Assembly (NCBI GenBank): GCA_965248535.1
Contig: CBDFJR010000002.1
Location: 1,888,001-1,952,000, forward strand
DNA length: 64,000 bases
Direction of reading: 5' to 3'
From: Phormidesmis sp.
GTDB lineage: Bacteria; Cyanobacteriota; Cyanobacteriia; Leptolyngbyales; Leptolyngbyaceae
Shown here: positions 1-64,000 of the stretch, piece by piece
Layout of the letters: every line of letters starts with the position of its first letter
Position numbering within the stretch: position 1 is the stretch's first letter
The notes under the pieces: generated by a model
What the model saw: the letters and a program-made list of their open reading frames with translations, nothing else
The model's database searches: none
Told to the model about the DNA's origin: nothing
Program-made: the position numbers and the translations under genes

Positions 1-793
1 CGTCGATCGGCCACCAGTTAGACAGGGCGTTTTCTAGAGTTGGGGCAACGTCGGGATCAAGCAGGGCCGTCAGATAGCCCAACAGCGCATCAAACCAAAC
101 ATAGAGCGTCTGCTTGGGATCAACGGGCACGGGGAACCCCCAGTCTAGATTCCGCCGAGAGATCGAGAAATCTCGTAGGCCTTGCCCGACAAAATTAAGC
201 ACCTCGTTGCGGCGAGTCGTGGGCAAAATAAAATTGGGTTGGTCTTGATAGAGGCGTTCAAGCTTTTGTTGATAGTTGGATAGGCGGAAGAAATAATTTT
301 CTTCGTCTCGCCACTCGGCTTGTTTGTTAGGGTGGACAGCGCAATAGTGGTCGTCAAGAAGCTCTCGCTCTTCTTTAAACTCTTCACAAGCGACGCAATA
401 CCATCCTTTTTGCTGGCTCAGATAGATGTCGCCGTTCTCCCAAACCCGTTGAAAAAACTCTTCGACAATGGCAGCATGGCGAACGTCAGTGGTGCGAATG
501 AAGCGATCGTAGCGAATGTTGAGTTTATCCCACAGACTTTTAAAGCCTTCTACCACTAAGTCGCAGTGCTCTTGCGGCGATCGCCCCAAACTCTCTGCCG
601 TGCGCTGAATTTTTTGCCCGTGCTCATCGCTTCCCGTCACAAACCAGACCGATTTGCCCTGCAATCTCTGGAAGCGGGCCATCGCATCTGCGGCGATCGT
701 GGGATAGGCGCTGCCAATGTGGGGTAAATCGTTGACGTAGTAAAGCGGTGTCGTGATAGCAAAGGTATGCTTCTCTGGGGGTTCAAAACTCAT
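1..793 (-). CDS. metG: Methionyl-tRNA synthetase, N-terminal part (continues past window start; missing from ORF track)
   Basis: Manual translation from ATG at 793: MSFEPPEKHTFAITTPLYYVNDLPHIGSAY (HIGH-type motif), GSDEHGQKI, GWYCVACEEF, DFSISR, LYVWFDAL. Confidence 0.95.
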   Translation of the reverse strand, partial: MSFEPPEKHTFAITTPLYYVNDLPHIGSAYPTIAADAMARFQRLQGKSVWFVTGSDEHGQKIQRTAESLGRSPQEHCDLVVEGFKSLWDKLNIRYDRFIRTTDVRHAAIVEEFFQRVWENGDIYLSQQKGWYCVACEEFKEERELLDDHYCAVHPNKQAEWRDEENYFFRLSNYQQKLERLYQDQPNFILPTTRRNEVLNFVGQGLRDFSISRRNLDWGFPVPVDPKQTLYVWFDALLGYLTALLDPDVAPTLENALSNWWPID

Positions 794-1218
794 GGATACT
801 ATAAAAACAATCTCAAATCTACAGTCTGTGGGTCACAAGCGACACAAACTCCTGCCTTAACAGTGATTCGGGTTTACTCAAAAACTTAGCTGGCTGAATA
901 ATATAGGGAGACTTTGAATCTTGGCTTGCTAACTCTACTCCTGATTTTAACCACCAACGCTCTGCAAAATTAGCGAAACAATCTTAAATAATTGAGCAGA
1001 AACTTCAGGGGAACTTATCAATCGACTGTTAATTGGATCAATAGATTCAGTTGAGTTCTCAGATTGGTCGATCGGTTCGGTGTTGCTGCCTTGGCTAACC
1101 TTGCTACCCAAACCTGCCGCAGTCAAGCTAGTATTTGTCCCCTGAGAAGTTTGTTAATCTTGGTAAAGTAGAGTCAGTCATCCAATGAATAATCTCTAAA
1201 AACTCTGGTTCGGTGTGC

Positions 1219-1941
1219 ATGGCTTCTGATAGTCCGCTTCAAATTTCGCGGTTGCTGCTCTCGGCGATGGGCGTTCAAATGTATCTGCATCATCGCGATC
1301 GCGTGCCGCAAACAGGCTCCACTTTGGTCGTCAGCAATCACCGCAGTTTTCTTGATGCCCCCGTGTTGATGTCAGCGATCGACCGTCCGATTCGATTCGC
1401 TTGCCATCACTACATGGGTCAGGTGCCCGTCTTGCGCGAAGTGGTCACAAAACTAGGTTGCTTTCCGCTAGAAAGCTCAGAGCAACGACAGCAGAGCTTT
1501 TTCCACCAGGCCATTCAGCTATTAAAAACTCGGCAAGCGGTGGGCGTGTTTCCTGAAGGAACCGAGCCAATGGTCAACAGCCCCGCCCGGTGCGAGATGG
1601 GAGACTTTCAGCGCGGGTTTGCCCATCTGGCCCTCAAAGCCCCCGTGCAAGATTTAGCCGTTTTGCCGATCGCGATCGCCGTCCAAGACGAGACCAAAAG
1701 TTCGGCCGTTCCTTTAAAGCTACTCAGCTTGTTTGACCCCTCTGAGCCACTCTTTAATCAAGAAGGCTGGCATCCCTTAGTGATTTATCAGCGAGTCGAT
1801 GTTTTAGTGGGCCGTCCGTTTTGGATCACACCTGCCCATCGGCAAAAATATCAAGGCAAAGGAGCGCGGGCGATCGTTCAGCATCTCACTGGCCACTGCC
1901 ACGACGAGATCAACCGCCTACTAATTCAGGGATGCTACTGA
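1219..1941 (+). CDS. PlsC-like (lysophospholipid) acyltransferase
   Basis: NHRSFLD (HxxxxD) and VFPEGT acyltransferase motifs; ATG at 1219 preferred over GTG at 1213. Confidence 0.85.
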   Translation: MASDSPLQISRLLLSAMGVQMYLHHRDRVPQTGSTLVVSNHRSFLDAPVLMSAIDRPIRFACHHYMGQVPVLREVVTKLGCFPLESSEQRQQSFFHQAIQLLKTRQAVGVFPEGTEPMVNSPARCEMGDFQRGFAHLALKAPVQDLAVLPIAIAVQDETKSSAVPLKLLSLFDPSEPLFNQEGWHPLVIYQRVDVLVGRPFWITPAHRQKYQGKGARAIVQHLTGHCHDEINRLLIQGCY

Positions 1942-1985
1942 GAGAGCGTTAAATGTCTAAGAATGTCTAATTTAGTTTTTGTGCC

Positions 1986-2855
1986 ATGATTCACAGTCAC
2001 CTCTGCTTTCTCACGCCCAAGACGCTTAGACCCAGTTGTCCACTATTTGTGTTTTTGCCAGGTATGGATGGCACAGGGCAACTCTTGCGAACCCAGACCG
2101 AAGGGCTAGAAGCTAGGTTTGATGTGCGCTGTCTGGCAATCTCACCCGATGATTTGACCAGTTGGGATGAATTGGCCCAGCAGGTTGTTGAGCTAGTCAA
2201 AGGTGAATTGTCTAAAGGTCAGCAGCCCGACCAGCCTCCACGATCGGTCTATCTATGCGGGGAGTCCTTTGGGGGCTGTCTGGCCATGAAGGTCGCTGTT
2301 TTAGCACCAGAGCTATTTCAGCGCATCATTTTAGTCAACCCGGCTTCGTCATTTAACCGCCGACCGTGGATCTCGTGGGGATCGCAACTCAGCCGCTATT
2401 TGCCAGAAGTGGCTTACCGATTTTCGTCCGTGACGTTTTTGCCCCTGTTGGCATCGCTCGATCGCATTGCTCCAGACGATCAGCAAGCCCTGATTCAAGC
2501 TGTCCGATCGGTGCCCCAAAAAACATCGATTTGGCGAATGTCTTTGCTGCACCATTTTCGAGTGCCTCGGCAACAGCTAGGGCAACTCACACAGCCTACT
2601 TTGATTATTGCCAGCGCCGAAGACAAACTGCTGCCGTCGCTGCCAGAAGCCTATCGGTTAAAACGAGCTTTTCACAAGGCCTACGTGGTCGTGCTGCCAG
2701 AAAGTGGCCATAGCTGTCTCTTAGAGTCTGGAGTCAATCTCTATGAGATGATGAAAACCCACGGTTTCTTAGATGAGACGCTCGACTTTAATCAGACAGA
2801 TGCAGTGGGGATCATCGGCTCAAGCGATCGGGGGCTAGCCACCAAAAAGGGGTGA
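1986..2855 (+). CDS. Alpha/beta hydrolase resembling the esterase domain of plant phytyl ester synthases
   Basis: FLPGMDGTG, GESFGG nucleophile elbow, C-terminal GHSCLLE. Confidence 0.85.
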   Translation: MIHSHLCFLTPKTLRPSCPLFVFLPGMDGTGQLLRTQTEGLEARFDVRCLAISPDDLTSWDELAQQVVELVKGELSKGQQPDQPPRSVYLCGESFGGCLAMKVAVLAPELFQRIILVNPASSFNRRPWISWGSQLSRYLPEVAYRFSSVTFLPLLASLDRIAPDDQQALIQAVRSVPQKTSIWRMSLLHHFRVPRQQLGQLTQPTLIIASAEDKLLPSLPEAYRLKRAFHKAYVVVLPESGHSCLLESGVNLYEMMKTHGFLDETLDFNQTDAVGIIGSSDRGLATKKG

Positions 2856-2876
2856 CTTCTCGTTGAGCCGATGCCC

Positions 2877-3950
2877 TCATAGCAAATCTTTAAACTCCGA
2901 TCGCGTGTGCAAAGTTTTGAGAATGGCCTTGATCTCTTGAGTGCGATCTTTTTTGGCAACGAGGGTGACTTTGCCATCTCGGACGACGATCGTATCTTCT
3001 AGCCCGATTGTCACAATCAGTTCATCGTCGCTTGTGGAATAGAGCAGAGTTCCCTTGGTATCTAAGCCAACATGGGTGGCCAGTTCAACGTTGGGGTTGT
3101 CTGCATTTTTGAGCAGTCGCTCGATCGCGGCCCAGTCGCCCAAGTCATCCCAGCCAAAGGTCACGGGCAGCACATAAGCGCAGTCAGTTTTTTCCATCAA
3201 CGCATAGTCAATACTGTTCTTAGGCAGGAGTGGATAGGCCGCAACGCCCTGTTCTTCGAGCAGAGTCATCATGTCTGGGGCGTGGTGGCGCAGTTCTTTG
3301 AGGGCAACCGCCGCCTGAAACACAAACATCCCCCCATTCCAGCTAAAGCGACCGCTGTCTAGAAAGGCTTGAGCCGTCTCGCGATCGGGCTTTTCGGTAA
3401 AGCGATCGACGCGATAGGCCGGATATCCAGGATTGGCCCCATACAATCCAATCTTTTCGCCCTGCTCGATATAGCCATAGCCAGTAGCCGCCTGATTGCA
3501 GGTAATGCCCAGGGTGACGATCGCCGCTTTTTGAACAGCTAAATCGACGGCTGCTGCCAGCGTCGCTTCAAACGTTGCCTGGTTATCGATCCAGTGATCT
3601 GCGGGGAAGAAGCCCACGATCGCATCTTCACCGTAGCGTTTAGCAATCTCTAACGTGCTCCAGGCAACGGCGGGCGCGGTGTCTCGTCCTTCTGGCTCAA
3701 CTAACAGGTTGGCGAGAGGCAGGTCAGGAAGCTGTTCTTGAACGCCTTGGGCCAGGTGAGAAGCCGTGACAACCCAAAGATTATCCCAGCCGTTGGCAGT
3801 TTGGAGCAGCCGATCGGCGGTGGACTGCAAGAGGCTACGATCGCTGCCGTCAAGACATAGAAACTGCTTAGGGCGCTGTTTACGGCTCAACGGCCAAAAG
3901 CGTTCGCCCTTGCCTCCAGCGAGGATAACGGGCACAAGAGGTTGGGTCAT
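2877..3950 (-). CDS. manC: Mannose-1-phosphate guanylyltransferase
   Basis: ILAGGKGERFWPLSR, EPEGRDTAPA, FTEKP, WNGGMF, GWDDLGDW. Confidence 0.93.
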   Translation of the reverse strand: MTQPLVPVILAGGKGERFWPLSRKQRPKQFLCLDGSDRSLLQSTADRLLQTANGWDNLWVVTASHLAQGVQEQLPDLPLANLLVEPEGRDTAPAVAWSTLEIAKRYGEDAIVGFFPADHWIDNQATFEATLAAAVDLAVQKAAIVTLGITCNQAATGYGYIEQGEKIGLYGANPGYPAYRVDRFTEKPDRETAQAFLDSGRFSWNGGMFVFQAAVALKELRHHAPDMMTLLEEQGVAAYPLLPKNSIDYALMEKTDCAYVLPVTFGWDDLGDWAAIERLLKNADNPNVELATHVGLDTKGTLLYSTSDDELIVTIGLEDTIVVRDGKVTLVAKKDRTQEIKAILKTLHTRSEFKDLL

Positions 3951-4447
3951 AGTAAATATCGGTTGCGGGGCAGGTCAAATTAGAGAGCAAGCACAAAGCC
4001 AAAGCTGAGTAGGCGCTGAAAAAACCAGAGCAGCAGAAACGCGCTCCGTGACAATATTAGTGAACATCATCACCTGAAGTCTTCTGAATGACAGTATCTT
4101 CGCGGAGTCTTTTCAATTCATCCTCCTTTCTCAAACAGGACGGTAAGTTCTGCAAAAAGTTCAGGATGTGACTAGTGAACGACTCTAGGTTGGTTTGCTA
4201 GCCATTCGGCCAGATTCAAGGGTAGAATTCCCGGAAGGTTGCTCACCGTAACAATTTCTCTCTATCGTCAAGAAATTGATTCTAAAAAGTGTGTAAAGCG
4301 CCTGACAGTCAAGCATTCAGCCAATTCCATCTGAATAGTGAGAGAAAGCCAGAGAGTTTAGGTTAGGATGTCGAAGAATCATTTGAGAGATTAGGGTAGA
4401 TGACCTCTGGTGTCAGGTCAGTTTTAAGTGGTAGGGAGTGGAACTAG

Positions 4448-5839
4448 TTGAAGAGTCAATCAACGTCAAGACAGCCAAAGCTGCTCGAAAACCGTGAGGG
4501 GCAATCTACGCCCGATGGTTCTGCATCGTCGGTGCCGCATCCCTCAAAAAACCCTGCTAGAGGGCTGACAATCTCTCGCTCGTTGTTCTGGGGCTTTACG
4601 TTTTTGATTGCTGCTACGGCTTCGGCCACGATCGGCACCACGCTGGCGCTGATTACGCCTCTACCGGGTGCGGTTGCCCCCGCAGAAGGGCAAAAGATTT
4701 TTAACGCTCTGTGGCGCAGCGGCTTTCAATATCATGTGGGCCGCCCAGTCAATATTTTAGTGATGGGGATCGATCGCGTTCCTGGGGTGCCAGACGGCTC
4801 AGACGAGGTTTTTTCAGGTCGCAGTGACACCATGCTGCTGCTGCGAATTGACCCAACTGACAACACGGTCAATTTGCTTTCGATCCCCAGAGACACCCAG
4901 GTTGAGATTCCGGGCATCGGGGTGACGAAGATCAACCAAGCAAACGCGAGTGGTGGCCCGGCTCTGGCTCGTCAAGTCGTCACCAACACCCTGAACGGGG
5001 TTGAAGTCGATCGCTATGTGCGGGTCAGCACGAGCGCCTTCCGGGAGTTGGTCGATCTGCTGGGCGGGGTGGATATCTATGTGCCCGAACCGATGTCTTA
5101 TGTAGACAACACCCAAAAGCTCAAGATTGACCTAGCTCAGGGTTGGCAAACTTTGAATGGCAGCCAAGCCGAGCAGTTTGCGCGATTTCGTCACGATAAC
5201 TTTGGTGATATTGGCCGCGTTCAGCGTCAACAGTCCCTGATTAAGGCGCTGCGATCGAAGCTAGCCAGTCCTTTAATGCTGCCGCGAGTGCCCAGTCTGA
5301 TCAACCTGATGCAGAAATATATTGACACGAACCTCAGCGTTGAAGAACTGCTGGCGCTGGTCAATTTTGGGGTGAAGTTAGACAAAAACGATTTCAAGAT
5401 GGTGATGTTGCCAGGACGGTTTAGCACCCCAGACGAATTTTCGGCCAGTTATTGGATTATGGACTCCCAGGGGCGCGATCGCGTCCTGCAAGACTATTTC
5501 AAAGCTGGGGCAATCGATGCATCAAACCCTAGCGTTGGCACACCCGTTAAGATTGCTGTGCAAAACGCCTCTAGCAAACCCGAAGCGGGGAAGCAGTTTG
5601 TGAGTTATTTGACCAGCCTGGGCTATGAGAATGTTTATCTGACGCAAGACTGGGCAGATCACCAAGAAAAAACCCAAATCATTGTGCAAAAAGGAGATTT
5701 GCGATCGGCAAAAGCGCTACAAGCCACGATCGGGTTTGGGGATCTTGAAGCGTCGTCAGTGGGCGACTTAGACTCCGATTTAACCCTCCGCGTCGGAGAT
5801 GACTGGTTAGCCCAGCAGCCCCCTAAATCCAAGAACTGA
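4448..5839 (+). CDS. LCP (LytR-CpsA-Psr) family protein with C-terminal LytR_C-like domain
   Basis: N-terminal TM segment, GRSDTMLL, SIPRDT, RFRHD..GDIGRVQRQQ. Confidence 0.92.
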   Translation: MKSQSTSRQPKLLENREGQSTPDGSASSVPHPSKNPARGLTISRSLFWGFTFLIAATASATIGTTLALITPLPGAVAPAEGQKIFNALWRSGFQYHVGRPVNILVMGIDRVPGVPDGSDEVFSGRSDTMLLLRIDPTDNTVNLLSIPRDTQVEIPGIGVTKINQANASGGPALARQVVTNTLNGVEVDRYVRVSTSAFRELVDLLGGVDIYVPEPMSYVDNTQKLKIDLAQGWQTLNGSQAEQFARFRHDNFGDIGRVQRQQSLIKALRSKLASPLMLPRVPSLINLMQKYIDTNLSVEELLALVNFGVKLDKNDFKMVMLPGRFSTPDEFSASYWIMDSQGRDRVLQDYFKAGAIDASNPSVGTPVKIAVQNASSKPEAGKQFVSYLTSLGYENVYLTQDWADHQEKTQIIVQKGDLRSAKALQATIGFGDLEASSVGDLDSDLTLRVGDDWLAQQPPKSKN

Positions 5840-5875
5840 GGGATAATAGGAGTCTCAGTAACCTCTGTTTTTCTC

Positions 5876-6438
5876 ATGCACCTGCTCCCTCAAAGCCCGA
5901 CTTTTCAGCTAGCTTCTAAAGGATTTGCCCCTGCCTCCCTCTGGTTGCGGGCTGCGATCGTTTTAACCTTAGCTTGCCTTTGGGTGCTGCTCACCGCCAT
6001 GCCTGCCAACGCTCAAAGCAAAACGATCAACTACACCAGCACTCAGCTAGAAAATCGCGATTTTTCAAATGCTGATTTAGAAGGGGGCGTTTTTGTCGCG
6101 GCTGAGATGCGAGAAGCCAACTTTCAAGGCGCTAACTTAAAAAGCGCCATTTTGACCAACGGAAATCTTCTGTCAGCCAATCTGTCTGGGGCAAACTTAA
6201 CCTGGGCACTCGCCGATCGCGTCACCTTTATAAAGCAAACTTGACCAACACTCTGTTTATCGAGGCGACGCTCTCGCGCAGCATTTTAGATGAAGCCGAC
6301 GTGACGGGGGCAGATTTCACCGATGCGCTGCTCGATCGCTACACGGTCACAAAGCTCTGCAAAACGGCTTCGGGGGTCAACCCGGTGACTGGGGTGGCAA
6401 CGCGAGAGAGTCTAGGGTGTCCCGCAAGCTCAGACTGA
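5876..6438 (+). pseudogene. Secreted pentapeptide-repeat protein with a 1-nt frameshift near 6229 (possibly a sequencing error)
   Basis: The two ORFs join into ...VTFYKANLTN... if one T is added to the TTT run; signal peptide, A(D/N)Lxx repeats, C-terminal LC...SLGC as in the paralogs at 22.5-23.7 kb. Confidence 0.85.
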
Positions 6439-7887
6439 GTTGGCCCAGGTTTTTGCCCAGTTGAGCGTTTGATGCACCTGATCCGAGGTTGCTGCTTCGC
6501 AATAGAGCCGCAGAACAGGTTCGGTGCCGCTAAAGCGAATGAGTAGCCAACTCTGATCGGCGAGGCGAAACTTGTAGCCGTCATCCGTTTGACAATGAAT
6601 TACCGATCGTCCGGCAATCTCTTTTAGGGGATGGGTTTGCAGTTGAGTCAATAGCTTGGTTCGCACTTCCATGCTGGCCAGGGGTAGATCGATGCGATCG
6701 TAGGCGGCGGTGAATCCTGTTTTGAGGCGAAGCTGATGATCTTGTTCGCCCAGGTCTTGCCCGGTTTGGACGACGGTTTCTAAAAGATAGAGGGCAGCCA
6801 GCAACGCATCTCGTTCGGGGATGTGGTGCCCATAGCCAATGCCTCCCGACTCTTCACCCCCTAAAAGAACCTGAGTTTCTAACATCCGATCGGCGATGTA
6901 CTTATACCCAATTGGAGTCTCAAACACAGGCAGATTGTGCAATTTGGCAACCTGGGGCATCAAATCAGAGCCGCTCACAGTTTTCACGACCTCGCCTCGA
7001 TAGCCTTTCCGCACATATAAATGCTCGATCAGAATCGGGATCAGCGTTTGAGAACTGAGAAAATTGCCTTTCCCATCGACAGCGGCGATGCGATCGGCAT
7101 CTCCATCAAACACTAAGCCGATCACGGGGCGATCGCTGCGATAGTCTCGAATGGTTTGCAATAGCTTAGACAAATAGCGCGGCAGCGGTTCAGGTGCGCC
7201 GCCTTCAAATAGGGGATCACGATCGCTGTTCAACTCGTGAATCGGCACCCCAAGCAGTCGTTCTAGCCCCGTTGCGGCTGCCCCGTGCATAACATCAGCA
7301 AACACAGTCAGCTTGCCGTGGGCGATCGCCGCTTGGATGGCGGCAATATCGACCTGTGATCGCAGCCCGTCACAATAACTTGTCCAGGGGTTAAACCGTT
7401 GCAGCGATCCCGGTTGCTCAGTCGGCTGCTTTCGGACTTCTGCATTGATCAAAGCTTCGATTTGCTGTGTCACGTCAGGCGGAACTGATCCCCCAAACGC
7501 TCCTTTGACTTTTAGCCCAGAATATCCCCCCGGATTGTGGCTGGCTGTGATCACGAGGGCACCCAGGGCATTTTGCTGCTTGGCTACCCAGCTAAAGGCA
7601 GGGGTCGGCGCAAAGCACTCAGAAAGCATGACATCAAACCCGATCGCTCTCACTGAGTCGGCCGTGGCTTGAGCGAACTCTTCTGACAAAAAACGGCGAT
7701 CGTAGCCCACGATGATCGTGTTGCTCTTGGTGGTGCTGCCATAGACGTTTGCCAACACCTGAGCCGCTAGGGGCGCAACAAATTTGAGTCGATCAAACGT
7801 AAAGTCGGCGGCGATCAGCCCTCGCCAGCCATCGGTGCCAAATTTAATGGGGTTGATCGTCGTCACGATCGGAGCAGGATGAATCAT
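6430..7887 (-). CDS. Phosphoglucomutase/phosphomannomutase family protein
   Basis: [33 protein letters not shown]. Confidence 0.93.
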
Positions 7888-8033
7888 GGTGCCACAACCT
7901 TAGTAAAGTCCGCCTCGTTCTAGAGTTTATCCAGGATGCGTTTTCTGATCTCAGCATTGGGCAGAGGCTACACCATAACTTAATAAACCTGGACGCAAGA
8001 CTCCCGTGAAATCACGGTTTCCAGCCCTGAGCT

Positions 8034-9818
8034 TTACACAGGCGAGAGCGCGGCCTCGGTCTGAGTCGAGTTAGCGGCCCCCGAATAGACTAATCCCCGC
8101 TGCATGTCTAGGGTGATAATCTCACCATCTCGAATCACGGCTGTAGCGTTTTTAACCCCAACAATCACAGGCACCCCTAGACGCAACCCAATGACGGCGG
8201 CGTGACTCGTGAGACTGCTGTCTTCGGTGATGATGCCTGCCGCTTTGCGAATCGCTTCGACATTATCAGCACTGGTCGTAGACACGACTAAAATTTCGCC
8301 CGCGTTGAAGTGAGAAATCTCTGACCCGATCGCCGCCACTCTGGCCCGGCCGCTGACTGACCCTTGACCGATGGCGACTCCCTTCCCGCGAATGGCAGTG
8401 ACCACTTCGACTTTGATCAGATCGGTCGAGCCAGCCACGCCTTGCAGTGTTCCGGCAGTCATTACAACCAAATCCCCTTCACACACGAGTTCTTTCTCTT
8501 GAGCCACGTTGAGCGCCGCTTGAAAAGTCTGCCAGGTAGAGGGCAAATCGAGCACCAGCAGGGGTTTAACTCCCCACACAAGCTGAAGCTGTCGGGCCAC
8601 ATCGACATGGGGCGTGATCGCCAAAATCGGCGTTTTAGGACGAAACTTTGAGACGTTTCTAGCGGTGGCTCCGGTTTTGGTAAGGGTCATGATCGCCCCT
8701 GCCCCTAGCTGATCGGAGATCCGCCCTACGGCTTGACTGATGGCATTAGGGATCGATCGTCCTGCATCTTCTGAAATTCGATTGCCTTTTTCCTTCTCGA
8801 TTCGCACAGCGATTTGCGCCATGGTCGAAACGGCTTCGATCGGGTAGTTGCCCACGGCAGTTTCATTCGAGAGCATCACTGCATCGGTGCCGTCCAGAAT
8901 GGCGTTGGCCACGTCAGAGATCTCAGCGCGAGTCGGGCGGGGGCTGTTGACCATGCTGTCTAGCATCTGGGTCGCGGTGATTACCGGAATGCCGAGCCGA
9001 TTGGAGGTGGCGATCAAGCGTTTTTGCAAAATGGGCACATCTTCAGCCGGAAGCTCAACGCCCAGATCGCCCCGCGCCACCATTACGCCATCTGAGATCG
9101 ACAGAATCGCTTCCATCTGCTCGATCGCTTCGTGCTTTTCAATCTTGACGATCACTGGCACCGCTTTTCCGGCGCTAGAAATCAATTCTTTAATTTCTAA
9201 AACGTCTTGTGGATTGCGGACAAAACTCAACGCCACCCAATCTACGCCCTGATCTAACCCAAACACTAAGTCTTTGCGGTCTTTGTCGGTCAGCGCCTTA
9301 ATCGACAGATACACCCCCGGAAAGTTGACCCCTTTGTTGTTAGACAGTGGGCCGCCAACCACGACACGACAATGGAGCGACTGATCGGCTCGATCGATAG
9401 ATTCCACCTTCATTTCGACTCTGCCATCGTCTAGCATAATCGTGGCACCCGACGGAACCTCTTCGGCCAGCAGATCATAGGTGACAGAGCTAATCGCCTG
9501 AGTTCCAGGAATCAATCGGCTGGTAAGCGTGAAGGGATCGCCTTTTTTGAGCACGATCGGGCCATTCTCAAATCGCCCCAATCGAATTTTAGGCCCCTGC
9601 AAATCTTGCAAAATTCCGACGGGCTGGTTTAAATCGTAGGAGATTTGTCTAATCAGCCGAATGCTTCGCAAGTGGTCATCGTGGCTGCCGTGGGAAAAAT
9701 TGAGGCGTAGTGTGGTTGCCCCCGCTTCAATCAGTTCCCGTAAAACTTCTGGAGTACTGGTTGCAGGACCGATCGTCGCTACAATTTTGGTTCTACGCTG
9801 GGAAGGTTGCAATTGCAT
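8034..9818 (-). CDS. pyk: Pyruvate kinase with C-terminal PEP-utiliser domain
   Basis: TKIVATIGPA, RLNFSHG, DLQGPKIR, MVARGDLGVE, MLSNETA, TSHAAV. Confidence 0.97.
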   Translation of the reverse strand: MQLQPSQRRTKIVATIGPATSTPEVLRELIEAGATTLRLNFSHGSHDDHLRSIRLIRQISYDLNQPVGILQDLQGPKIRLGRFENGPIVLKKGDPFTLTSRLIPGTQAISSVTYDLLAEEVPSGATIMLDDGRVEMKVESIDRADQSLHCRVVVGGPLSNNKGVNFPGVYLSIKALTDKDRKDLVFGLDQGVDWVALSFVRNPQDVLEIKELISSAGKAVPVIVKIEKHEAIEQMEAILSISDGVMVARGDLGVELPAEDVPILQKRLIATSNRLGIPVITATQMLDSMVNSPRPTRAEISDVANAILDGTDAVMLSNETAVGNYPIEAVSTMAQIAVRIEKEKGNRISEDAGRSIPNAISQAVGRISDQLGAGAIMTLTKTGATARNVSKFRPKTPILAITPHVDVARQLQLVWGVKPLLVLDLPSTWQTFQAALNVAQEKELVCEGDLVVMTAGTLQGVAGSTDLIKVEVVTAIRGKGVAIGQGSVSGRARVAAIGSEISHFNAGEILVVSTTSADNVEAIRKAAGIITEDSSLTSHAAVIGLRLGVPVIVGVKNATAVIRDGEIITLDMQRGLVYSGAANSTQTEAALSPV

Positions 9819-10363
9819 GGACAGAATCCGAGAGGGCTACAAAAATGAAGGGATAAAGTTTTAGTAAAGGAATTACTTAGTCTTCAGAATGAATACGGAA
9901 ATTTTCCTAGCCTGAAACTATCAGTAAAAATAGCTGCCCGATCGCATCTCAGCCTGGATCAGAAAAAGTTTATGACAGTAGTTTAAGCGAAGACTTGCCC
10001 CTGCGTGCACTTCTGAGAGCAAAGCTCCTAGGTTCTGATGTCGCTATAACTTCTAGCCTCTAACACAGAAGCATCCGGGATACTACCATGTTTGGCAACG
10101 TTTCTGAGAAAGCAACATCAGAACTTCGCACGACAGAGCAACGCTTAGGCAAAGTTTACACACGAGCCTAGCGCGGAGGGGTGCTTGCCAGTCGAGTACA
10201 CGCTGCTCAATCGCGGTCAATCGCGGTCAATCCATTGCCTCTGCCAATCACCAATCGTTCAAAGCTGTCGCCCTAAATTCAGCCAGACTAAGTTCCCCAT
10301 CTCAAGCAACCAATGGGAGAATAGGCTAAACCCGATCGCCATCTAACCTTTGTTCTCTGAGCC

Positions 10364-10768
10364 TTGACTATGCCTCTTTCTGGTATTCGTATTCTGGTTG
10401 TAGACGATGACACCGACTCGCGAGACTTCATCACCTTTGTTTTAGAGCAAGAAGGGGCTGAGATCACCACCGCCTCGACCGCCGTCGAAGCGCTTAACGC
10501 GTTGCCTCAATGCCAGCCCGATCTTTTGGTCAGCGACATCGGGATGCCCGAAATAGATGGCTATATGCTGGTGAAACAGGTGCGATCGTGGTCATTGGAA
10601 CAAGGTGTAGAGATTCCTGCGATCGCGCTCACGGCCTACGCAGGTGAATATGATCAAAAACGGGCACTGTCAGCGGGGTTTCAGGCCCATGTGTCAAAGC
10701 CAGCCGAACCCGATCAACTGATTGCGATCGTGACTCAACTGGCAAAACCCCACAGCGTTTCGGGCTAA
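10364..10768 (+). CDS. Single-domain response regulator (receiver)
   Basis: ILVVDDD, SDIGMPEIDG, ALTAY, KP. Confidence 0.9.
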   Translation: MTMPLSGIRILVVDDDTDSRDFITFVLEQEGAEITTASTAVEALNALPQCQPDLLVSDIGMPEIDGYMLVKQVRSWSLEQGVEIPAIALTAYAGEYDQKRALSAGFQAHVSKPAEPDQLIAIVTQLAKPHSVSG

Positions 10769-10774
10769 GAGAAT

Positions 10775-11590
10775 TTATCGACGAAAGAGTTTGGGTAAGC
10801 GAGGGCTAGCCGTCGAGCGAATCGCCAATCCTCCATTGAGTCGCTCACCTGTGCCGCCATCTTTGCGATCGAGAAACGGCTTCAAGTTGATATCACTCGA
10901 CTGTACGGTTTTAGGGGCCGTTGCGCTCGTGCGACCTAACCCTCTCAGACCGAGCAAGTTTCCTAGCTGACTGACCACATTGCTGTCTGCACCGTTTTGT
11001 CCAAAGGTCAAAACCCCCTGAGTTTGTTGACCACTATCGGCGATCGTCAGATTTTGAAACACCCGATCGCGAGTCGCTAGCGGATCTTGACCATTGGGCA
11101 CCGTCAACACAATCCGGCAAGAGGGCACCCGATCGGTCGTCACGCAGATAGTGTTGTAGCCATTCTCAACGGCTGTTTTCATCTCCAGCAGTCCATCAGC
11201 CCGATAAGACTCTAATCGCCGCGCAATCTCACCACAGCGCCGATCGGAACTCCAGCCCCCACCCAAGGCACTCGGCACTGCCCAGGAATAAGCTTGATTA
11301 GGCTGACTCTCCGGCATATACATCACGGTGTATTGGCCGTTAGCGTTTTGGCACGCAAACCGCACCCCACTTAGCGGCACACTAGGAATCGTCGAACCGG
11401 GGATCGTAGACCCGCTGCCTTCAGTAGGAACGATCACATCTCCAGACGGTGAGGTGGTTTGAGCCACCAGCACGCTGTTGGTCGGTGCAGCGATCGCCGC
11501 GCCACTCAACAGCATCGCCGCGCTTGCCCCTAGAGCGCTGATCTGCAAACCTGTCTTAACCTGCGATCGCAACATTTTAGTCAACCTCAA
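10775..11590 (-). CDS. Secreted COP23-domain protein
   Basis: Signal peptide; LGGGWS..RRCGEIARRLESYR, NGYNTIC pattern typical of the cyanobacterial COP23 family. Confidence 0.75.
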   Translation of the reverse strand: MRLTKMLRSQVKTGLQISALGASAAMLLSGAAIAAPTNSVLVAQTTSPSGDVIVPTEGSGSTIPGSTIPSVPLSGVRFACQNANGQYTVMYMPESQPNQAYSWAVPSALGGGWSSDRRCGEIARRLESYRADGLLEMKTAVENGYNTICVTTDRVPSCRIVLTVPNGQDPLATRDRVFQNLTIADSGQQTQGVLTFGQNGADSNVVSQLGNLLGLRGLGRTSATAPKTVQSSDINLKPFLDRKDGGTGERLNGGLAIRSTASPRLPKLFRR

Positions 11591-11744
11591 AGATGTAAAT
11601 AACTCAATAACTTAGACTGGATAGCTCTCTAGATCGAAGGAGGTGGGCCGCTTCTGCCCTGCGCCCAAACCCACCGTCAACCTTAAAAAACCCTGAAGGC
11701 ATCAAGCTTTCAGACGAATACGGTTTGTTCGCATCCTGAACTCC

Positions 11745-11771
11745 TAGACCTCGTTTTTTTGACCAGGTTCC
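11745..11771 (-). promoter_or_regulatory. Candidate ECF-sigma promoter GGAAC-N17-GTCTA upstream of the COP23-domain gene
   Basis: Plus strand TAGAC (11745-49), 17 nt, GTTCC (11767-71). Confidence 0.5.
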
Positions 11772-11939
11772 CCAGCCCTTCTAGATGGCTCAACCTGTCT
11801 CTCAGTCTGCCTCAACCTTAGCTCTCCTAGATTGATCAAATCTCGATTAATCCATTAGTCAAGCTTAAAGGGCTTTACTTAAGTTCATGATTTTGCGTAT
11901 CGTATACTACGCGAGGATACGACAAAGGAGAAAGAAACA

Positions 11940-12911
11940 ATGTCGGCGGCAACAAAGCCCCTGACAGTTCCTAAAGAGTTGCTGGGTCCTCCTGGCGACT
12001 TCAATCCGACCCTCTTGATTTTTTGGCTCTCGGTAGCTTTAGCGGTGATCTCAACGCTGGGCTATTGGTGCTGGGGTTGGATCGATTGGTGCTGCTTCTG
12101 CCTGAATGTTTTGGCGCTTCACATGGTAGGAACCGTGATTCACGATGCCTGTCATGGGGTTGCCCATCGAAATAAGATTGTGAATGCTCTGCTGGGGCAC
12201 GGCAGCGCTTTTTTGCTGTGTTTCTCATACCCCGTGTTTACGCGGGTGCACATGCAGCATCATGCCCATGTGAATGATCCCGACAATGACCCTGATCATG
12301 TCGTTTCGACCATGGGGCCGCTGTGGATTATCAACGCCCGCTTTATGTATCACGAGTTCTTTTTCTTTCAGCGCAAGCTGTGGCGAAAGAACGAGCTTCT
12401 AGAGTGGGGTTTAGCGCGGCTCTCTCTGGGTCTAGTGCTCTATGTCGCCTATCACTACGACTTTATCGGCTATGTGTTTAACTTCTGGTTTAGCCCGCTG
12501 GCGATCGTAGGCCTAGTCCTAGGATTATTCTTTGACTATTTGCCCCATCGACCCTTTAAAGAGCGCGATCGCTGGAAAAACGCCAGAGTTTATCCCAACC
12601 GCTTACTTAACTGGCTAATCATGGGTCAGAACTATCATCTGATTCATCACCTATGGCCCTCCGTGCCCTGGTATCACTACGAGCGGGCTTATGAGGCGAC
12701 CAGACCGCTTTTAGATGCCAAAGGCAGCCGTCAGTCGATCGGGCTACTCAAAGAAGACTTTTTGGGGTTTGTCTACGACATTTTTCTAGGAATTCGGCTG
12801 CATCCCCCAAAAGCGCCGCCGATCGAGGAAGGGTTAGCGATCGCCAAAACCCTGCCAGAAAACTCTGTCGAATTGGTGAGCGATCAGGCATCTCAAAATC
12901 TATCTCCATGA
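11940..12911 (+). CDS. crtR: Beta-carotene hydroxylase
   Basis: His boxes HDACH, HMQHH, HLIHH; DYLPHRPF; N-terminal LTVPKELLGPPGDFNPT. Confidence 0.92.
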   Translation: MSAATKPLTVPKELLGPPGDFNPTLLIFWLSVALAVISTLGYWCWGWIDWCCFCLNVLALHMVGTVIHDACHGVAHRNKIVNALLGHGSAFLLCFSYPVFTRVHMQHHAHVNDPDNDPDHVVSTMGPLWIINARFMYHEFFFFQRKLWRKNELLEWGLARLSLGLVLYVAYHYDFIGYVFNFWFSPLAIVGLVLGLFFDYLPHRPFKERDRWKNARVYPNRLLNWLIMGQNYHLIHHLWPSVPWYHYERAYEATRPLLDAKGSRQSIGLLKEDFLGFVYDIFLGIRLHPPKAPPIEEGLAIAKTLPENSVELVSDQASQNLSP

Positions 12912-12987
12912 AGAGGCTTTCACCCTAGGGCTAGGTCAAGATCGGTCTAGAAAAACTGATTATTGATCAAGCTTAAGGAGAAAAACA

Positions 12988-13356
12988 ATGTTGGGATATT
13001 TCTTTGTAGTGTTGTCTACTGCTTTGAGCCTGCTAGTCGTCGATATTGTGCTGCCTGGCGTAAACATTGCTTCCTTTCCATCTGCTTTGATTGCAGGTGT
13101 GGCGATCGGGCTAGTTAACGCCTTTGTGAAGCCGATTTTGGCGCTGCTCACCCTGCCTGTTAACTTTTTGACCTTGGGCCTGTTTTCGCTCGTCGTCAAC
13201 GGCATTTGTTTTTCGCTAGCGGCGGCAATTACGCCGGGGTTTGGGGTTCATGGCATTTTGGCCTTTATTCTAGGGCCGGTGATTCTGTCATTTGCCAGCA
13301 CCTTTCTCAATAAGTATTTCGCAGAGCGCACTGTTGACCTCAAAACTGAAGCCTAA
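12988..13356 (+). CDS. Small 4-TM membrane protein (phage holin 4 / YvlD-like)
   Basis: GLVNAFVKPILALLTLPVNFLTLGLFSLVVNG. Confidence 0.85.
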   Translation: MLGYFFVVLSTALSLLVVDIVLPGVNIASFPSALIAGVAIGLVNAFVKPILALLTLPVNFLTLGLFSLVVNGICFSLAAAITPGFGVHGILAFILGPVILSFASTFLNKYFAERTVDLKTEA

Positions 13357-13428
13357 TCTTGCACCTCTTGCACCCTAAATCCCCCATTCTGGGGGACTTT
13401 GAGCCTTAGTATTGGAGGATTTGAGGGC
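13357..13428. repeat. Palindromic cyanobacterial dispersed repeat preceded by a 9-bp tandem duplication
   Basis: TCTTGCACC x2; CCCTAAATCC...GGATTTGAGGG outer arms; inner TCCCCCA-TTC-TGGGGGA hairpin. Confidence 0.65.
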
Positions 13429-13516
13429 GATTAATAAGCTTGTGGCTAACGTGCTCTTGTGCGTTCTCCAATTACCCTCACAACCTAGTGATGAGCATCG
13501 GAAGTCCGTTTTAGAT

Positions 13517-13882
13517 TTAAAATCGCTGGTATAAAATCAATCGATTGCCCTCTGGGTCATAGGCGTAAATTTCTCTGCCGTGAGAGGGCGTGAGAATCTC
13601 TCCCGGTGGAGGATAGCCCATTTGAGTTAGATGCCCGATCGCCGCTTCTAGATCCTCAACCTCTAGACATAAACTCATGGCGGGGAATGGAGTCGAAACA
13701 GGGGGCTGGTCTAGAGTGGGCTGATAGATTCCCAATCGCAAGCTAGGAAGCTGAAACTCTGCATAAACATGGGGAATCAGCAACGTGGGTTCTAAACCGA
13801 GTAGACGATCGTAGAACTCGATCGCTCGATCAAACTGATTTGCCGCCAAAGTCACCCACGCCGATCGACAGACAAATTTCAT
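13517..13882 (-). CDS. VOC (glyoxalase/bleomycin resistance) family protein
   Basis: AIEFYDRLLG, LEVEDLE, YAYDPEGNRL. Confidence 0.88.
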   Translation of the reverse strand: MKFVCRSAWVTLAANQFDRAIEFYDRLLGLEPTLLIPHVYAEFQLPSLRLGIYQPTLDQPPVSTPFPAMSLCLEVEDLEAAIGHLTQMGYPPPGEILTPSHGREIYAYDPEGNRLILYQRF

Positions 13883-13979
13883 GGAAAACCTCCGAGAAAC
13901 CCTGATGCTTCAGTACAGGGAGGGATAGGAGCGGCGACTGGATCGAGTCGCCAATCTCTTAGGCTTCTCACAGAATAGA

Positions 13980-13988
13980 TGCTATACT
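13980..13988 (+). promoter_or_regulatory. Extended -10 promoter of tnpB (probably leaderless mRNA)
   Basis: TG-c-TATACT ending 7 nt before the ATG at 13996. Confidence 0.6.
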
Positions 13989-13995
13989 GTGAGGC

Positions 13996-15168
13996 ATGAC
14001 GCAGAAAGCCTTCAAGTACAGAATTTATCCAACGCCTGAGCAAGAATCCTTGCTCAGGCGCACGATGGGCTGTGCTCGCTTGGTGTATAACCGCGCCCTT
14101 GCCTTGCGAACTGACGCATGGTACAACGACCAGAAACGAGTCGGATACAGCGAGACATCTGCGAGTTTGACTGAGTGGAAGAAAAACGAAAGCCTGAGCT
14201 TTCTCAATGAGGTCAGTTGCGTTCCGCTTCAACAGGGATTGAGGCATCTGCAAACCGCGTTCTCCAACTTCTTTGCAGGACGGGCGAACTATCCCACTTT
14301 CAAGAAGAAGCGAAATGGCGGCAGTGCAGAGTTCACCAAGTCTGCCTTTAAGTGGAAGGATGGGCAACTGTTCCTGGCAAAGTGCCTGGAGCCGCTCAAC
14401 ATTCGCTGGAGCCGCACTCTGCCCGATGGTGTTGTGCCTTCCACCGTCACGGTGAAGCTCTCTCCTGCTGGAAGATGGACGGTTTCTCTGCTGACGGATG
14501 TTGAGATTGAGCCATTGCCCACCTCTCTCAACCAAGTTGGGATGGATTTGGGCATCACCAGTTTGATCGCTCTGAGTACGGGCAAAAAGGTTGTCAATCC
14601 TAAAGGCTTCAAAGCAAAACGTGCCAAGCTCAACCGAGCGCAGAAAGCGTTGAGCCGGAAGCAAAAAGGGTCGAACAACCGATATAAAGCTCGAATCAAA
14701 GTCGCTAAAGTTCATGCAGAAATTAGCGATGCTAGAAAGGATTTTCTTCATAAGTTGACGACTCAATTGGTGCGTGAAAACCAAACCATCGCCGTTGAGG
14801 ATTTGGCTGTGAAGAACATGGTGAAGAATCGGAAACTTGCCAAATCCATCAGTGATGCGAGTTGGGGTGAATTGGTCAGACAACTTGAATATAAGTGCGA
14901 CTGGTACGGTCGAAACTTCGTCAAGATTGACCGTTGGTTTCCGAGTTCTAAACGATGTGGCAGTTGTGGTCACATCGTCGATCAGTTGCCGTTGAATATC
15001 CGGGAATGGGACTGTCCCAACTGTGAGATACATCACGACCGGGACATCAACGCAGCCAAAAACATACTCGCCGCAGGGCTTGCGGTGAAAGTCTGTGGAG
15101 CGAACATAAGACCGGATAGGCATAAGTCTGATGGCAGTTGCGATGAAGCAGAAAGGTCTAAGAAGTGA
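13996..15168 (+). CDS. tnpB: RNA-guided endonuclease TnpB
   Basis: KAFKYRIYPT N-terminal HTH; RuvC D (GMDLG), E (VEDL), D (DRDINAA); zinc finger CGSC..CPNC. Confidence 0.96.
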   Translation: MTQKAFKYRIYPTPEQESLLRRTMGCARLVYNRALALRTDAWYNDQKRVGYSETSASLTEWKKNESLSFLNEVSCVPLQQGLRHLQTAFSNFFAGRANYPTFKKKRNGGSAEFTKSAFKWKDGQLFLAKCLEPLNIRWSRTLPDGVVPSTVTVKLSPAGRWTVSLLTDVEIEPLPTSLNQVGMDLGITSLIALSTGKKVVNPKGFKAKRAKLNRAQKALSRKQKGSNNRYKARIKVAKVHAEISDARKDFLHKLTTQLVRENQTIAVEDLAVKNMVKNRKLAKSISDASWGELVRQLEYKCDWYGRNFVKIDRWFPSSKRCGSCGHIVDQLPLNIREWDCPNCEIHHDRDINAAKNILAAGLAVKVCGANIRPDRHKSDGSCDEAERSKK

Positions 15169-15230
15169 TTCTTGGAATCCCTGTACCTTTTAGGTTGGGG
15201 AGGATGTCAAAGTCAAAAATCTCTAAAAAA
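15060..15230 (+). ncRNA. Predicted TnpB omegaRNA (reRNA): scaffold to 15210 plus flank-derived guide; 5' boundary approximate
   Basis: Established TnpB architecture (scaffold overlaps tnpB 3' end and right end); GTCTGTGGAG..AGACC..GGCAGTTG..GATGAAGCAG blocks. Confidence 0.6.
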
Positions 15231-15312
15231 TCCGCTGATAGGCACAAGCAAAATCTGGCTCAAACGCTAAATTAAAAGGTGTGACTCGTCCTTATAATCG
15301 AGGGTTTTTGCA

Positions 15313-16395
15313 ATGACCGCTACACTCTCTGCACCTCAGTCGATCGAGGCTTGGTTAGGCGACGAAGCAGACGATCTGCTCACCCACCAGGCAAAAGTTT
15401 CTAAAGATTTGCTGCATTTGCCCGGTTCAGACTTTATTGACAGAACGTTTGCCTATAGCGATCGTTCGCCGCAAGTGCTTCGCAGTCTCCAACAACTCTA
15501 CTCGTTTGGGCGCTTGGCCAACACTGGATATTTGTCAATCTTGCCCGTCGATCAGGGCATCGAGCATTCGGCGGGTGCATCGTTTGCCCCAAATCCGATT
15601 TATTTTGATAGTGAAAATATTGTAAAACTGGCGATCGCCGCAGGCTGCAACGCGGTGGCGACGACCCTAGGGGTGTTGGGCAGCGTCTCTCGTAAATTTG
15701 CTCACAAGATTCCCTTTATCACCAAGATCAATCACAACGAGTTGCTGACCTTTCCCAATAATTTTGATCAGTTTATGTTCGCCTCAGTCGAGCAAGCGTG
15801 GAATCTGGGATCAGTAGCAGTTGGGGCGACGATTTATTTCGGTTCGCCTGAGTCGAGTCGGCAGATTCAAGAAGTCAGCCGTGCCTTTGCTCGGGCCCAT
15901 GAGCTAGGCATGGCAACGGTTCTCTGGTGCTATCTCCGCAATCCCGCGTTTAAGCAAGATAAAGACTATCACTTAGCGGCAGATTTGACGGGTCAAGCCA
16001 ATCATCTAGGAGTGACGATCGAAGCCGACATCATCAAACAAAAACTGCCCGAAGTGAATAACGGCTATGGCGCAGTTGCCCAAGCCACGGGCAAGAGCTA
16101 TGGCAAAACTGACAAGCGCGTTTATTCTGACCTCACGACCGATCACCCGATCGATTTGACCCGCTATCAGCTTCTCAACTGCTATTCAGGACGAGTCGGC
16201 TTGATCAACTCAGGCGGCGCGTCAGGAAAAGCCGACTTTGCCGAAGCGATTCGCACGGCCGTGATCAACAAGCGGGCAGGAGGCACTGGACTGATTTCGG
16301 GACGCAAGACCTTTCAGCGTCCGTTTGATGAAGGCGTGAAGCTATTTCATCAGATTCAGGATGTCTATCTGTCGCCCGATGTCACGATCGCCTGA
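15313..16395 (+). CDS. fbaB: Class I fructose-bisphosphate aldolase
   Basis: [35 protein letters not shown]. Confidence 0.95.
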
Positions 16396-16533
16396 CACGA
16401 CGAGTTTCAAGGCTGGAGTTTTGGGTTAAAATCCACTATTACGATTTAACACTGAGGCACAAACGTTACGGCAGATTGTCTCGACGTGATTTTTTGTGTC
16501 TCAACGCACTCAAAACTCCTAACTCAAAATTCT

Positions 16534-17700
16534 ATGAAGCTGGCAGCACGGGTTAAGCAGGTGACTCCTTCTTTGACATTGGCGATCGATGCTAAAGCCA
16601 AAGCCATGAAGCGAGACGGAATCGATGTCTGTAGCTTTAGCGCCGGAGAACCCGATTTTGACACGCCAGATCACATCAAATTGGCGGCGATAGAGGCTCT
16701 TAAGTTAGGCAAAACCCGCTATGGCCCGGCGGTAGGAGAGCCGCTACTGAGAGCGGCGATCGCCCACAAACTGCAAACCGACAATCACCTTGGCTACAGC
16801 GCTGACCACATCATCGTCACCAACGGTGGCAAACATTCGCTCTATAACTTGATGATGGCGCTGATCGAGGCGGGCGACGAAGTAATTATTCCGGCTCCTT
16901 TTTGGGTGAGCTATCCCGAAATGGTGAAGCTTGCTGAAGGCACTCCGGTGATCGTCCAAACGACGGCAGAAAGCGGCTATAAGATTACGCCTGACCAGTT
17001 GCGACAAGCGATCACGCCCAAAACGCGGCTGTTTATTCTCAATTCGCCCTCTAACCCAACGGGGATGGTCTACACGCCCGACGAAGTGAGAGCGATCGCG
17101 GCGGTGGTGGTCGAAAACGATATTTTGGTAGTCTCTGATGAGATTTATGAAAAGCTGCTCTATGACGGTGCTGAACACTTGAGCATTGGAGCGGTGAGTT
17201 CTGAGGTGTTCGATCGCACGATTATCAGCAGCGGGTTTGCCAAAGCGTATTCTATGACGGGTTGGCGAGTCGGCTATTTGGCGGCTCCCCTAGAAATTCT
17301 CAAAGCCGTCAGCATGATTCAAGGGCACAGCACGTCTAACGTGTGTACGTTTGCTCAATATGGCGCGATCGCGGCCCTCGAAAATTCTCAAGATTGTGTC
17401 GAGAAGATGCGTCTGGCCTTTGCCGATCGTCGCCAAGTCATCTTTGATCGGGTGAATGCGATTCCTGGGTTGACCTGCCTCAAGCCTGACGGGGCATTCT
17501 ATCTATTCATCAACACTAGCCAATTGGGGATGTCCTCCCTTGAGTTTTGCGATCAGCTATTAAGCGAAAAGCAGGTCGCCGTGATTCCCGGCGTTGCATT
17601 TGGGGCAGATGATCATATTCGGCTCTCTTATGCGACCGATATGGACACGATCGAGCGCGGCATCGATCGACTAGCCGCCTTTGTGAAATCCAAACTTTAG
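16534..17700 (+). CDS. aspC: Aspartate aminotransferase (class I/II PLP-dependent)
   Basis: [38 protein letters not shown] at 16534. Confidence 0.9.
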
Positions 17701-18161
17701 CCCCAACGTCGTAAGCCCCGCGTTCTACCCGCTTCGGGTAAACGTCGGGATATAAGACGGCGCGACGTAAATACGAAGTCAAGCAGACTCCTGCAAACGT
17801 AGTGCGGAAGCCTGGTATAGTACAGATGGTCGTTGACCCGCCCGATTGTATGGAACAGACAGGCTAACTTCAAAGTAGTCGGACTTGCCGCAGATACATC
17901 AAAGTTCGGGGAAGGAACATATCTTGCTGGTGGGCTATTGCCGTAAATCCATGATGTGTTGTGCGAAAAGCTATCAACCTTGGGACACAGGGTTGCCGCC
18001 TGGGTAACGTTATGGAGCGTTGCGAGAGTCAGTGAGATGTTCTGCATTTCAAAACCTCTGGAGTCAATGTCAGACCAAAGTCAAGGCAACTTGATGGAGG
18101 CAGTTGCCGACGAAACAGGAAGCCCGTGCTGTGTGCGTAGCATCAGCGTCGGGTATGTCAC
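17701..18161 (+). mobile_element. ORF-less non-autonomous IS200/IS605 derivative (MITE/PATE-like)
   Basis: Target TTAG (17697-700); left guide AAGC plus hairpin CCCG..CGGG; right guide GAAG (18119-22) plus hairpin and end TCAC (18158-61); omegaRNA-like blocks at 18054-18120. Confidence 0.78.
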
Positions 18162-18198
18162 CCCACTGAGGCTAAGGATCGGGGATTAAATCACCTGC

Positions 18199-18232
18199 GT
18201 AGGGTGGAGTTGAGAGACAAAACCCACCCTAC
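18199..18232. repeat. GTAG-type REP-like palindrome
   Basis: GTAGGGTGG-N16-CCACCCTAC between convergent genes. Confidence 0.7.
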
Positions 18233-18244
18233 AAACTAGTTGGG

Positions 18245-19534
18245 CTAACTGAGTAGCTCAATGGCCGCGGCTGGGCCCAAAACAGAAACATAAGGCTCCA
18301 GGAAGCAGCGATCGGCGGCTGCCTGAGCCGCTTCTGAAGTCACCGCCGCCACCTCTTGCTGAAAGCGGGTGTCAAACTCAACGCCTAGCCCGATCGTTTC
18401 ATACCACCCAAAGATTTGAGCAAGCTGAGAGTTTGTTTGCTTGCCTAGGGCATATTGCCCCAACATTTTGTTTTGCGACGCTTGCAACTCCTCAGCGGTG
18501 AGGCGTGTAGACCGCAGACGATCGACTTCAGCTTGCAGACCGTCGAGCGCGATCGCGGTGTTTTCTGGAGCCGTGCCCATATAAACAACAAACTGAGATG
18601 CGTCTAATCGGGTCGGATAGAAGGCAGACACCTCATAGGCCAGACCTCGTTTTTCTCGCAGTTCGACAAAGAGACGACTCGACAGCCCGTTGCCCAGATA
18701 AGTGTTGAGCAACTTAAGTGCCGTGTAGTCTGATAAGTCGAGCGTGTCGGAGTTGATCGCGGGAGCCAGATAGCCCAACATGACGATCGATTGCTGCGTC
18801 TCCTGAGTTTTAATCACCCGGTGGGGGTTAAACGGAATCGGCGATAAATTCAGCGTCGGTAGAGGAGCCGCCGGAGCCTGCCAATCTCCTAAAACCTTCT
18901 CAATTGCGGCTACCGCCGCTTCGGGGTCAATCCGCCCGGCAACGCTAATCACTAGATTGTCAGGACGAAAATAGGTCTGATGATACTGCTGCAAATCTTG
19001 GCGAGATAGTTGAGCCACCGTTTCTGCGGTGCCCAACCCCGAAAAAGCATAGGGATGCTGCCCATACATCGCCGATCGCAGCCCATCTAGCGCCACAGTA
19101 AATGGCTGTTCTTGCTGAGAGCGAATCGCTTGCAGGGTTAGGCGACGCTCTAACTCGACTTCTGCGTCTGGAAAGGTGGGCGATCGCAGCACCTCGCCCG
19201 CTAGCGCTAAAATCTCTGGGAAGTCAGCCGAAACGGTTTTTAAACTCAGCAAAAAATAGTCAGAAGCCGAATCGGTGCCTAGACTTGCGCCCACTGACTC
19301 AACCTGTTCGGCAATGTCTAACGATGAAAAGCGATCGGTGCCTTTGGGCATGACGGCAGACACGAGATGCGATAGCCCGGCTTGGTGTGAAGGCTCCCAG
19401 CGGCTGCCTGCCCGAACAAAGAGACGCGCCGCAACAATGTCAGCCGAGGGATTTTCAACCACCAGAACGACGATGCCATTGTTTAAAACAGTGCGGTGGA
19501 TCTGACGACTTTGAGAGATTACGCTAGAGGTCAC
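18245..19534 (-). CDS. M16 family peptidase, subunit lacking HxxEH
   Basis: GLSHLVSA in place of the zinc motif; SSRLFVELREKRGLAY. Confidence 0.9.
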   Translation of the reverse strand: MTSSVISQSRQIHRTVLNNGIVVLVVENPSADIVAARLFVRAGSRWEPSHQAGLSHLVSAVMPKGTDRFSSLDIAEQVESVGASLGTDSASDYFLLSLKTVSADFPEILALAGEVLRSPTFPDAEVELERRLTLQAIRSQQEQPFTVALDGLRSAMYGQHPYAFSGLGTAETVAQLSRQDLQQYHQTYFRPDNLVISVAGRIDPEAAVAAIEKVLGDWQAPAAPLPTLNLSPIPFNPHRVIKTQETQQSIVMLGYLAPAINSDTLDLSDYTALKLLNTYLGNGLSSRLFVELREKRGLAYEVSAFYPTRLDASQFVVYMGTAPENTAIALDGLQAEVDRLRSTRLTAEELQASQNKMLGQYALGKQTNSQLAQIFGWYETIGLGVEFDTRFQQEVAAVTSEAAQAAADRCFLEPYVSVLGPAAAIELLS

Positions 19535-19568
19535 GAGACAATTTCCTTGGGTGATTAAACGTTGGGGG

Positions 19569-20852
19569 TTAGAGAGGCTTCATGACGATCGCCGCGTAGT
19601 GATAGGGCGACAGATATTGACTCGCTAAGTTTTGCAACTCTTCGGCGCTAAAGGCTTGAATGCGCTGGGGATAGATCACCGACAAGTCTGCTTGAGCGAT
19701 CGTGTGATAGTAGCCATAAAGGCCGGCTAGTTGACCCGGCGTTTCGGTCGAGAAGGCATAGTCATTTCGCAACAGGCGTTTGCCGCGCGCCAGTTCGGCC
19801 TCGCTGACGAGAGTGGTGGTGAGATGGGAGAGGCGATCGCAGATCAGCGCCTCTACTCGCTCAATATTTTCTGGCTCTAGCCAAGCGGTGATTGTGAACA
19901 AACTCGATTCTCGCTGCATCGAAAAGCTGCTGCCGATCGCCTGCACAAGCTGCCGATCTTCGCGCAGTTCTTGCACTAGTCGAGCCGATTGGCTTTCTGC
20001 CAAGAGCACCGAAATCAGGTCTAGACCATAGGCATTTTGAGAGGGATCGTCATCCACGCCGGGAGCCATCCACGCCATCATTAGTCGAGCCTGTTCGAGG
20101 CGAGGCAACCGCAGTTCTTGACGACGAATGCCCACGATCGGGGGTTCGGCTTCGGGCGTAGATTGCAGACAGTCGCGGGGCCCAGGAAAGGCGGAGAACG
20201 ATCGCTCAACCCAGTTCACCGCATCGTCTTGATCAACATCTCCCACAATCACCACGGTCATATTCTGGGGCTGATAGTGGGCACGATGGAAGCGGCGCAT
20301 CTCGTCGGGCGATCGCTGCATCAAAATCGCTTCGGTGCCCAAGATCGGCCGTCCATAGGGATGACGCTGATAGACGCTCTCAGCCAGCGCCTCAAACGCA
20401 ACACAGTCAGGATTATCGTAAGTTTGACGAATTTCTTCAAGCACCACATCGCGCTCTCGATCGAACTCGTCATCAGGGATCGCCGCATTCAGCAGCAGTT
20501 CACCCAAATAGGGCAGCGTGTCACCCAGATGTTGAGCGGCCGTCGTCATGAAAAAGTGGGCATAGTCATGACTGGTAGCGGCATTGGTCACGCCACCGCG
20601 ACTCTCGATCACCGCGTCAAAGCTGCCAGGCGGAAGGCGATCGGTGCCCTTAAAAATCATGTGTTCTAAAAAGTGGGCCATGCCTGACCACTGATCAGGC
20701 TCTACGATCGCGCCTGCTTTCACCCACACATCGACGGCCACAACCCCCGTTGCCGGAACCTGTTGATGAATTAACGTCAATCCATTTTCTAGCGTGAGGA
20801 TCTTGGCTGGAAAGGGAGCGACAGCAGACCGTGATAACTGATTTACGTTCAA
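19569..20852 (-). CDS. M16 family zinc peptidase (pitrilysin-like)
   Basis: GMAHFLEHMIFKGT (HxxEH), NAATSHDY, ERDVVLEE. Confidence 0.93.
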   Translation of the reverse strand: MNVNQLSRSAVAPFPAKILTLENGLTLIHQQVPATGVVAVDVWVKAGAIVEPDQWSGMAHFLEHMIFKGTDRLPPGSFDAVIESRGGVTNAATSHDYAHFFMTTAAQHLGDTLPYLGELLLNAAIPDDEFDRERDVVLEEIRQTYDNPDCVAFEALAESVYQRHPYGRPILGTEAILMQRSPDEMRRFHRAHYQPQNMTVVIVGDVDQDDAVNWVERSFSAFPGPRDCLQSTPEAEPPIVGIRRQELRLPRLEQARLMMAWMAPGVDDDPSQNAYGLDLISVLLAESQSARLVQELREDRQLVQAIGSSFSMQRESSLFTITAWLEPENIERVEALICDRLSHLTTTLVSEAELARGKRLLRNDYAFSTETPGQLAGLYGYYHTIAQADLSVIYPQRIQAFSAEELQNLASQYLSPYHYAAIVMKPL

Positions 20853-21097
20853 GATTCAGTTTCGACCCGATTAATTGTTTGAGTAAACAAAATTAAAGAA
20901 ATGTTGACTTTATTGTGCTGGTTCTTAGTAGAAAAAAAGGCACACATTGGTCATTCATTAACAGTTCAATCTCTGTATTCTAGACTACTTTGCTCAATAA
21001 ATAGGGGGTCAAATTCTCAAGCTAAATCAAGATGATTGCTCAAATGTCAAAATTGTATGACATTTGTATTCCTGGAACTTTGTCGAGCGTTCCTAAT

Positions 21098-21129
21098 AAA
21101 AATTCCCCCACTAATCTAGTAAGGGAAAT
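21098..21129 (-). terminator. Putative intrinsic terminator downstream of 6S RNA
   Basis: Minus strand ATTTCCCTT-ACTAGATTAGT-GGGGGAAT followed by a T-run. Confidence 0.5.
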
Positions 21130-21135
21130 CATACA

Positions 21136-21322
21136 GAAGTTCACCGCAACACCGTTTTACCTCAGTTTTTGACCTGGTGCGAGACCAGGTGGGAGTCGAT
21201 CGTCGGGCTTAAAGTTTCCGGGTACAAGCCCGGTCTACTGCTGCCAGACGTAATTAGATTCCCTTATTGAAAAGCAAGATCATAAAACATTATTGGCAGT
21301 CACCAATGCCGCAGTGAACTTC
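21136..21322 (-). ncRNA. ssaA: 6S RNA
   Basis: Long terminal complementarity (GAAGTTCACTGCGGCATTG / CGGTGTTGCGGTGAACTTC), ~187 nt, lies downstream of purK as known in cyanobacteria, TACAAT -10 immediately upstream. Confidence 0.9.
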
Positions 21323-21368
21323 CCCCATTGTAATGGTTGAAGGAATGAATGGGTATCAAACCGCCAAT

Positions 21369-22502
21369 TTAAGATCTGTACCAAATGGTCTCGATCAGGT
21401 CAGCGATCGTGATCGCCTGTTGACGCAAATCAGCGGCGCTTTTGATCAACACGGTGACGTGCCCCAGTTTTCGACCCGGACGCGATTCAATCTTGCTATA
21501 CCAATGCACCGCAGCCCCCGGAATCTCAGCGAGTTGGTGCCGCTTGTCTAGATAATCGCTCTCAGACTGCTCATAGCCCAGCAGGTTGACCATCACTGCA
21601 CCCTCACAAGAGGTCAACGCCGGACTGCCCAACGCCCAACCGCACACCGCCCGTAGCTGCTGCTCAAATTGAGAAGTCACGCAGGCATCGATCGTGTAGT
21701 GTCCTGAGTTGTGGGTTCGAGGGGCGATTTCATTCACCAAGATTTTGCCTTCACGGGTGAGAAATAGTTCGATGCCAAAAATGCCCACGACTTGCAGACC
21801 ATCCAGCAGGGTGCGAGCGATCGTGTCCACCTCCCGCACCGTAGCGGCGGGCAGATCAGCAGGCGCAATGACGCGACGACACACCTGATTTTCTTGCTGA
21901 GTTTCGACAATCGGGTAGACGACCATCTCACCCGCCAGCGATCGGGCCGCCATCACCGCGAGTTCTCGGTCAAAGGGGACAAATTCTTCAGCTAACAGCG
22001 GCTGGTGATCGAGGGTTTTGAGAATGGTTTCAAGCTCTTCAGCCGTTTTGACAATAAAGGTGCCCTGCCCGTCATAGCCATGACGACGGGTTTTAAGCAC
22101 GATCGGGAACTCAGCCGTCTGCGATAAAGACCCCTTTTCTAGCGCAAAAAAGCGGGGAGTCGGAAGCTGACGATCGCGCAAATGGCAGCGTTGATCGTAT
22201 TTATCCAACAGCGGTCTAAGAGACTCTAAACTGGGACGAAAGCAAACACCCTGCTTTTCTAGCTCAGACAGCGCTTCTAAATCGACAAACTCATTTTCAA
22301 AGGTGATCACATCACAGCGCGCTGCTAGGTCAGCCGTCGAGTCAGCATCGGCGATCGCCGCAAAAATAGTTTCAGCCGCGATCGCCACCGCCGGGTCAGT
22401 TTCAGACGGGGTTTGAATCACCAGGTCAACCCCCAGCTTTTTAGCTGCGTCTGCCATCATCCAGGCCAGTTGCCCACCGCCAATGACACCCACTCGCTTC
22501 AT
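21369..22502 (-). CDS. purK: N5-carboxyaminoimidazole ribonucleotide synthase
   Basis: MKRVGVIGGGQL (true start 22502), TFENEF, GYDGQG, NEIAPRTHNSGH, RKLGHVT. Confidence 0.96.
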   Translation of the reverse strand: MKRVGVIGGGQLAWMMADAAKKLGVDLVIQTPSETDPAVAIAAETIFAAIADADSTADLAARCDVITFENEFVDLEALSELEKQGVCFRPSLESLRPLLDKYDQRCHLRDRQLPTPRFFALEKGSLSQTAEFPIVLKTRRHGYDGQGTFIVKTAEELETILKTLDHQPLLAEEFVPFDRELAVMAARSLAGEMVVYPIVETQQENQVCRRVIAPADLPAATVREVDTIARTLLDGLQVVGIFGIELFLTREGKILVNEIAPRTHNSGHYTIDACVTSQFEQQLRAVCGWALGSPALTSCEGAVMVNLLGYEQSESDYLDKRHQLAEIPGAAVHWYSKIESRPGRKLGHVTVLIKSAADLRQQAITIADLIETIWYRS

Positions 22503-23071
22503 TGCACGGCTCCAGGGTCTGCAAACGGCGAAAGCAATCTCGGAAACATAGATAACACGTCTCCGATCGCCGGAGTTTGTTTTTCGCAGCCCAAAGACTC
22601 TTGGGTCTCGACCCCTGTTTGAGAATTTTTGCCCTGAGCGATTTTGCACAGGTCTTTTACTTGGGCCCGATCTAAAATTGCATTGCTAAAATCTGCGCCC
22701 GTGATGTTGACTCGATCGAAGGTCGATCGCAGCAAAATCGCTTCTGTCAAAACTGCATCACTCAAATCTGCCTCAGTGAACTTAATCTGATCCATCAACG
22801 CATTGGTGAGGTTTGCGCCGTGCAGGTTGGTCTTGGTCAACACCGACGCGCTTAGGACAATGCCCTGCATTTCTGCGTTAGCAAAATTGGTGCTTTCGAG
22901 ATTGGTGTTGGAAAATTCTGCCGATCGCAGGTTTTGCCCCGAAAAATCTTTTCGAGATAACTCAGCGTTGCTAAAGGAAAGCGGCGGCGGATAGTCTAAT
23001 GCCTGAGCGGGTAGGGGATGACTGCACAGAACAAAAGCTAAGAGAAATGCAGCCAATCGCCAAAAAAACAT
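22499..23071 (-). CDS. Secreted pentapeptide-repeat protein
   Basis: Signal peptide, A(N/D)L repeats, LC...SLGC; stop overlaps the purK start (ATGA). Confidence 0.9.
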   Translation of the reverse strand: MFFWRLAAFLLAFVLCSHPLPAQALDYPPPLSFSNAELSRKDFSGQNLRSAEFSNTNLESTNFANAEMQGIVLSASVLTKTNLHGANLTNALMDQIKFTEADLSDAVLTEAILLRSTFDRVNITGADFSNAILDRAQVKDLCKIAQGKNSQTGVETQESLGCEKQTPAIGDVLSMFPRLLSPFADPGAVQ

Positions 23072-23135
23072 AGGACAAAACTCCCACTGATGAGTCGTTA
23101 GTCAGCTTATCGCATTTAGGGATAGGGCTTTTTGA

Positions 23136-23672
23136 CTAAGATTTGCAACCCAACGATTCTCGTGTGTCTGCGCCAGTTTTGGGGTTGACCCCGCTGGCTG
23201 ATTTACAGAGTTCTTTCACCTGAAGACCGCTCAAAATGGCCCCGCTAAAATCGGCACCTGTGACGGTCACATCGTGAAAAATAGTCCGCAGCAGCATGGC
23301 ATCGGTAAGCACTGCATCACTTAAATTCACATTCAATAACCGGACTTGATCCATCATGGCCTGGTTCATGTTTGCGCCCTGAAAATTGGTTTCTTTGAGG
23401 GTAGATGTGCTGAAGACGGCTCCTTCTAAGTTGGCGTTGGTGAAATTGGCTTGATTGAGATCAGCCCCCGGAAATTCTTCTGCCCGCAGGTCTGCGCCCG
23501 AAAAGTCTTTGTTGGCTAATCCTTCGTTTGAGTAGTCGAGCGACTTGCCACTAGCGGCCGCGGAGGCTGCTGCCTGGGCCGGAAGGGCACCCCCGCACCA
23601 CACCAAAATCACAAGTAGGAGGGAGATGACTCTAGAGAGCAGCGTTTTAAAGACCAAAGGTGTGTGAGTCAT
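23136..23672 (-). CDS. Secreted pentapeptide-repeat protein
   Basis: Signal peptide, GADLNQANFTNANLEGA, GVNPKTGADTRESLGC. Confidence 0.9.
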   Translation of the reverse strand: MTHTPLVFKTLLSRVISLLLVILVWCGGALPAQAAASAAASGKSLDYSNEGLANKDFSGADLRAEEFPGADLNQANFTNANLEGAVFSTSTLKETNFQGANMNQAMMDQVRLLNVNLSDAVLTDAMLLRTIFHDVTVTGADFSGAILSGLQVKELCKSASGVNPKTGADTRESLGCKS

Positions 23673-24435
23673 GGTTGAGGGTTGAGAGAACTTTCTCTCT
23701 TAGTTTAGAGTCGCTGGTATATTCTCGATCGGCTTGGGCGATCGCGATCGTCACTGCGTCAGAGTCTGCGCCGCGAATAATTTTTTTTGCAACGCGCAGA
23801 AAATTTTGACTCGAAGCGGCTTCTGCCCGATAAGCCAGAGTCGCTAAAATAGCGGCGGCTTCAGAGACGCTAGCCGTTCCGACGGTTTTGACGACCTCTG
23901 ACGGATTTGGCACCTCGATAGCGCCTAGGGCTGCCGCCGAGAAAAAGCGTAAGGGAAGCTGACGATCGTGGCAAAATTTCACCAATCCTGCTTCGGTGGC
24001 TTTGTGATCGATTGTGGCAATTCCGGCGATCGCGGCTTCGGCAAAGTGATGCGATCGCAGTGTTTTTTGAAGCGCATAGTTAATCAGAGACTCTGATGTG
24101 CCGCGTTTGCAGCCGACCCCCACCCACAGCACTCTGGGGTGCCACTGCACTTTAGGCAACACCGATGCAGGCGCAAACCGTCTTTGCAGAGGGCTAATCC
24201 AAATTCGCGCCTTGGGTTCGGGCGTTTTTTCTCGCGTCGTCGCCGTGTAGTCAGGAAAGCCAAACTGAAAGCAGTGATCAGGCGGCAGCAGAGAGTGCCA
24301 CCCCGTTGACCCCGCTTCTTGAATCACCTGAATGGGATCTTGACGCACGATCGCCGCATTGACTCCAGTCCAGTTTCCCGTTCCCCGCGGCCACCCACAC
24401 AACGTGTCTAGAGCGTTAACTTGAAGTAACTCCAT
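23647..24435 (-). CDS. CbiG-like cobalamin biosynthesis protein (middle and C-terminal domains only)
   Basis: LWVGVGCKRG, IATIDHKATE, GTASVSEAAA, VTIAIA. Confidence 0.8.
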   Translation of the reverse strand: MELLQVNALDTLCGWPRGTGNWTGVNAAIVRQDPIQVIQEAGSTGWHSLLPPDHCFQFGFPDYTATTREKTPEPKARIWISPLQRRFAPASVLPKVQWHPRVLWVGVGCKRGTSESLINYALQKTLRSHHFAEAAIAGIATIDHKATEAGLVKFCHDRQLPLRFFSAAALGAIEVPNPSEVVKTVGTASVSEAAAILATLAYRAEAASSQNFLRVAKKIIRGADSDAVTIAIAQADREYTSDSKLREKVLSTLNHDSHTFGL

Positions 24436-24698
24436 TGGGGTTTATCCTATCTTCATAGTGCAAGGTGACTAAGACCGTAATTTCTCGGATGAAGTCTACG
24501 ATCGAGTCCCCCATAAACAGAACACAGTCTTCTATTAAAGCGGATTAATCACCACAATCTACGTAATTACCGCAGCAACTGCTTGAAGTTCCTGAAATAA
24601 TTAAGAATCTTAGAATAAAGAGTTAGCCTCTTTTCGAGCGTCGAGAAACTCTGCTATTTAGCCATCCTCTAGATCCCTACTCTCTACCCTAAAAGCCG

Positions 24699-25757
24699 AT
24701 GGTTCAAGCTTTTTCACGACTCGCGATCCCCCTGACCCTGGCTTTAGCTAGCGCAGTGCTGATGACTGGCTGTGACGAGGCCTCTGAAGTAGCTGCTTCG
24801 GCATCTGGAGACGTTGATTTAGGTCTCAGTGATCCTACTTACTACGTTAACTTGGGTACTGAACTAAGGGTGAGCCAAAAGCCAGAAGCGGCGATCGCTG
24901 CTTATCGCCGAGCCATTCAGATCGATTTCACCCATGCCGAGGCTTATCAAGAGTTAGGCAACACACTCTATGATCAAGGCAGACTTGAGGAAGCAACCGC
25001 CACTTATCGCAGAGCCGTTCAAATTCATAGCGACGATGCTGAAGCCTATTGTGGGCTGGGCAACACGCTGCTAGAGCAAAAGCGAACGGAGGAAGCGATC
25101 GCGGCCTATCACAGAGCGACGCAAGTTAACCCAAACCTAGCCAGCGCCTATAGTGGGCTAGGCAACGCGCTGCGTCAGCGCCAAAGGCTATCGGAGGCGA
25201 TCGGCGCTTATCAAAAGGCGCTCTCGCTGCCAGACGTTAAAAGAACGGCCGCGAGTGCCCACACGATTGCTTACCTAGGCTGGGGACGCTCCTTACACGA
25301 TCAAGGCAACTCTGAAGACGCGATCGGGCTTTATCGCCAAGCCATCGGTCTCAACGCTAACTATGCGGTGAGCTATCTCTATTTGGGCGAAGCGCTCTAT
25401 GACCAAAAGCGCTTAGAAGATGCGTCACGCACGTATCAAAAGGCGTTAACGCTACCCAACGTTAAACGACCCAAGCTGATCAGCAGCCACGCTCTAGCTC
25501 ACAATGGTCTAGGGTTGGTGCTTCAGCGTCAGGGCAAAACCCAGCGAGCGATCGCCGAATATCAGCAAGCGCTACAACTCGATCTCAGTTGTGAAGTCGC
25601 CAGCGACAACCTCAAACGAGCCAGACAACTCTTAGCAAAACAGCCTCCCAAGCCTCAGCCAAAGCAAAAATCAACCTCACCGCTAGCGGATGTTAACAAG
25701 GTCTCGTGGGTCTTATTGCTGCGATCGCTCGAAACCGTCAACGCAACCAAAACTTGA
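24699..25757 (+). CDS. TPR-repeat protein, probable lipoprotein
   Basis: Repeated AY..LG..L...GR.EEAIAAY units; LMTGC lipobox-like. Confidence 0.88.
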   Translation: MVQAFSRLAIPLTLALASAVLMTGCDEASEVAASASGDVDLGLSDPTYYVNLGTELRVSQKPEAAIAAYRRAIQIDFTHAEAYQELGNTLYDQGRLEEATATYRRAVQIHSDDAEAYCGLGNTLLEQKRTEEAIAAYHRATQVNPNLASAYSGLGNALRQRQRLSEAIGAYQKALSLPDVKRTAASAHTIAYLGWGRSLHDQGNSEDAIGLYRQAIGLNANYAVSYLYLGEALYDQKRLEDASRTYQKALTLPNVKRPKLISSHALAHNGLGLVLQRQGKTQRAIAEYQQALQLDLSCEVASDNLKRARQLLAKQPPKPQPKQKSTSPLADVNKVSWVLLLRSLETVNATKT

Positions 25758-25809
25758 CCTAAAAATCGCCCCCAGCCATCTGAGAGCGATCAACCTCTAA
25801 AACCAGCGA

Positions 25810-27378
25810 TTACAGATTTACAGGAGTCCGATCGAGGGTGTGACTGACCTGAAGAGCAGGCTTCTGCATGGCTTGTTGCAGCATGGGGGTTTTGGTCACC
25901 GAGTCGTTAGCCAACGTAAACAGCGGGTTGGAAAGAATCCCCGCGATCGTGGTTGCCACCAAGGTCAACACCAAGCCCACCTGCAATGGGCGCATCCCCG
26001 GCAGACTCCAGCTAATGTCGGGATAGTTTTTCACCGCATCAGACATTTCCTGTGGCTCTTTGACCACCATCATTTTCACCACCCGAATGTAGTAATAGAT
26101 GGAAATCACACTCGTCAACAGACCCAGCAAGACAAGCGGATAAGCCCCCGCCTGCCAGCCTGCCCAAAAGAGATAGAGTTTGCCAAAAAAGCCGGCCAGA
26201 GGCGGAATTCCGCCGAGAGACAAGAGGCAGATACTCAACGCCAGCGTTAGGAGCGGATCTTTTTGATATAAGCCACCATATTCACTAATCTGGTCGGTGC
26301 CCGTTCTCAGCGTGAAGAGAATCACACAGGTAAATGCGCCTAGGTTCATAAACAGATAGATCAGCAGGTAAAACACCATGCTGGCGTAACCTGCATCACT
26401 GCCGATGACTAACCCAATCATCACAAAGCCTGCCTGCCCGATCGAGGAATAGGCCAAAAGCCGCTTCATGCTGGTTTGAGCCAACGCCACCACATTGCCC
26501 AGCACCATGCTGAGAATGGCTAACGTGGTCATCACAAAGTGCCACTGCTCAGTCACTAGCGGGAAGGCAGTCACTAACAGCCGGATCGCCAACGCAAACC
26601 CTGCTGCTTTAGAACCCACCGACAAAAACGCTACAACAGGAGTTGGAGAGCCTTCATAAACGTCGGGTGTCCATTGGTGAAAGGGAACGGCGGCAATCTT
26701 AAACGCGATCCCCGCGATCACAAAGACGAGGGCGATCACCAGCCCGATCGAGTCTGCCAACCCTGCCGCCCCAATCTGCGTAGAGATCTGACTCAAATTT
26801 GTTTCGCCGCCTGACAAACCATAAAGCAGCGAGGTGCCATAGAGAAAAATAGCCGAACTCGAAGCCCCAATCAGCAGATATTTCAGCGCCGCCTCGTTAG
26901 AGCGGGGATCGCGCTTGGTGTAGCCCGTCAGCAGATAGGACGAGATGCTCAGGGTTTCGAGCGAGACGTAGACGGTGACTAGCTCATCTGCGCCAGAGAG
27001 GAACATTCCCCCCACGGTCGCGGTGAGGAGAATAATCAAAAACTCTGCCAGCGCCGTGCCGGACTGCTCAACATAGCGGATCGACATCAAAATCGTTCCG
27101 GCGGCTGCTAGGGCGACAATGCCCCGAAACACAATGCTGAGATTGTCGCTGTTGTATTCGCCAAAAAATGCGATCGGAGCCGTCGTATTCCACAAAAAGC
27201 AGAGGGCACCGACTGCTGTGAGCAAACCGCCGATCGCAAAATAAGGAGTCCACTTCGACGAAGCAGTGCGCCCCACAATCAGATCACCGATCATCACAAT
27301 CAAGAGGGTTGTGACCACAATGATCTCTGGCAAGATTGCTCCAGTGTTTAACTGGGCTACAAGCGTAGCAAAATCCAT
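25810..27378 (-). CDS. ndhB: NAD(P)H-quinone oxidoreductase subunit 2
   Basis: [51 protein letters not shown]. Confidence 0.97.
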
Positions 27379-27905
27379 AGAGCTTAGTCCGATTGAGCAG
27401 GGTTAACAAGAAATTTAAACGAGTTCACCCGATCGCCGGGTGAGTCTTTAGAGTATGCAATTCTTTTACGGATTCTATCGCGCTAGACTGACTACTTTTC
27501 GTTAAATTCTACCGTTTCAGCAGGGAATGGCATGGTTTCACCCACCCCGATCGATTGACTTGAGTCTATGTCAATTTGTCAAATCGGCAATTTTCGCCCG
27601 CTTTAGGTAGAGAGATCCGACCTCAATCAGTCGAGAAATCCTCCTAAATCTTTGTGTTAAATCGATCTGGCCTGTCGCTATGGTTATAAGTTGAAGGAGA
27701 ACGCCTTGGGCTGCGTCTGACACGATAAGATCGCCCTCTATATTATTGAAGGTGACCTGAGAAACCGCCCAGTAGACTGTCAGGATTTGAAAAGTTACTG
27801 CTCTGAAATCCGGCGATCGTTCAGATTTGGTGTTATTGATTAAATACATACGCCATCCTCGCCTCTCTCTCATCCCCTGCTCTCTTCTGAAAGTTAACGA
27901 GACTC

Positions 27906-30668
27906 ATGTCAACTCTTGTCATCGTTGAATCCCCTACCAAAGCTCGCACCATTCGCAACTATCTGCCCTCCGGTTATCGGGTCGAGGCATCCATGGGGCA
28001 TGTGCGCGATTTGCCTCAGTCTGCCACTGACATTCCGGCATCCGTGAAGGGTGAAAAGTGGGCCCAGCTAGGGGTCAACGTCGAGGCTAATTTTGAACCC
28101 CTCTACATCGTTCCGCAAGACAAAAAGAAGATTGTCAAGGAACTCAAAGAAGCCCTCAAGGGTGTCGATGAACTGCTGCTAGCCACTGACGAAGACCGCG
28201 AGGGCGAAAGCATTAGCTGGCACCTGCTGCAACTGCTAAAACCCAAAGTGCCCATCAAGCGCATGGTGTTTCACGAGATCACCGAAGAGGCGATTCAGGA
28301 AGCGATTCGCAACTGTCGAGACGTGGACGAAAAGCTAGTTCGTGCCCAAGAGACGAGACGCATTCTCGATCGCTTAGTGGGCTACACCCTCTCGCCACTG
28401 CTCTGGAAGAAGATTGCCATGGGCCTGTCGGCGGGGCGCGTTCAGTCGGTGGCTGTTCGAGTCTTGGTGAAGCGAGAACGAGAGCGCCGAGCCTTTCGCA
28501 AAGGTGCTTACTGGGATCTCAAGGCGCTGCTGGCAGCAGGCGAAACTGCGGGCAAGAAAACCAATGAGTTTGAAGCCCGGCTCGTGACCTTGGGGGGACG
28601 CAAACTCGCAACAGGTGCCGACTTCGACGAATCAACGGGCCAAGTTGTGGCAGGTCGCAATGTGCTCTTGCTTAATGAGGCTGAAACGAGAGCTTTGCAG
28701 GAGCGCCTTGCGGATAAAACCTGGACTGTCTCTGATCAAGAAGAACGCCCAGTCACCCGAAAGCCGTCGCCCCCGTTCACGACCTCGACGCTGCAACAAG
28801 AGTCAAACCGCAAGTTAGGGCTGTCTGCCCGTGACACCATGCGGACGGCTCAGAGTCTTTATGAGCAGGGCTATATCACATACATGAGAACCGATTCTGT
28901 GCATCTGTCGGGGCAAGCGATCGCCGCTTCTCGCGACTGTGTTCAGCAAATGTATGGCACTGACTATCTCAGCCCGCAGCCTCGTCAATACACCACCAAG
29001 AGCAAAGGTGCTCAAGAAGCTCACGAAGCCATTCGCCCTGCCGGAAGCAGTTTCCGCACACCGCAGCAAACTAACCTGAGTGGACGCGATCTCAAGCTCT
29101 ATGACCTGATCTGGAAACGCACCGTCGCGACTCAGATGGCCGATGCGCGGCAGACGCAAATCACTGTCCAGATTCAAGTCGAAGAGGCTGGGTTTCGGGC
29201 TAGCGGTAAGCGCATTGATTTTGCGGGTTTCTTCCGCGCTTATGTCGAGGGATCGGATGATCCGAGTGCAGCGATCGAGAGCCAAGAAGTCATTCTGCCT
29301 GCTATGCGGGTGGGCGATCACCCCAACTGCCGAAACCTAGATGCGATCGGGCACGAAACCCAACCCCCTGCCCGCTATACCGAAGCATCCCTGGTCAAAA
29401 CTCTAGAGAGTGAAGGCATTGGCCGCCCCAGCACCTACGCCAGCATTATCAGCACGATCATTGCCAAGGGCTATGCCCAACTGGTCGGCAATGCTCTAAT
29501 CCCGACCTTTACCGCTTTTGCAGTCACCGATCTCTTAGAGAAGCACTTCCCGGAGATTGTTGACCCAGGCTTCACCTCAAAAATGGAGCAAACTCTAGAT
29601 GAAATTGCCACCGGAGAGGTGGAATGGCTGCCTTATTTACGAGATTTCTACTCTGGTGAAGACGGGTTAGAAAAGCAGGTCAAAGATCGTGAGAGCAAAA
29701 TCGACCCCAAAGAAGCTAGAACCATCCACTTTGGCGACCTAGATGCCAAAATTCGCATCAGCAAGACCGGGGCTTATATTGAGTCAGAAAACGGCAATAT
29801 CAACCTGCCCAAGGATATGCCGCCTGCCGATCTGAATGCCGAACAGGTCGAAGTTTTGCTCTTAGGCCCCAAAAAGCTAGGGGTTCATCCTGAAACGAGT
29901 GAACCGATCTACGTCAAGCTAGGGCCCTATGGTCACTATGTGCAGCTCGGCGATCGCTCCGATGCCAATCCAAAACCTAAAAATGTGTCGCTGCCCAAAG
30001 GGGTGACTCCCGAAACGGTGACGATCGAGCAGGCGGTTGGCTTGCTGGCGCTGCCCCGAACCCTCGGAATGCACCCCGACACAGGCCGAAAAGTGCAGGC
30101 GAGTTTGGGCCCCTATGGCCCTTACATCGTCCATGATTTGGGCAAAGGTGAAGACGGCAAAGTTCACAAAGACTATCGATCGCTCAAAGCTGCCGATAAC
30201 GTGCTGACGGTGGACTTTGATCGGGCCCTGCAACTGTTAGCCGAACCGAAAGCCGGACGCGGCAAACGCGGCACCGCAAAACCCTTGCGTGAACTGGGCC
30301 CCCACCCTGAAGAGGGCGAACCCGTCAACATCTATGATGGCCCTTATGGGGCATACATCAAATATGGCAAGGTAAACGCTTCGCTGCCTGAAGGTCAAAC
30401 CGTTGAGTCGATCACCATGGAAGCGGCTTTGGGCGCGATCGCCGCCAAAGGTGGAACCACTAAAGTCCGCAAAACGACGGGACGATCGAAAAAAGCAGCC
30501 GACGACAGCGCGACTGAAACCACCGCCAAAAAAACCATGACTCAGAAAGCGAGTACGGCTAAGAAGGCAACGACTCCTAAATCGACTGCTAAGAAAACGA
30601 CGACTAAAACAGCCGCCGCCAAGAAAACCACCAGCACCCGTAAAAAAGTGCAAACGGCTGAGGAGTAG
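27906..30668 (+). CDS. topA: DNA topoisomerase I
   Basis: [44 protein letters not shown]-terminal repeats and Lys-rich tail. Confidence 0.97.
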
Positions 30669-30684
30669 TTGGCGGGTTATGAGG

Positions 30685-30712
30685 AGACGATCGAACCCTC
30701 TCGATCGTCTCT
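30685..30712. terminator. Hairpin between convergent topA and ald
   Basis: GAGACGATCGA-ACCCTC-TCGATCGTCTC. Confidence 0.55.
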
Positions 30713-30720
30713 CGCCTCTG

Positions 30721-31806
30721 CTAACTCACCAGGTCAGCAAACATCTCTTGAACGGCTGGGTGGGTCAAATGATGATTCTGCACATTCAAGCCTTTTGCCA
30801 AGGCAGCATCTTGATCTAACGCTTTTAACCCATGATTAGCTAACTTCAACACATAGGGAAGCGTGCTGTTGTTGAGGGCTTGCGTTGCCGTCCAGGGAAC
30901 TGCTCCGGGCATATTGGGCACCCCGTAATGCACCACTCCCGCCTCAACATAAGTCGGCTGCGTGTGAGAAGTCGGTCTGACCGTTTCGATGCACCCGCCC
31001 TGATCGACCGCCACATCGACAATCACTGAGCCAGGACGCATGGCAGCGACTAGCTGACGAGAGACGATCGTGGGTGCTTTTCTGCCAGGCACGAGCACCG
31101 CTCCGATCAACAGGTCAGCCTCCGGCACGGCTGCCTCAACTTGGCCAAGGCTGCTGTAGAGCAGTTCAACTCTAGAGCCAAACAGGGTTTCTAGATAGGA
31201 CAACCGATCGACGCTGACTTCTAAAATCGTCACTTGGGCACCCATGCCGATCGCTATTCTGGCCGCCTCAGTGCCGACAATACCGCCGCCCAAAATCACA
31301 ACTTTTCCTGGCTTAACTCCGGGGACTCCGCCTAATAAAACGCCTCGCCCGCCCTGCTGGCGCTCTAGAAATCGTGCCCCAAACTGCACCGCCAGCCGTC
31401 CGGCAATGATGCTCATGGGCGTGAGCAGCGGCAAGCGGCGATCGAGAAGCTCTACGGTTTCATAAGCGATCGCGCTCACCCCAGAATCGATCAAATGCTC
31501 AGTCAGAAGGCGATTTGCTGCTAGGTGAAGATAGGTGAAGAGGATCTGACCTTTTTGCAAATACTGATATTCGCTCACGAGTGGCTCTTTGACTTTGATC
31601 ACTAAGTCCCGATTCCAGACCTGTGCTGGGCCACTGACGATCTCAGCCCCCGCTTGCAGATAATCAGCATCCGTAAAACCCGATCCGGCTCCAGCCTGGG
31701 TTTCTACAAACACGGCGTGATGGTCTGACAGCGCCCGCACACTGATCGGACTCAACCCTACCCGAAATTCCTGATCCTTCGTTTCTTTGGGAACTCCGAT
31801 TTCCAT
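30721..31806 (-). CDS. ald: Alanine dehydrogenase
   Basis: MEIGVPKE, KVKEP, FTYLHLA, DVAVDQGGC, VPNMPGAV. Confidence 0.96.
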   Translation of the reverse strand: MEIGVPKETKDQEFRVGLSPISVRALSDHHAVFVETQAGAGSGFTDADYLQAGAEIVSGPAQVWNRDLVIKVKEPLVSEYQYLQKGQILFTYLHLAANRLLTEHLIDSGVSAIAYETVELLDRRLPLLTPMSIIAGRLAVQFGARFLERQQGGRGVLLGGVPGVKPGKVVILGGGIVGTEAARIAIGMGAQVTILEVSVDRLSYLETLFGSRVELLYSSLGQVEAAVPEADLLIGAVLVPGRKAPTIVSRQLVAAMRPGSVIVDVAVDQGGCIETVRPTSHTQPTYVEAGVVHYGVPNMPGAVPWTATQALNNSTLPYVLKLANHGLKALDQDAALAKGLNVQNHHLTHPAVQEMFADLVS

Positions 31807-31910
31807 CTTCACCTCAGTTGTGCTCATCTCTGCTCTAGCTTAAACCTGTGGCGGGTTTATAGCTGTTGTCCGTGAGGCTGAATCTCTATGCTAAATAACT
31901 TAAATCTGTC

Positions 31911-31942
31911 TACAATGGGATGCGAAGGTAAAGAAATGTAAA
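31911..31942 (+). promoter_or_regulatory. hli promoter: -10 box followed by an HLR1-like (RpaB) direct repeat
   Basis: TACAAT at 31911-16; reverse complement of 31925-42 is TTTACATT-TC-TTTACCTT. Confidence 0.6.
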
Positions 31943-32023
31943 GCAGCCCGATCGGGTTCTCGCATTCTCTACCCTTCAAAAAATTTAGTTGTTGATTTAT
32001 TAAAGGCGCGAGGTTAACGAGCA

Positions 32024-32194
32024 ATGACTTCTAATCAACCGACAACGGCTCCCAAAATAAGCGAACCCAAGTTTGGCTTTAATGATTATGCAGAGCGCCT
32101 CAACGGCCGAGCCGCTATGATTGGCTTCGTCGCCGCGTTGATCGTTGAGTATGTAACGGGTCAAGGCGTGATGTCTTGGCTAGGTTTGATGTAG
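32024..32194 (+). CDS. hli: High-light inducible protein (56 aa; missing from ORF track)
   Basis: MTSNQPTTAPKISEPKFGFNDYAERLNGRAAMIGFVAALIVEYVTGQGVMSWLGLM; ExxNGRxAMxGF chlorophyll-binding motif; GAGG RBS. Confidence 0.95.
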   Translation: MTSNQPTTAPKISEPKFGFNDYAERLNGRAAMIGFVAALIVEYVTGQGVMSWLGLM

Positions 32195-32426
32195 CTTGAG
32201 TTCTGAATCTAAGATTCGTCAGCGGGGCAGACTCTCATCTGCCCTTTGTTATGATTGAATGATCTGCCTAAATCAGCGTGCTGCTGCCCATAATTTTGCT
32301 TATAATCGTCGCAACTTGATTATTTAATTCGCCATTTTAGGTCAAAAACTATAGAAATCTAGAAGCCCTATCCTTGACAAGTTAACGGCTTTAAAATAAG
32401 AAGTAACTGCAACAGAGCTAAATTTT

Positions 32427-32723
32427 ATGAGTATTGTCTGGTCACGGATGTTCAGAACCGTTTATCGGAAGGAACCAATCACCGGATTTGTGCTGATTGC
32501 AGGGGCCGTCGATGCGGCGATCGGGGGCATTGATGGCAGCACGTCACTGGTGATATTTGGTCTGAGTGCGGTTGGGGTGGCGATCGCGCTCAGACTGTGG
32601 CAATCTCAAAAACGCTCTCCTGACATGCCAGAACGCCGAGCTATCCACGCGCTGCCGCCCGCGTCTTCTCGTCCCTCTCTACCGATGCTCTCGATGTCCA
32701 AGAAAAGCCCACCTCAGAGCTAG
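32427..32723 (+). CDS. Small cyanobacterial membrane protein, unknown function
   Basis: YRKEPI followed by two hydrophobic segments and a Pro-rich tail. Confidence 0.7.
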   Translation: MSIVWSRMFRTVYRKEPITGFVLIAGAVDAAIGGIDGSTSLVIFGLSAVGVAIALRLWQSQKRSPDMPERRAIHALPPASSRPSLPMLSMSKKSPPQS

Positions 32724-32774
32724 CGTTTTAGGGAATTTTTGTCAGGGCATTGAGGCCCCATCGTCTATGTACCT

Positions 32775-33860
32775 CTAAGTCCAATATAAAATCTGGGCTT
32801 GAGGAAAGCGATCGTGAATTTGCCCTTCAAAAAACTGGCGCATCGTCTTCATGGTCGTCGAGTCATAAACGTATTTAACGCCGCCGAACTTATTTCGCTT
32901 CATGACGCGCTTCGACTCATCCATCTCTAGCTTGCTGTTGGGATACCAACTCTGCAACACCTCTTTAGAACCAGGCGTAAAGCGGTGGGAGATTAGCTCA
33001 AAAGTCAAGTCGCAGTCAAAATCTAAAGCAGCCCCAATCGACTCAAATAAGCGATCGTAGTGCAATTCCCAATCTTCGATCGGCATGATTGGCGCAATCA
33101 CCAACCCAATCGGATAGCCGCCTCCCCCTTGCTGACGCGGCAAGGCCAGGTTTCTCAACGCTTGAAGTCGATTGGCGACCGATGCTGTGCCGCCTTCGAG
33201 ACGATCGCTAATCGGGGCAGCATTGACGCTAAATCGGCAGCGCGTGTGACCATTGTGCGGCAGATCGAGCAGGTCATCGACCCCATCAAATTTCGACACC
33301 CAGCGCAGATAGCCGTTGTCCCGCGTCCCAAAATAGCGAATGCACTCGGCTAAACTGCCCGTCAAATGCTCAATGCCGAGCGGATCGGTGTAGCAACTCA
33401 CCTCAAAAGAAGTTGGCTTGTCTGATCGCTCATAGCCACCAAGATTTTGCAGTGTTTGAGGCAGATTGGCAAAGGCTCTAATCACAGGCGGCCCCGACAG
33501 ACTCCCGGCTAGATAGCAATATTGACAATGAGCCGGGCAGCCCTCAGCTAAGTGAAACTGCCAATCAGCAGACGGCGGAATCGGACTCAGTTTGAGGCTG
33601 CTGGGTGGCGCATTCACCACGGCTAGGGTGCGTTTGGAGATAGCGTAGGTCTCGCGATCGGTCTCGCCGCGCAGACCTGTCAGGCGATTTTTGGGCAGCG
33701 TCTCAACGGGCAAATTGAGCGCTGTGACTCGCGAAAGAATTTCTTGACCCCACGGCTCATCTAGCGCCGCCGGAGTGAAGAGAACCTGTTCAGGCATCCA
33801 CAAACGAGTTGGATGCGTGACTTTGGGGATAGAAATCTGAGGCCCGATCGAGTGAACCAA
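32775..33860 (-). CDS. Spore photoproduct lyase family radical SAM protein
   Basis: GCPAHCQYCYL (CxxxCxxC), SCYTDPL, HRFTPGSK, KFGGVKYVY. Confidence 0.88.
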   Translation of the reverse strand: MVHSIGPQISIPKVTHPTRLWMPEQVLFTPAALDEPWGQEILSRVTALNLPVETLPKNRLTGLRGETDRETYAISKRTLAVVNAPPSSLKLSPIPPSADWQFHLAEGCPAHCQYCYLAGSLSGPPVIRAFANLPQTLQNLGGYERSDKPTSFEVSCYTDPLGIEHLTGSLAECIRYFGTRDNGYLRWVSKFDGVDDLLDLPHNGHTRCRFSVNAAPISDRLEGGTASVANRLQALRNLALPRQQGGGGYPIGLVIAPIMPIEDWELHYDRLFESIGAALDFDCDLTFELISHRFTPGSKEVLQSWYPNSKLEMDESKRVMKRNKFGGVKYVYDSTTMKTMRQFFEGQIHDRFPQAQILYWT

Positions 33861-33947
33861 TCTCTCTGCTCCATCTTGTTTGCTCTATCCCTATTGTCGT
33901 TTTTCTTGCGCGATCGAAAAACCTCAGTATGAGCGGGTTTCACGACT

Positions 33948-34988
33948 TTAAGACGGGTTTTCAGGGGAGCTTGCCGACGGCTTAAAAGCAGGGAGATTTT
34001 CAGCCTGGCTGGGCGTTGATCGAAGGCGATTAAATTGCCCTAAGGCCCAGAGAGCGGTCTCTTGCACCTCCTGATCGGGGTCGTCAGACGCTTGATGCAG
34101 CAGATGGCTCATTTGAGAAACCAGGTCATAGACGCGAGTCAAATCTCGAATCGCATTTTTACGCACATCGGCGCTCTCATCTTGCAGCGAAATCGCCAGC
34201 GCTCGACTGAGAGGTTTGAGTGTCCGGGTGCCAATCTCAGAGAGGGCAGACAAGATCAAACTGCGCTGCTTAGAGTCAGAATCAATCAGCAGGTCAACCA
34301 TCGGCTGCACGGCCCGCGTGTCGCCTCGTTGCCCCAGTTCCCAAATGATTTTTTGCCGTTTTGTGGGATCGGGAGTGCGAAGCTCTCGCAGCAATTCGTC
34401 AACAATACTGATTTTGGCCAGTCGGGTCGTTTCAGAAACCTGAGACTCTTCGCCCCGATTGACTTCGGAAAGTTCTTTAGGGTGAGACGGCTCTGAGACG
34501 GAACTTGGTTTGACGAGATGACTCTGGCTAAAACTGGCTGAATGAGCAGCAGGTTCTTCAGGGGTTTCTCTGACTCTAGATGGCTCGATCGCATCCTCTA
34601 AGCTGATCTTGGGCGAGAGCATCGACGACTCTAGCAGGGGGGATGACCTTGACAAAACGGACTGTCGCCTGAACACAAAAAAGGCTAGCCCGCCTCCCAC
34701 CGCAGAAACCGCTACAAGGCTCAAAAGTCCCCATTTTGGGGATGAGTGATTAACGTTAGCGACTCCATTTGAGATCTGCGCCGGAGTGATTTTGGCTCGG
34801 TCGGCAGCGATCGCGACTGGATCACGAGAGATTTTTTGAGCCTTAGGTGCTGAAGACTCGCTCACAGTCGCCGTTGCAGGTGAGGAAGCTGGCTGACTCA
34901 CCCAACTTTTGACCGATTCAGGAACTGCACCTAAACCAGCCAAGCTAGCAACGAGTAACCAACCGACGTAGCGAAAAACCATAAGCAA
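33948..34988 (-). CDS. Membrane-anchored HEAT-repeat protein
   Basis: TM segment; IWELGQRGD, VRKNAIRDL, VQETALWALG. Confidence 0.8.
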   Translation of the reverse strand: MLMVFRYVGWLLVASLAGLGAVPESVKSWVSQPASSPATATVSESSAPKAQKISRDPVAIAADRAKITPAQISNGVANVNHSSPKWGLLSLVAVSAVGGGLAFFVFRRQSVLSRSSPLLESSMLSPKISLEDAIEPSRVRETPEEPAAHSASFSQSHLVKPSSVSEPSHPKELSEVNRGEESQVSETTRLAKISIVDELLRELRTPDPTKRQKIIWELGQRGDTRAVQPMVDLLIDSDSKQRSLILSALSEIGTRTLKPLSRALAISLQDESADVRKNAIRDLTRVYDLVSQMSHLLHQASDDPDQEVQETALWALGQFNRLRSTPSQAENLPAFKPSASSPENPS

Positions 34989-35119
34989 ACCCAGATGGGA
35001 GTAGGACTAGCGTACCAATAAAGGTGTCTTTTCTGGCTAGCTCAATGCTAACCGCCATCCCTGGATTGTCTGCAAAAAAGTTTCGCTAATCTTCGGCGAT
35101 TGGCTCTAATTTCAGACGG

Positions 35120-36271
35120 TTACTCAGATTCCGATTCGGCGATCGTGACTGCCCCGATCGTCCGCTCACCCACCTCTGATGCAGATAGAGGCGATCCATT
35201 CTGATTCTCACCGGATTGATCCCCAAGCACTTCGCCAAACGTGGGTCGCTTAAAGCGTTGGCTCAACTCGTCTCGTTGGTTGATCAAATAAATGCTGACC
35301 AGCGTTAGACACACCCCAAACCACTGCACCTGACTCAGCACCTCTGAGAGAAAAAGATTGCCAAATAAAAGCGCAAAAACGGGCGTGAGAAAGGTGAGAG
35401 AACTGAGGCTCGTCAAGCTTCCGCTAGCGGCAAAATAGAAAAATAACCCGTAAGCGATCGCGCTCCCAAAAATTGTTGCGTAGGCTAGAGCCAGCCAGTT
35501 AGCCGTCGTCAGATCGACCCACTGTGCCGATTCCAACTGGTTAGACAGCGCAAAGAGCGGCAATCCACCAATAATCATGTGCCATCCTGTCGCGGTCACC
35601 GGGTCAGCGTGGCGGCAAACATAGCGCACCATGACTGTGCCGATCGCCATCGACAAAGCGGCTAACAGCATCAGCCACTGACCGTTGTCAAACAGGCTGA
35701 GAACGATCTCAGAGACGGCACGATCGCTGGAAATAGTCCACTGCCCGCTTGCGATCGCGGTCTTCACCCACTCGCCTGCCGACCCGATCCAGGCTTCGGG
35801 CAGCCCCAGCAGGCTGATTCCCAATACGCCGATGCCCAGACCGAGCCAACCCCAAAGCCCGATCGTCTCTCCAAATAGCCACAGCGCTAGCAGGGCGACC
35901 GCTAACGGCTGTGAGTCGATCATCACCGAGCCTAGACCCGCCCCAGTTCTCATTAAGCCTTGGGCTAAAAACCCTTGAAAGAGCGCTCCGTCAACCAAGC
36001 CAAACAGCGCAATCCACAGCCAGGCAGCCCACCCTTTAGGTTGAGGTCTGCCCATCCACACCCCTGCCGCTAGCACCAGCACCCCCGCAGGCACTAATCG
36101 CACCCCTGCCATAAAAAATGGAGTCGTGTGGGGAATCACCCCTTTCATCGCCACCATTGCGGTTCCCCAGAGAAAAAAGGGCGCAATCAGCAGCAGAGGC
36201 ATAAACGACGATCGAGACTCGGTGAGCTTGAGAGACATGGGCGGCTGGTGGCTAACGGGAATTTTGGTCAA
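35120..36271 (-). CDS. EamA/DMT family transporter
   Basis: FFLWGT, duplicated multi-TM halves, FLTPVFALLFG.LFLSE. Confidence 0.9.
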   Translation of the reverse strand: MTKIPVSHQPPMSLKLTESRSSFMPLLLIAPFFLWGTAMVAMKGVIPHTTPFFMAGVRLVPAGVLVLAAGVWMGRPQPKGWAAWLWIALFGLVDGALFQGFLAQGLMRTGAGLGSVMIDSQPLAVALLALWLFGETIGLWGWLGLGIGVLGISLLGLPEAWIGSAGEWVKTAIASGQWTISSDRAVSEIVLSLFDNGQWLMLLAALSMAIGTVMVRYVCRHADPVTATGWHMIIGGLPLFALSNQLESAQWVDLTTANWLALAYATIFGSAIAYGLFFYFAASGSLTSLSSLTFLTPVFALLFGNLFLSEVLSQVQWFGVCLTLVSIYLINQRDELSQRFKRPTFGEVLGDQSGENQNGSPLSASEVGERTIGAVTIAESESE

Positions 36272-36404
36272 TTCTATTCGGTTATGTACTTATGTTAAGT
36301 GACCAGCGCCACGGTTGAATCGTTTCTGATCCCCAATTTTCCCCCTCGCTGCTGGACTTGAGGCACACTAGAAGATCAAGTCGTTCTCACTCACCGTCGG
36401 TTTA

Positions 36405-37259
36405 ATGCCCATGATTTCGCTTTTTAAGTCTCGGTTTCGCAAACAAATTGCTCGCATTGAAATCAAAGGCGCGATCGCGGGGGCAACGCGCGATCGGGTG
36501 CTTAAAGACCTTAAATTGGTCGAAGAAAGACGCTTCCCCGTTCTATTGCTGCGGATTGACAGCCCCGGTGGAACGGTTGCTGATTCCCACGAGATTTATT
36601 GTGCCCTCAAGCGGCTGCAAGAAAAGGTCAAAATCGTTGCTAGTTTTGGCAATATCTCAGCATCGGGCGGAGTCTATATCGGCGTAGGCGCTCAACATAT
36701 CATGGCCAACCCTGGCACCATCACAGGCAGCATTGGCGTGATTTTGCGGGGCAACAACCTAGAGCGTTTACTAGAGAAGGTGGGTGTGTCGTTTAAGGTG
36801 ATCAAATCAGGGCCTTATAAAGATATTTTGGCCTTCGATCGTCAACTCACCGATGCCGAACAGCACATTTTGCAAGAACTGATTGATGTCACCTATGCCC
36901 AGTTTGTGGGCGTGGTTGCCGAAGGGCGAAATCTCACCCCTGAGACGGTGAGACAGTTTGCTGATGGTCGCGTCTTTACGGGGCAGCAGGCCCTATCGCT
37001 CGGACTCGTCGATCGCCTCGGCACCGAAGAAGATGCTCGTCGCTGGGCAGCCGAACTGGCCGGACTCGATCCTGAAAAAACCAAATGTTTCACCTTTGAA
37101 GAGAAAAAGCCCCTGGTCAGCCGTCTCACCTCAAATGGCAGTGTAAATGAGGGTGTCGCCCGCGCCTTTTCTAACCTGCCTGGGCTGGCGGCTGGTGCTG
37201 AGTGGTTAGAGTTTGAGTTGTCTACCAATGGGCTTCCCCTGTGGCTCTATCGCCCTTGA
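36405..37259 (+). CDS. sppA: Signal peptide peptidase SppA (S49, short form)
   Basis: RIDSPGG, SASGGVYI, TGSIGV, KSGPYKD, DGRVFTG. Confidence 0.93.
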   Translation: MPMISLFKSRFRKQIARIEIKGAIAGATRDRVLKDLKLVEERRFPVLLLRIDSPGGTVADSHEIYCALKRLQEKVKIVASFGNISASGGVYIGVGAQHIMANPGTITGSIGVILRGNNLERLLEKVGVSFKVIKSGPYKDILAFDRQLTDAEQHILQELIDVTYAQFVGVVAEGRNLTPETVRQFADGRVFTGQQALSLGLVDRLGTEEDARRWAAELAGLDPEKTKCFTFEEKKPLVSRLTSNGSVNEGVARAFSNLPGLAAGAEWLEFELSTNGLPLWLYRP

Positions 37260-37271
37260 TGCTAACCCGAT

Positions 37272-37309
37272 GATGCCTGAGACATCCCAACTCTGCCGTC
37301 TCAGGCATC
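37272..37309. terminator. 12-bp perfect hairpin downstream of sppA
   Basis: GATGCCTGAGAC-N14-GTCTCAGGCATC; no U-tract. Confidence 0.4.
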
Positions 37310-37487
37310 TCAACGAGCCTCGTGTAATCCCTTAGATCAGCAAATTCACGGGGCTGAATTAAAACTTTTTTTATCCTTTATCGTTGATTTTGCATCGCTT
37401 CACACTCTCTTGATAAGCTGGTGATTAAGGCAGGAGCGACTACAATTAATCGGCTGGCAACTAGCAAAAACCCGGAGGGATGAAACT

Positions 37488-37901
37488 GTGCAGTGGAGAG
37501 TTCGAGCGGTTCGTGGGGCAACCACAGCTTCGAGCAATAGCATCGAGGCGATTCGAGAAGCGGTCACTGAGTTACTAGATGAACTGGAAGCTCATAATCG
37601 ACTTGATTTTGACGAGATTATCAGTGTTACATTTTCTGCAACTCGTGATTTGGATGCCATCTATCCAGCCGCGATCGCTCGTGAGCGTCCTCACTGGTCA
37701 AACGTGCCGTTGCTAGACGTGCAGCAAATGTATGTCGAAGGCAGTTTAGAGCGCTGCATTCGCTTCTTGATTCACTTCAACACGCCTGACCCAGAAATTA
37801 GAATTTATCATCCCTACATGAGACACGCCAAGAGTCTTCGACCCGATTGGACGCTGGCTCAACTCACCGCTTCACCCATGAGGCTCAGAAGCCGCGATTA
37901 G
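37488..37901 (+). CDS. aroH: Chorismate mutase (AroH class)
   Basis: VRAVRGATT, DLDAIYPA, VEGSLERCIR, SLRPD; GGAGG RBS. Confidence 0.93.
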   Translation: MQWRVRAVRGATTASSNSIEAIREAVTELLDELEAHNRLDFDEIISVTFSATRDLDAIYPAAIARERPHWSNVPLLDVQQMYVEGSLERCIRFLIHFNTPDPEIRIYHPYMRHAKSLRPDWTLAQLTASPMRLRSRD

Positions 37902-37969
37902 AAACCGATTTAATATCAAAAATTTGGGAAGGGAGTTCGCTGTGGGGCAGGCTCCCTCTTTTGTAGTGG

Positions 37970-38527
37970 TTAACGCATCTCTTGCAGCAACGGCATAATC
38001 TCGTCACACCAAGCCAGCCAGCCCGTTTCATAGTGAATGCCTCGCAGCAAGGTCATGTATTGAAACTGGAGGTTTTTTGACAACGCTTGCGGATTTTTGA
38101 AGTATTGGCTGCTGATGTCCTGATAAATCGCCAATCGTTGCTGATGTTGCTGACGATGCGCCTCAAGCTTTATCACGATCGTCGAACCCGGTACTAAATG
38201 CCCAACATAGAGTTTCACGAGCAGATCATCTTTGATCGGTGCCATCTCCTCTGCCTTGGCGACCCATTGACCTAGCTGCTGTTTGCCCAAGGCCGTCACG
38301 CCATAGATGCGCTTGTCGGGGCGATTTTCTTGCTGCACCGCTTCGGCTTGCAGCCACTCCTTTTCCTCTAAGCGGCTCAGTTCTCGATAAATCTGTTGAA
38401 AGCTAGCGCTCCAGAAAAAACCAACCGACCCTTCCACCGAGGGGTTAAATCGTTTGGCCAGGTCATAGCCGCTGCTAGGGGCAGTGATCAAGACCGACAG
38501 AATGGCATAGGTAAGAGACATGGGCAA
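37970..38527 (-). CDS. PadR family transcriptional regulator
   Basis: SGYDLAKRF, FFWSASFQQIYRELSRLE, RPDKRIY. Confidence 0.92.
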   Translation of the reverse strand: MPMSLTYAILSVLITAPSSGYDLAKRFNPSVEGSVGFFWSASFQQIYRELSRLEEKEWLQAEAVQQENRPDKRIYGVTALGKQQLGQWVAKAEEMAPIKDDLLVKLYVGHLVPGSTIVIKLEAHRQQHQQRLAIYQDISSQYFKNPQALSKNLQFQYMTLLRGIHYETGWLAWCDEIMPLLQEMR

Positions 38528-38531
38528 TCAG

Positions 38532-38587
38532 TTGACATATTCACTTAATTGAATATATCTTAGATTGCATATTCAATTAAGTGAATA
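38532..38587. promoter_or_regulatory. Divergent promoter with twin TATTCA-N6-TGAATA operators
   Basis: Palindromes at 38538-55 and 38570-87 are exact reverse complements of each other; TTGACA at 38532-37. Confidence 0.75.
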
Positions 38588-38623
38588 GTCTCATTTTTGA
38601 ATTAAAACTCACAGGCAGCATTA

Positions 38624-39046
38624 TTGAAAAGGAGTCTGAAAATGGCCAGTGTCAAGCGCTATTCGGTTTACCAACTTGATCTGCCGGAGCACCCAGAGGC
38701 AGTCGTCTTTGTGAATGGGTTTTTGGCCCGCGATCGCGCCGGATTTTTCTGGATGTGGAAACATCTGTGGTGGATCAAGAGCGCCACGCTTAAAGCAGAA
38801 GGCTGTGTGCAAGTAAAAGCTGGAATTTGCGACTCTAACGAAGTGATCATGGTCAGCTACTGGCGTTCTGACTCTGACCTAAAACAGTTCTTTCAAGGTG
38901 AGGCACATCGACGGATGGTGCAGTTTGTGATGAAAAACCCCAACAGCCTCTGTTTATATAACGAAACCTATCAACCGGGGCACAGTGGCAAATATAGCCA
39001 TGAGCCACAGGGGATGGCGACCCTCTACGCAAGTTCGACACCGTGA
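38624..39046 (+). CDS. DUF4188/monooxygenase-like (dimeric alpha-beta barrel) protein
   Basis: VVFVNG, MVSYWRS..DLKQF...AH, YNETY. Confidence 0.65.
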   Translation: MKRSLKMASVKRYSVYQLDLPEHPEAVVFVNGFLARDRAGFFWMWKHLWWIKSATLKAEGCVQVKAGICDSNEVIMVSYWRSDSDLKQFFQGEAHRRMVQFVMKNPNSLCLYNETYQPGHSGKYSHEPQGMATLYASSTP

Positions 39047-39232
39047 ACCCCTGACCAGATCGTCTGCTGCCCGTGGTGATTCAGGTTGGGGGCTGCTGCC
39101 ATCGTTGGCTCATGGCTCTGGCACGCAGTTCCTAATATCTCTTTAGACAGATTGCCAGCCTGGGGAATTATGAGAGAATTTTACACACTTTAATACACAT
39201 CTAATACAATTTTAATCAGGGATAGTAAATTT

Positions 39233-39424
39233 ATGGAACTCAAGAGACGGCTCGACTTAATTCGGTTTTTAAGAGAAGAATTAGCGCTTCCGGCGGCGGC
39301 GATCGAGCTAGCCACCCGCCAGCCTGACCAAGACGCAACCTCGCTGCCGATGGTGCTGTGGCAATATGGCTTAGTGACGCTCTCGCAGCTAGATCAGATT
39401 TTTGACCGGATGGAGATTATCTAA
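39233..39424 (+). CDS. DUF2949-type small protein
   Basis: FLREELAL, LPMVLWQYGLVTLSQLDQIFD. Confidence 0.85.
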   Translation: MELKRRLDLIRFLREELALPAAAIELATRQPDQDATSLPMVLWQYGLVTLSQLDQIFDRMEII

Positions 39425-40161
39425 TAGTTCACCGACGACAGTCGCCCGTTTTTGATCTGCACGACTGGATGATTAGAAAGACGAATCAAACTCTCATCAT
39501 GAGTCGTCACAATCACCGTAATCCCAATCTGATTTAGCTTTTTAAGAATCTTAATCACCTGCCAAGAGTTGTCTGGGTCAAGGTTTCCGGTTGGCTCGTC
39601 TGCCAGAAGTAAGGGAGGCGTGCCCACGATCGCTCGTGCAATGCTGACGCGCTGCTGCTCACCCCCCGATAGCTCTTCAGGAAAACACGCTGCTTTATGC
39701 TGCAATCCCACCATTTTGAGGGCAGGGGGCAGTCGTCGCTCGACTTCTTTGCGCGTGTAGCCCTGGGCCCACAGCACAAACGAGATATTCTCAGTCACCG
39801 TGCGCCGAGGAATCAGCTTATAGTCTTGAAACACGATGCCAATGCGACGACGCAATAATGAGAGGCGATCGCCCCGCAGCTTGGCCGGAAACTCATTATC
39901 CACTCTGACTTCGCCTTGAGACGCGCACTCTTCGCCATAGAGCAGCTTGAGAAACGTAGATTTGCCAGAACCCGATGGCCCCGTGACAAACAAAAAGTCA
40001 CCCCGCTTGACCTCTAAGCTGACATCGATCAGCGCTTGGCTGCCATTGCGATAAGTCTTGCTGACGCTCTGAAGCTGAATAATGTTGTCTTGAGGAGGCT
40101 GGCTCGACGATCGGCGATCGCGCTGCCCATTTTCAGACGAATCGGTGAGAACTTGCGGCAT
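39421..40161 (-). CDS. ftsE: Cell division ATP-binding protein FtsE
   Basis: [36 protein letters not shown]. Confidence 0.88.
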
Positions 40162-40217
40162 GAGACGTGACGAGGGAAAGTCAACCTATTAGAACACAAA
40201 CGGCCAGAGTTCACACG

Positions 40218-41036
40218 TCAAAATCTGGTGCTGACGGGGTTGCGACTTGTGAGCCGATAGAGCAGCGATCGCCACGCAAACTGCGGCAGCGCCAGCATTC
40301 TGCGCCAGCGCCACGGCTCTTGATAGAGGCGATAAACCCACTCTAGATGGTTATCTCTAAGCCAGCCGGGGGCACGGGTCTTGGTGCCTGCCCAGATGTC
40401 AAAACTACCGCCCACGCCGATCCACAGCGATTGAGGGCAGAGATGACGGTGGGCGGCGATCCACAGTTCTTGACGCGGAACGCCTAAGCCGACCAAAATA
40501 ATCTCAGGCTGTAAGGTTTGCAGAGTTTTGAGAAACGCAGGTTCTTCTTGAGCCGAAAGATAGCCGTTTTGCACCCCGGCGATCGCTAGCCCCGATAACC
40601 GCTTTTGCCACTGGTCGGCGGCGATTTGAGCTACGTCTGGGGCGCTGCCAAAAAAGAACACTGAGATCGGCGATCGCGCTGAGGCATTTAAACCCTGAGA
40701 AATCAGCGATCGCTCTAAGTTCAGCCGAGCCGCTTTTTTGAGAATTGCCTCTGCTAACTCAATACCGGGGCATCGGGCCACACGCTTGCCATAGAGCCGC
40801 AGATAAAACACAATGCCCGCCCCATCGGGAATCACCAATTCAGCCTGATGGATAATGTCTGCCAGAGCGGAATTTTGTGCAGCCTGCATGGTCATCTCGG
40901 CGTTGAGAGTGACCACCTGACAGCCCAGGCGCTGATCGATGCGATCGAATAACCAGCCAGAATAATCGTCTCGCAAGTGCATAGGCAGCCCCATCACCGA
41001 AAATTGATGGTCTGTTTTCATGGTTGGATGGCTCAC
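40218..41036 (-). CDS. WecB/TagA/CpsF family glycosyltransferase
   Basis: TLNAE, IPDGAG, GLGVPRQE, GVGGSFD, LEWVYRLYQEPWR. Confidence 0.93.
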   Translation of the reverse strand: MSHPTMKTDHQFSVMGLPMHLRDDYSGWLFDRIDQRLGCQVVTLNAEMTMQAAQNSALADIIHQAELVIPDGAGIVFYLRLYGKRVARCPGIELAEAILKKAARLNLERSLISQGLNASARSPISVFFFGSAPDVAQIAADQWQKRLSGLAIAGVQNGYLSAQEEPAFLKTLQTLQPEIILVGLGVPRQELWIAAHRHLCPQSLWIGVGGSFDIWAGTKTRAPGWLRDNHLEWVYRLYQEPWRWRRMLALPQFAWRSLLYRLTSRNPVSTRF

Positions 41037-41118
41037 GATCGTTCCTCACGTTCCCGCTATAGATTTTACGCTATGGATTTTAACTGAACAGGTGAAGGTT
41101 GCCCCCAAGATATCGCTT

Positions 41119-42231
41119 TCAGTGGCTCAACACCAAATTATCTCGATGCACGATCGTCTCGGCTCCTTCATAGCCCAAGATTTTTGGGATCTCTTCGGAT
41201 TGGTGCCCTTGAATTTTTTGCAACTCTTCGCCACTGTAGTTCACCAGCCCTTTAGCGATTTCATGACCCGCCTGATCGCACAGCGTTACCGCGTCATGAC
41301 TCTCAAACTCGCCCTCGACGTGCAAAATTCCGGCGGCGAGCAGTGATTTTCCGGCCGTGCGAATGGCTTCGACGGCTCCTTCATCTAGGATGAGTTTGCC
41401 TGTCGAGACCAAGCCGTGAGCGATCCAGCGTTGCCGGGCGTTAAACGGACGCGGCTGCGGCTCAAATTGAGTGCCGATCGCGTCGCCTGCCAAAATCTTT
41501 AAGAGGTTCAGCGGCGATCGTCCCTGGGTAATCACCGTTCTCACTCCAGCACCCGTCGCGATCTGAGCCGCCGCGATTTTGGTCACCATGCCGCCTGTGC
41601 CCCAGCGAGATCCCGCGCTGCCTGTCTGCACCTGAAGATCTGCCAGGTGCTTGATGTTTTGAACTAGGGAAATCGGTTGAGCATCGGGGTTATTGCGCGG
41701 ATCGTCGGAATAGAGGCGATCGACATCGGTGAGCAAAAATAACCAATCGGCATCGACTAAACTAGCCACCAGCGCTGACAGCGTATCGTTATCACCAAAC
41801 TTGAGTTCATCCACCGCGACGGTATCGTTTTCGTTGACGATCGGGACTACTCCCAAGTGCAGCAACTCTTGAAAGGTGCGATAGACGTTGACATAGCGAC
41901 TGCGCTCAACCAAATCGCCACGGGTCAATAACACTTGCGCGATCGGCTGCTGCATGGCGGTGAAAAAGTCATCATAGATTCGCATCAGGCGGCCTTGCCC
42001 AACGGCGGCGACGGCTTGTTTAAGGGCGATCGATTTAGGGCGATCGGTCATTCCCAACCTGGCGCAGCCGACTCCGACGGCTCCTGAAGACACCAGCACG
42101 ACTTGATAGCCCTGCTGCCGCAGAGTGCTGAGAACTTCGACTAAGGCCGCGATCGTGGATAGGGCGAGTTGACCCGTCTCAGGCTGAGTCAAACTAGACG
42201 TGCCAATTTTGACTACTACTGTTTGAGCCAT
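41119..42231 (-). CDS. proB: Glutamate 5-kinase
   Basis: [33 protein letters not shown] domain. Confidence 0.97.
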
Positions 42232-42428
42232 AGAACATTTAAAATAATGGTTGGATGATTGAGAGCGTTAATCCCTAAAGACATAGAAAATTAGTCGTGA
42301 ATTTCGCGCTAGGATCAACCATTAATCATAGAGTGAAGATGGGTAGGATCAATCATTCTACTGAAGGTTTGATTTTGACACGATCGCGCAATGCAGGCGC
42401 AGACACTATTGAGAGCAATGCTAATGCC

Positions 42429-43001
42429 ATGACCCAAACTAAGCAACGGTTTTGCAGTTTCGAGGAGTATCTTGACTATGACGACGGGACGGATAATGTC
42501 TATGAACTGTTCAACGGAGAGTTAATTGAGGTGCCGCCAGAGTCAGGGTTTAATGTTGAGATTGCAGCTTTTCTCATGGTTCACTTTGCTGCGATCGTAG
42601 GACATCGGAGAGTCAGACCCCACGGACTAGAACTTGAAGTCAGAGGCGAACCGCGTAACCGCTTTCCAGATCTGACCCTTATTCGTGAAGAACATATTGA
42701 ACAACTGAGACGGCGCAACACGATTCGTTTGTCGATGGCTCCTCCGCTGTTGGTCATTGAAGTAGTTAGCCCTGGAGACTTGCAGCGAGACCGTGACTAT
42801 GTGGCAAAACTGGGGCAATATGCCGCGATCTCTGTCCCTGAATATTGGATCATTGACCCTGAAACTCAAGGGATATCTGTCTGCACTCTAATCGACGGAA
42901 GTTATGCAGTGCGGGAGTTTCGAGGGAATGATCGAGTTCAATCTCAGCTTGAGGTTCTTCAAGGGTTGCAGTTGACGGCTAAAGAAATATTGTCAGATTA
43001 G
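42429..43001 (+). CDS. Uma2 family endonuclease
   Basis: FEEYL, YELFNGELI, PDL, LVIEVVSP, VPEYWIIDP; ATG at 42429. Confidence 0.92.
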   Translation: MTQTKQRFCSFEEYLDYDDGTDNVYELFNGELIEVPPESGFNVEIAAFLMVHFAAIVGHRRVRPHGLELEVRGEPRNRFPDLTLIREEHIEQLRRRNTIRLSMAPPLLVIEVVSPGDLQRDRDYVAKLGQYAAISVPEYWIIDPETQGISVCTLIDGSYAVREFRGNDRVQSQLEVLQGLQLTAKEILSD

Positions 43002-43187
43002 ATCAGTTCGAGGCGATCGTGGATGGGGAGTGCAATAACTTGGGTTTCAGGTCTGATGAAAGCATGGTGCAGGTTTTAGGATGCAACAATTGATTTCAGT
43101 ATAGGCACGATCGCCCTGGTTAGATTGAGATACGATCGCTGAAGCAGAAAAGAGCGATCTCTTCTCTCAGAGTCCGGTCAGATACAA

Positions 43188-43472
43188 TCAGTAAACTTCA
43201 TCATGACTGCCAATATCGATCAAGAGGATTTCTTCTTCGTTTGTCTCTAGTTGCTTAATGAAATCGAAAACGATGCGGCAATCGTACTCTACTGTGCAAG
43301 CCCAAGAACCCACTAGTTGCCCTTTAAGCTTGTGAGTTTGGAGGGAGGGTTCAAAAGGATCACTGGACAAAAGCTGTAGGACAGATTCTACTTTTGGCTG
43401 AAGCGCAGGGCGTTTCCGAAGGAGTGCTTTGTAGGCACGCTTAAACGAGGTATCGAAGGTGATGGTTCTCAA
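43188..43472 (-). CDS. RelE/YafQ-type toxin
   Basis: SFKRAYK, LQTHKLKG, RIVF, IDIGSHDEVY. Confidence 0.88.
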   Translation of the reverse strand: MRTITFDTSFKRAYKALLRKRPALQPKVESVLQLLSSDPFEPSLQTHKLKGQLVGSWACTVEYDCRIVFDFIKQLETNEEEILLIDIGSHDEVY

Positions 43473-43681
43473 CGATTTAACTCTGCGATCGCATCTTCCA
43501 CAGAGCCTCTAAATACTGTGCCTGCTTGGTGAGAGGCTTTCGCTTGAACAATGTTGCTAGCAATTTCCGCACGGCGGTGTTCGATGAGTCGGCGCTGGAC
43601 AATTTCGAGTAGCGCCGCTTGATCGTCGATCGAGAGAGATTCGATCGCTTCTAACGCTCCGTTAAATGTGACGGTTTGCAT
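43469..43681 (-). CDS. Probable antitoxin of the RelE-type pair
   Basis: 70 aa; stop overlaps the toxin start by 4 nt. Confidence 0.75.
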   Translation of the reverse strand: MQTVTFNGALEAIESLSIDDQAALLEIVQRRLIEHRRAEIASNIVQAKASHQAGTVFRGSVEDAIAELNR

Positions 43682-43784
43682 GACGACTGGGACTCCAAGC
43701 AGGAAGGTCTATTGCTTTTATTCTATTCAATCACAAGCAATATCTTGTCTGTTTCACTCCAAGAGCGATCGCACATTCAACAAG

Positions 43785-43818
43785 AAGCGATCGCCCTTAG
43801 GAATTTGGGGGCGATCGC
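43785..43818. repeat. 34-bp double-HIP1 hairpin, copy 1
   Basis: AAGCGATCGCCCTTAGGAATTTGGGGGCGATCGC. Confidence 0.85.
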
Positions 43819-43858
43819 TGATCTCGAAATCTGTCTACGTTTAATTACGCCTGACCAC

Positions 43859-44263
43859 TTACCAAATAGTTTGGATTGCGTTGCAGGCTTGAATTTTGTG
43901 ATCGCAGGTGACTAGCGGTAGTTTGAGGGAAAGCGCGGTTGCGGCAATGATCCGATCGGGCATATCGGGAACGACTGCGCGATCGATATGAGCCAGATTT
44001 TCGCTAACCTCTAGGTCGAGGGCAACAATTTCAATACTAGGGATATCCGATTTCACAATTTTGAGAATTTGATTGAGAACACCGCTATCAATACGATTGC
44101 GTTCAGTGAGGTATTGCAGTTCAACCATAGAAATTGCGGAAAGATAGATCATTTGCCCTGATTGTGAGGTCTGATCTAGAGTCTGGATCGCCGTTTCGGA
44201 GAGTTTTTCAAGGTTGCTTAAGTACCACACGATCGCATGCGTATCGGCGATTACTGCACTCAT
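43859..44263 (-). CDS. vapC: PIN-domain (VapC) toxin
   Basis: IADTHAIVW, SAISMVE, DMPDRIIAATA, LVTCD. Confidence 0.9.
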   Translation of the reverse strand: MSAVIADTHAIVWYLSNLEKLSETAIQTLDQTSQSGQMIYLSAISMVELQYLTERNRIDSGVLNQILKIVKSDIPSIEIVALDLEVSENLAHIDRAVVPDMPDRIIAATALSLKLPLVTCDHKIQACNAIQTIW

Positions 44264-44490
44264 GGGTAGAATTCCTCGTGGGGAAAACTTGCCCAAGCTT
44301 CTTGGCGGGCTTGGGTGAAGTCTGCCAAGGTGAGATCAACGGCAGTGTTGCGGCAAAGTCCTTTGATGTTAGGGCGCGGTTGTAGACTGCTGACTTTGGT
44401 ATGGAGGAATTCCGCGAAGTTTATGAGTTCGCGCTGTTGTTCTGGGAGAAGGTCGCGCCAGTATTCAAGGAGAAGTTCTTCTTTACTCAT
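44260..44490 (-). CDS. Probable antitoxin (DUF2281-like)
   Basis: LLPEQQRELINFAEFL; ATGA overlap with vapC. Confidence 0.78.
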   Translation of the reverse strand: MSKEELLLEYWRDLLPEQQRELINFAEFLHTKVSSLQPRPNIKGLCRNTAVDLTLADFTQARQEAWASFPHEEFYP

Positions 44491-44587
44491 GGTTTGGGCG
44501 GCTTTGATCGCGCTTCAGTGGCATTATAACGCTAGCCTTGGGTCGCTCAATGCATTACGCCACGATCGCCCACTCCACAGAACCGCG

Positions 44588-44611
44588 TTGGCGTAGTCTT
44601 TCCGACTGAGC
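44588..44611. mobile_element. SDR5-like 24-nt insertion in a HIP1 site
   Basis: GCG|TTGGCGTAGTCTTTCCGACTGAGC|ATCGC. Confidence 0.65.
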
Positions 44612-44632
44612 ATCGCCCGTTACTCTATAAAA

Positions 44633-44666
44633 AAGCGATCGCTCTTAGGAATTTGGGAGCGATCGC
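44633..44666. repeat. 34-bp double-HIP1 hairpin, copy 2
   Basis: AAGCGATCGCTCTTAGGAATTTGGGAGCGATCGC; 32/34 identical to copy 1. Confidence 0.85.
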
Positions 44667-44829
44667 GGTTTGGGTGGAGAGATACGATCGCCGATTCAGC
44701 CAACCGAAAGCCCGATCGCCCGTCTCGAAAGGTGATTGGCAGCAAATAGGTGGGCGCACGATTCATAGAAATGCAATTTTACATCCCGTTCTAATTTCCT
44801 TCGACGTTGCGATAATAGAGGGAATCTAG

Positions 44830-44949
44830 TTTAAGATTCGTCCGGCAGTGATCGTGTCTGCGGATATGCTCAATCAGGTTTTGGATGATGTGATGGTGGT
44901 GCCCTGCACGTCAAATACTCGCCGCCCGATCGCATCAATGGTTGTTTAA
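44830..44949 (+). pseudogene. MazF/PemK toxin fragment
   Basis: Translates FKIRPAVIVSADMLNQVLDDVMVVPCTSNT; no start codon or antitoxin. Confidence 0.75.
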
Positions 44950-45165
44950 TCGCAGCGTTGTCACTTTAGTCTACGAGTCGAAAATTTAGGGATGAGCGAT
45001 CGGGCCTTGAAAATCTAAACGAGAGAGTAATAACCGTAGAATTATGCAGTATACATACAATTACTTAGACTATAAATATTAGATGTAAAAACTATACAAA
45101 ATTTACTTAAACATATACGGAGAGCTTTTGCTAGGGTTGCGTGGTTTGTCTACGCGCATGCCCCA

Positions 45166-46823
45166 ATGAATGAGTTGTATTACGGCGATAATCTGGATGT
45201 TTTGCGGAAGTATGTAAAAGATGAGTCGGTTGATCTTTGCTACATCGACCCGCCGTTTAACTCAAAGCGAAACTATAACCAGATCTATAACAATGTGGGT
45301 AAGGAAGATGTTGCCCAAGCTCAAGCATTCATAGACACTTGGGTTTGGGATGATCTGGCAATTAAGGGTTTTGATGAGATTGTTGAAAATCAGCGCGGGA
45401 TTTTTACACCACAAACCATTAACTTGATCTTGGGATTGCAAACAGTTTTAGGTCAAGGAAGTTTGTTAGCGTATCTGATCAGCATGACGCTAAGAGTTGC
45501 CGAAATTCATCGTGTTTTGAAACCGACAGGTAGCTTTTATTTTCACTGTGATCCAAGCTCTAGTCACTATTTGAAGTTAATTCTAGATTCTATTTTCTGC
45601 GCTCAAGGTGGAGATTTTAGTAACGAAATTATTTGGCAACGCACAACAGCTAAATCATGCAATGACTAAGCAATTGCCAAACAACCACGATGTAATTTTT
45701 TGTCTATCACAAAAGTAGAATTTACATGGAATAGTGAAGCCGCATTTCTCTCTTATGATTTAGAGAATTTGAGCAAGAAACGTCTAGCAAATATTCTATA
45801 AGCATTCTTGGGCGATTGTATCAACTAGATAATTTGACTAATCCCAATCCAGATCGCCCAAACATTAACCTACGAGGGTTTTTTTACAAGGGTATGGCGG
45901 TGGACAAAGGAACGGATGCAGACTGCATATGAAGCAAGAATTATCCAACCCCAGGCTCTGTTCCTCGCTTAAAACGTTATCTTGGATGAGCAGGGTTGCC
46001 TTTGGGCGACACCTGGACAGATATTCCACCATTAAGTTCTCAAGCAAAAGAACGCCTCGGATATCCTACACAGAAGCCTGAAGCCCTTTTAGAACGCATC
46101 ATTCAAGCTAGTAGTAACGAAGGAGATGTAATTCTTGATGCCTACTGCGGATGTGGAACAACCGTTGCTGTTGCCCAAAAACTTAACCGTAAATGGATTG
46201 GCATCGACATCACTTATCAAAGCATTAGTTTAATTCTCAAACGCCTTGAAGATAGCTGTGGTCAAGCAGCCGTCTTTAACGTCAAAATGACAGGCATTCC
46301 TAGAGATATGAAATCTGCCGAAGCCTTAGCCAACAAAAACGACGATAGAACCCGCAAAGAATTTGAAAAGTGGGCAATTCTCACCTTTTCTAACAACCGC
46401 GCCGCCATCAATCAAAAAAAAGGAGCCGACAAAGGCATCGACGGCACCGCATTTTTTATCGAGTCTGAAGGCGGACACGGGCGCATTGTTTTTCAAGTCA
46501 AATCTGGCAAAGTCGATTCTCGTGATATTCGCGATCTCCACGGCACCATGACCCGCGAAAAAGCCGCCCTTGGTGTTTTTATCACCCTCAAAAAACCCAC
46601 CAAAGATATGCTGCAAGAAGCCAAAACTTGCGGGCTTTATCATCACAAAATCATGGGATGTTCCTATGACAAAATCGCGATCGTCACCATTCAAGACATT
46701 ATCGAAGACGGTCTCCGGCTCCACGTTCCTCTCAGCATGGAAGTGCTTAAATCTGCCCAGCGCAAAACCACTGAAGACACCCAACTCCCCATCTTTTTAG
46801 AGCAGATGGATGAAGCTGTGTAG
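45166..46823 (+). pseudogene. N6/N4 DNA methyltransferase fused to an Mrr-like endonuclease domain; multiple frameshifts at ~45660-45995
   Basis: YIDPPFNS (motif IV), [19 protein letters not shown] (motif I), ADKGIDG..FQVKSG. Confidence 0.85.
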
Positions 46824-47152
46824 AATGCAACAACTGTCAACCTAGCGATCGCGATTGGTTGCATAGACTAAACTGAAGTTTGAGCATATTTACACAATTT
46901 AAATTTATAGGTGTGATGAGCTTAGTTCATGAATTTTGAATGGGACGATCGAAAAAACGAGCTTAACATTAGCAAACACGGCTTTGACTTTGCTGATGCT
47001 TATCGCATCTTTGACTTGCCAATGGTCGTTGACCTAGATGAGCGCAGCGACTATGGTGAAGACCGCTCGATCGGGACTGGACTGCTAGACGGACGGGTTG
47101 TAGTGGTTATCTACACTGAGCTGATCAAAGAACAATTCGCATTATTTCCCTA

Positions 47153-47995
47153 GAGGGTGTTATGCACTTTTGTTAAACTGGGAGCATGAGTAGAAAGCCT
47201 TACCCAACAGACGTGAGCGACGAAGAATGGGCATTTGTGGCTCCATATTTAACGTTAATGACAGAAAATGCTCCTCAACGAGACCACAGCCTGCGTGAAG
47301 TGTTCAATGGCTTACGGTACGTGGTGCGAGCGGGAGAAGCTTGGCGACTGATGCCGCATGACTTACCGCCGTGGCATACGGTCTACCAACAAACGCAACG
47401 GTGGCTCAAAGCTGGAGTCTTTGAAACGATGGTGCAGGATTTGCGCGAGACTGCGAATTTTAGCGGGACGCAACGAGCAACCGAGTGCGGTGATTCTAGA
47501 CAGTCGCACCTTGCAATCGACGGTGGAAAGTGGACATCGAGCGGGCTACGATGGCGGGAAACGCAAAAAAGGGAGCAAGGTTCACATGGCGGTGGACACG
47601 CTAGGACATTTGCTTGCCCTGCACGTCACGCCTGCGAACGAGCAAGACCGAGCGCAGGTCGCAGAACTGATGCACCAAGTGCAGCAGATGACGGGGGAAT
47701 CCGTTGAGGTCGCCTTTGTTGACCAAGGCTATACAGGAGCGCAAGCTGCCGCCGATGCTGAGGCAGAAGGCATTCGACTGGAAGTGGTGAAACTGCCGGA
47801 GGCAAAGAAATTTTGTGTTGCTGCCTCGGCGCTGGGTCGTTGAGCGCAGTTTTGGCTGGATGTCGCGGTTTCGGCGATTAGCGCGAGATTACGAGCGGCT
47901 CACAGAAACCCTAATTGGCTTTCACCTGATTGCGTTTGTAATATTGATGGTCAGGCAGTTCGTGAGTATCGGATTTAAAAGTGCATAACACCCTC
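47153..47995 (+). mobile_element. IS5-family insertion sequence, 843 bp
   Basis: Perfect 19-bp TIR GAGGGTGTTATGCACTTTT; TA duplicated at 47151-52 and 47996-97. Confidence 0.93.
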
Positions 47996-47998
47996 TAA
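47186..47998 (+). pseudogene. IS5 DDE transposase with frameshifts near 47450 and 47810
   Basis: [50 protein letters not shown] spread over shifted frames. Confidence 0.88.
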
Positions 47999-48028
47999 GA
48001 AAAGCACTCTCTCACGAAAGGAAGCGTT

Positions 48029-48310
48029 ATGAACAATCCCTCAAGAACCGACTGGTCTAGAATCGACGCAATGACCGATGACGACATTGATACATCAGAT
48101 ATTCCGCCGCTTACAGATGAGTTCTTTTCAAAAGCAACCTTGCGGATGCCTGCTTCAGCGCTAGCTACCGTCTCTATTCAGGTTGATTCTAAAACTTTAG
48201 AGTGGTTTCAGTCAAAGGGTGAAGAAGCTGAACACCATATGGCTGCTGCTCTACAAATTTATGCAGAAGCACAAAAAAACGCTGCTAGTGCGCGTCAATC
48301 AGCTCAATAG
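48029..48310 (+). CDS. brnA: BrnA antitoxin
   Basis: TDWSRIDAMTDDDIDTSDIPPL, VSIQVDSKTLEWF. Confidence 0.87.
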   Translation: MNNPSRTDWSRIDAMTDDDIDTSDIPPLTDEFFSKATLRMPASALATVSIQVDSKTLEWFQSKGEEAEHHMAAALQIYAEAQKNAASARQSAQ

Positions 48311-48417
48311 TACATCAGTTCGATGAGTTTTTGCGCTTCGTTCTCAGCGGCCTCTGCCGAACTGACGTTAATAATATGCTGGAGTGACGAACAGAGTCTT
48401 TTTTGAGATTGACTCTT

Positions 48418-49047
48418 CTAAACTCCTGCTGAAAAGATTTGTTCTGCGGTTAACGTCAACTCTGGGAAGATATCGGAAATAACCCGATCGTTCCCTCGAA
48501 ATTGCTGCACCTGATATTCTCCCTCAAGCAACTGATAAACCGAAATCGTCGGCTGTTTGGGAGAGCCAATATATCGTTTTGCGCCCAATCCTTTAAAATC
48601 GACAATCCAATACTCAGGAATGCCCATCCGTTCGTAGTCTGTCACCTTGTTTCCATAGTCGGTGCCCCAATTAGTACTCACCACTTCTACGGCTAACTTG
48701 ATCGATTCACCCCGTTCGATCGTCGATGATTTCTTCCAGCGAGGTTCATCCTGAAGTGCCGCTCGGTCTAAAACAAGCATGTCTGGTTGATAGCCACTGT
48801 CTTCACCGGGAGGCTTAACAAGGTAGGTTCTGGGAATGATGTATGGCAAATTGAGGCGATCGATTTCAAGAATCAGCTTTCGAGTGGTAAATGCAGTCAC
48901 TTCTTCGTGATCACCTGTTGGCAGCATCTCAACGATCGCTCCTCGATATAGTTCGTAGCGTCCTTCTCGATCGGGATACGACTCTACAAACTCCTCAAAA
49001 CTCATGAACTTTGGCGAAGCTTGAACCACGATGCTTGCCTCTCTCAT
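48418..49047 (-). CDS. Uma2 family endonuclease
   Basis: FEEF, YELYRGAIVEM, PDMLV, AVEVVST, IPEYWIVD. Confidence 0.92.
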   Translation of the reverse strand: MREASIVVQASPKFMSFEEFVESYPDREGRYELYRGAIVEMLPTGDHEEVTAFTTRKLILEIDRLNLPYIIPRTYLVKPPGEDSGYQPDMLVLDRAALQDEPRWKKSSTIERGESIKLAVEVVSTNWGTDYGNKVTDYERMGIPEYWIVDFKGLGAKRYIGSPKQPTISVYQLLEGEYQVQQFRGNDRVISDIFPELTLTAEQIFSAGV

Positions 49048-49230
49048 CTTTTAACTGACACTACAATAACGCAAACTGAAAAGATTTATTGATTACCGGA
49101 GTTTATGAGGTATACACAGTCAAAATTTATGATAGATTAACCTCAATTCTTCCGCTTAAACAGGTGTCCAATCTTGAGGTTAAAGGGTAAAGGTAGATCA
49201 TTGTTTAGTCCGCATGATCTGCCGAACAGA

Positions 49231-49512
49231 ATGAAGCCAAGACAATTTTGCCGCCTGTGGTTCAACGTCAGCGAAGAAGACGAGAAAGCCAGAGGCTACC
49301 GCACCCAGTGCGTAAATCTGCTTTCCCGCGTTATTGGCTTAGAGAAAGACACCATCGATCGCTGGGGTTCAGGAGTCGATTTTCCTGGGATGCCAGACCA
49401 ATATGAAAACACCCTAGGCTATGCCATGACCATTAAGCGAATGCTGGAGGAGGGCGGAAGAGGTCAGCGCGAGATCTTTCAGGCCGTTTTGCAACAGCTA
49501 GAAGATTCATAA
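49231..49512 (+). CDS. Small protein with a possible helix-turn-helix
   Basis: LLSRVIGLEKDTIDRWG resembles an XRE-type HTH; ATG at 49231. Confidence 0.6.
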   Translation: MKPRQFCRLWFNVSEEDEKARGYRTQCVNLLSRVIGLEKDTIDRWGSGVDFPGMPDQYENTLGYAMTIKRMLEEGGRGQREIFQAVLQQLEDS

Positions 49513-49631
49513 AACTTATCAAAGAATTAGTCTCCAACTTTTTACCGGAAAACCTGACTACTTTCTATTGACCCCAAGCCAGGGGTTTTTTATTGTCAGA
49601 GAGTCCAGCTATTTTTCACCGCAGCCAGACT

Positions 49632-49865
49632 ATGAGTTATCAAGACTCCCTCAGACCGTGGGTGATTTATCGTCACCTGCCCGATTTTCAGCGTCAATTA
49701 ATCGATCGCTTTCGTCGCCGCACCTACGCCGAAGACTATTTAAAAGTGATTCAGCGCCTCAGCCCCCAAGCTAAATTTGAACTGGTTTACGAAATCGACC
49801 TAAAAAGCGTTCTCGATCGTGGGCAACCCCCCGCCCCACACTGCAATCTAGAACCATTCACTTAA
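49632..49865 (+). CDS. Small cyanobacterial hypothetical protein
   Basis: MSYQDSLRPWVIYRHLP..RFRRRTYAEDYL, a pattern I recall from a cyanobacterial family. Confidence 0.65.
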   Translation: MSYQDSLRPWVIYRHLPDFQRQLIDRFRRRTYAEDYLKVIQRLSPQAKFELVYEIDLKSVLDRGQPPAPHCNLEPFT

Positions 49866-49893
49866 TCATTGTTCAATGCAGTCTTTAAACGAT

Positions 49894-49924
49894 TGACAGG
49901 GACGCTCATAGAACGTCCCTGTCA
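49894..49924. terminator. Hairpin between convergent genes
   Basis: TGACAGGGACG-N9-CGTCCCTGTCA. Confidence 0.6.
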
Positions 49925-49958
49925 GCAATCTCTATTCTGTGATTAATCTGTTAGGAGT

Positions 49959-50666
49959 CTAGTAGGTTGGGCTGAGGGCCAAAGAATTATTCAACGTCAA
50001 CGACAAATCAGTTTGAGGATTCACCACCAACACATCAGCACTGCCGCGCTTTAGCAAAAATTGACCCAGTGCACCCAAACCAGCGCCGAGCAACACGTTG
50101 GTTTTAGAAATGCGACGGTTGCCCGTGATGCCCCCAATAATGGCAGCAGCCCCCGCGCCGATTCCAGCCCCGGTCAAAATTGCGCCCGTGTCGGCTCCTT
50201 TTCTGATCGTTTCTTTGCGAGTCACGACCTCAGAAGATGCGTTGATCGGCAAGCGATCGCCGTTGGTCAACACCAGCGTTTTAGCAAAAAACTGAGTCCC
50301 ACCCTGCGAAGGTCTAAGCTCCCCTTCGACCTGGCTTCCTGCCGGAATCAACAGTGAGCCAGACGAGGTGCGAATGTTTCTAGCAATCTTGAGAGTGACA
50401 CCACTGGTTTCGTTGGGGGCCACCACAATTCTCTCTTTGTCATAGGTGACAGGCAAAACTGTGCCCCTCGGAATTCTCACCTGACCCGATTGAGCCTGCT
50501 GAGTCGAAGGATATTGAGGGTACTGAGGATATTGAGGATATTGCTGCGATGGAAACAACGGAGCCGCGTTAGCATTGCCGATCGCAAAGGGCGCAAGACT
50601 GGTTGAGGTCATGCCCAATGTGAGAGCCAGGACAGTCCCCGTTTGCCATTTTCTGAATTTCAACAT
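49959..50666 (-). CDS. Secreted envelope protein with glycine-zipper segment and QYP repeat
   Basis: Signal peptide, (QYP)4, IPAGSQVEG, GAGIGAGAAAIIG. Confidence 0.75.
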   Translation of the reverse strand: MLKFRKWQTGTVLALTLGMTSTSLAPFAIGNANAAPLFPSQQYPQYPQYPQYPSTQQAQSGQVRIPRGTVLPVTYDKERIVVAPNETSGVTLKIARNIRTSSGSLLIPAGSQVEGELRPSQGGTQFFAKTLVLTNGDRLPINASSEVVTRKETIRKGADTGAILTGAGIGAGAAAIIGGITGNRRISKTNVLLGAGLGALGQFLLKRGSADVLVVNPQTDLSLTLNNSLALSPTY

Positions 50667-50940
50667 TTGCAGATCCTTAATAGTCTTTTGATAGCGATGG
50701 TTTCAATGACCGAAGGAAGTTTAGCAAGGTTCCTAGGGAGGGAAAAATCACCCCCAGGGCATATAACGCCGATTTCTGGCTCCCAGATTGATGATAAAAA
50801 CGGCCCGATCGCACCCCCAGTTTTAAGAGTTTTTAGAAAAACCGTTACGGACTAACCCTTCGAGCGCGTACACTACAAGAAGTGCGAGTGTACTTCGGTG
50901 CATTTGTACTCCATTCATCCGATCGGGTGACCCGCTCTTC

Positions 50941-53900
50941 ATGATTCCTCAGCAACTCACACTCAAGAATTTTTTGAGTTATCGTGCCGCCACCCTAGAC
51001 TTTCGGGGGTTGCACACTGCCTGCGTGTGTGGGTCTAACGGGGCAGGCAAATCGTCGCTGCTAGAGGCGATCGGCTGGGCAATTTGGGGCGAGAGTCGAG
51101 CCGCGATCGAAGACGATGTGATCCACGTCGGTGAAGCCGAAGCGCGAGTTGAGTTTGTGTTTAATATCCACCAACAAACCTACCGCGTGATTAGAACTCG
51201 ACAGCGCGGAAACGGCGTGGCCCTAGAGTTTCAAATTGCCCACGGCTCAGTCAACCCTCCCGGTTCTGACGAGTTGCCCTCCTATCGATCGCTGACCGAA
51301 AAAGGCATTCGAGCCACTCAAAATTTAGTGTTAGAACACTTGAAGCTCGACTACGATACCTTCGTCAACTCAGCCTATCTGCGGCAGGGTCGCGCCGACG
51401 AGTTTATGCTCAAACGGCCGGGCGATCGTAAACAAATTCTCGCTGATCTGCTAAAACTCCAGCGCTACGACGAGCTATCAGAGCAAGCCAAAGACAAATC
51501 ACGCCAGTTTAAAGGGCAGATAGAACTGCTCGAACGAAATTTAGCATCCATTCAGCAACAGTTGCAGCAAACCGACGCGATCGCCCAAGAGCGCACCCAG
51601 CTAGAAGCCACGCTCACGCAAATGCAGCAGCAGCAAACCGCCTATAGTGAGCAGTTGCAAAACCTTTTAGCCAGACAGCAACACCGACAAACTGCAAAAC
51701 AGCAACTCACCTGGCAACAACAGCAGCAACGCACCCTCAATCAAGACTGTCAACGCCTGCAAAAAGAACTCACTCAGATCGATCATCAACGACAAACACT
51801 GTTGGAATTGCTGCAACAAGAACGCACGATCGCAGCAGGCTATCAGCAATGGCAAACTCTGCAACAGCAAGAAGATGGCTTTGCAACAAAATTTCAGGCT
51901 CACCAAGTGGCGCAAACCACACGCCAACACTATCAGCAGCAGCAAACCACCAAACTCAACAGTCTGCAAAATCAGCTACAAAATCTGCAAGCGCAAGGGG
52001 TCGCCCTAGAGCAGCAGTTTCAAGACCTTCAGCACACCCTCAGCAAAGCCGCCGACATCGCAGCCGGAGTCGAGCAACTTCGCCAAGCCCGGCTGCAACT
52101 GACGCATTTAGATCAACTGCAAATGCAGGTGGCTCCTCTGCTTCAGCGCCGTCAACACTTGCAGAGCGACCTCGATCGCGCCTCTACCCGCCTCACCACC
52201 CGCCTCGAAGAATTGAAAGCCTCTGCCCATCAGCTTCAGACCCAACAGCAGCGTCAGCCCAAACTCCAGCGCGCTGCTGTCGAGGTCGCCACTCACATTG
52301 AAGCGTTAGAAAAACTCAAACGCTATCAAGAACAAGTGCGCGAAAAAGGACTAGAGCGCCGCAGCTTTATGGATCGGCTGCAAGCCCACCAGCGCGATCA
52401 CGAAGCCCATCTAGCCGAACTCGATCACAAACTGCGGATGCTCAAACAAGACACCCTGAGCACCTCAGAGCTTGCGACTCTAAACCGGGAGTTGACCGCC
52501 GATCGCGTCCTCAATGATTCCTTGCTTCACGCCGCTGAGTCTTCATCGTCTGCCCCGGCCGTCGCGACGCTAACACAACCCTTGAGCCTTGGTCTTCAAG
52601 ACTCTTCCTATCCGCCTTGCCCGTTGTGCGATCGCCCCCTTGACGAACCTCACTGGCACCTCGTCTTGCAAAAACACGAGCAGCAGCGCCAAGACGTGCT
52701 CGATCAAATTTGGGTGATTCGAGAGCAGCTAGCGGTGTCTGAGCGAGAAATTCAAGTTCTGCGCCGAGAATATGCCGAGTTGGATGCTAAACTCGCCCAA
52801 CTGGGTTCAGCCCTTGAGCGACGCGGACAACTGCAAGAACAGCTTCAAACCACCGCCGACGTGCAAAAAAGCTTAGAGCAACTCACGGCTGAAGCGTCTC
52901 AACTCGAACAAAAACTGCACGATCGCGCCTATGCCACTGACCTTCAAGAAGAATTGACCCTGCTCGATCGCAGCCTGCAACACCTCAACTACGACGAAAA
53001 AGACCACGCCCTAGCTCGCGGAGCCGTCGATCGCTGGCGCTGGGCAGAAATCAAACTCGCCGACATCAAACAAGCCCAGCGCCGACAGACTCAAATCACG
53101 GCCCGGCAGCCAGAGCTAGCGGCCCAAATGACCCAGCTAGACCAGCAAATCGAGCGGCTGCAAGCCGACACCGCCGCCGGGTTTGGGCAGAGCGATCGCC
53201 AAATCGCCGCCATCGGCTATGACTTAGCGCAACACAACGCCCTGCGAGTCGCCCTTAGGCAGGCCCAGCCCTGGCAGTTGCGGTTTCAAGAACTGAGGCA
53301 GGCCCAGCAGCAGTTTCCTCAGGTGCAGCAGCGGCTGCAAGACTTGGCGCAAACGCTCCAGACGCGGCTAAACGAGTTGCAAACCGTGAGTCTCCACACT
53401 CAAGAACTGGTCAGTTATCTAGAGCAAACCCCGGACTTCACCGATCAAATTCAGGCGATCGAACAAGAACTGCAACGCCAACGCCAACAGCTAGATGAAC
53501 AGCTTGCCCGTCTGGGTCGGCTTCAGCAGCAGCAACAGCAGCAAGATGCCCTCAGACTTCAAGACGGTGAACTCAGAACTCAGTTAACTCTGGCCCGTCA
53601 GCAAGGGCGAGTCTATCAAGAACTGGCTTTGGCTTTTGGCAAAAATGGCATTCAGGCCCTCTTGATCGAAAACGTGCTGCCGCAGCTAGAAGCGACCACT
53701 AACCAGATTTTGTCTCGGCTCAGTGCCAATCAACTGCACGTTCAATTTGTGACTCAGCGCAGCGCCCGCAGTGCTAAATCGTCGAGCAAATCGGCCCGAG
53801 GCATCACCCAAAATTCCAAGTCGATCGAGACCCTCGACATTCTGATCGCCGATGCTCACGGCACGCGCCCTTATGAAACCTATTCTGGCGGCGAGGCCTT

Positions 53901-54168
53901 TCGGGTTAATTTTGCGATTCGGCTGGCGTTAGCTCGATTGTTGTCGCACCGATCGGGCACTGCTCTGCAAATGCTGATCGTCGATGAAGGGTTTGGCACC
54001 CAAGATCAAGAAGGCTGCGATCGCTTGATTGCGGCCATTAACGCGATCGCGCCTGATTTTTCCTGCATTCTCACCGTGACCCATATGCCCTATTTTCGCG
54101 AGGCGTTTCAAGCCCGCATTGAGGTCACCAAAACGTCAGAAGGCTCACAGATTATGCTCTGTCTCTAG
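50941..54168 (+). CDS. sbcC: SbcC/Rad50-like SMC ATPase
   Basis: GSNGAGKSS, coiled coil, CPLC zinc hook, YSGGE, VDEGFG. Confidence 0.92.
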   Translation: MIPQQLTLKNFLSYRAATLDFRGLHTACVCGSNGAGKSSLLEAIGWAIWGESRAAIEDDVIHVGEAEARVEFVFNIHQQTYRVIRTRQRGNGVALEFQIAHGSVNPPGSDELPSYRSLTEKGIRATQNLVLEHLKLDYDTFVNSAYLRQGRADEFMLKRPGDRKQILADLLKLQRYDELSEQAKDKSRQFKGQIELLERNLASIQQQLQQTDAIAQERTQLEATLTQMQQQQTAYSEQLQNLLARQQHRQTAKQQLTWQQQQQRTLNQDCQRLQKELTQIDHQRQTLLELLQQERTIAAGYQQWQTLQQQEDGFATKFQAHQVAQTTRQHYQQQQTTKLNSLQNQLQNLQAQGVALEQQFQDLQHTLSKAADIAAGVEQLRQARLQLTHLDQLQMQVAPLLQRRQHLQSDLDRASTRLTTRLEELKASAHQLQTQQQRQPKLQRAAVEVATHIEALEKLKRYQEQVREKGLERRSFMDRLQAHQRDHEAHLAELDHKLRMLKQDTLSTSELATLNRELTADRVLNDSLLHAAESSSSAPAVATLTQPLSLGLQDSSYPPCPLCDRPLDEPHWHLVLQKHEQQRQDVLDQIWVIREQLAVSEREIQVLRREYAELDAKLAQLGSALERRGQLQEQLQTTADVQKSLEQLTAEASQLEQKLHDRAYATDLQEELTLLDRSLQHLNYDEKDHALARGAVDRWRWAEIKLADIKQAQRRQTQITARQPELAAQMTQLDQQIERLQADTAAGFGQSDRQIAAIGYDLAQHNALRVALRQAQPWQLRFQELRQAQQQFPQVQQRLQDLAQTLQTRLNELQTVSLHTQELVSYLEQTPDFTDQIQAIEQELQRQRQQLDEQLARLGRLQQQQQQQDALRLQDGELRTQLTLARQQGRVYQELALAFGKNGIQALLIENVLPQLEATTNQILSRLSANQLHVQFVTQRSARSAKSSSKSARGITQNSKSIETLDILIADAHGTRPYETYSGGEAFRVNFAIRLALARLLSHRSGTALQMLIVDEGFGTQDQEGCDRLIAAINAIAPDFSCILTVTHMPYFREAFQARIEVTKTSEGSQIMLCL

Positions 54169-54304
54169 CAAAATCTGTCAAGTGTTCTTCCCGAAACCGA
54201 GGACGATCGGATTTGCCTAAAAAAAGACAACCCCAAATCGGAGTTGCCTAGTTAAGTCTGGAAAGGTGAATATAAAGAGTTACTCCTAAGGAATCATTGG
54301 AAAA

Positions 54305-54670
<366 letters not shown>

Positions 54671-54726
54671 TTAGTCTATCAATCTCTCAGCATGACTCTT
54701 CTATCACCGTTAGCTAGCAGCGATTT

Positions 54727-54740
54727 GTAACGACGACTAC
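54727..54740. promoter_or_regulatory. NtcA box upstream of glnB
   Basis: GTA-ACGACGAC-TAC (GTA-N8-TAC). Confidence 0.7.
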
Positions 54741-54910
54741 CCTTTTAGATTGAAGTCATGCTTTTTTGCGTAGTTATAGTCTAGAGTCTCCCACGATCGC
54801 ACCCCGATTTTTTTGACGAACTGTTGCACACCTGGCGAGACTAGCGATCGTTTTATCAAGATTTGTGGCAACGTGTAACGTGTTCTCAGACTGGACGATT
54901 TCAGATCTGT

Positions 54911-55501
54911 CTATTTATTGCCAGAGGGCAAAAGCGGGCGCACAATCAAAAAGCCAGTGCCAAAAGCTGTAATCACGATCGTGACAATAATTAGCCCCAA
55001 CAGCCACCCACTCAACTCAGCCGGGCGCTTGTCAGACTGCATCTTGCGACGAGGCTGACTCTCATGCTCAAAAACCAACTCATCTGACAAAAGGGCAGAC
55101 TCGTTAGACTCTACTCCATAAGGCTTGGGCAGAGGCGGTGCAGGCGGACGCGACCCCGCAGAAGCCTTAAATCTAGCCTCTAGGTCGGGCATCACATCCC
55201 CAAGAGCGATTTGCGGCAGATCCATATTTACAGGCGGCAAACTGCTGACCACTTGACGAAGATGCAGAGTCGTCAAGGCAGCTTTTTCGACCTCTTGGCG
55301 CAGATAATTATTTTGCTTGGCTAACTGCTGGTTTTGCGCTTTGAGCGCCTCGACGGTTGACTTAGAAGCCTGAAGTTCTGCGGTCACCTCGCGATAGAGA
55401 GAAATGGGCACAGACGGAGAATAGGAACTGGCAGACGAGGCTGGTTGCCCAGATGCTTTAGCAGTCCGCGCAGAGGGTTGAGGGTTCACATTAGAAGTCA
55501 T
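54911..55501 (-). CDS. Coiled-coil protein with C-terminal TM anchor
   Basis: YSPSVPISLYREV, heptad region, TAFGTGFLIVRPLL. Confidence 0.75.
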   Translation of the reverse strand: MTSNVNPQPSARTAKASGQPASSASSYSPSVPISLYREVTAELQASKSTVEALKAQNQQLAKQNNYLRQEVEKAALTTLHLRQVVSSLPPVNMDLPQIALGDVMPDLEARFKASAGSRPPAPPLPKPYGVESNESALLSDELVFEHESQPRRKMQSDKRPAELSGWLLGLIIVTIVITAFGTGFLIVRPLLPSGNK

Positions 55502-55825
55502 AAATTTGCATCACCACAGTCAAACAGTCAGCAGAGTCTGAAAACTATGCCACAGAATAGCTGTAATTTAGGCAATTGCGGCAAAAATAGTCAAAAAATT
55601 TGGCAAAAATCGCCAGGGTAGCGGCGAAATTCTCTCAATCGGTCAAAAGATGGCTCAGAAAGTCTCAAATCCATCCAAAACAAGGGCAAGAGACCCTAGT
55701 GTACTGTGCCTTTTCGGTAGAGGCACGACATCGCCTATCCCACCCAAACTCGCCCACAAGATTGCTATGATCGATCGGTTTTAGAATAGTGACTATCTAC
55801 TGAATTTTATGATCTGCCAATCCCC

Positions 55826-56239
55826 ATGACTCAACCTCACTCTCAAGAAACGCTGTCGGCTCCAGAAGTCAAATATGGCGAACGCATTATCGAAGAAGGT
55901 GGGCTGATCACCTTTCCCAATCCGCGACCGGGGCGGCGCTATACGATCGCCATCACGTTGCCAGAATTTACCTGCAAATGTCCGTTTTCTGGCTACCCCG
56001 ACTTTGGGACTATTTACGTCACCTATATGCCTGATCAGCGAGTGGTCGAGCTAAAAGCCATCAAGCTTTATATCAATAGTTACCGCGATCGCTACATCTC
56101 TCACGAAGAGTCTGCCAACCAAATTTTGGATGATCTGGTCGCCGCTTGCGATCCGTTAGAAATCAACGTCAGAGCCGACTATACGCCCCGTGGCAACGTG
56201 CACACCGTCGTTGAGGTCAACCACAAAAAAGGCGAATAG
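55826..56239 (+). CDS. queF: preQ1 synthase (7-cyano-7-deazaguanine reductase)
   Basis: PEFTCKCPFSGYPDF, VELKAIKLY, SHEE, PRGN. Confidence 0.95.
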   Translation: MTQPHSQETLSAPEVKYGERIIEEGGLITFPNPRPGRRYTIAITLPEFTCKCPFSGYPDFGTIYVTYMPDQRVVELKAIKLYINSYRDRYISHEESANQILDDLVAACDPLEINVRADYTPRGNVHTVVEVNHKKGE

Positions 56240-56241
56240 GC

Positions 56242-56622
56242 TCATCTCGTCCATCGGCGGAGCGCCTTCACCCAAGCCCAGCCTAAAAAGCTGCCCACAA
56301 AATAAGGGGGAAAGTCTGACCAACTAAAGGTGTTGCCCAAGACCAATCTCCCTGGTAGGGTGGCGCGAATGGCTTGCAGCAATGGCGGCTTCCAGAGTTG
56401 AAGGAACTCGATCGCGCAGGATGCGAGACAAACGGCGATCGCTACTCGCATCACAGACGCTTTGGGAAAGCAGCCCATCACCAGCAAAATCCAAAAAATC
56501 TGGTAGGCGAGACTGCCGCCAATGTCATGCAGCCATTCCGCCCCAAACTGGGAAAACCTCACCCAATAGCCGATGGGAATAAGCACGATCGCGCACATGA
56601 AAAGAGCAACTCGATCAGACAT
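56242..56622 (-). CDS. DUF2809-type membrane protein
   Basis: IEFLQL, GRLVLGNTFSWSD. Confidence 0.8.
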   Translation of the reverse strand: MSDRVALFMCAIVLIPIGYWVRFSQFGAEWLHDIGGSLAYQIFWILLVMGCFPKASVMRVAIAVCLASCAIEFLQLWKPPLLQAIRATLPGRLVLGNTFSWSDFPPYFVGSFLGWAWVKALRRWTR

Positions 56623-56704
56623 AATCAGTCCATAAAGGTTGAGATCTATTCAAACTGGTGTCATTAAGGGGGTAGAAACCAGCGCTATTCGCGGCTTAAG
56701 ATCA

Positions 56705-58108
56705 TCAAACTCCGGCCAGTTGAGTGCTTGTTTCTAAAGCATTTTCTTGTCGATCGCTAATCTGATCCAACATTTCTAAAAACTCGCGCTCAAAGGTAAC
56801 TTGAGCACGGTTGGTGTTGCCACCAATATAAAACTTGCCGTCTTTTTGCAACGCCCAAATCTGGGAATGAGACACATAGCTCATCATCGTGCTGATCATC
56901 AGCAAGCCAAAGCCTAGATACACGATCGGGATGCCCGGATCGGCTTTGATTTGTAGACCTGTGCTGCCGATGATGTCGGCGATCGCCAACGTCACGCCTT
57001 TGACTTGCACCGACATTCCTTTACGGACGGTTGAGATCAGCTTGCCATCGGTGTCATAGATCAGCAGCAGCCCCTGTAAGTCTCTCGCAATTAGAGACAC
57101 GCCATCACTCAAGTCAGGCTTAAGCGGCACCCAAGTGCCCCAAACTCGACTGCCGATCGTCTCTAGCTTCGCCATCGGAAACTGCAAAACTGGACTTTTG
57201 TTGAGTTTGACTTGCACCGCCGCGATCGACCAATCTGCCTGATAGAGGGTCACGCCGTTGTGTTTGAGCGGTTCATTAACGTGAATGGTTTTGCGATCGA
57301 CCTCTTTGCCGTCGTTGTCTAAAACGGAGAGATCGGAGTAAAACTGATCAATCTCACCCGTGGGCAAATAATCAATCCAAAACCGATTGACTTTGACAGC
57401 CCAATCTTTGGGAAATTGAGGCTCTGCCCACGGCCCCGCGTCAATGATGTTTTTGATCAGAAATGTTGACCCACTCGGAGCCGATTCTTGAGCCATAAAG
57501 CCTGTCATTGCCCCCACAACACCGCCGATCAAAATCAGCATCATGCTGACGTGAACGACGATCGGGCCAATTCTCCCAATAATGCCTTTGCGGGCGTAGA
57601 TCGTTTCACCACTGCGAAACACGCGATAGCGACGTTTTTCTAATAGAGAAACAGCTTCTTCTAAGGAGGCAGACTCAAACTCAGCGCTCAAGGCAAACTT
57701 TTGAAACTGGCGCGGCTGGGTATAAAACTTGCTGGTGTTGCGCGTAAACCACCGCAGCGCGGGCAACTGGCGTACAAAGGTGCAGGCGGTCAGGCTAGAG
57801 CCAAAGAGAATCAGCAGCGCCAGATACCACCAGGTGCGGTAGACGTGATCAAACCCAGCCGTTAGCAACACCTTCCAGGTGAGAAAGCCAAACAGGGCAG
57901 GGTGTTCGGGATAGTTGGTTTGATAAAACGAGAGGGATTGCCCCTGCTCGATCACGGTGCCTGAAATGCTAAAGATAGCGATCGCTAATAGCAGCACGAT
58001 CGCCAGTCGCAAATCTGCCAGCAGCGGCAGCAGTTCTTTTTTGAAATAGCGTTTAGGAGCCGATCCCCAATCGGATAGCTGCATCAGAAACGAACGATCT
58101 GTCGTCAT
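56705..58108 (-). CDS. ccsB: Cytochrome c biogenesis protein CcsB/Ccs1
   Basis: [36 protein letters not shown]. Confidence 0.93.
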
Positions 58109-58110
58109 GT

Positions 58111-58857
58111 TTAATTAAAAAAGTTAATTCTAGAAAGCAGCGAAAACACACCAAACCCAACCAACAAACTGCCACTGACAGGATTAATCCAACCTGACCA
58201 GCGCCGCAACTCTAATAGTTTTTTAATCGATGCGGTAAACGTGCCCGCTAACACAAGCGGAGCCACATAGCCAGCGGTGTAGCACAGCAGCAGCGTGCCG
58301 CCCACAAAGGGATCTTGAGTGGTCGAGATCCAGGTCAATAGCGTCGCCAAAACGGGCGTGCTGCACGGAGAGGCGACCAATCCAAAGGTTAGCCCGATCA
58401 GATAAGACCGCACCCCCGCAGGCAGGTCTGGCGAGATCCACTCAGTGCCACCCCAAGATGGCAACCGCAAGGGTAATGCTTCTAAAAGGTTTAGCCCCAT
58501 GATGATCGCTACAAGACTGACCACGATCGGGAGTCCGATCCCAATCTGCCCATAGACTTGACCGACGACGGTGGCAAAAATTCCTAGCCCGGCCAGGGTG
58601 GTGGCCAGCCCTAACGAAAACCAGAGAGATTGCGCCGCCGCCTGCATTCGGCTTTGGGTCTCATAGCCGCCGATATACCCGATCGTGATCGGCAACATTG
58701 ATAACGTGCAGGGAGTCAAACTCGTGAGCAACCCGGCGGCAAAAATCACGCCGACGCTGATTAGAGACAAATGAGTTAACTGATTAGAGACTAGATGATT
58801 GGCAAACTGCTCTAGCTCGTACAGACGGGTTTGAAAGGCTTCTAGCATAGGGTTCAA
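58111..58857 (-). CDS. ccdA: Cytochrome c biogenesis protein CcdA
   Basis: [13 protein letters not shown] and [11 protein letters not shown]ys motifs. Confidence 0.93.
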
Positions 58858-58973
58858 GGATCGGGGGCAATTCTTTCGACTTGACCACTCCGAATTTAGA
58901 GTGAGGGCGTTAACTCAATGATTACGCTGCTTTAAGCGCCACTCATATTCTACTGATCTTCTGACCACTCAAA

Positions 58974-60263
58974 TTAAGGAGCGTTGCGAGGTCTAAATCG
59001 TCTCGGCTCTGAAGGCGCTTTAGTCTGCGGCTCTGAGGCGGGCTTACGTCGCCATCGTCCTTTTGCAGGGTGGGGAGTCAGTTTAGAAGGCGAGACGGGT
59101 TTGGCGGCTCGTCGCTCTGGCAAAGAGACGACTTCTGCTTCGCTGCTTTCTCGCGCCACTCGAATTAATAATGCTGTCGAGATTAGGCTAGAAATCATAG
59201 AACTGCCGCCATAGCTAAAGAAGGGGAAGGGCAACCCAGTGGTGGGTAGTGCTCCGGTGGCGACGGCGATATTCAATAGCGACTGACCGACCATAAGCAC
59301 CATGATGCCGATCGCCACTAATCGCTGCACGGTAGTTCGGGCTTTGCGGGCGATGATTAGCGCCAGGGTGCCATAGGTTAACAGCAAGATGATCAGCAGA
59401 CTGCTGCCGACCAAGCCGAATTCTTCGGCAAAAATGGCAAAAATAAAGTCGGTGTATTGAATGGGTAAGTAGCCCATTTTTTGCTGCGAGAGTCCGAACC
59501 CGGTGCCAAAGGTGCCGCCTGACCCGATCGCCAACAGACTTTGAATGAGTTGATAGCCATCTTGCGCCGGGTCAGCCCACGGATTCATAAATGACATGAT
59601 CCGCTTGCGCTGATATTCTCGCAGGCTGATGCTCAAAGTTGCCAACAGCAGACCGCCGCCCGCCGTGCACCAGAGATAGACGTAGGGCAGCCCGGCAGCC
59701 AGGGCGACCAGCCAGAGCGTGATCCCACAGAGGGCGGTGGTGCTAAGGTTGGGCTGAAGCAAAATGCCCACCAGCATGATGCAAAAAATGCTGACCCAGG
59801 TGATACGAGTTGCCCACGAAAGTCGCTCCCACTGCCCAAAAATGCGCGCCGATTGCAGCACCAGAAAGGGTTTGATTAACTCCGAGGGTTGCAGCAAAAA
59901 CGGGCCAAGGGCGATCCATCGGGCACCGCCCCCGATCGAGGTGCCGATCCCCGGCAATAGCGTGACGAGAATTCCGCCGAGACAGATAAGCAAGAACCAG
60001 TCAGCGATCCCCAAAACATAGCGCAAGGGCGTATGGACGAGCAGATTAAACCCGATCATGCCAATCAAGACAGCCAAAACTTGCCGCTTGATGTAGTACA
60101 AACCGTCGCCAAAATCGGCATCCCCCACTGGGTAAGAGGCTGAAAACATCACCGCCAGCCCCACAAACAGCCAAAGAAACGTCAGCCATCGCAAAATGCG
60201 GGCTTCTGCTGCCCAATCTTGAGCCGTCGTATCAAAAAAAGGAATTAGTTGGCGCAACTTCAC
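58974..60263 (-). CDS. ftsW: SEDS family protein FtsW
   Basis: GGARWI, QPSELIKP, QPNLST, TDFIF..FAEEFG, PFFSYGGSS. Confidence 0.88.
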   Translation of the reverse strand: MKLRQLIPFFDTTAQDWAAEARILRWLTFLWLFVGLAVMFSASYPVGDADFGDGLYYIKRQVLAVLIGMIGFNLLVHTPLRYVLGIADWFLLICLGGILVTLLPGIGTSIGGGARWIALGPFLLQPSELIKPFLVLQSARIFGQWERLSWATRITWVSIFCIMLVGILLQPNLSTTALCGITLWLVALAAGLPYVYLWCTAGGGLLLATLSISLREYQRKRIMSFMNPWADPAQDGYQLIQSLLAIGSGGTFGTGFGLSQQKMGYLPIQYTDFIFAIFAEEFGLVGSSLLIILLLTYGTLALIIARKARTTVQRLVAIGIMVLMVGQSLLNIAVATGALPTTGLPFPFFSYGGSSMISSLISTALLIRVARESSEAEVVSLPERRAAKPVSPSKLTPHPAKGRWRRKPASEPQTKAPSEPRRFRPRNAP

Positions 60264-60393
60264 AGCGATCGCTCTCCATCACGGGCGGCACCCCTTAGGG
60301 GAAGGTGTCAGATTACAGGGGTTAATGACCATTGGCATCCGAGTTAACCCTGAGTTAAAAAATTGACCCTGATTAATCGATACGTTAAGTAGA

Positions 60394-60997
60394 TTATTGA
60401 TTTCTAATTTGGGCTTCTAATAGGTCTATGTCGTCTCTGAGAAATAGCGTTAGTCGCCCTGAGTAGGCGCGACCTTCAGGCGTTTGGGCGATTTCTAACC
60501 AATATCCATAGCGACTTCCGCGCCGCAGTTCTCCTTGCAGAGAGGCGATTAAGGGATTATTCTGAGCGATCGCTTGCTGAACGGTGACTTCACTGGGGTA
60601 GCTGTAAACCACCTGGGCCCGATCGAAATCCTGAGAGATTTCTGAACCATAAATGGCTCTGAGAGATTCTTTGAGACGCTCTTGGCTCACGCCGTTTTGC
60701 ATATCAAACAACATCAGCCGCTCACTGCGAATGATGCCCGCGTTGGGCGATCGCTTGAGTCCGTCCTGGCGGCAGCAGCGACGCTTCAAAGGTAAATCGT
60801 TGAGCCGCCGTACTGCTCTTAGTGACCAAAAACTTTTCGCCACGGCTAGGGCGCAGCGTTGAGTTTGCTTGCATCCAGGCTGCCACTTCTTTAGTGGTTT
60901 GACCGGGTAGTGCTCTGGCGGGGTTGGCTCCTGAGATCAGCAGCAGTCCAAATCCCCCAAGTCTCAATAATTTTGAGCCAAATCGAATCCTGTTCAT
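60394..60997 (-). pseudogene. Secreted hypothetical protein frameshifted near 60745 (possibly a sequencing error)
   Basis: The 91-aa and 149-aa ORFs join at a C-run (GCGATCGCCCAAC on the minus strand); signal peptide followed by ALPGQT. Confidence 0.7.
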
Positions 60998-61054
60998 AAA
61001 AAAGTCCGATCTAAACCAATGTCTTTTGGATGGCCGCCGTTCGATCTTGCTTCT

Positions 61055-62080
61055 CTAAGGCACGATCGCCACTTTCACGACTTTGCGCTGCTTCATATCT
61101 TGAAACACCTGTTCTAAATTCTTTAACGGTTGGCGATCGCTGATCAGCAACTCAAAGGGAACGGTGTGACTCGCAATCAGGGCAAGCGCGGCTCTGACAA
61201 ACTCAGGCGTGTTGTGGAAGACCCCTTTGAGAGTCAGTTCATTGTAGTGGAGTTGTTCGGTGTTGACGGTAATTGTTGTATCGCGTGGGCAGCCGCCAAA
61301 TAAATTCACCGTGGCACCCGGACGGGCACAGGCGATCGCCGTCTCCCAAGCCGCCGGAACGCCCGTCGCCTCAATCACCACATCTGCGCCCCAGCCATCG
61401 GTCAAGTCTCGCACTAGATGAGGCAAATCGGTCACTTGCCGATAGTTAAAGGTTTTAGCCGCGCCGAATTTTTTGCCAATCTCCAATCGAGCCTCACTGC
61501 CGCCAAACAAAAACACCTCGGCAGATTGTTGAGCTAGAGCCGCCACAAACATGAGTCCGATCGCGCCATCGCCCAACAGCACCACCCGATCGCCCGGTTT
61601 GACGTTGGATCTAGCTACGCCATGCAGCACACAGGCTAGCGGCTCAGTCATCGCAGCTAGGTCATCTGACACGCCTGCGGGAATGGAGAGCAGATTATGG
61701 CGCACGATCGGGGCCGGAATTTTCAGATATTTAGCAAAGGTGCCGTTGTTGAAGGTCAGATCGGTGCAGAGCGAAAATTCTTGGCGATGGCAAAAAAAAC
61801 AGCTTAGGCAAGGAGCAGAATTGTTGGCAACGACACGATCGCCCACTTCCCAACCCGTCACGCCTGCGCCCAGTGCCACAATCTGTCCAGCAGCCTCGTG
61901 CCCAAACAACGTGGGAGGTTTGAGCATTTTGGCGTGTCCGCCTCGTCGCCAGACCTTTAGATCGGTTCCGCAGGTGGTGGCAGCCCCGACGGCCATGACG
62001 ACCTCTCCATCGGCAGGCGTAGGGTCAGGCACGGTTTCTAAACGCAGGTCTTCTTGACCATAAAGCAGGGCGGCTAACAC
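61055..62080 (-). CDS. Zinc-dependent alcohol dehydrogenase family protein
   Basis: CGTDLK, GHE, CLSCFFC..C, GDGAIG; GTG start. Confidence 0.92.
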   Translation of the reverse strand: MLAALLYGQEDLRLETVPDPTPADGEVVMAVGAATTCGTDLKVWRRGGHAKMLKPPTLFGHEAAGQIVALGAGVTGWEVGDRVVANNSAPCLSCFFCHRQEFSLCTDLTFNNGTFAKYLKIPAPIVRHNLLSIPAGVSDDLAAMTEPLACVLHGVARSNVKPGDRVVLLGDGAIGLMFVAALAQQSAEVFLFGGSEARLEIGKKFGAAKTFNYRQVTDLPHLVRDLTDGWGADVVIEATGVPAAWETAIACARPGATVNLFGGCPRDTTITVNTEQLHYNELTLKGVFHNTPEFVRAALALIASHTVPFELLISDRQPLKNLEQVFQDMKQRKVVKVAIVP

Positions 62081-62212
62081 AGCGATCGACTCTCTAATAA
62101 GATTGCTCCAAAATCTTACAGGGTTTTGCAGGATCAGCGATTGCGATCGTCAGCCGTCAAATTTGTAAACACAGCTTCTATGCTTAGAGGGAAGCGATTA
62201 ACAGGAGACTGC

Positions 62213-62392
62213 ATGTTTAATCTAGGCTGGACAGAGGTTGTGATTGTTTGCGTCGTCGCAATTCTGGTTTTTGGGCCCAAAAAAATTCCTGAACTCGGCA
62301 GCACGTTTGGCAAGACGCTGCGAAGCTTTAAAGAGGGCATCAGCAAACCCGAAGAAGAACCTGACAAGCCCGATCACGACTACGAGGGTTAG
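62213..62392 (+). CDS. tatA: Sec-independent translocase TatA
   Basis: MFNLGWTEV, FGPKKIPELG, GKTLRSFK; AGGAG RBS. Confidence 0.93.
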   Translation: MFNLGWTEVVIVCVVAILVFGPKKIPELGSTFGKTLRSFKEGISKPEEEPDKPDHDYEG

Positions 62393-62402
62393 CTCAATGA
62401 AA

Positions 62403-62453
62403 AGATTTCCGACTTCTTTCAAGAAGTCGGAAATCTAAAGAAGTCGGAGATCT
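62403..62453. repeat. Cyanobacterial palindromic repeat with a duplicated right arm
   Basis: AGATTTCCGACTTCTT-TC-AAGAAGTCGGAAATCT-A-AAGAAGTCGGAGATCT. Confidence 0.8.
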
Positions 62454-62475
62454 TTCGTTAGCTGTCTGCGATCGT

Positions 62476-64000
62476 TTAACTCGACACGATCGCTTTCTCG
62501 GTCACAGACGCAACCTGTCCGTTTGAGTAAACCGTCGGCTGACTCGTGGGAGCAACGACCTGCACGGGGTTGCGCGCCTCGATTAGCTGAATGGCGCGAT
62601 TGACACTCTCTGGCAAAATCACCACGAGACTGCCGGGAGTCGCCGTATCCAGCGCTTTTTGAATGGCCGCCACTTCGTCAAAAATGACTTCACACCGGGC
62701 ATCAGGCTTGGCTTGCTCAATGCCTTGATGAATCCACTTGGCTGCCTCGCCGCGATCGCGCCCTCTGGTATCGTCATCTTCTTTAATCACAATGCGATCG
62801 AAGATCTGGGCTGAGAGCGTGCCGAGAGAGATAAAATCTTCATCGCGGCGATCGCCCGGCCCCCCGATTACGCCAATGCGCTCTCCGGTCGTCCAGTTTT
62901 TGACAAAGCCGCCCAGAGCCTGATAGCTGTGAGGGTTGTGAGCGTAATCGATCAGCGCGTGAAAAGTGCCTAGATTGAACAGGTTCATGCGTCCGGGAGT
63001 TTGCTTGGTCGAGGCTTGAAAACTCACCAACGCCGCCCGAATATCTTCAATGCGAACGCCCTGAGCAAACGCCGCCAAACTTGCCGCTAACGCATTGGCA
63101 ATCATAAAGGGTGCCCGCCCGCCCAACGTTAAGGGCACATTCACCGCTTGCTCGATTCTCAGAGTCCAGTCGCCTTTGAGAATGGACAGATAGCCATTTT
63201 CATAGACGGCCGCGAGTCCGCCTCGCTGAGTGTGCGATCGCAGCAAAGCATTATCAGGATTCATAGAGAAATAGGCAATCTGTGCCGATGCTCGATTTGC
63301 CATCGCCGAAACGAGGGGATCATCGGCATTCAGCACCGCGTAGCCGTTGGGCATCGCAGATTCGGCCACCACGCTCTTAACCCGCGCCATGTCTTCAATG
63401 CTGTTGATGTCTCCTAGCCCCAAGTGGTCAGCAGCGACATTTAAGACTACTCCGACATCACAGGCGCTAAAGGCTAGCCCCGATCGTAGAATTCCACCGC
63501 GGGCGCTCTCTAAAATTGCGACTTCCACCGTTGGGTCTTGCAAAATCAGTTGAGCACTTTGCGGGCCAGTGTTATCACCTGGCTCGACTAAATAATCACC
63601 AATATAGGTGCCATCGGTCGTCGTGTAACCCACCACTTGCTGAGTTTGTCTGAAGATGTGGGCAATTAAGCGAGTTGTCGTCGTTTTGCCGTTGGTGCCC
63701 GTGACAGCCACGATCGGCACTCGACCGGGCGACCCCGGCGGAAACAGCATATTGATCACAGGCTCGGCCACATTGCGAGGAATGCCTTCACTGGGGCAGA
63801 TGTGCATCCGAAACCCAGGAGCCGCATTGACTTCAACGATCACTCCATCTACGTCACGCAGAGGCTTTGAGATATCAGACGTGACGATATCAATTCCGGC
63901 AATGTCTAGCCCGATGATCTTGACCACTCGCTGTGCTAGCCAAATGGTTTCGGGGTGAATATCATCGGTGCGATCGACCGCAATGCCGCCCGTGCTGAGA
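62476..64000 (-). CDS. cphA: Cyanophycin synthetase, C-terminal part (continues past window end)
   Basis: EVNAAPGFRMH, VTGTNGKTTT, ESARGGILR, DYAHN, GPGDRRDED. Confidence 0.96.
   Translation of the reverse strand, partial: LSTGGIAVDRTDDIHPETIWLAQRVVKIIGLDIAGIDIVTSDISKPLRDVDGVIVEVNAAPGFRMHICPSEGIPRNVAEPVINMLFPPGSPGRVPIVAVTGTNGKTTTTRLIAHIFRQTQQVVGYTTTDGTYIGDYLVEPGDNTGPQSAQLILQDPTVEVAILESARGGILRSGLAFSACDVGVVLNVAADHLGLGDINSIEDMARVKSVVAESAMPNGYAVLNADDPLVSAMANRASAQIAYFSMNPDNALLRSHTQRGGLAAVYENGYLSILKGDWTLRIEQAVNVPLTLGGRAPFMIANALAASLAAFAQGVRIEDIRAALVSFQASTKQTPGRMNLFNLGTFHALIDYAHNPHSYQALGGFVKNWTTGERIGVIGGPGDRRDEDFISLGTLSAQIFDRIVIKEDDDTRGRDRGEAAKWIHQGIEQAKPDARCEVIFDEVAAIQKALDTATPGSLVVILPESVNRAIQLIEARNPVQVVAPTSQPTVYSNGQVASVTEKAIVSS

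Follow-up and report, generated by a model that had tools for sequence, protein, structure and literature searches.

The locus described here lies in a window of 64,000 nt of Phormidesmis sp. DNA (the whole stretch that was analysed) and consists of a glyoxalase/VOC-family gene and a TnpB-only IS200/IS605 element of 1328 bp (13883-15210), which is inserted between the native leader and the ATG of the gene. The features of the locus are as follows:

13517..13882, minus strand: glyoxalase/VOC-family gene, 121 aa, intact, starting at the ATG that mirrors CAT at 13880-82
13879..13882, plus strand: target/cleavage tetranucleotide TCAT, which on the opposite strand is ATGA, the VOC start codon and the base after it
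13883..13960, plus strand: left end of the element, from DNA fold and covariation
13890-93, plus strand: 5' arm of the left end, CTCC (the Shine-Dalgarno-like GGAGG of the minus strand is 13889-93)
13896-99, plus strand: guide of the left end, GAAA
13900-04 with 13916-20, plus strand: left-end hairpin, CCCTG with CAGGG, from DNA fold and covariation
13928-31, plus strand: 3' arm of the left end, GGAG
about 13933-13952, plus strand: second left-end hairpin
13996..15168, plus strand: tnpB, 390 aa, apparently intact (Pfam OrfB_IS605, Cas12f1-like_TNB, HTH_OrfB_IS605)
15175..15210, plus strand: right end, with the same architecture in 22 related copies
15175-78, 15179-15200 and 15207-10, plus strand: right-end guide GAAT, right-end hairpin, and the cleavage site TCAA in which the tail ends
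15211..15312, minus strand: native leader of the VOC gene, now displaced, with its divergent promoter region; collinear with the sequence upstream of seven same-genus orthologs

On the plus strand the left junction (13879-13904) reads ...agacaaattTCAT|GGAAAACCTCCGAGAAACCCTG..., with TCAT at 13879-13882 and GGAAAACCTCC at 13883-13893, which on the minus strand is GGAGGTTTTCC-ATGA. Reading of this junction confirmed that TCAT at 13879-82 is the reverse complement of the ATGA of the VOC gene, as had been noticed from the letters alone, and the Shine-Dalgarno-like motif noticed with it is exact: on the minus strand the first 11 nt of the element give GGAGG-N6-ATG, placing GGAGG 6 nt before the start codon. 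The element ends in ...GAGGATGTCAA at 15210, and the right flank begins with AGTCAAAAATCTCTAA at 15211.

The VOC protein matches the Pfam Glyoxalase profile over residues 8-115 (profile positions 3-119 of 121), and orthologs were found in 34 of the 41 related genomes searched, this genome counted. Seven same-genus orthologs (L117-L123) start at the same ATG, and their upstream leaders are collinear with the reverse complement of 15211 onward, up to a divergent DeoC-type aldolase gene. These empty sites confirm both junctions and the displacement of the native leader by 1328 bp that the sequence-only reading had described. We also looked for GGAGG upstream of the ATG in the native leaders of the seven orthologs, and none of them carries it. 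The orthologs in same-genus genomes begin with ATGG, whereas the gene begins with ATGAAA here, so that only this lineage offered a (T)TCAT target. Codons 2-3 are AAATTT here and GGATTA or GGATTG in L117-L123 (window 13880-13888), a change that created the TTTCAT target. In three sequencing runs, contigs bridge the left-end junction and represent the filled allele. An excision polymorphism was considered and rejected, since the sole contig that skips 13870-15226 has 60 differences in 352 nt plus 16 replaced letters, indicating the empty site of a relative and not an excision.

The 390-aa product of tnpB carries the three Pfam domains PF01385, PF07282 and PF12323, as expected of a TnpB with a RuvC-like nuclease and a zinc ribbon, and matches the solved TnpB chain 8bf8_A (also 8ex9 and 8exa) with an E value of 7.8e-79; we take 8bf8_A to be the ISDra2 TnpB protein. 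Its best match is the designed nuclease 9yyg_A, in whose alignment appear the stretches MDLGI, IAVEDL and HDRD, presumably the RuvC catalytic motifs. There is no tnpA among the ORFs of the 1328-bp element. Eleven matches to Y1_Tnp (PF01797) are found elsewhere in the genome, and no TnpA locus in this genome is flanked by a left or right end of this type. Both ends have subterminal imperfect hairpins (13900-13920 and 15179-15200, the latter conserved in related copies) and no terminal inverted repeats, and there is no target duplication, the right flank lacking a repeated TCAT.

The sequence-only reading had derived TCAT from the left guide GAAA by the IS608 pairing rule, and the rule holds. 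One guide/cleavage mapping (c1 = complement of g2, c2 = complement of g1, A with A, c4 = complement of g4) fits the left-end pair GAAA/TCAT as well as both right-end pairs, which are GAAT/TCAA in 22 cases and CAAG/TGAC in 14 cases of the TTGAC type; the IS608 values used for comparison are those quoted in the sequence-only reading (AAAG/TTAC, GAAT/TCAA). On all these features the element is an ordinary member of the IS200/IS605 family (IS1341-type, TnpB-only). TCAT at 13879-13882 would also be the TAM of TnpB. The 3' part of tnpB, as far as the right end, presumably overlaps with the omega-RNA scaffold, and the first ~16-20 nt of 15211..15312 on the plus strand would act as the guide of this RNA. 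A freshwater metatranscriptome (share 0.05) gave, at 85% likeness, contigs only of tnpB-like genes of other organisms. These RNA contigs, of 85-95% likeness, are deepest at 15076-15149, the 3' end of tnpB, which is where the omega-RNA scaffold is expected, and the pile-up may reflect abundant guide RNA in relatives and does not bear on this organism.

The targets of IS608 and ISDra2 are TTAC or TTGAT. The present element resembles these two in its subterminal hairpins, in the 4-nt guide located 5' of each hairpin and specifying the cleavage site, in duplication-free insertion 3' of a fixed tetra- or pentanucleotide, and in a TnpB guide read from the right flank. It differs from them in its TCAT target, in the lack of tnpA, in an additional covarying outer stem that encloses the left guide and hairpin, and in belonging to a clade that is concentrated on start codons.

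A BLAST search of the 1328 bp against its own genome found two full-length relatives of ~80% identity, one shortened copy and a 416-bp derivative without cargo. All five copies thus known, that of the window included, have tcat| before the left end and GGATGTCAA| at the end. Two further copies, from a sister subfamily, show the same tcat| junction, which brings the total to 7. For copy B, empty sites were present at 5 of 5 same-genus loci examined. Four of the seven copies (A, B, C and F) occupy start codons, of ORFs of 121, 208, 113 and at least 1000 aa (P 0.012 against a null of 0.15); the host of copy B encodes an ADC-family protein and that of copy C an SMR/EamA-like protein. Copy D (G000:C5:249852-250864, L139) has a left end without the 12-nt outer-arm segment (TCAT|C-GAAACCCC...), and is preceded by bases (AAAGATGTCAT) similar to the right-end tail GAGGATGTCAA; its junction is possibly nested or rearranged. 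Derivatives of 320-650 bp that keep both ends and carry no cargo were also observed (G000:C5:1507598-1508013, which is L138, and L027, L072, L080, L078, L044 and L047), several of them likewise on start codons.

To describe the whole clade, the left-end core GAAACCC-N15-GGGAGGRATAG was scanned in one genome per species, leaving the flank and the first 12 nt unconstrained, and at least 115 loci were found. Among the matches listed, TCAT is located 8-26 nt upstream of the core in 103 of 115 loci, against about 6% expected for a 19-nt window by our own arithmetic, so that the junction is not a chance arrangement. The 12 listed loci without TCAT, some of them chance matches and some one-base variants, were left out; removal of three loci with less than 40 nt of flank and of one duplicate gave 99, and 98 of these have at least 273 nt of flank. 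Among these matches listed, an ORF of at least 90 aa begins at the mirrored ATG in 58 of the 98 de-duplicated sites (59%), compared with 216 of 1145 (19%) other ATGA sites of the same flanks (P 1.3e-18). The habit is not confined to one assembly, the start rates among the matches listed being 13/20 in Vreelandella rituensis, 5/10 in one Endozoicomonas genome and 40/68 in all others. The V. rituensis copies were also considered as a recent burst that could stand for unselected insertions, and this was abandoned because the full copies are only 89-96% identical and thus too old.

Longer flanks were available for 73 sites and, among the matches listed, place 42 at a start and 24 in intergenic-like sequence, with another long open frame at the junction in just 7, indicating strong selection against gene disruption. 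A fair null is therefore the share of start codons among non-disruptive ATGA sites. With a greedy ORF map of this genome the share is 15% for ATGA and 18% for ATGAA. In the pooled flanks, classified in the same way as the observed sites, it is 15-20%, rising to 34-35% when internal in-frame ATGs all count as starts. All of these nulls rest on crude ORF maps in place of curated annotation. The observed 42/66, among the matches listed, has a P of 1.5e-14 against 0.20 and of 2e-6 against 0.35.

A scan of metagenomes, limited to the lineage with the CTCC arm, gave 41 loci, which were reduced to 29 by removing 2 without TCAT, 4 with short flanks and 6 duplicates; 18 of the 29 insertions are at starts, or 17 of 27 if two pairs that possibly share a site are merged. 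Altogether, 134 independent insertions were available (98 from genomes, 7 in this genome and 29 from metagenomes) and, among the matches listed, 80 of them (60%) are on the ATG of an ORF of at least 90 aa. The suspicion that TCAT targets of copies and homologs coincide with start codons was thus borne out, with 80/134 against 15-20%, or 35% under the most generous null. Start-codon residence is a clade-wide habit, ~3-4 times what is given by TCAT availability together with the removal of gene-disrupting insertions, and this is preferential integration or retention at start codons.

We examined the host genes at the occupied starts for evidence that these starts are real. For 55 host ORFs the stop lies inside the locus, and 53 were submitted to Pfam after two near-duplicates were dropped; matches at E <=1e-5 were obtained for 39 of the 53, and in many cases the match starts at profile positions 1-3, no further than 5-20 residues into the protein. 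Among the start sites with both ends known, 9 of 22 have no in-frame upstream start in the reconstructed site, and in many of those sites a native AGGAG-type motif is found in the right flank, 7-13 nt from the ATG. Judged by these domains and reconstructed sites, the host ORFs are real genes with true N-termini. The invaded families of housekeeping type include CoaE, UbiA, a dTDP-sugar epimerase, MobB, CobU, a phycobilisome protein and a PolyA_pol head domain such as CCA-adding enzymes have. As such genes are occupied, their expression evidently survives insertion, and something in the left end would permit translation. One host ORF at an occupied start (L155:52-834) joins CoaE (15-166) to a partial Uma2 (167-253), and is either an odd fusion or the product of a mis-joined metagenome contig.

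The same left end is common to elements ending in ...GTCAA, which carry tnpB on the plus strand, and to elements ending in ...GTTGAC, which carry an ORF of 454-543 aa on the opposite strand. In locus L005 the opposite-strand ORF encodes IscB (RRXRR and HNH) and is preceded by a HEARO RNA. The loci L005:798-2545, L017, L043 and L024 show the left end TCAT|...GAAACCC-hairpin-GGGAGGGATAG together with a right end ...GGTAGTTGAC with the guide CAAG. TnpB-type and IscB-type elements appear to share one left-end design. The TTGAC-type relatives thus connect the clade with the HEARO RNA/ORF elements (RF02033), in which HEARO RNA accompanies the RRXRR/HNH protein IscB; the element of the window differs in carrying TnpB and in having no HEARO RNA, its locus (L116) giving no Rfam match. 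The original HEARO description, by Weinberg and colleagues in 2009, reportedly placed the integration of these elements next to ATGA or GTGA.

The arrangement of the IscB-type elements raises the alternative that insertions at start sites are retained because the promoter and 5' UTR of the host adjoin the right end. In IscB-type elements iscB is followed, on its own strand, by the host gene, and in L005 a single strand holds, in order, the native leader, the HEARO RNA (798-1032), iscB (1085-2455), the left end and the host ATG (2546). The host promoter would then transcribe the external guide, the HEARO scaffold and iscB, and a copy could restore itself after excision; elements of the TnpB type, which share the ends and the transposase, would inherit the habit. 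A recent study reports that IscB guides are transcribed from outside the element and that IscB, in contrast to TnpB, tends to share the orientation of the gene upstream of it (Meers et al. 2023, 10.1101/2023.03.14.532601). The external transcription on which guide production depends suggests this kind of capture, and 8 of 12 TTGAC-type (IscB-type) sites are at starts among the matches listed. It leaves unexplained, however, the equal rate of the TCAA-type (TnpB-type) sites, 14/22 among the matches listed, in which the host promoter is antisense to tnpB and to the guide RNA, and the lack of an orientation bias for TnpB that this study reports (10.1101/2023.03.14.532601) also speaks against it. 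The tally excludes two rows whose flank was too short and one false right end. We regard retention by transcription as possible rather than probable, and it is compatible with the explanation that we prefer.

Two other causes of the habit were tried and rejected. Accessibility of single-stranded DNA was discarded for this genome, as the mean unpaired probability of TCAT on contig C2 is 0.556 at 250 starts and 0.592 at 250 intergenic sites, which is the wrong direction. Recognition of the target through the complement of the Shine-Dalgarno sequence was considered in view of a C enrichment in the right flank at +9 to +11, which is 45-55% at start sites (n=22) and 25% at the others (n=12); with these small numbers, an enrichment at start sites alone looks like a property of real starts and not of targeting.

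The role of the GGAGG motif was examined in 77 distinct left ends aligned without gaps. The sequence-only reading had cautioned that the CTCC at 13890-93 also pairs with the GGAG at 13928-31, and covariation supports this pairing. The four positions of CTCC pair with the four that follow GGGAGGGATAG (GGAG here) across the 77 left ends, and for pairs 7:48, 8:47 and 9:46 both partners are altered in 28, 20 and 21 of the 77, respectively, with GC, CG and UA types. Paired cells amount to 86.7%, against 41-56% with the partner slid, and the observed covariation score was reached by 0 of 500 shuffles. The arms of other lineages include GCGC, TCGC, GGAC and CACC; at the genome sites, among the matches listed, GCGC is found in 49, CTCC in 23 and TCGC in 14, others being rarer. 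The covariation of the CTCC arm indicates that it is constrained by the structure of the transposon end while its sequence is free to vary.

According to the second alternative, which was the broader proposal of the sequence-only reading, the element evolved to land on ATGA and carries its own Shine-Dalgarno sequence, by which host translation is kept and the insertion is tolerated or rewires expression. Several observations are consistent with this: the spacing of 6 nt between GGAGG and ATG is suitable, the motif is absent from the seven native leaders, housekeeping-type genes tolerate insertion, and the start-codon excess is real. In addition, among the matches listed, Shine-Dalgarno-like motifs located 4-10 nt from the junction are found in 39 of 103 left ends and in at least three contexts (CCTCCGA, CCTCGCGA and TCTCCGCGA/TCTCCGTGA), and this recurrence could reflect some selection for ribosome binding. 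Against it, CTCC is one arm of a covarying stem, and GCGC, the commonest arm, offers no Shine-Dalgarno sequence yet is at starts in 33/49 insertions, compared with 11/23 for CTCC, among the matches listed. Of the left ends that have GGAG or GAGG at a distance of 4-10 nt from the junction, 19/39 are at starts, and of those without it 42/64 (Fisher P 0.10, among the matches listed), and with the metagenome set added the comparison is 37/68 against 42/64, again among the matches listed. Left ends without the motif are at starts at least as often, so that start-codon residence is independent of it. As weaker points, GGAGG is partly paired in the predicted minus-strand leader, whose fold is no better than that of shuffles (z -0.45), and a simple scan, weak evidence either way, found no minus-strand sigma-70-like promoter inside the element.

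Of that proposal, the excess at ATGA starts thus stood, and the adaptation for supplying a ribosome-binding site did not, given the covarying arm and the counts of 42/64 and 37/68; as a whole we consider it unlikely. Judged from these alignments, the minus-strand GGAGG is primarily structural and is not what places the clade at start codons. It can plausibly serve the VOC gene as a substitute Shine-Dalgarno sequence, and an adaptive role in this lineage is plausible as well, which would not extend to a general mechanism. IS1, IS10 and ISAba1 give outward expression signals through hybrid or outward promoters. The present case is similar in that, upstream of a host gene, the end of a mobile element stands in place of the native signals, and differs in that the candidate signal, whose function is putative, is a Shine-Dalgarno sequence in a structural stem and not a promoter. 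A terminator-like hairpin with a T run was also seen on the minus strand inside tnpB (14203-14188), the strand of read-through from the displaced VOC promoter; it is the one such site on the minus strand within the element, where 2.3 are expected by chance.

That start codons are simply among the few harmless TCAT sites left after intragenic insertions have been purged, without any preference, is very improbable, since the scarcity of intragenic insertions (7/73 among the matches listed) does point to strong purifying selection but first start codons make up only 15-20% of non-disruptive ATGA sites compared with the 42/66 observed among the matches listed, the excess persists (P 2e-6) even with all in-frame internal ATGs taken as starts (0.35), and the null is generous in counting essential genes as available.

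We therefore favour, as the probable account of the locus, a TnpB-only IS element sitting at the VOC start codon, a clade with a start-codon excess, and a GGAGG that is chiefly a stem arm. The element would be a non-autonomous, IS1341-type unit moved as single-stranded DNA by a Y1 TnpA acting in trans. The left-end guide GAAA, next to its hairpin, would specify TCAT, and the element would be joined directly 3' of this tetranucleotide with no duplication. Since TCAT mirrors ATGA, start codons followed by A are one class of targets, and here the element entered exactly between the leader and the ATG of the VOC gene, facing away from the gene. The clade with this left end is widespread, with TnpB, IscB or no cargo, and about 60% of its independent insertions are on start codons. 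In the present lineage the arm of the stem that encloses the guide and the hairpin happens to be CTCC, at 6 nt from the junction.

What is unusual is how strongly the clade concentrates on start codons, more than the TCAT/ATGA mirror and purifying selection would give. A literature search for a start-codon habit of TCAT/TTCAT elements, the original HEARO paper lying outside it, found no paper stating one. A similar case is ISGst5, an IscB element of Geobacillus stearothermophilus, for which TTCAT 5' of the left end is given as TAM and target (Meers et al. 2023, 10.1101/2023.03.14.532601). In the accessible part of that study (10.1101/2023.03.14.532601) an orientation bias is reported and not start-codon residence, and the element of the window differs further in carrying TnpB.

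With about 60% of the copies of the clade on starts, including those of housekeeping-type genes, the insertion must be compatible with gene expression. Start-codon residence implies that the guides of such nucleases are systematically 5'-UTR sequences, and for many genes the start and the upstream signals may be called wrongly by annotation pipelines. The case also indicates that a sequence resembling a Shine-Dalgarno at the end of a transposon can arise as a side effect of the structure of that end and not as an adaptation. Cas12 and Cas9 descend from IS200/IS605 elements and their TnpB and IscB nucleases, which now serve in genome editing. We tentatively propose, as a speculation that goes beyond the favoured account, that the TCAT clade homes to start codons, TCAT/TTCAT having been fixed as target and TAM because it would place the element behind a promoter and 5' UTR; its guides would then be 5'-UTR sequences, and some left ends would keep the gene translated. 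If this is true, RNA-guided regulators that bind at gene starts would have natural precursors in such copies.

Outside the element, a palindromic repeat of ~30 nt (CCCTAAATCCCCCATTCTGGGGGACTTTGAG) was observed at window positions 13373-13402, downstream of a holin-like gene, with about 15 copies in the genome. The bin at 13374-13447 that contains this repeat shows very high depth in the sequencing runs matched to the window.

What the first reader, a model, noticed from the sequence alone, without database searches (positions are those of the whole stretch)
43785..44666. 34-bp double-HIP1 hairpin direct repeats with a compensatory change bracket the vapBC module
Seen: 43785-43818 and 44633-44666 are direct repeats (32/34 identical), each GCGATCGC-N16-GCGATCGC. 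The only two differences are at positions that pair in the fold-back: C43795:G43810 becomes T44643:A44658. Between the copies is one complete antitoxin-VapC operon with its upstream region. Inference: covariation suggests selection on a single-stranded hairpin, as for integron attC or HUH-transposase substrates. This would fit a HIP1-based cassette capture and excision system that I do not know to be described. No recombinase is visible in the window, and there are only two copies.
Basis: partly seen in the sequence, partly recalled or inferred. Interest (0 to 1): 0.78.

Follow-up and report, generated by a model that had tools for sequence, protein, structure and literature searches.

The report
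Toxin-antitoxin cassette inserted with target duplication
The two hairpin repeats are the scar of a small toxin-antitoxin gene cassette that was pasted into a cyanobacterial chromosome while a short stretch of the target was copied to both sides, a little-understood way of moving genes that recurs around a dozen such cassettes in this genome.

Summary
Copies at 43782-43818 and 44630-44666 agree at 34 of 37 bases, two of the three differences keep one stem pair, and they bracket one promoter-vapB-vapC unit. These are the genome's only two copies.

The attC/HUH-like hairpin reading is not supported. Double-HIP1 sites occur at chance frequency (75 seen, about 78 expected). The motif is in 0 of 89 other genomes of the family. 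A sister species has one related hairpin at this locus and no vapBC.

The pair is one of at least 12 toxin-antitoxin cassettes in this genome bracketed by locus-specific 27-119 nt direct repeats. Only this repeat folds strongly. For 5 of 6 other cassettes tested, relatives keep an empty site; in the two clearest, one repeat copy is visible there.

That is 'insertion with long target duplication', described for restriction-modification genes (Furuta 2010). I found no paper describing it for toxin-antitoxin modules. This scan noted the same footprint earlier on other DNA with other cargo.

The HIP1 core CGATCG lies within 5 nt of 12 of 24 repeat boundaries (3.4 expected), and double-HIP1 sites cluster near PIN genes. 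The enzymology is unknown.

The parts
43782..43818 (.). Repeat copy 1 (H1): double-HIP1 hairpin with the C:G allele. It lies 40 nt after the vapC stop and 104 nt upstream of the start of the neighbouring antitoxin gene. On the minus strand it is followed by TTCTTGTT.
44630..44666 (.). Repeat copy 2 (H2): the same hairpin with the T:A allele, 143 nt upstream of the vapB start. On the minus strand it is followed by TTTTTTAT.
43819..44629 (-). Inserted cassette of 811 bp between the repeats. GC 0.487 against 0.514 for the window. It holds no integrase or transposase ORF.
43859..44263 (-). vapC: PIN-domain toxin, 134 aa from the ATG that overlaps the antitoxin stop.
   Evidence: PF01850, 52 bits, cut-off 23.6; 538 of 594 matched stretches encode relatives; the best 80 are at most 54% identical
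44260..44490 (-). Antitoxin ORF of 76 aa. Only a weak DUF2281 match, below the cut-off.
44523..44550 (-). Promoter-like site TTGAGC-16-TATAAT (10 of 12), inside the bracket.
   Evidence: a consensus match only
43188..43681 (-). Neighbouring TA operon: YafQ-family toxin (43188-43472) and its 70-aa antitoxin (43469-43681). The hairpin probably belonged to the upstream region of this operon before the insertion.
   Evidence: PF15738, 41.8 bits; in G002 the antitoxin fragment is joined to the single hairpin
44667..44903 (.). Right outer flank of the target. 44773-44819 and 44845-44903 have homologues to the right of the single hairpin in G002. A strain variant in run X2 joins the Uma2 gene end to 44668.

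Best explanation
The two hairpins are the two copies of a long target duplication. I infer that a HIP1-N16-HIP1 hairpin already lay upstream of the yafQ/dinJ-type operon. An 811-bp vapBC cassette (own promoter, antitoxin, PIN toxin, no mobility gene) was inserted there, and about 34-37 nt of the target ended up on both sides.

This is one case of a recurrent process in this genome and genus, in which type II toxin-antitoxin cassettes are inserted with locus-specific duplications of 27-119 nt. It is the footprint called 'insertion with long target duplication' for restriction-modification genes.

Shown: the bracket, its recurrence, the empty sites in relatives, and the excess of CGATCG at the junctions.

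Inferred: the breaks or joins are made by host recombination acting on incoming DNA, preferentially next to HIP1-core sites. Candidate routes are two joins at the short HIP1 homology on two chromosome copies, or staggered breaks that are filled in. On this reading the hairpin is a passenger. Its stem pair is kept either because it works as a terminator-like RNA hairpin for the minus-strand operons, or because the two copies are different alleles of one constrained hairpin.

The direct repeats would also allow clean loss of the cassette by recombination between them.
For: 1. The repeat is unique to this locus. It has 2 copies in G000 at up to 8 mismatches. It is in 0 of 89 other genomes of the family at up to 3 mismatches. 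It has 0 hits in genome contigs and metagenome contigs.

2. G002 (same genus) has one related double-HIP1 hairpin whose right 16 nt are identical to copy 2. It sits between a fragment of the same antitoxin gene (87% identity) and homologues of 44773-44819 and 44845-44903, with no vapBC. The locus downstream of proB differs in each of the four genus genomes in which it could be followed past proB or Uma2 (G001, G002, G003, G006); the G007 stretch fetched shows nothing past proB.

3. In contigs of run X2 one record joins the Uma2 end (42985) to 44668, 1-2 nt after copy 2.

4. Genome-wide scan: 84 isolated local direct-repeat pairs, of which 41 have L>=27. Of the 25 whose inner ORFs I examined, 12 enclose a complete TA cassette. 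7 of the 21 PF01850 hits are so bracketed, with chance about 1e-11.

5. Empty sites in relatives, judged from match coordinates (only C2:1737070 was also aligned base by base):
- C2:1737070: 3 places, with one repeat copy.
- C2:1281915: 4 genomes, with one repeat copy shown by overlapping matches.
- C2:2342561: 2 genomes lack the cassette.
- C5:955530: 3 genomes lack the cassette.
- C2:2065670: 1 genome lacks the cassette.

6. CGATCG lies within 5 nt of 12 of 24 boundaries of the TA brackets. The random mean is 3.44, and 0 of 2000 placements reach 12. For non-TA repeat pairs the count is 19 of 144 (Fisher p 1.2e-4).

7. The footprint and its criteria are in Furuta et al. 2010 (PMC2853133, passages read).
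Against: - G002 is not a clean empty site. Its hairpin has a 21-nt spacer and an A-A mismatch at the covarying position, and both inner flanks are replaced.
- Loose ends in X1 and X2 show one hairpin flanked by about 10 nt of both cassette-inner ends. That fits a cassette carrying its own hairpin better than a fresh duplication.
- In the C2:1737070 case the two repeat copies carry different alleles. That also points to a donor-borne copy.
- The ParDE bracket's repeat lies in a dispersed element of about 130 nt. The C5:1033155 bracket is 3.1 kb and holds several genes.
- Replication in other cyanobacteria is weak. 15 of 70 vapBC loci have a flanking repeat against 5 of 70 controls. CGATCG lies at 5 of 30 boundaries against about 1.7 expected. 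Several of these loci are orthologues of one another.
- My repeat scan and ORF calls are home-made, and 16 of the 41 candidates were not examined.
Confidence: 0.62

Rival explanations
1. The cassette carries its own copy of the hairpin and integrates by recombination with a resident copy, Campbell-type, through the 34-nt homology or within a HIP1 octamer. It leaves by the reverse reaction. The repeat then works as an att-like homology served by host recombination, and the C:G and T:A forms are donor and recipient alleles.
For: - The loose-end record in X1 and X2 has the T..A hairpin with copy 2's left flank (11 nt) and a right flank like copy 1's (10 nt).
- In the C2:1737070 bracket the two copies are different alleles.
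- A crossover in the right HIP1 would give exactly the observed allele pattern (inference).
- HIP1 raises recombination during transformation in PCC 7002 (bioRxiv 10.1101/2024.09.10.611283, abstract read).
- Furuta et al. propose an invade, amplify and release cycle for such brackets.
Against: - The loose ends are 30-letter consensus strings from single contigs. Beyond about 10 nt they match nothing held.
- No circle or back-joint was seen, but only contigs were available.
- This model does not explain how the first bracket arose.
Confidence: 0.18
2. Two ordinary intrinsic terminators. The hairpin plus T-run ends minus-strand transcription after vapC and shields the vapBC promoter. The two copies resemble each other through local duplication or gene conversion, with no link to how the cassette arrived.
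For: - On the minus strand copy 2 is followed by TTTTTTAT and copy 1 by TTCTTGTT. Copy 1 lies 40 nt after the vapC stop.
- 19 of 75 double-HIP1 sites are followed by a T-run, against 227 of 2000 single HIP1 sites.
- A phage-like region has three related terminator-like hairpins with compensatory differences.
- A compensatory pair is what an RNA stem would show.
Against: - The minus-strand loop is 12 nt, and the terminator scan found none.
- The G002 homologue has no T-run.
- Nothing is left to terminate upstream of copy 2.
- This reading does not explain why TA cassettes in particular are bracketed, mostly by repeats that do not fold.
- It can hold together with the best explanation as the hairpin's function.
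Confidence: 0.1
3. One reading: the folded hairpin is a site for a single-strand recombinase, integron attC-like or IS200/IS605 HUH-like, acting in trans.
For: - Strong perfect hairpin in two directly oriented copies.
- Y1 HUH transposase genes (11 PF01797 matches) and tyrosine recombinases (5 PF00589 matches) exist elsewhere in the genome.
- Earlier scan notes report attC arrays in this genome (not checked by me).
Against: - No GTTRRRY/RYYYAAC core and no extrahelical bases.
- Only two copies in this genome and none in the other genomes and collections searched.
- A related hairpin stays at the locus in G002 without the cassette.
- HUH elements make no duplication and take their hairpins with them.
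- The other TA brackets use repeats that do not fold.
Confidence: 0.05

Closest known systems
Insertion with long target duplication of restriction-modification gene units (Nobusato et al. 2000, Gene 259:99, seen only in reference lists; Furuta, Abe and Kobayashi 2010, PMC2853133, passages read)
   Same: A small addiction-type gene unit with no mobility gene. It is flanked by direct repeats longer than 30 bp that are unique in the genome, and other genomes carry an empty site with one copy. The repeats often span gene starts or ends. A cyanobacterial case (Microcystis, 88/88) is listed there.
   Different: The cargo here is type II toxin-antitoxin modules, whose PIN, ParE, RelE and HicA toxins act on RNA or gyrase and do not restrict DNA. 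That does not fit the authors' suggestion that DNA double-strand breakage by the RM system drives the event. At least 12 cases sit in one genome, and the HIP1 core CGATCG is enriched at the junctions. The word 'toxin' does not occur in that paper.
HIP1-flanked excision at the smtB locus of Synechococcus PCC 6301 (Gupta et al. 1993, as described in PMC13756078, passage read; Robinson et al. 1997, title seen in reference lists)
   Same: HIP1 copies sit at the ends of a segment that can be lost, and HIP1 is proposed as a site of illegitimate recombination.
   Different: That is a 352-bp deletion, not an insertion with duplication. No loss of the vapBC segment was observed here.
Integron gene cassettes with attC sites
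   Same: Promoter-poor or small gene cassettes, often TA modules, bounded by hairpin-forming sites.
   Different: attC sites differ between cassettes, have conserved core sites and bulged bases, and need IntI. Here the two sites are copies of each other and lack those features. A related hairpin stays at the locus in G002 without the cassette, which fits target DNA.
IS200/IS605-family elements and their non-autonomous derivatives (HUH Y1 transposases)
   Same: Similar hairpins in the same orientation at both ends.
   Different: Those elements make no target duplication and carry both hairpins away on excision. Here a related hairpin remains at the locus in G002.

Membership tests
Insertion with long target duplication (criteria of Furuta et al. 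2010) | Inserted unit flanked by direct repeats longer than 30 bp | tested here: met
   34-37 nt, 34 of 37 identical, spacing 848
Insertion with long target duplication (criteria of Furuta et al. 2010) | Repeat is not a dispersed element and not part of a larger mobile element; no integrase or transposase in the insert | tested here: met
   Two copies in the genome. The insert holds only vapB, vapC and a promoter-like site.
Insertion with long target duplication (criteria of Furuta et al. 2010) | Empty-site allele in a related genome in which one copy of the repeat aligns with both outer flanks | tested here: inconclusive
   G002 has one related hairpin between homologues of both outer flanks, but with further indels and a longer spacer. 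Other TA brackets of this genome have clearer empty sites with one repeat copy.
Insertion with long target duplication (criteria of Furuta et al. 2010) | Cargo is a restriction-modification system | tested here: not met
   The cargo is a PIN-domain TA module. I therefore file it as a new variant of the kind.
Integron attC site | Inverse core and core sites (RYYYAAC ... GTTRRRY) at the foot of the stem (consensus recalled, not from a call) | tested here: not met
   The feet of the stem are GCGATCGC on both sides, and neither copy holds GTT.
Integron attC site | Imperfect stem with extrahelical bases; a different attC for each cassette | tested here: not met
   Perfect stem of 10-11 pairs. The two sites are copies of each other.
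Integron attC site | Integron integrase and attI next to the array | tested here: not met
   The 5 PF00589 matches in the genome all lie outside the window. The nearest, at C2:2432439, is about 480 kb from the window's end.
IS200/IS605-type HUH element | Hairpins belong to the element and are absent from the empty site; no target duplication | tested here: not met
   One related hairpin remains at the locus in G002. This rests on one imperfect empty site.
IS200/IS605-type HUH element | Y1 transposase available | tested here: met
   11 PF01797 matches elsewhere in G000, none in the window
Intrinsic (rho-independent) terminator | G+C-rich stem, short loop, then a U-run, downstream of a gene on the same strand | tested here: inconclusive
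   On the minus strand: stem of 10 pairs, loop of 12 nt, then TTTTTTAT (copy 2) or TTCTTGTT (copy 1). Copy 1 lies 40 nt after vapC. The scan tool, which allows loops of 3-8, lists none.
Intrinsic (rho-independent) terminator | RNA 3' ends at the site | not testable with these tools
   No RNA holder listed for this stretch
VapBC type II toxin-antitoxin module | PIN-domain toxin preceded by a small overlapping antitoxin gene | tested here: met
   PF01850 at 52 bits. The ATG of vapC overlaps the antitoxin stop. The antitoxin family is unassigned. Toxicity was not tested.

The most novel reading that the evidence does not exclude
HIP1-core sites (CGATCG/GCGATCGC) act as preferred break or join points for a host pathway, perhaps linked to natural transformation and to the many chromosome copies of cyanobacteria. 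That pathway inserts gene cassettes lacking any recombinase (toxin-antitoxin and other addiction or defence modules) with long target duplications, and the resulting direct repeats then let the cassette leave and re-enter wherever the target exists. This would give HIP1 a role in gene-cassette traffic, and it would give the 25-year-old 'long target duplication' footprint a sequence handle.
Probability: 0.3. Interest if true: 0.8.

Novelty: new variant of a known kind. Interest (0 to 1): 0.58.

Why it matters
How chromosomal toxin-antitoxin modules move without any mobility gene is unresolved. So are the mechanism of insertion with long target duplication and the function of HIP1.

This genome offers a dozen dated-by-divergence events, with empty sites in sister species and a motif enriched at the junctions. 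That makes all three questions testable in one transformable group of organisms.

The finding also weakens the idea that the footprint depends on DNA cleavage by a restriction enzyme, because the cargo here consists of RNases and gyrase poisons.

For the finding as first written, the lesson is more modest. A striking hairpin with a compensatory change can be a passenger of the insertion process and need not be its site.

Tried and rejected
- RNA evidence: no RNA holder is listed for 42300-45700, so terminator use could not be tested.
- Excision: contigs of X1-X4 show no joint that skips the 848 bases and no back-joint. These are contigs, so nothing follows.
There are two copies plus one diverged homologue, and the 75 double-HIP1 sites share no loop.
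- Exact-pattern scans of genome contigs and metagenome contigs found nothing.
- Rfam: 0 matches at E<=1 in 43600-44800.
- The terminator scan found 0, but its loop limit of 8 excludes this hairpin.
- My first filters for isolated repeats were wrong. One search was too strict. One search dropped the target itself because a chance 16-mer lay on a nearby diagonal. One search is the version I used.
- Looking up the loose-end and joint strings in the held DNA gave one chance HIP1 match and one match to the G002 Uma2 end.
- The vapC relative in G007 (L021) has no such hairpin nearby.
- Chance as an explanation of the repeat is rejected.
- Tandem duplication is rejected because the sequence between the copies is unrelated to the flanks.
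- Terminal inverted repeats at the cassette ends: none seen by eye or among the inverted repeats.

Full report
**The observation**

The window is from a HIP1-rich cyanobacterium. It holds 70 GCGATCGC in 64 kb against 1.9 expected. The genome holds 5128 in 5.03 Mb.

The repeat finder extends them to 37 nt, 43782-43818 and 44630-44666, with 34 of 37 identical and spacing 848. The differences are at 43784/44632 (outside the stem) and at 43795/44643 and 43810/44658. The last two are the two sides of one pair in all folds.

Between the copies lie:
- a PIN-domain vapC (43859-44263, minus; PF01850, E 1.3e-13);
- an overlapping 76-aa antitoxin ORF (44260-44490, minus);
- a promoter-like site at 44550..44523.

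To the left is a YafQ-family toxin with its antitoxin (43188-43681, minus), then a Uma2 gene and proB. To the right is a broken N6_N4 methylase/Mrr gene.

**Is the double-HIP1 hairpin a family?**

No.
- Successive HIP1 pairs with a 16-nt spacer number 5 in the genome. My arithmetic gives 5.2 for random placement.
- Spacers of 10-24 nt give 75 sites against about 78 expected. Their loops are unrelated.
- The 34-mer has two copies in the genome at up to 8 mismatches.
- The 32-nt pattern at up to 3 mismatches is in 1 of 90 genomes of the family, namely this one.
- Exact patterns are in neither genome contigs nor metagenome contigs. Rfam has nothing.

**What relatives show at this locus**

The stretch after proB is hypervariable in the genus.
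- G001 goes from proB almost straight to window ~49960.
- G003 has Uma2, then an AT-rich foreign ORF, then window 48401 onward.
- G002 is rearranged.

In G002 a fragment of the YafQ-partner antitoxin gene (87% identity) is followed after 4 nt by one double-HIP1 hairpin. Its right 16 nt equal those of copy 2. Homologues of 44773-44819 and 44845-44903 follow, and there is no vapBC. That is an empty site in outline, but not a clean one. The spacer is 21 nt, the covarying position reads A-A, and both inner flanks are replaced.

In contigs of run X2 one record joins the Uma2 end (42985) through 35 other letters to 44668, which is 1-2 nt after copy 2. Those letters include the Uma2 3' end as in G002.

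**The wider pattern**

I scanned G000 for isolated local direct repeats: 12-mer seeds, length 24-150, spacing 300-4000, not part of a longer duplication, core present at most 4 times. The scan gave 84 pairs, of which 41 have length at least 27 and few other repeats around.

I examined the inner ORFs of 25 of these 41: 23 loci by Pfam and NCBIfam, the target and a hicAB unit. Twelve enclose a complete type II TA cassette.

| Site of first copy | Repeat length (nt) | Cargo |
|---|---|---|
| C2:1281915 | 88 | UPF0175 + DUF3368 |
| C2:1737070 | 62 | PIN |
| C2:2065670 | 119 | PIN |
| C2:2201498 | 27 | PIN |
| C2:2342561 | 68 | MazE-type + PIN |
| C2:2382384 | 53 | Phd + PIN |
| C5:587578 | 49 | ParD/ParE |
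| C5:955530 | 57 | RelN + RelE-like |
| C5:1964189 | 32 | PIN_2 |
| C5:1033155 | 31 | PIN with Uma2 and a TnpB-like gene (3.1 kb) |
| C2:1430016 | 34 | HicA with two weak HicB-like ORFs |
| target | 34-37 | PIN |

- Seven of the 21 PF01850 hits of the genome are so bracketed. An eighth (C2:1280905) lies in a three-copy array of another repeat. The chance of 7 of 41 is about 1e-11.
- The other 13 examined brackets hold other genes or unknown ORFs. Sixteen candidates were not examined.
- Each repeat is a different sequence. Only the target's folds strongly: z -6.9, against +1.7 to -2.3 for the other eleven.

**Empty sites**

I tested six other brackets in the 7 other genomes of the genus. Except for C2:1737070, which I also aligned, these readings rest on match coordinates.
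- C2:1737070: a paralogue in G000 and the orthologues in G007 and G005 are continuous, with one copy of the 62-nt segment.
- C2:1281915: G007, G005, G001 and G003 give overlapping left and right matches of 69-97 nt, which means one copy. G002 is filled.
- C2:2342561: G007 and G004 lack about 830-890 nt.
- C5:955530: G006, G004 and G003 lack about 950 nt. G002 is filled.
- C2:2065670: G003 lacks about 670 nt.
- C5:587578: ambiguous. Its repeat lies in a dispersed element of about 130 nt.

So 5 of 6 have empty sites.

**The known kind**

This footprint is 'insertion with long target duplication'. Furuta, Abe and Kobayashi (PMC2853133; passages read) define it for restriction-modification units by these features:
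- direct repeats over 30 bp that are unique in the genome;
- an empty site in another genome;
- no mobility gene.

They list cases in many bacteria, including Microcystis, and note that repeats often span gene starts or stops. They suggest that it depends on DNA breakage by the RM system and state that release and re-entry are unproven. The word 'toxin' does not occur in that paper.

Seven papers in the library hold both 'long target duplication' and 'toxin-antitoxin'. In the two whose passages I read, the phrase stands only in the reference list, as the title of the paper on restriction-modification genes. The other five I saw only in the listing. I therefore found no description of it for TA modules, within those searches.

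Earlier notes of this scan report the same footprint on other DNA with other cargo. I did not check them.

**HIP1 at the junctions**

- CGATCG lies within 5 nt of 12 of the 24 repeat boundaries of the TA brackets. The mean of 2000 random placements is 3.44 and none reaches 12. For full HIP1 the count is 7 against 0.89.
- For the 72 non-TA repeat pairs of the same scan the count is 19 of 144 (Fisher p 1.2e-4).
- Double-HIP1 sites lie within 500 bp of PF01850 hits 7 times, at 5 loci, against 0.43 expected. Single HIP1 sites do so 44 times against 29.1 expected.
- In other cyanobacteria the signal is weak. Of 70 loci with relatives of this VapC and full flanks, 15 have a flanking direct repeat scoring at least 18, against 5 in a control region. 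CGATCG is at 5 of 30 of their boundaries against about 1.7 expected. Four of the 15 are Microcoleus orthologues.

In print:
- HIP1-flanked excision at smtB (told in PMC13756078, passage read);
- a title stating that HIP1 promotes excision (Robinson 1997, reference lists only);
- HIP1 raising transformation and recombination in PCC 7002 (bioRxiv 10.1101/2024.09.10.611283, abstract read).

**Mechanism**

Shown: a cassette without a mobility gene, a duplicated stretch of probable target, recurrence, empty sites, and a motif at the junctions.

Inferred: host recombination on incoming DNA makes the two joins next to HIP1-core sites. A join downstream on one side and upstream on the other, on two chromosome copies or at a staggered break, duplicates the interval.

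Two results fit a cassette that brings its own copy of the target and recombines with the resident one.
- One contig in each of X1 and X2 fits the window only at 44622-44658. It then runs on like copy 1's right flank for 10 nt.
- The two copies at C2:1737070 carry different alleles.

I cannot separate these two routes.

**The hairpin itself**

On the minus strand both copies are followed by T-rich runs, and copy 1 lies 40 nt after vapC. Double-HIP1 sites are followed by T-runs more often than single sites, 19 of 75 against 227 of 2000. A terminator-like role is therefore plausible but untested.

The single compensatory pair has a chance of about 1.5%. It could reflect such a role, allelic hairpins, or copying of one arm from the other.

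**Verdict**

The cassette idea is right. The hairpin-as-recombination-site idea is not supported. The locus is one instance of a known but poorly understood insertion footprint, here with a new cargo class, at unusual frequency, and with a HIP1 link that deserves a bench test.

Noticed in passing
G000:C2:1024544 and L015:2513-2553 (=C2:1430012): Two double-HIP1 hairpins have 17-nt loops that are exact reverse complements of each other (GCTGCCGTCTGGGGAGT and ACTCCCCAGACGGCAGC). Both are followed by a T-run. It looks as if the spacer between two palindromic HIP1 sites had been inverted.
   Followed up: no
L015:5276-5310, about 5797-5830, and 6079-6113 (G000:C2:1432776-1433612): Three related terminator-like hairpins (GCCCCTCTTAGA...TCTGAGAGGGGC type) with compensatory differences. 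Each follows a small ORF in a phage-like region that starts with an integrase-like ORF (L015:160-801).
   Followed up: partly
window 45166-45669 and 45996-46823: An N6_N4 DNA methylase fused to an Mrr_cat nuclease domain is split into two ORFs with a gap of about 326 nt. G002 has only fragments of its 3' part, and at another place in the island.
   Followed up: partly
window 46929-47153 and 47150-47998: A BrnT-family toxin ORF (74 aa, PF04365) ends where a multi-copy IS-like element begins. A 99% identical copy is at G000:C5:190809-191661, and there are many copies in G003.
   Followed up: partly
G000:C2:1280407-1283060 (L105 and to its left): Three copies of one repeat separate two different TA-type cassettes: a weak PIN hit at C2:1280905-1281249 and UPF0175+DUF3368. 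It looks like two successive insertions at one target.
   Followed up: partly
L106 (G000:C2:2065670 / 2066467): The 119-nt duplication ends exactly at an ATG. The inserted vapB and the resident downstream gene each start at their own copy of the same upstream region and start codon. A paralogous cassette at C2:2426409-2427186 shares part of that region (66% identity).
   Followed up: partly
L108 and L110 (G000:C2:2201498 and C2:2382384): The repeats that bracket these two PIN cassettes are homologous to each other (ACATCTCGGCGGA...GGTCGATGCCATGCGCGA). L110 also holds a C-terminal PIN fragment (L110:1218-1385). The same kind of target seems to have been used twice.
   Followed up: no
L034, L036, L052, L071 (Microcoleus loci): Relatives of this vapBC are bracketed by a 40-66 nt hairpin-like repeat (GGGTGCG[G/T]CGC...GCG[G/A]CGCAC) that also shows partly compensatory differences between the two copies.
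   Followed up: no
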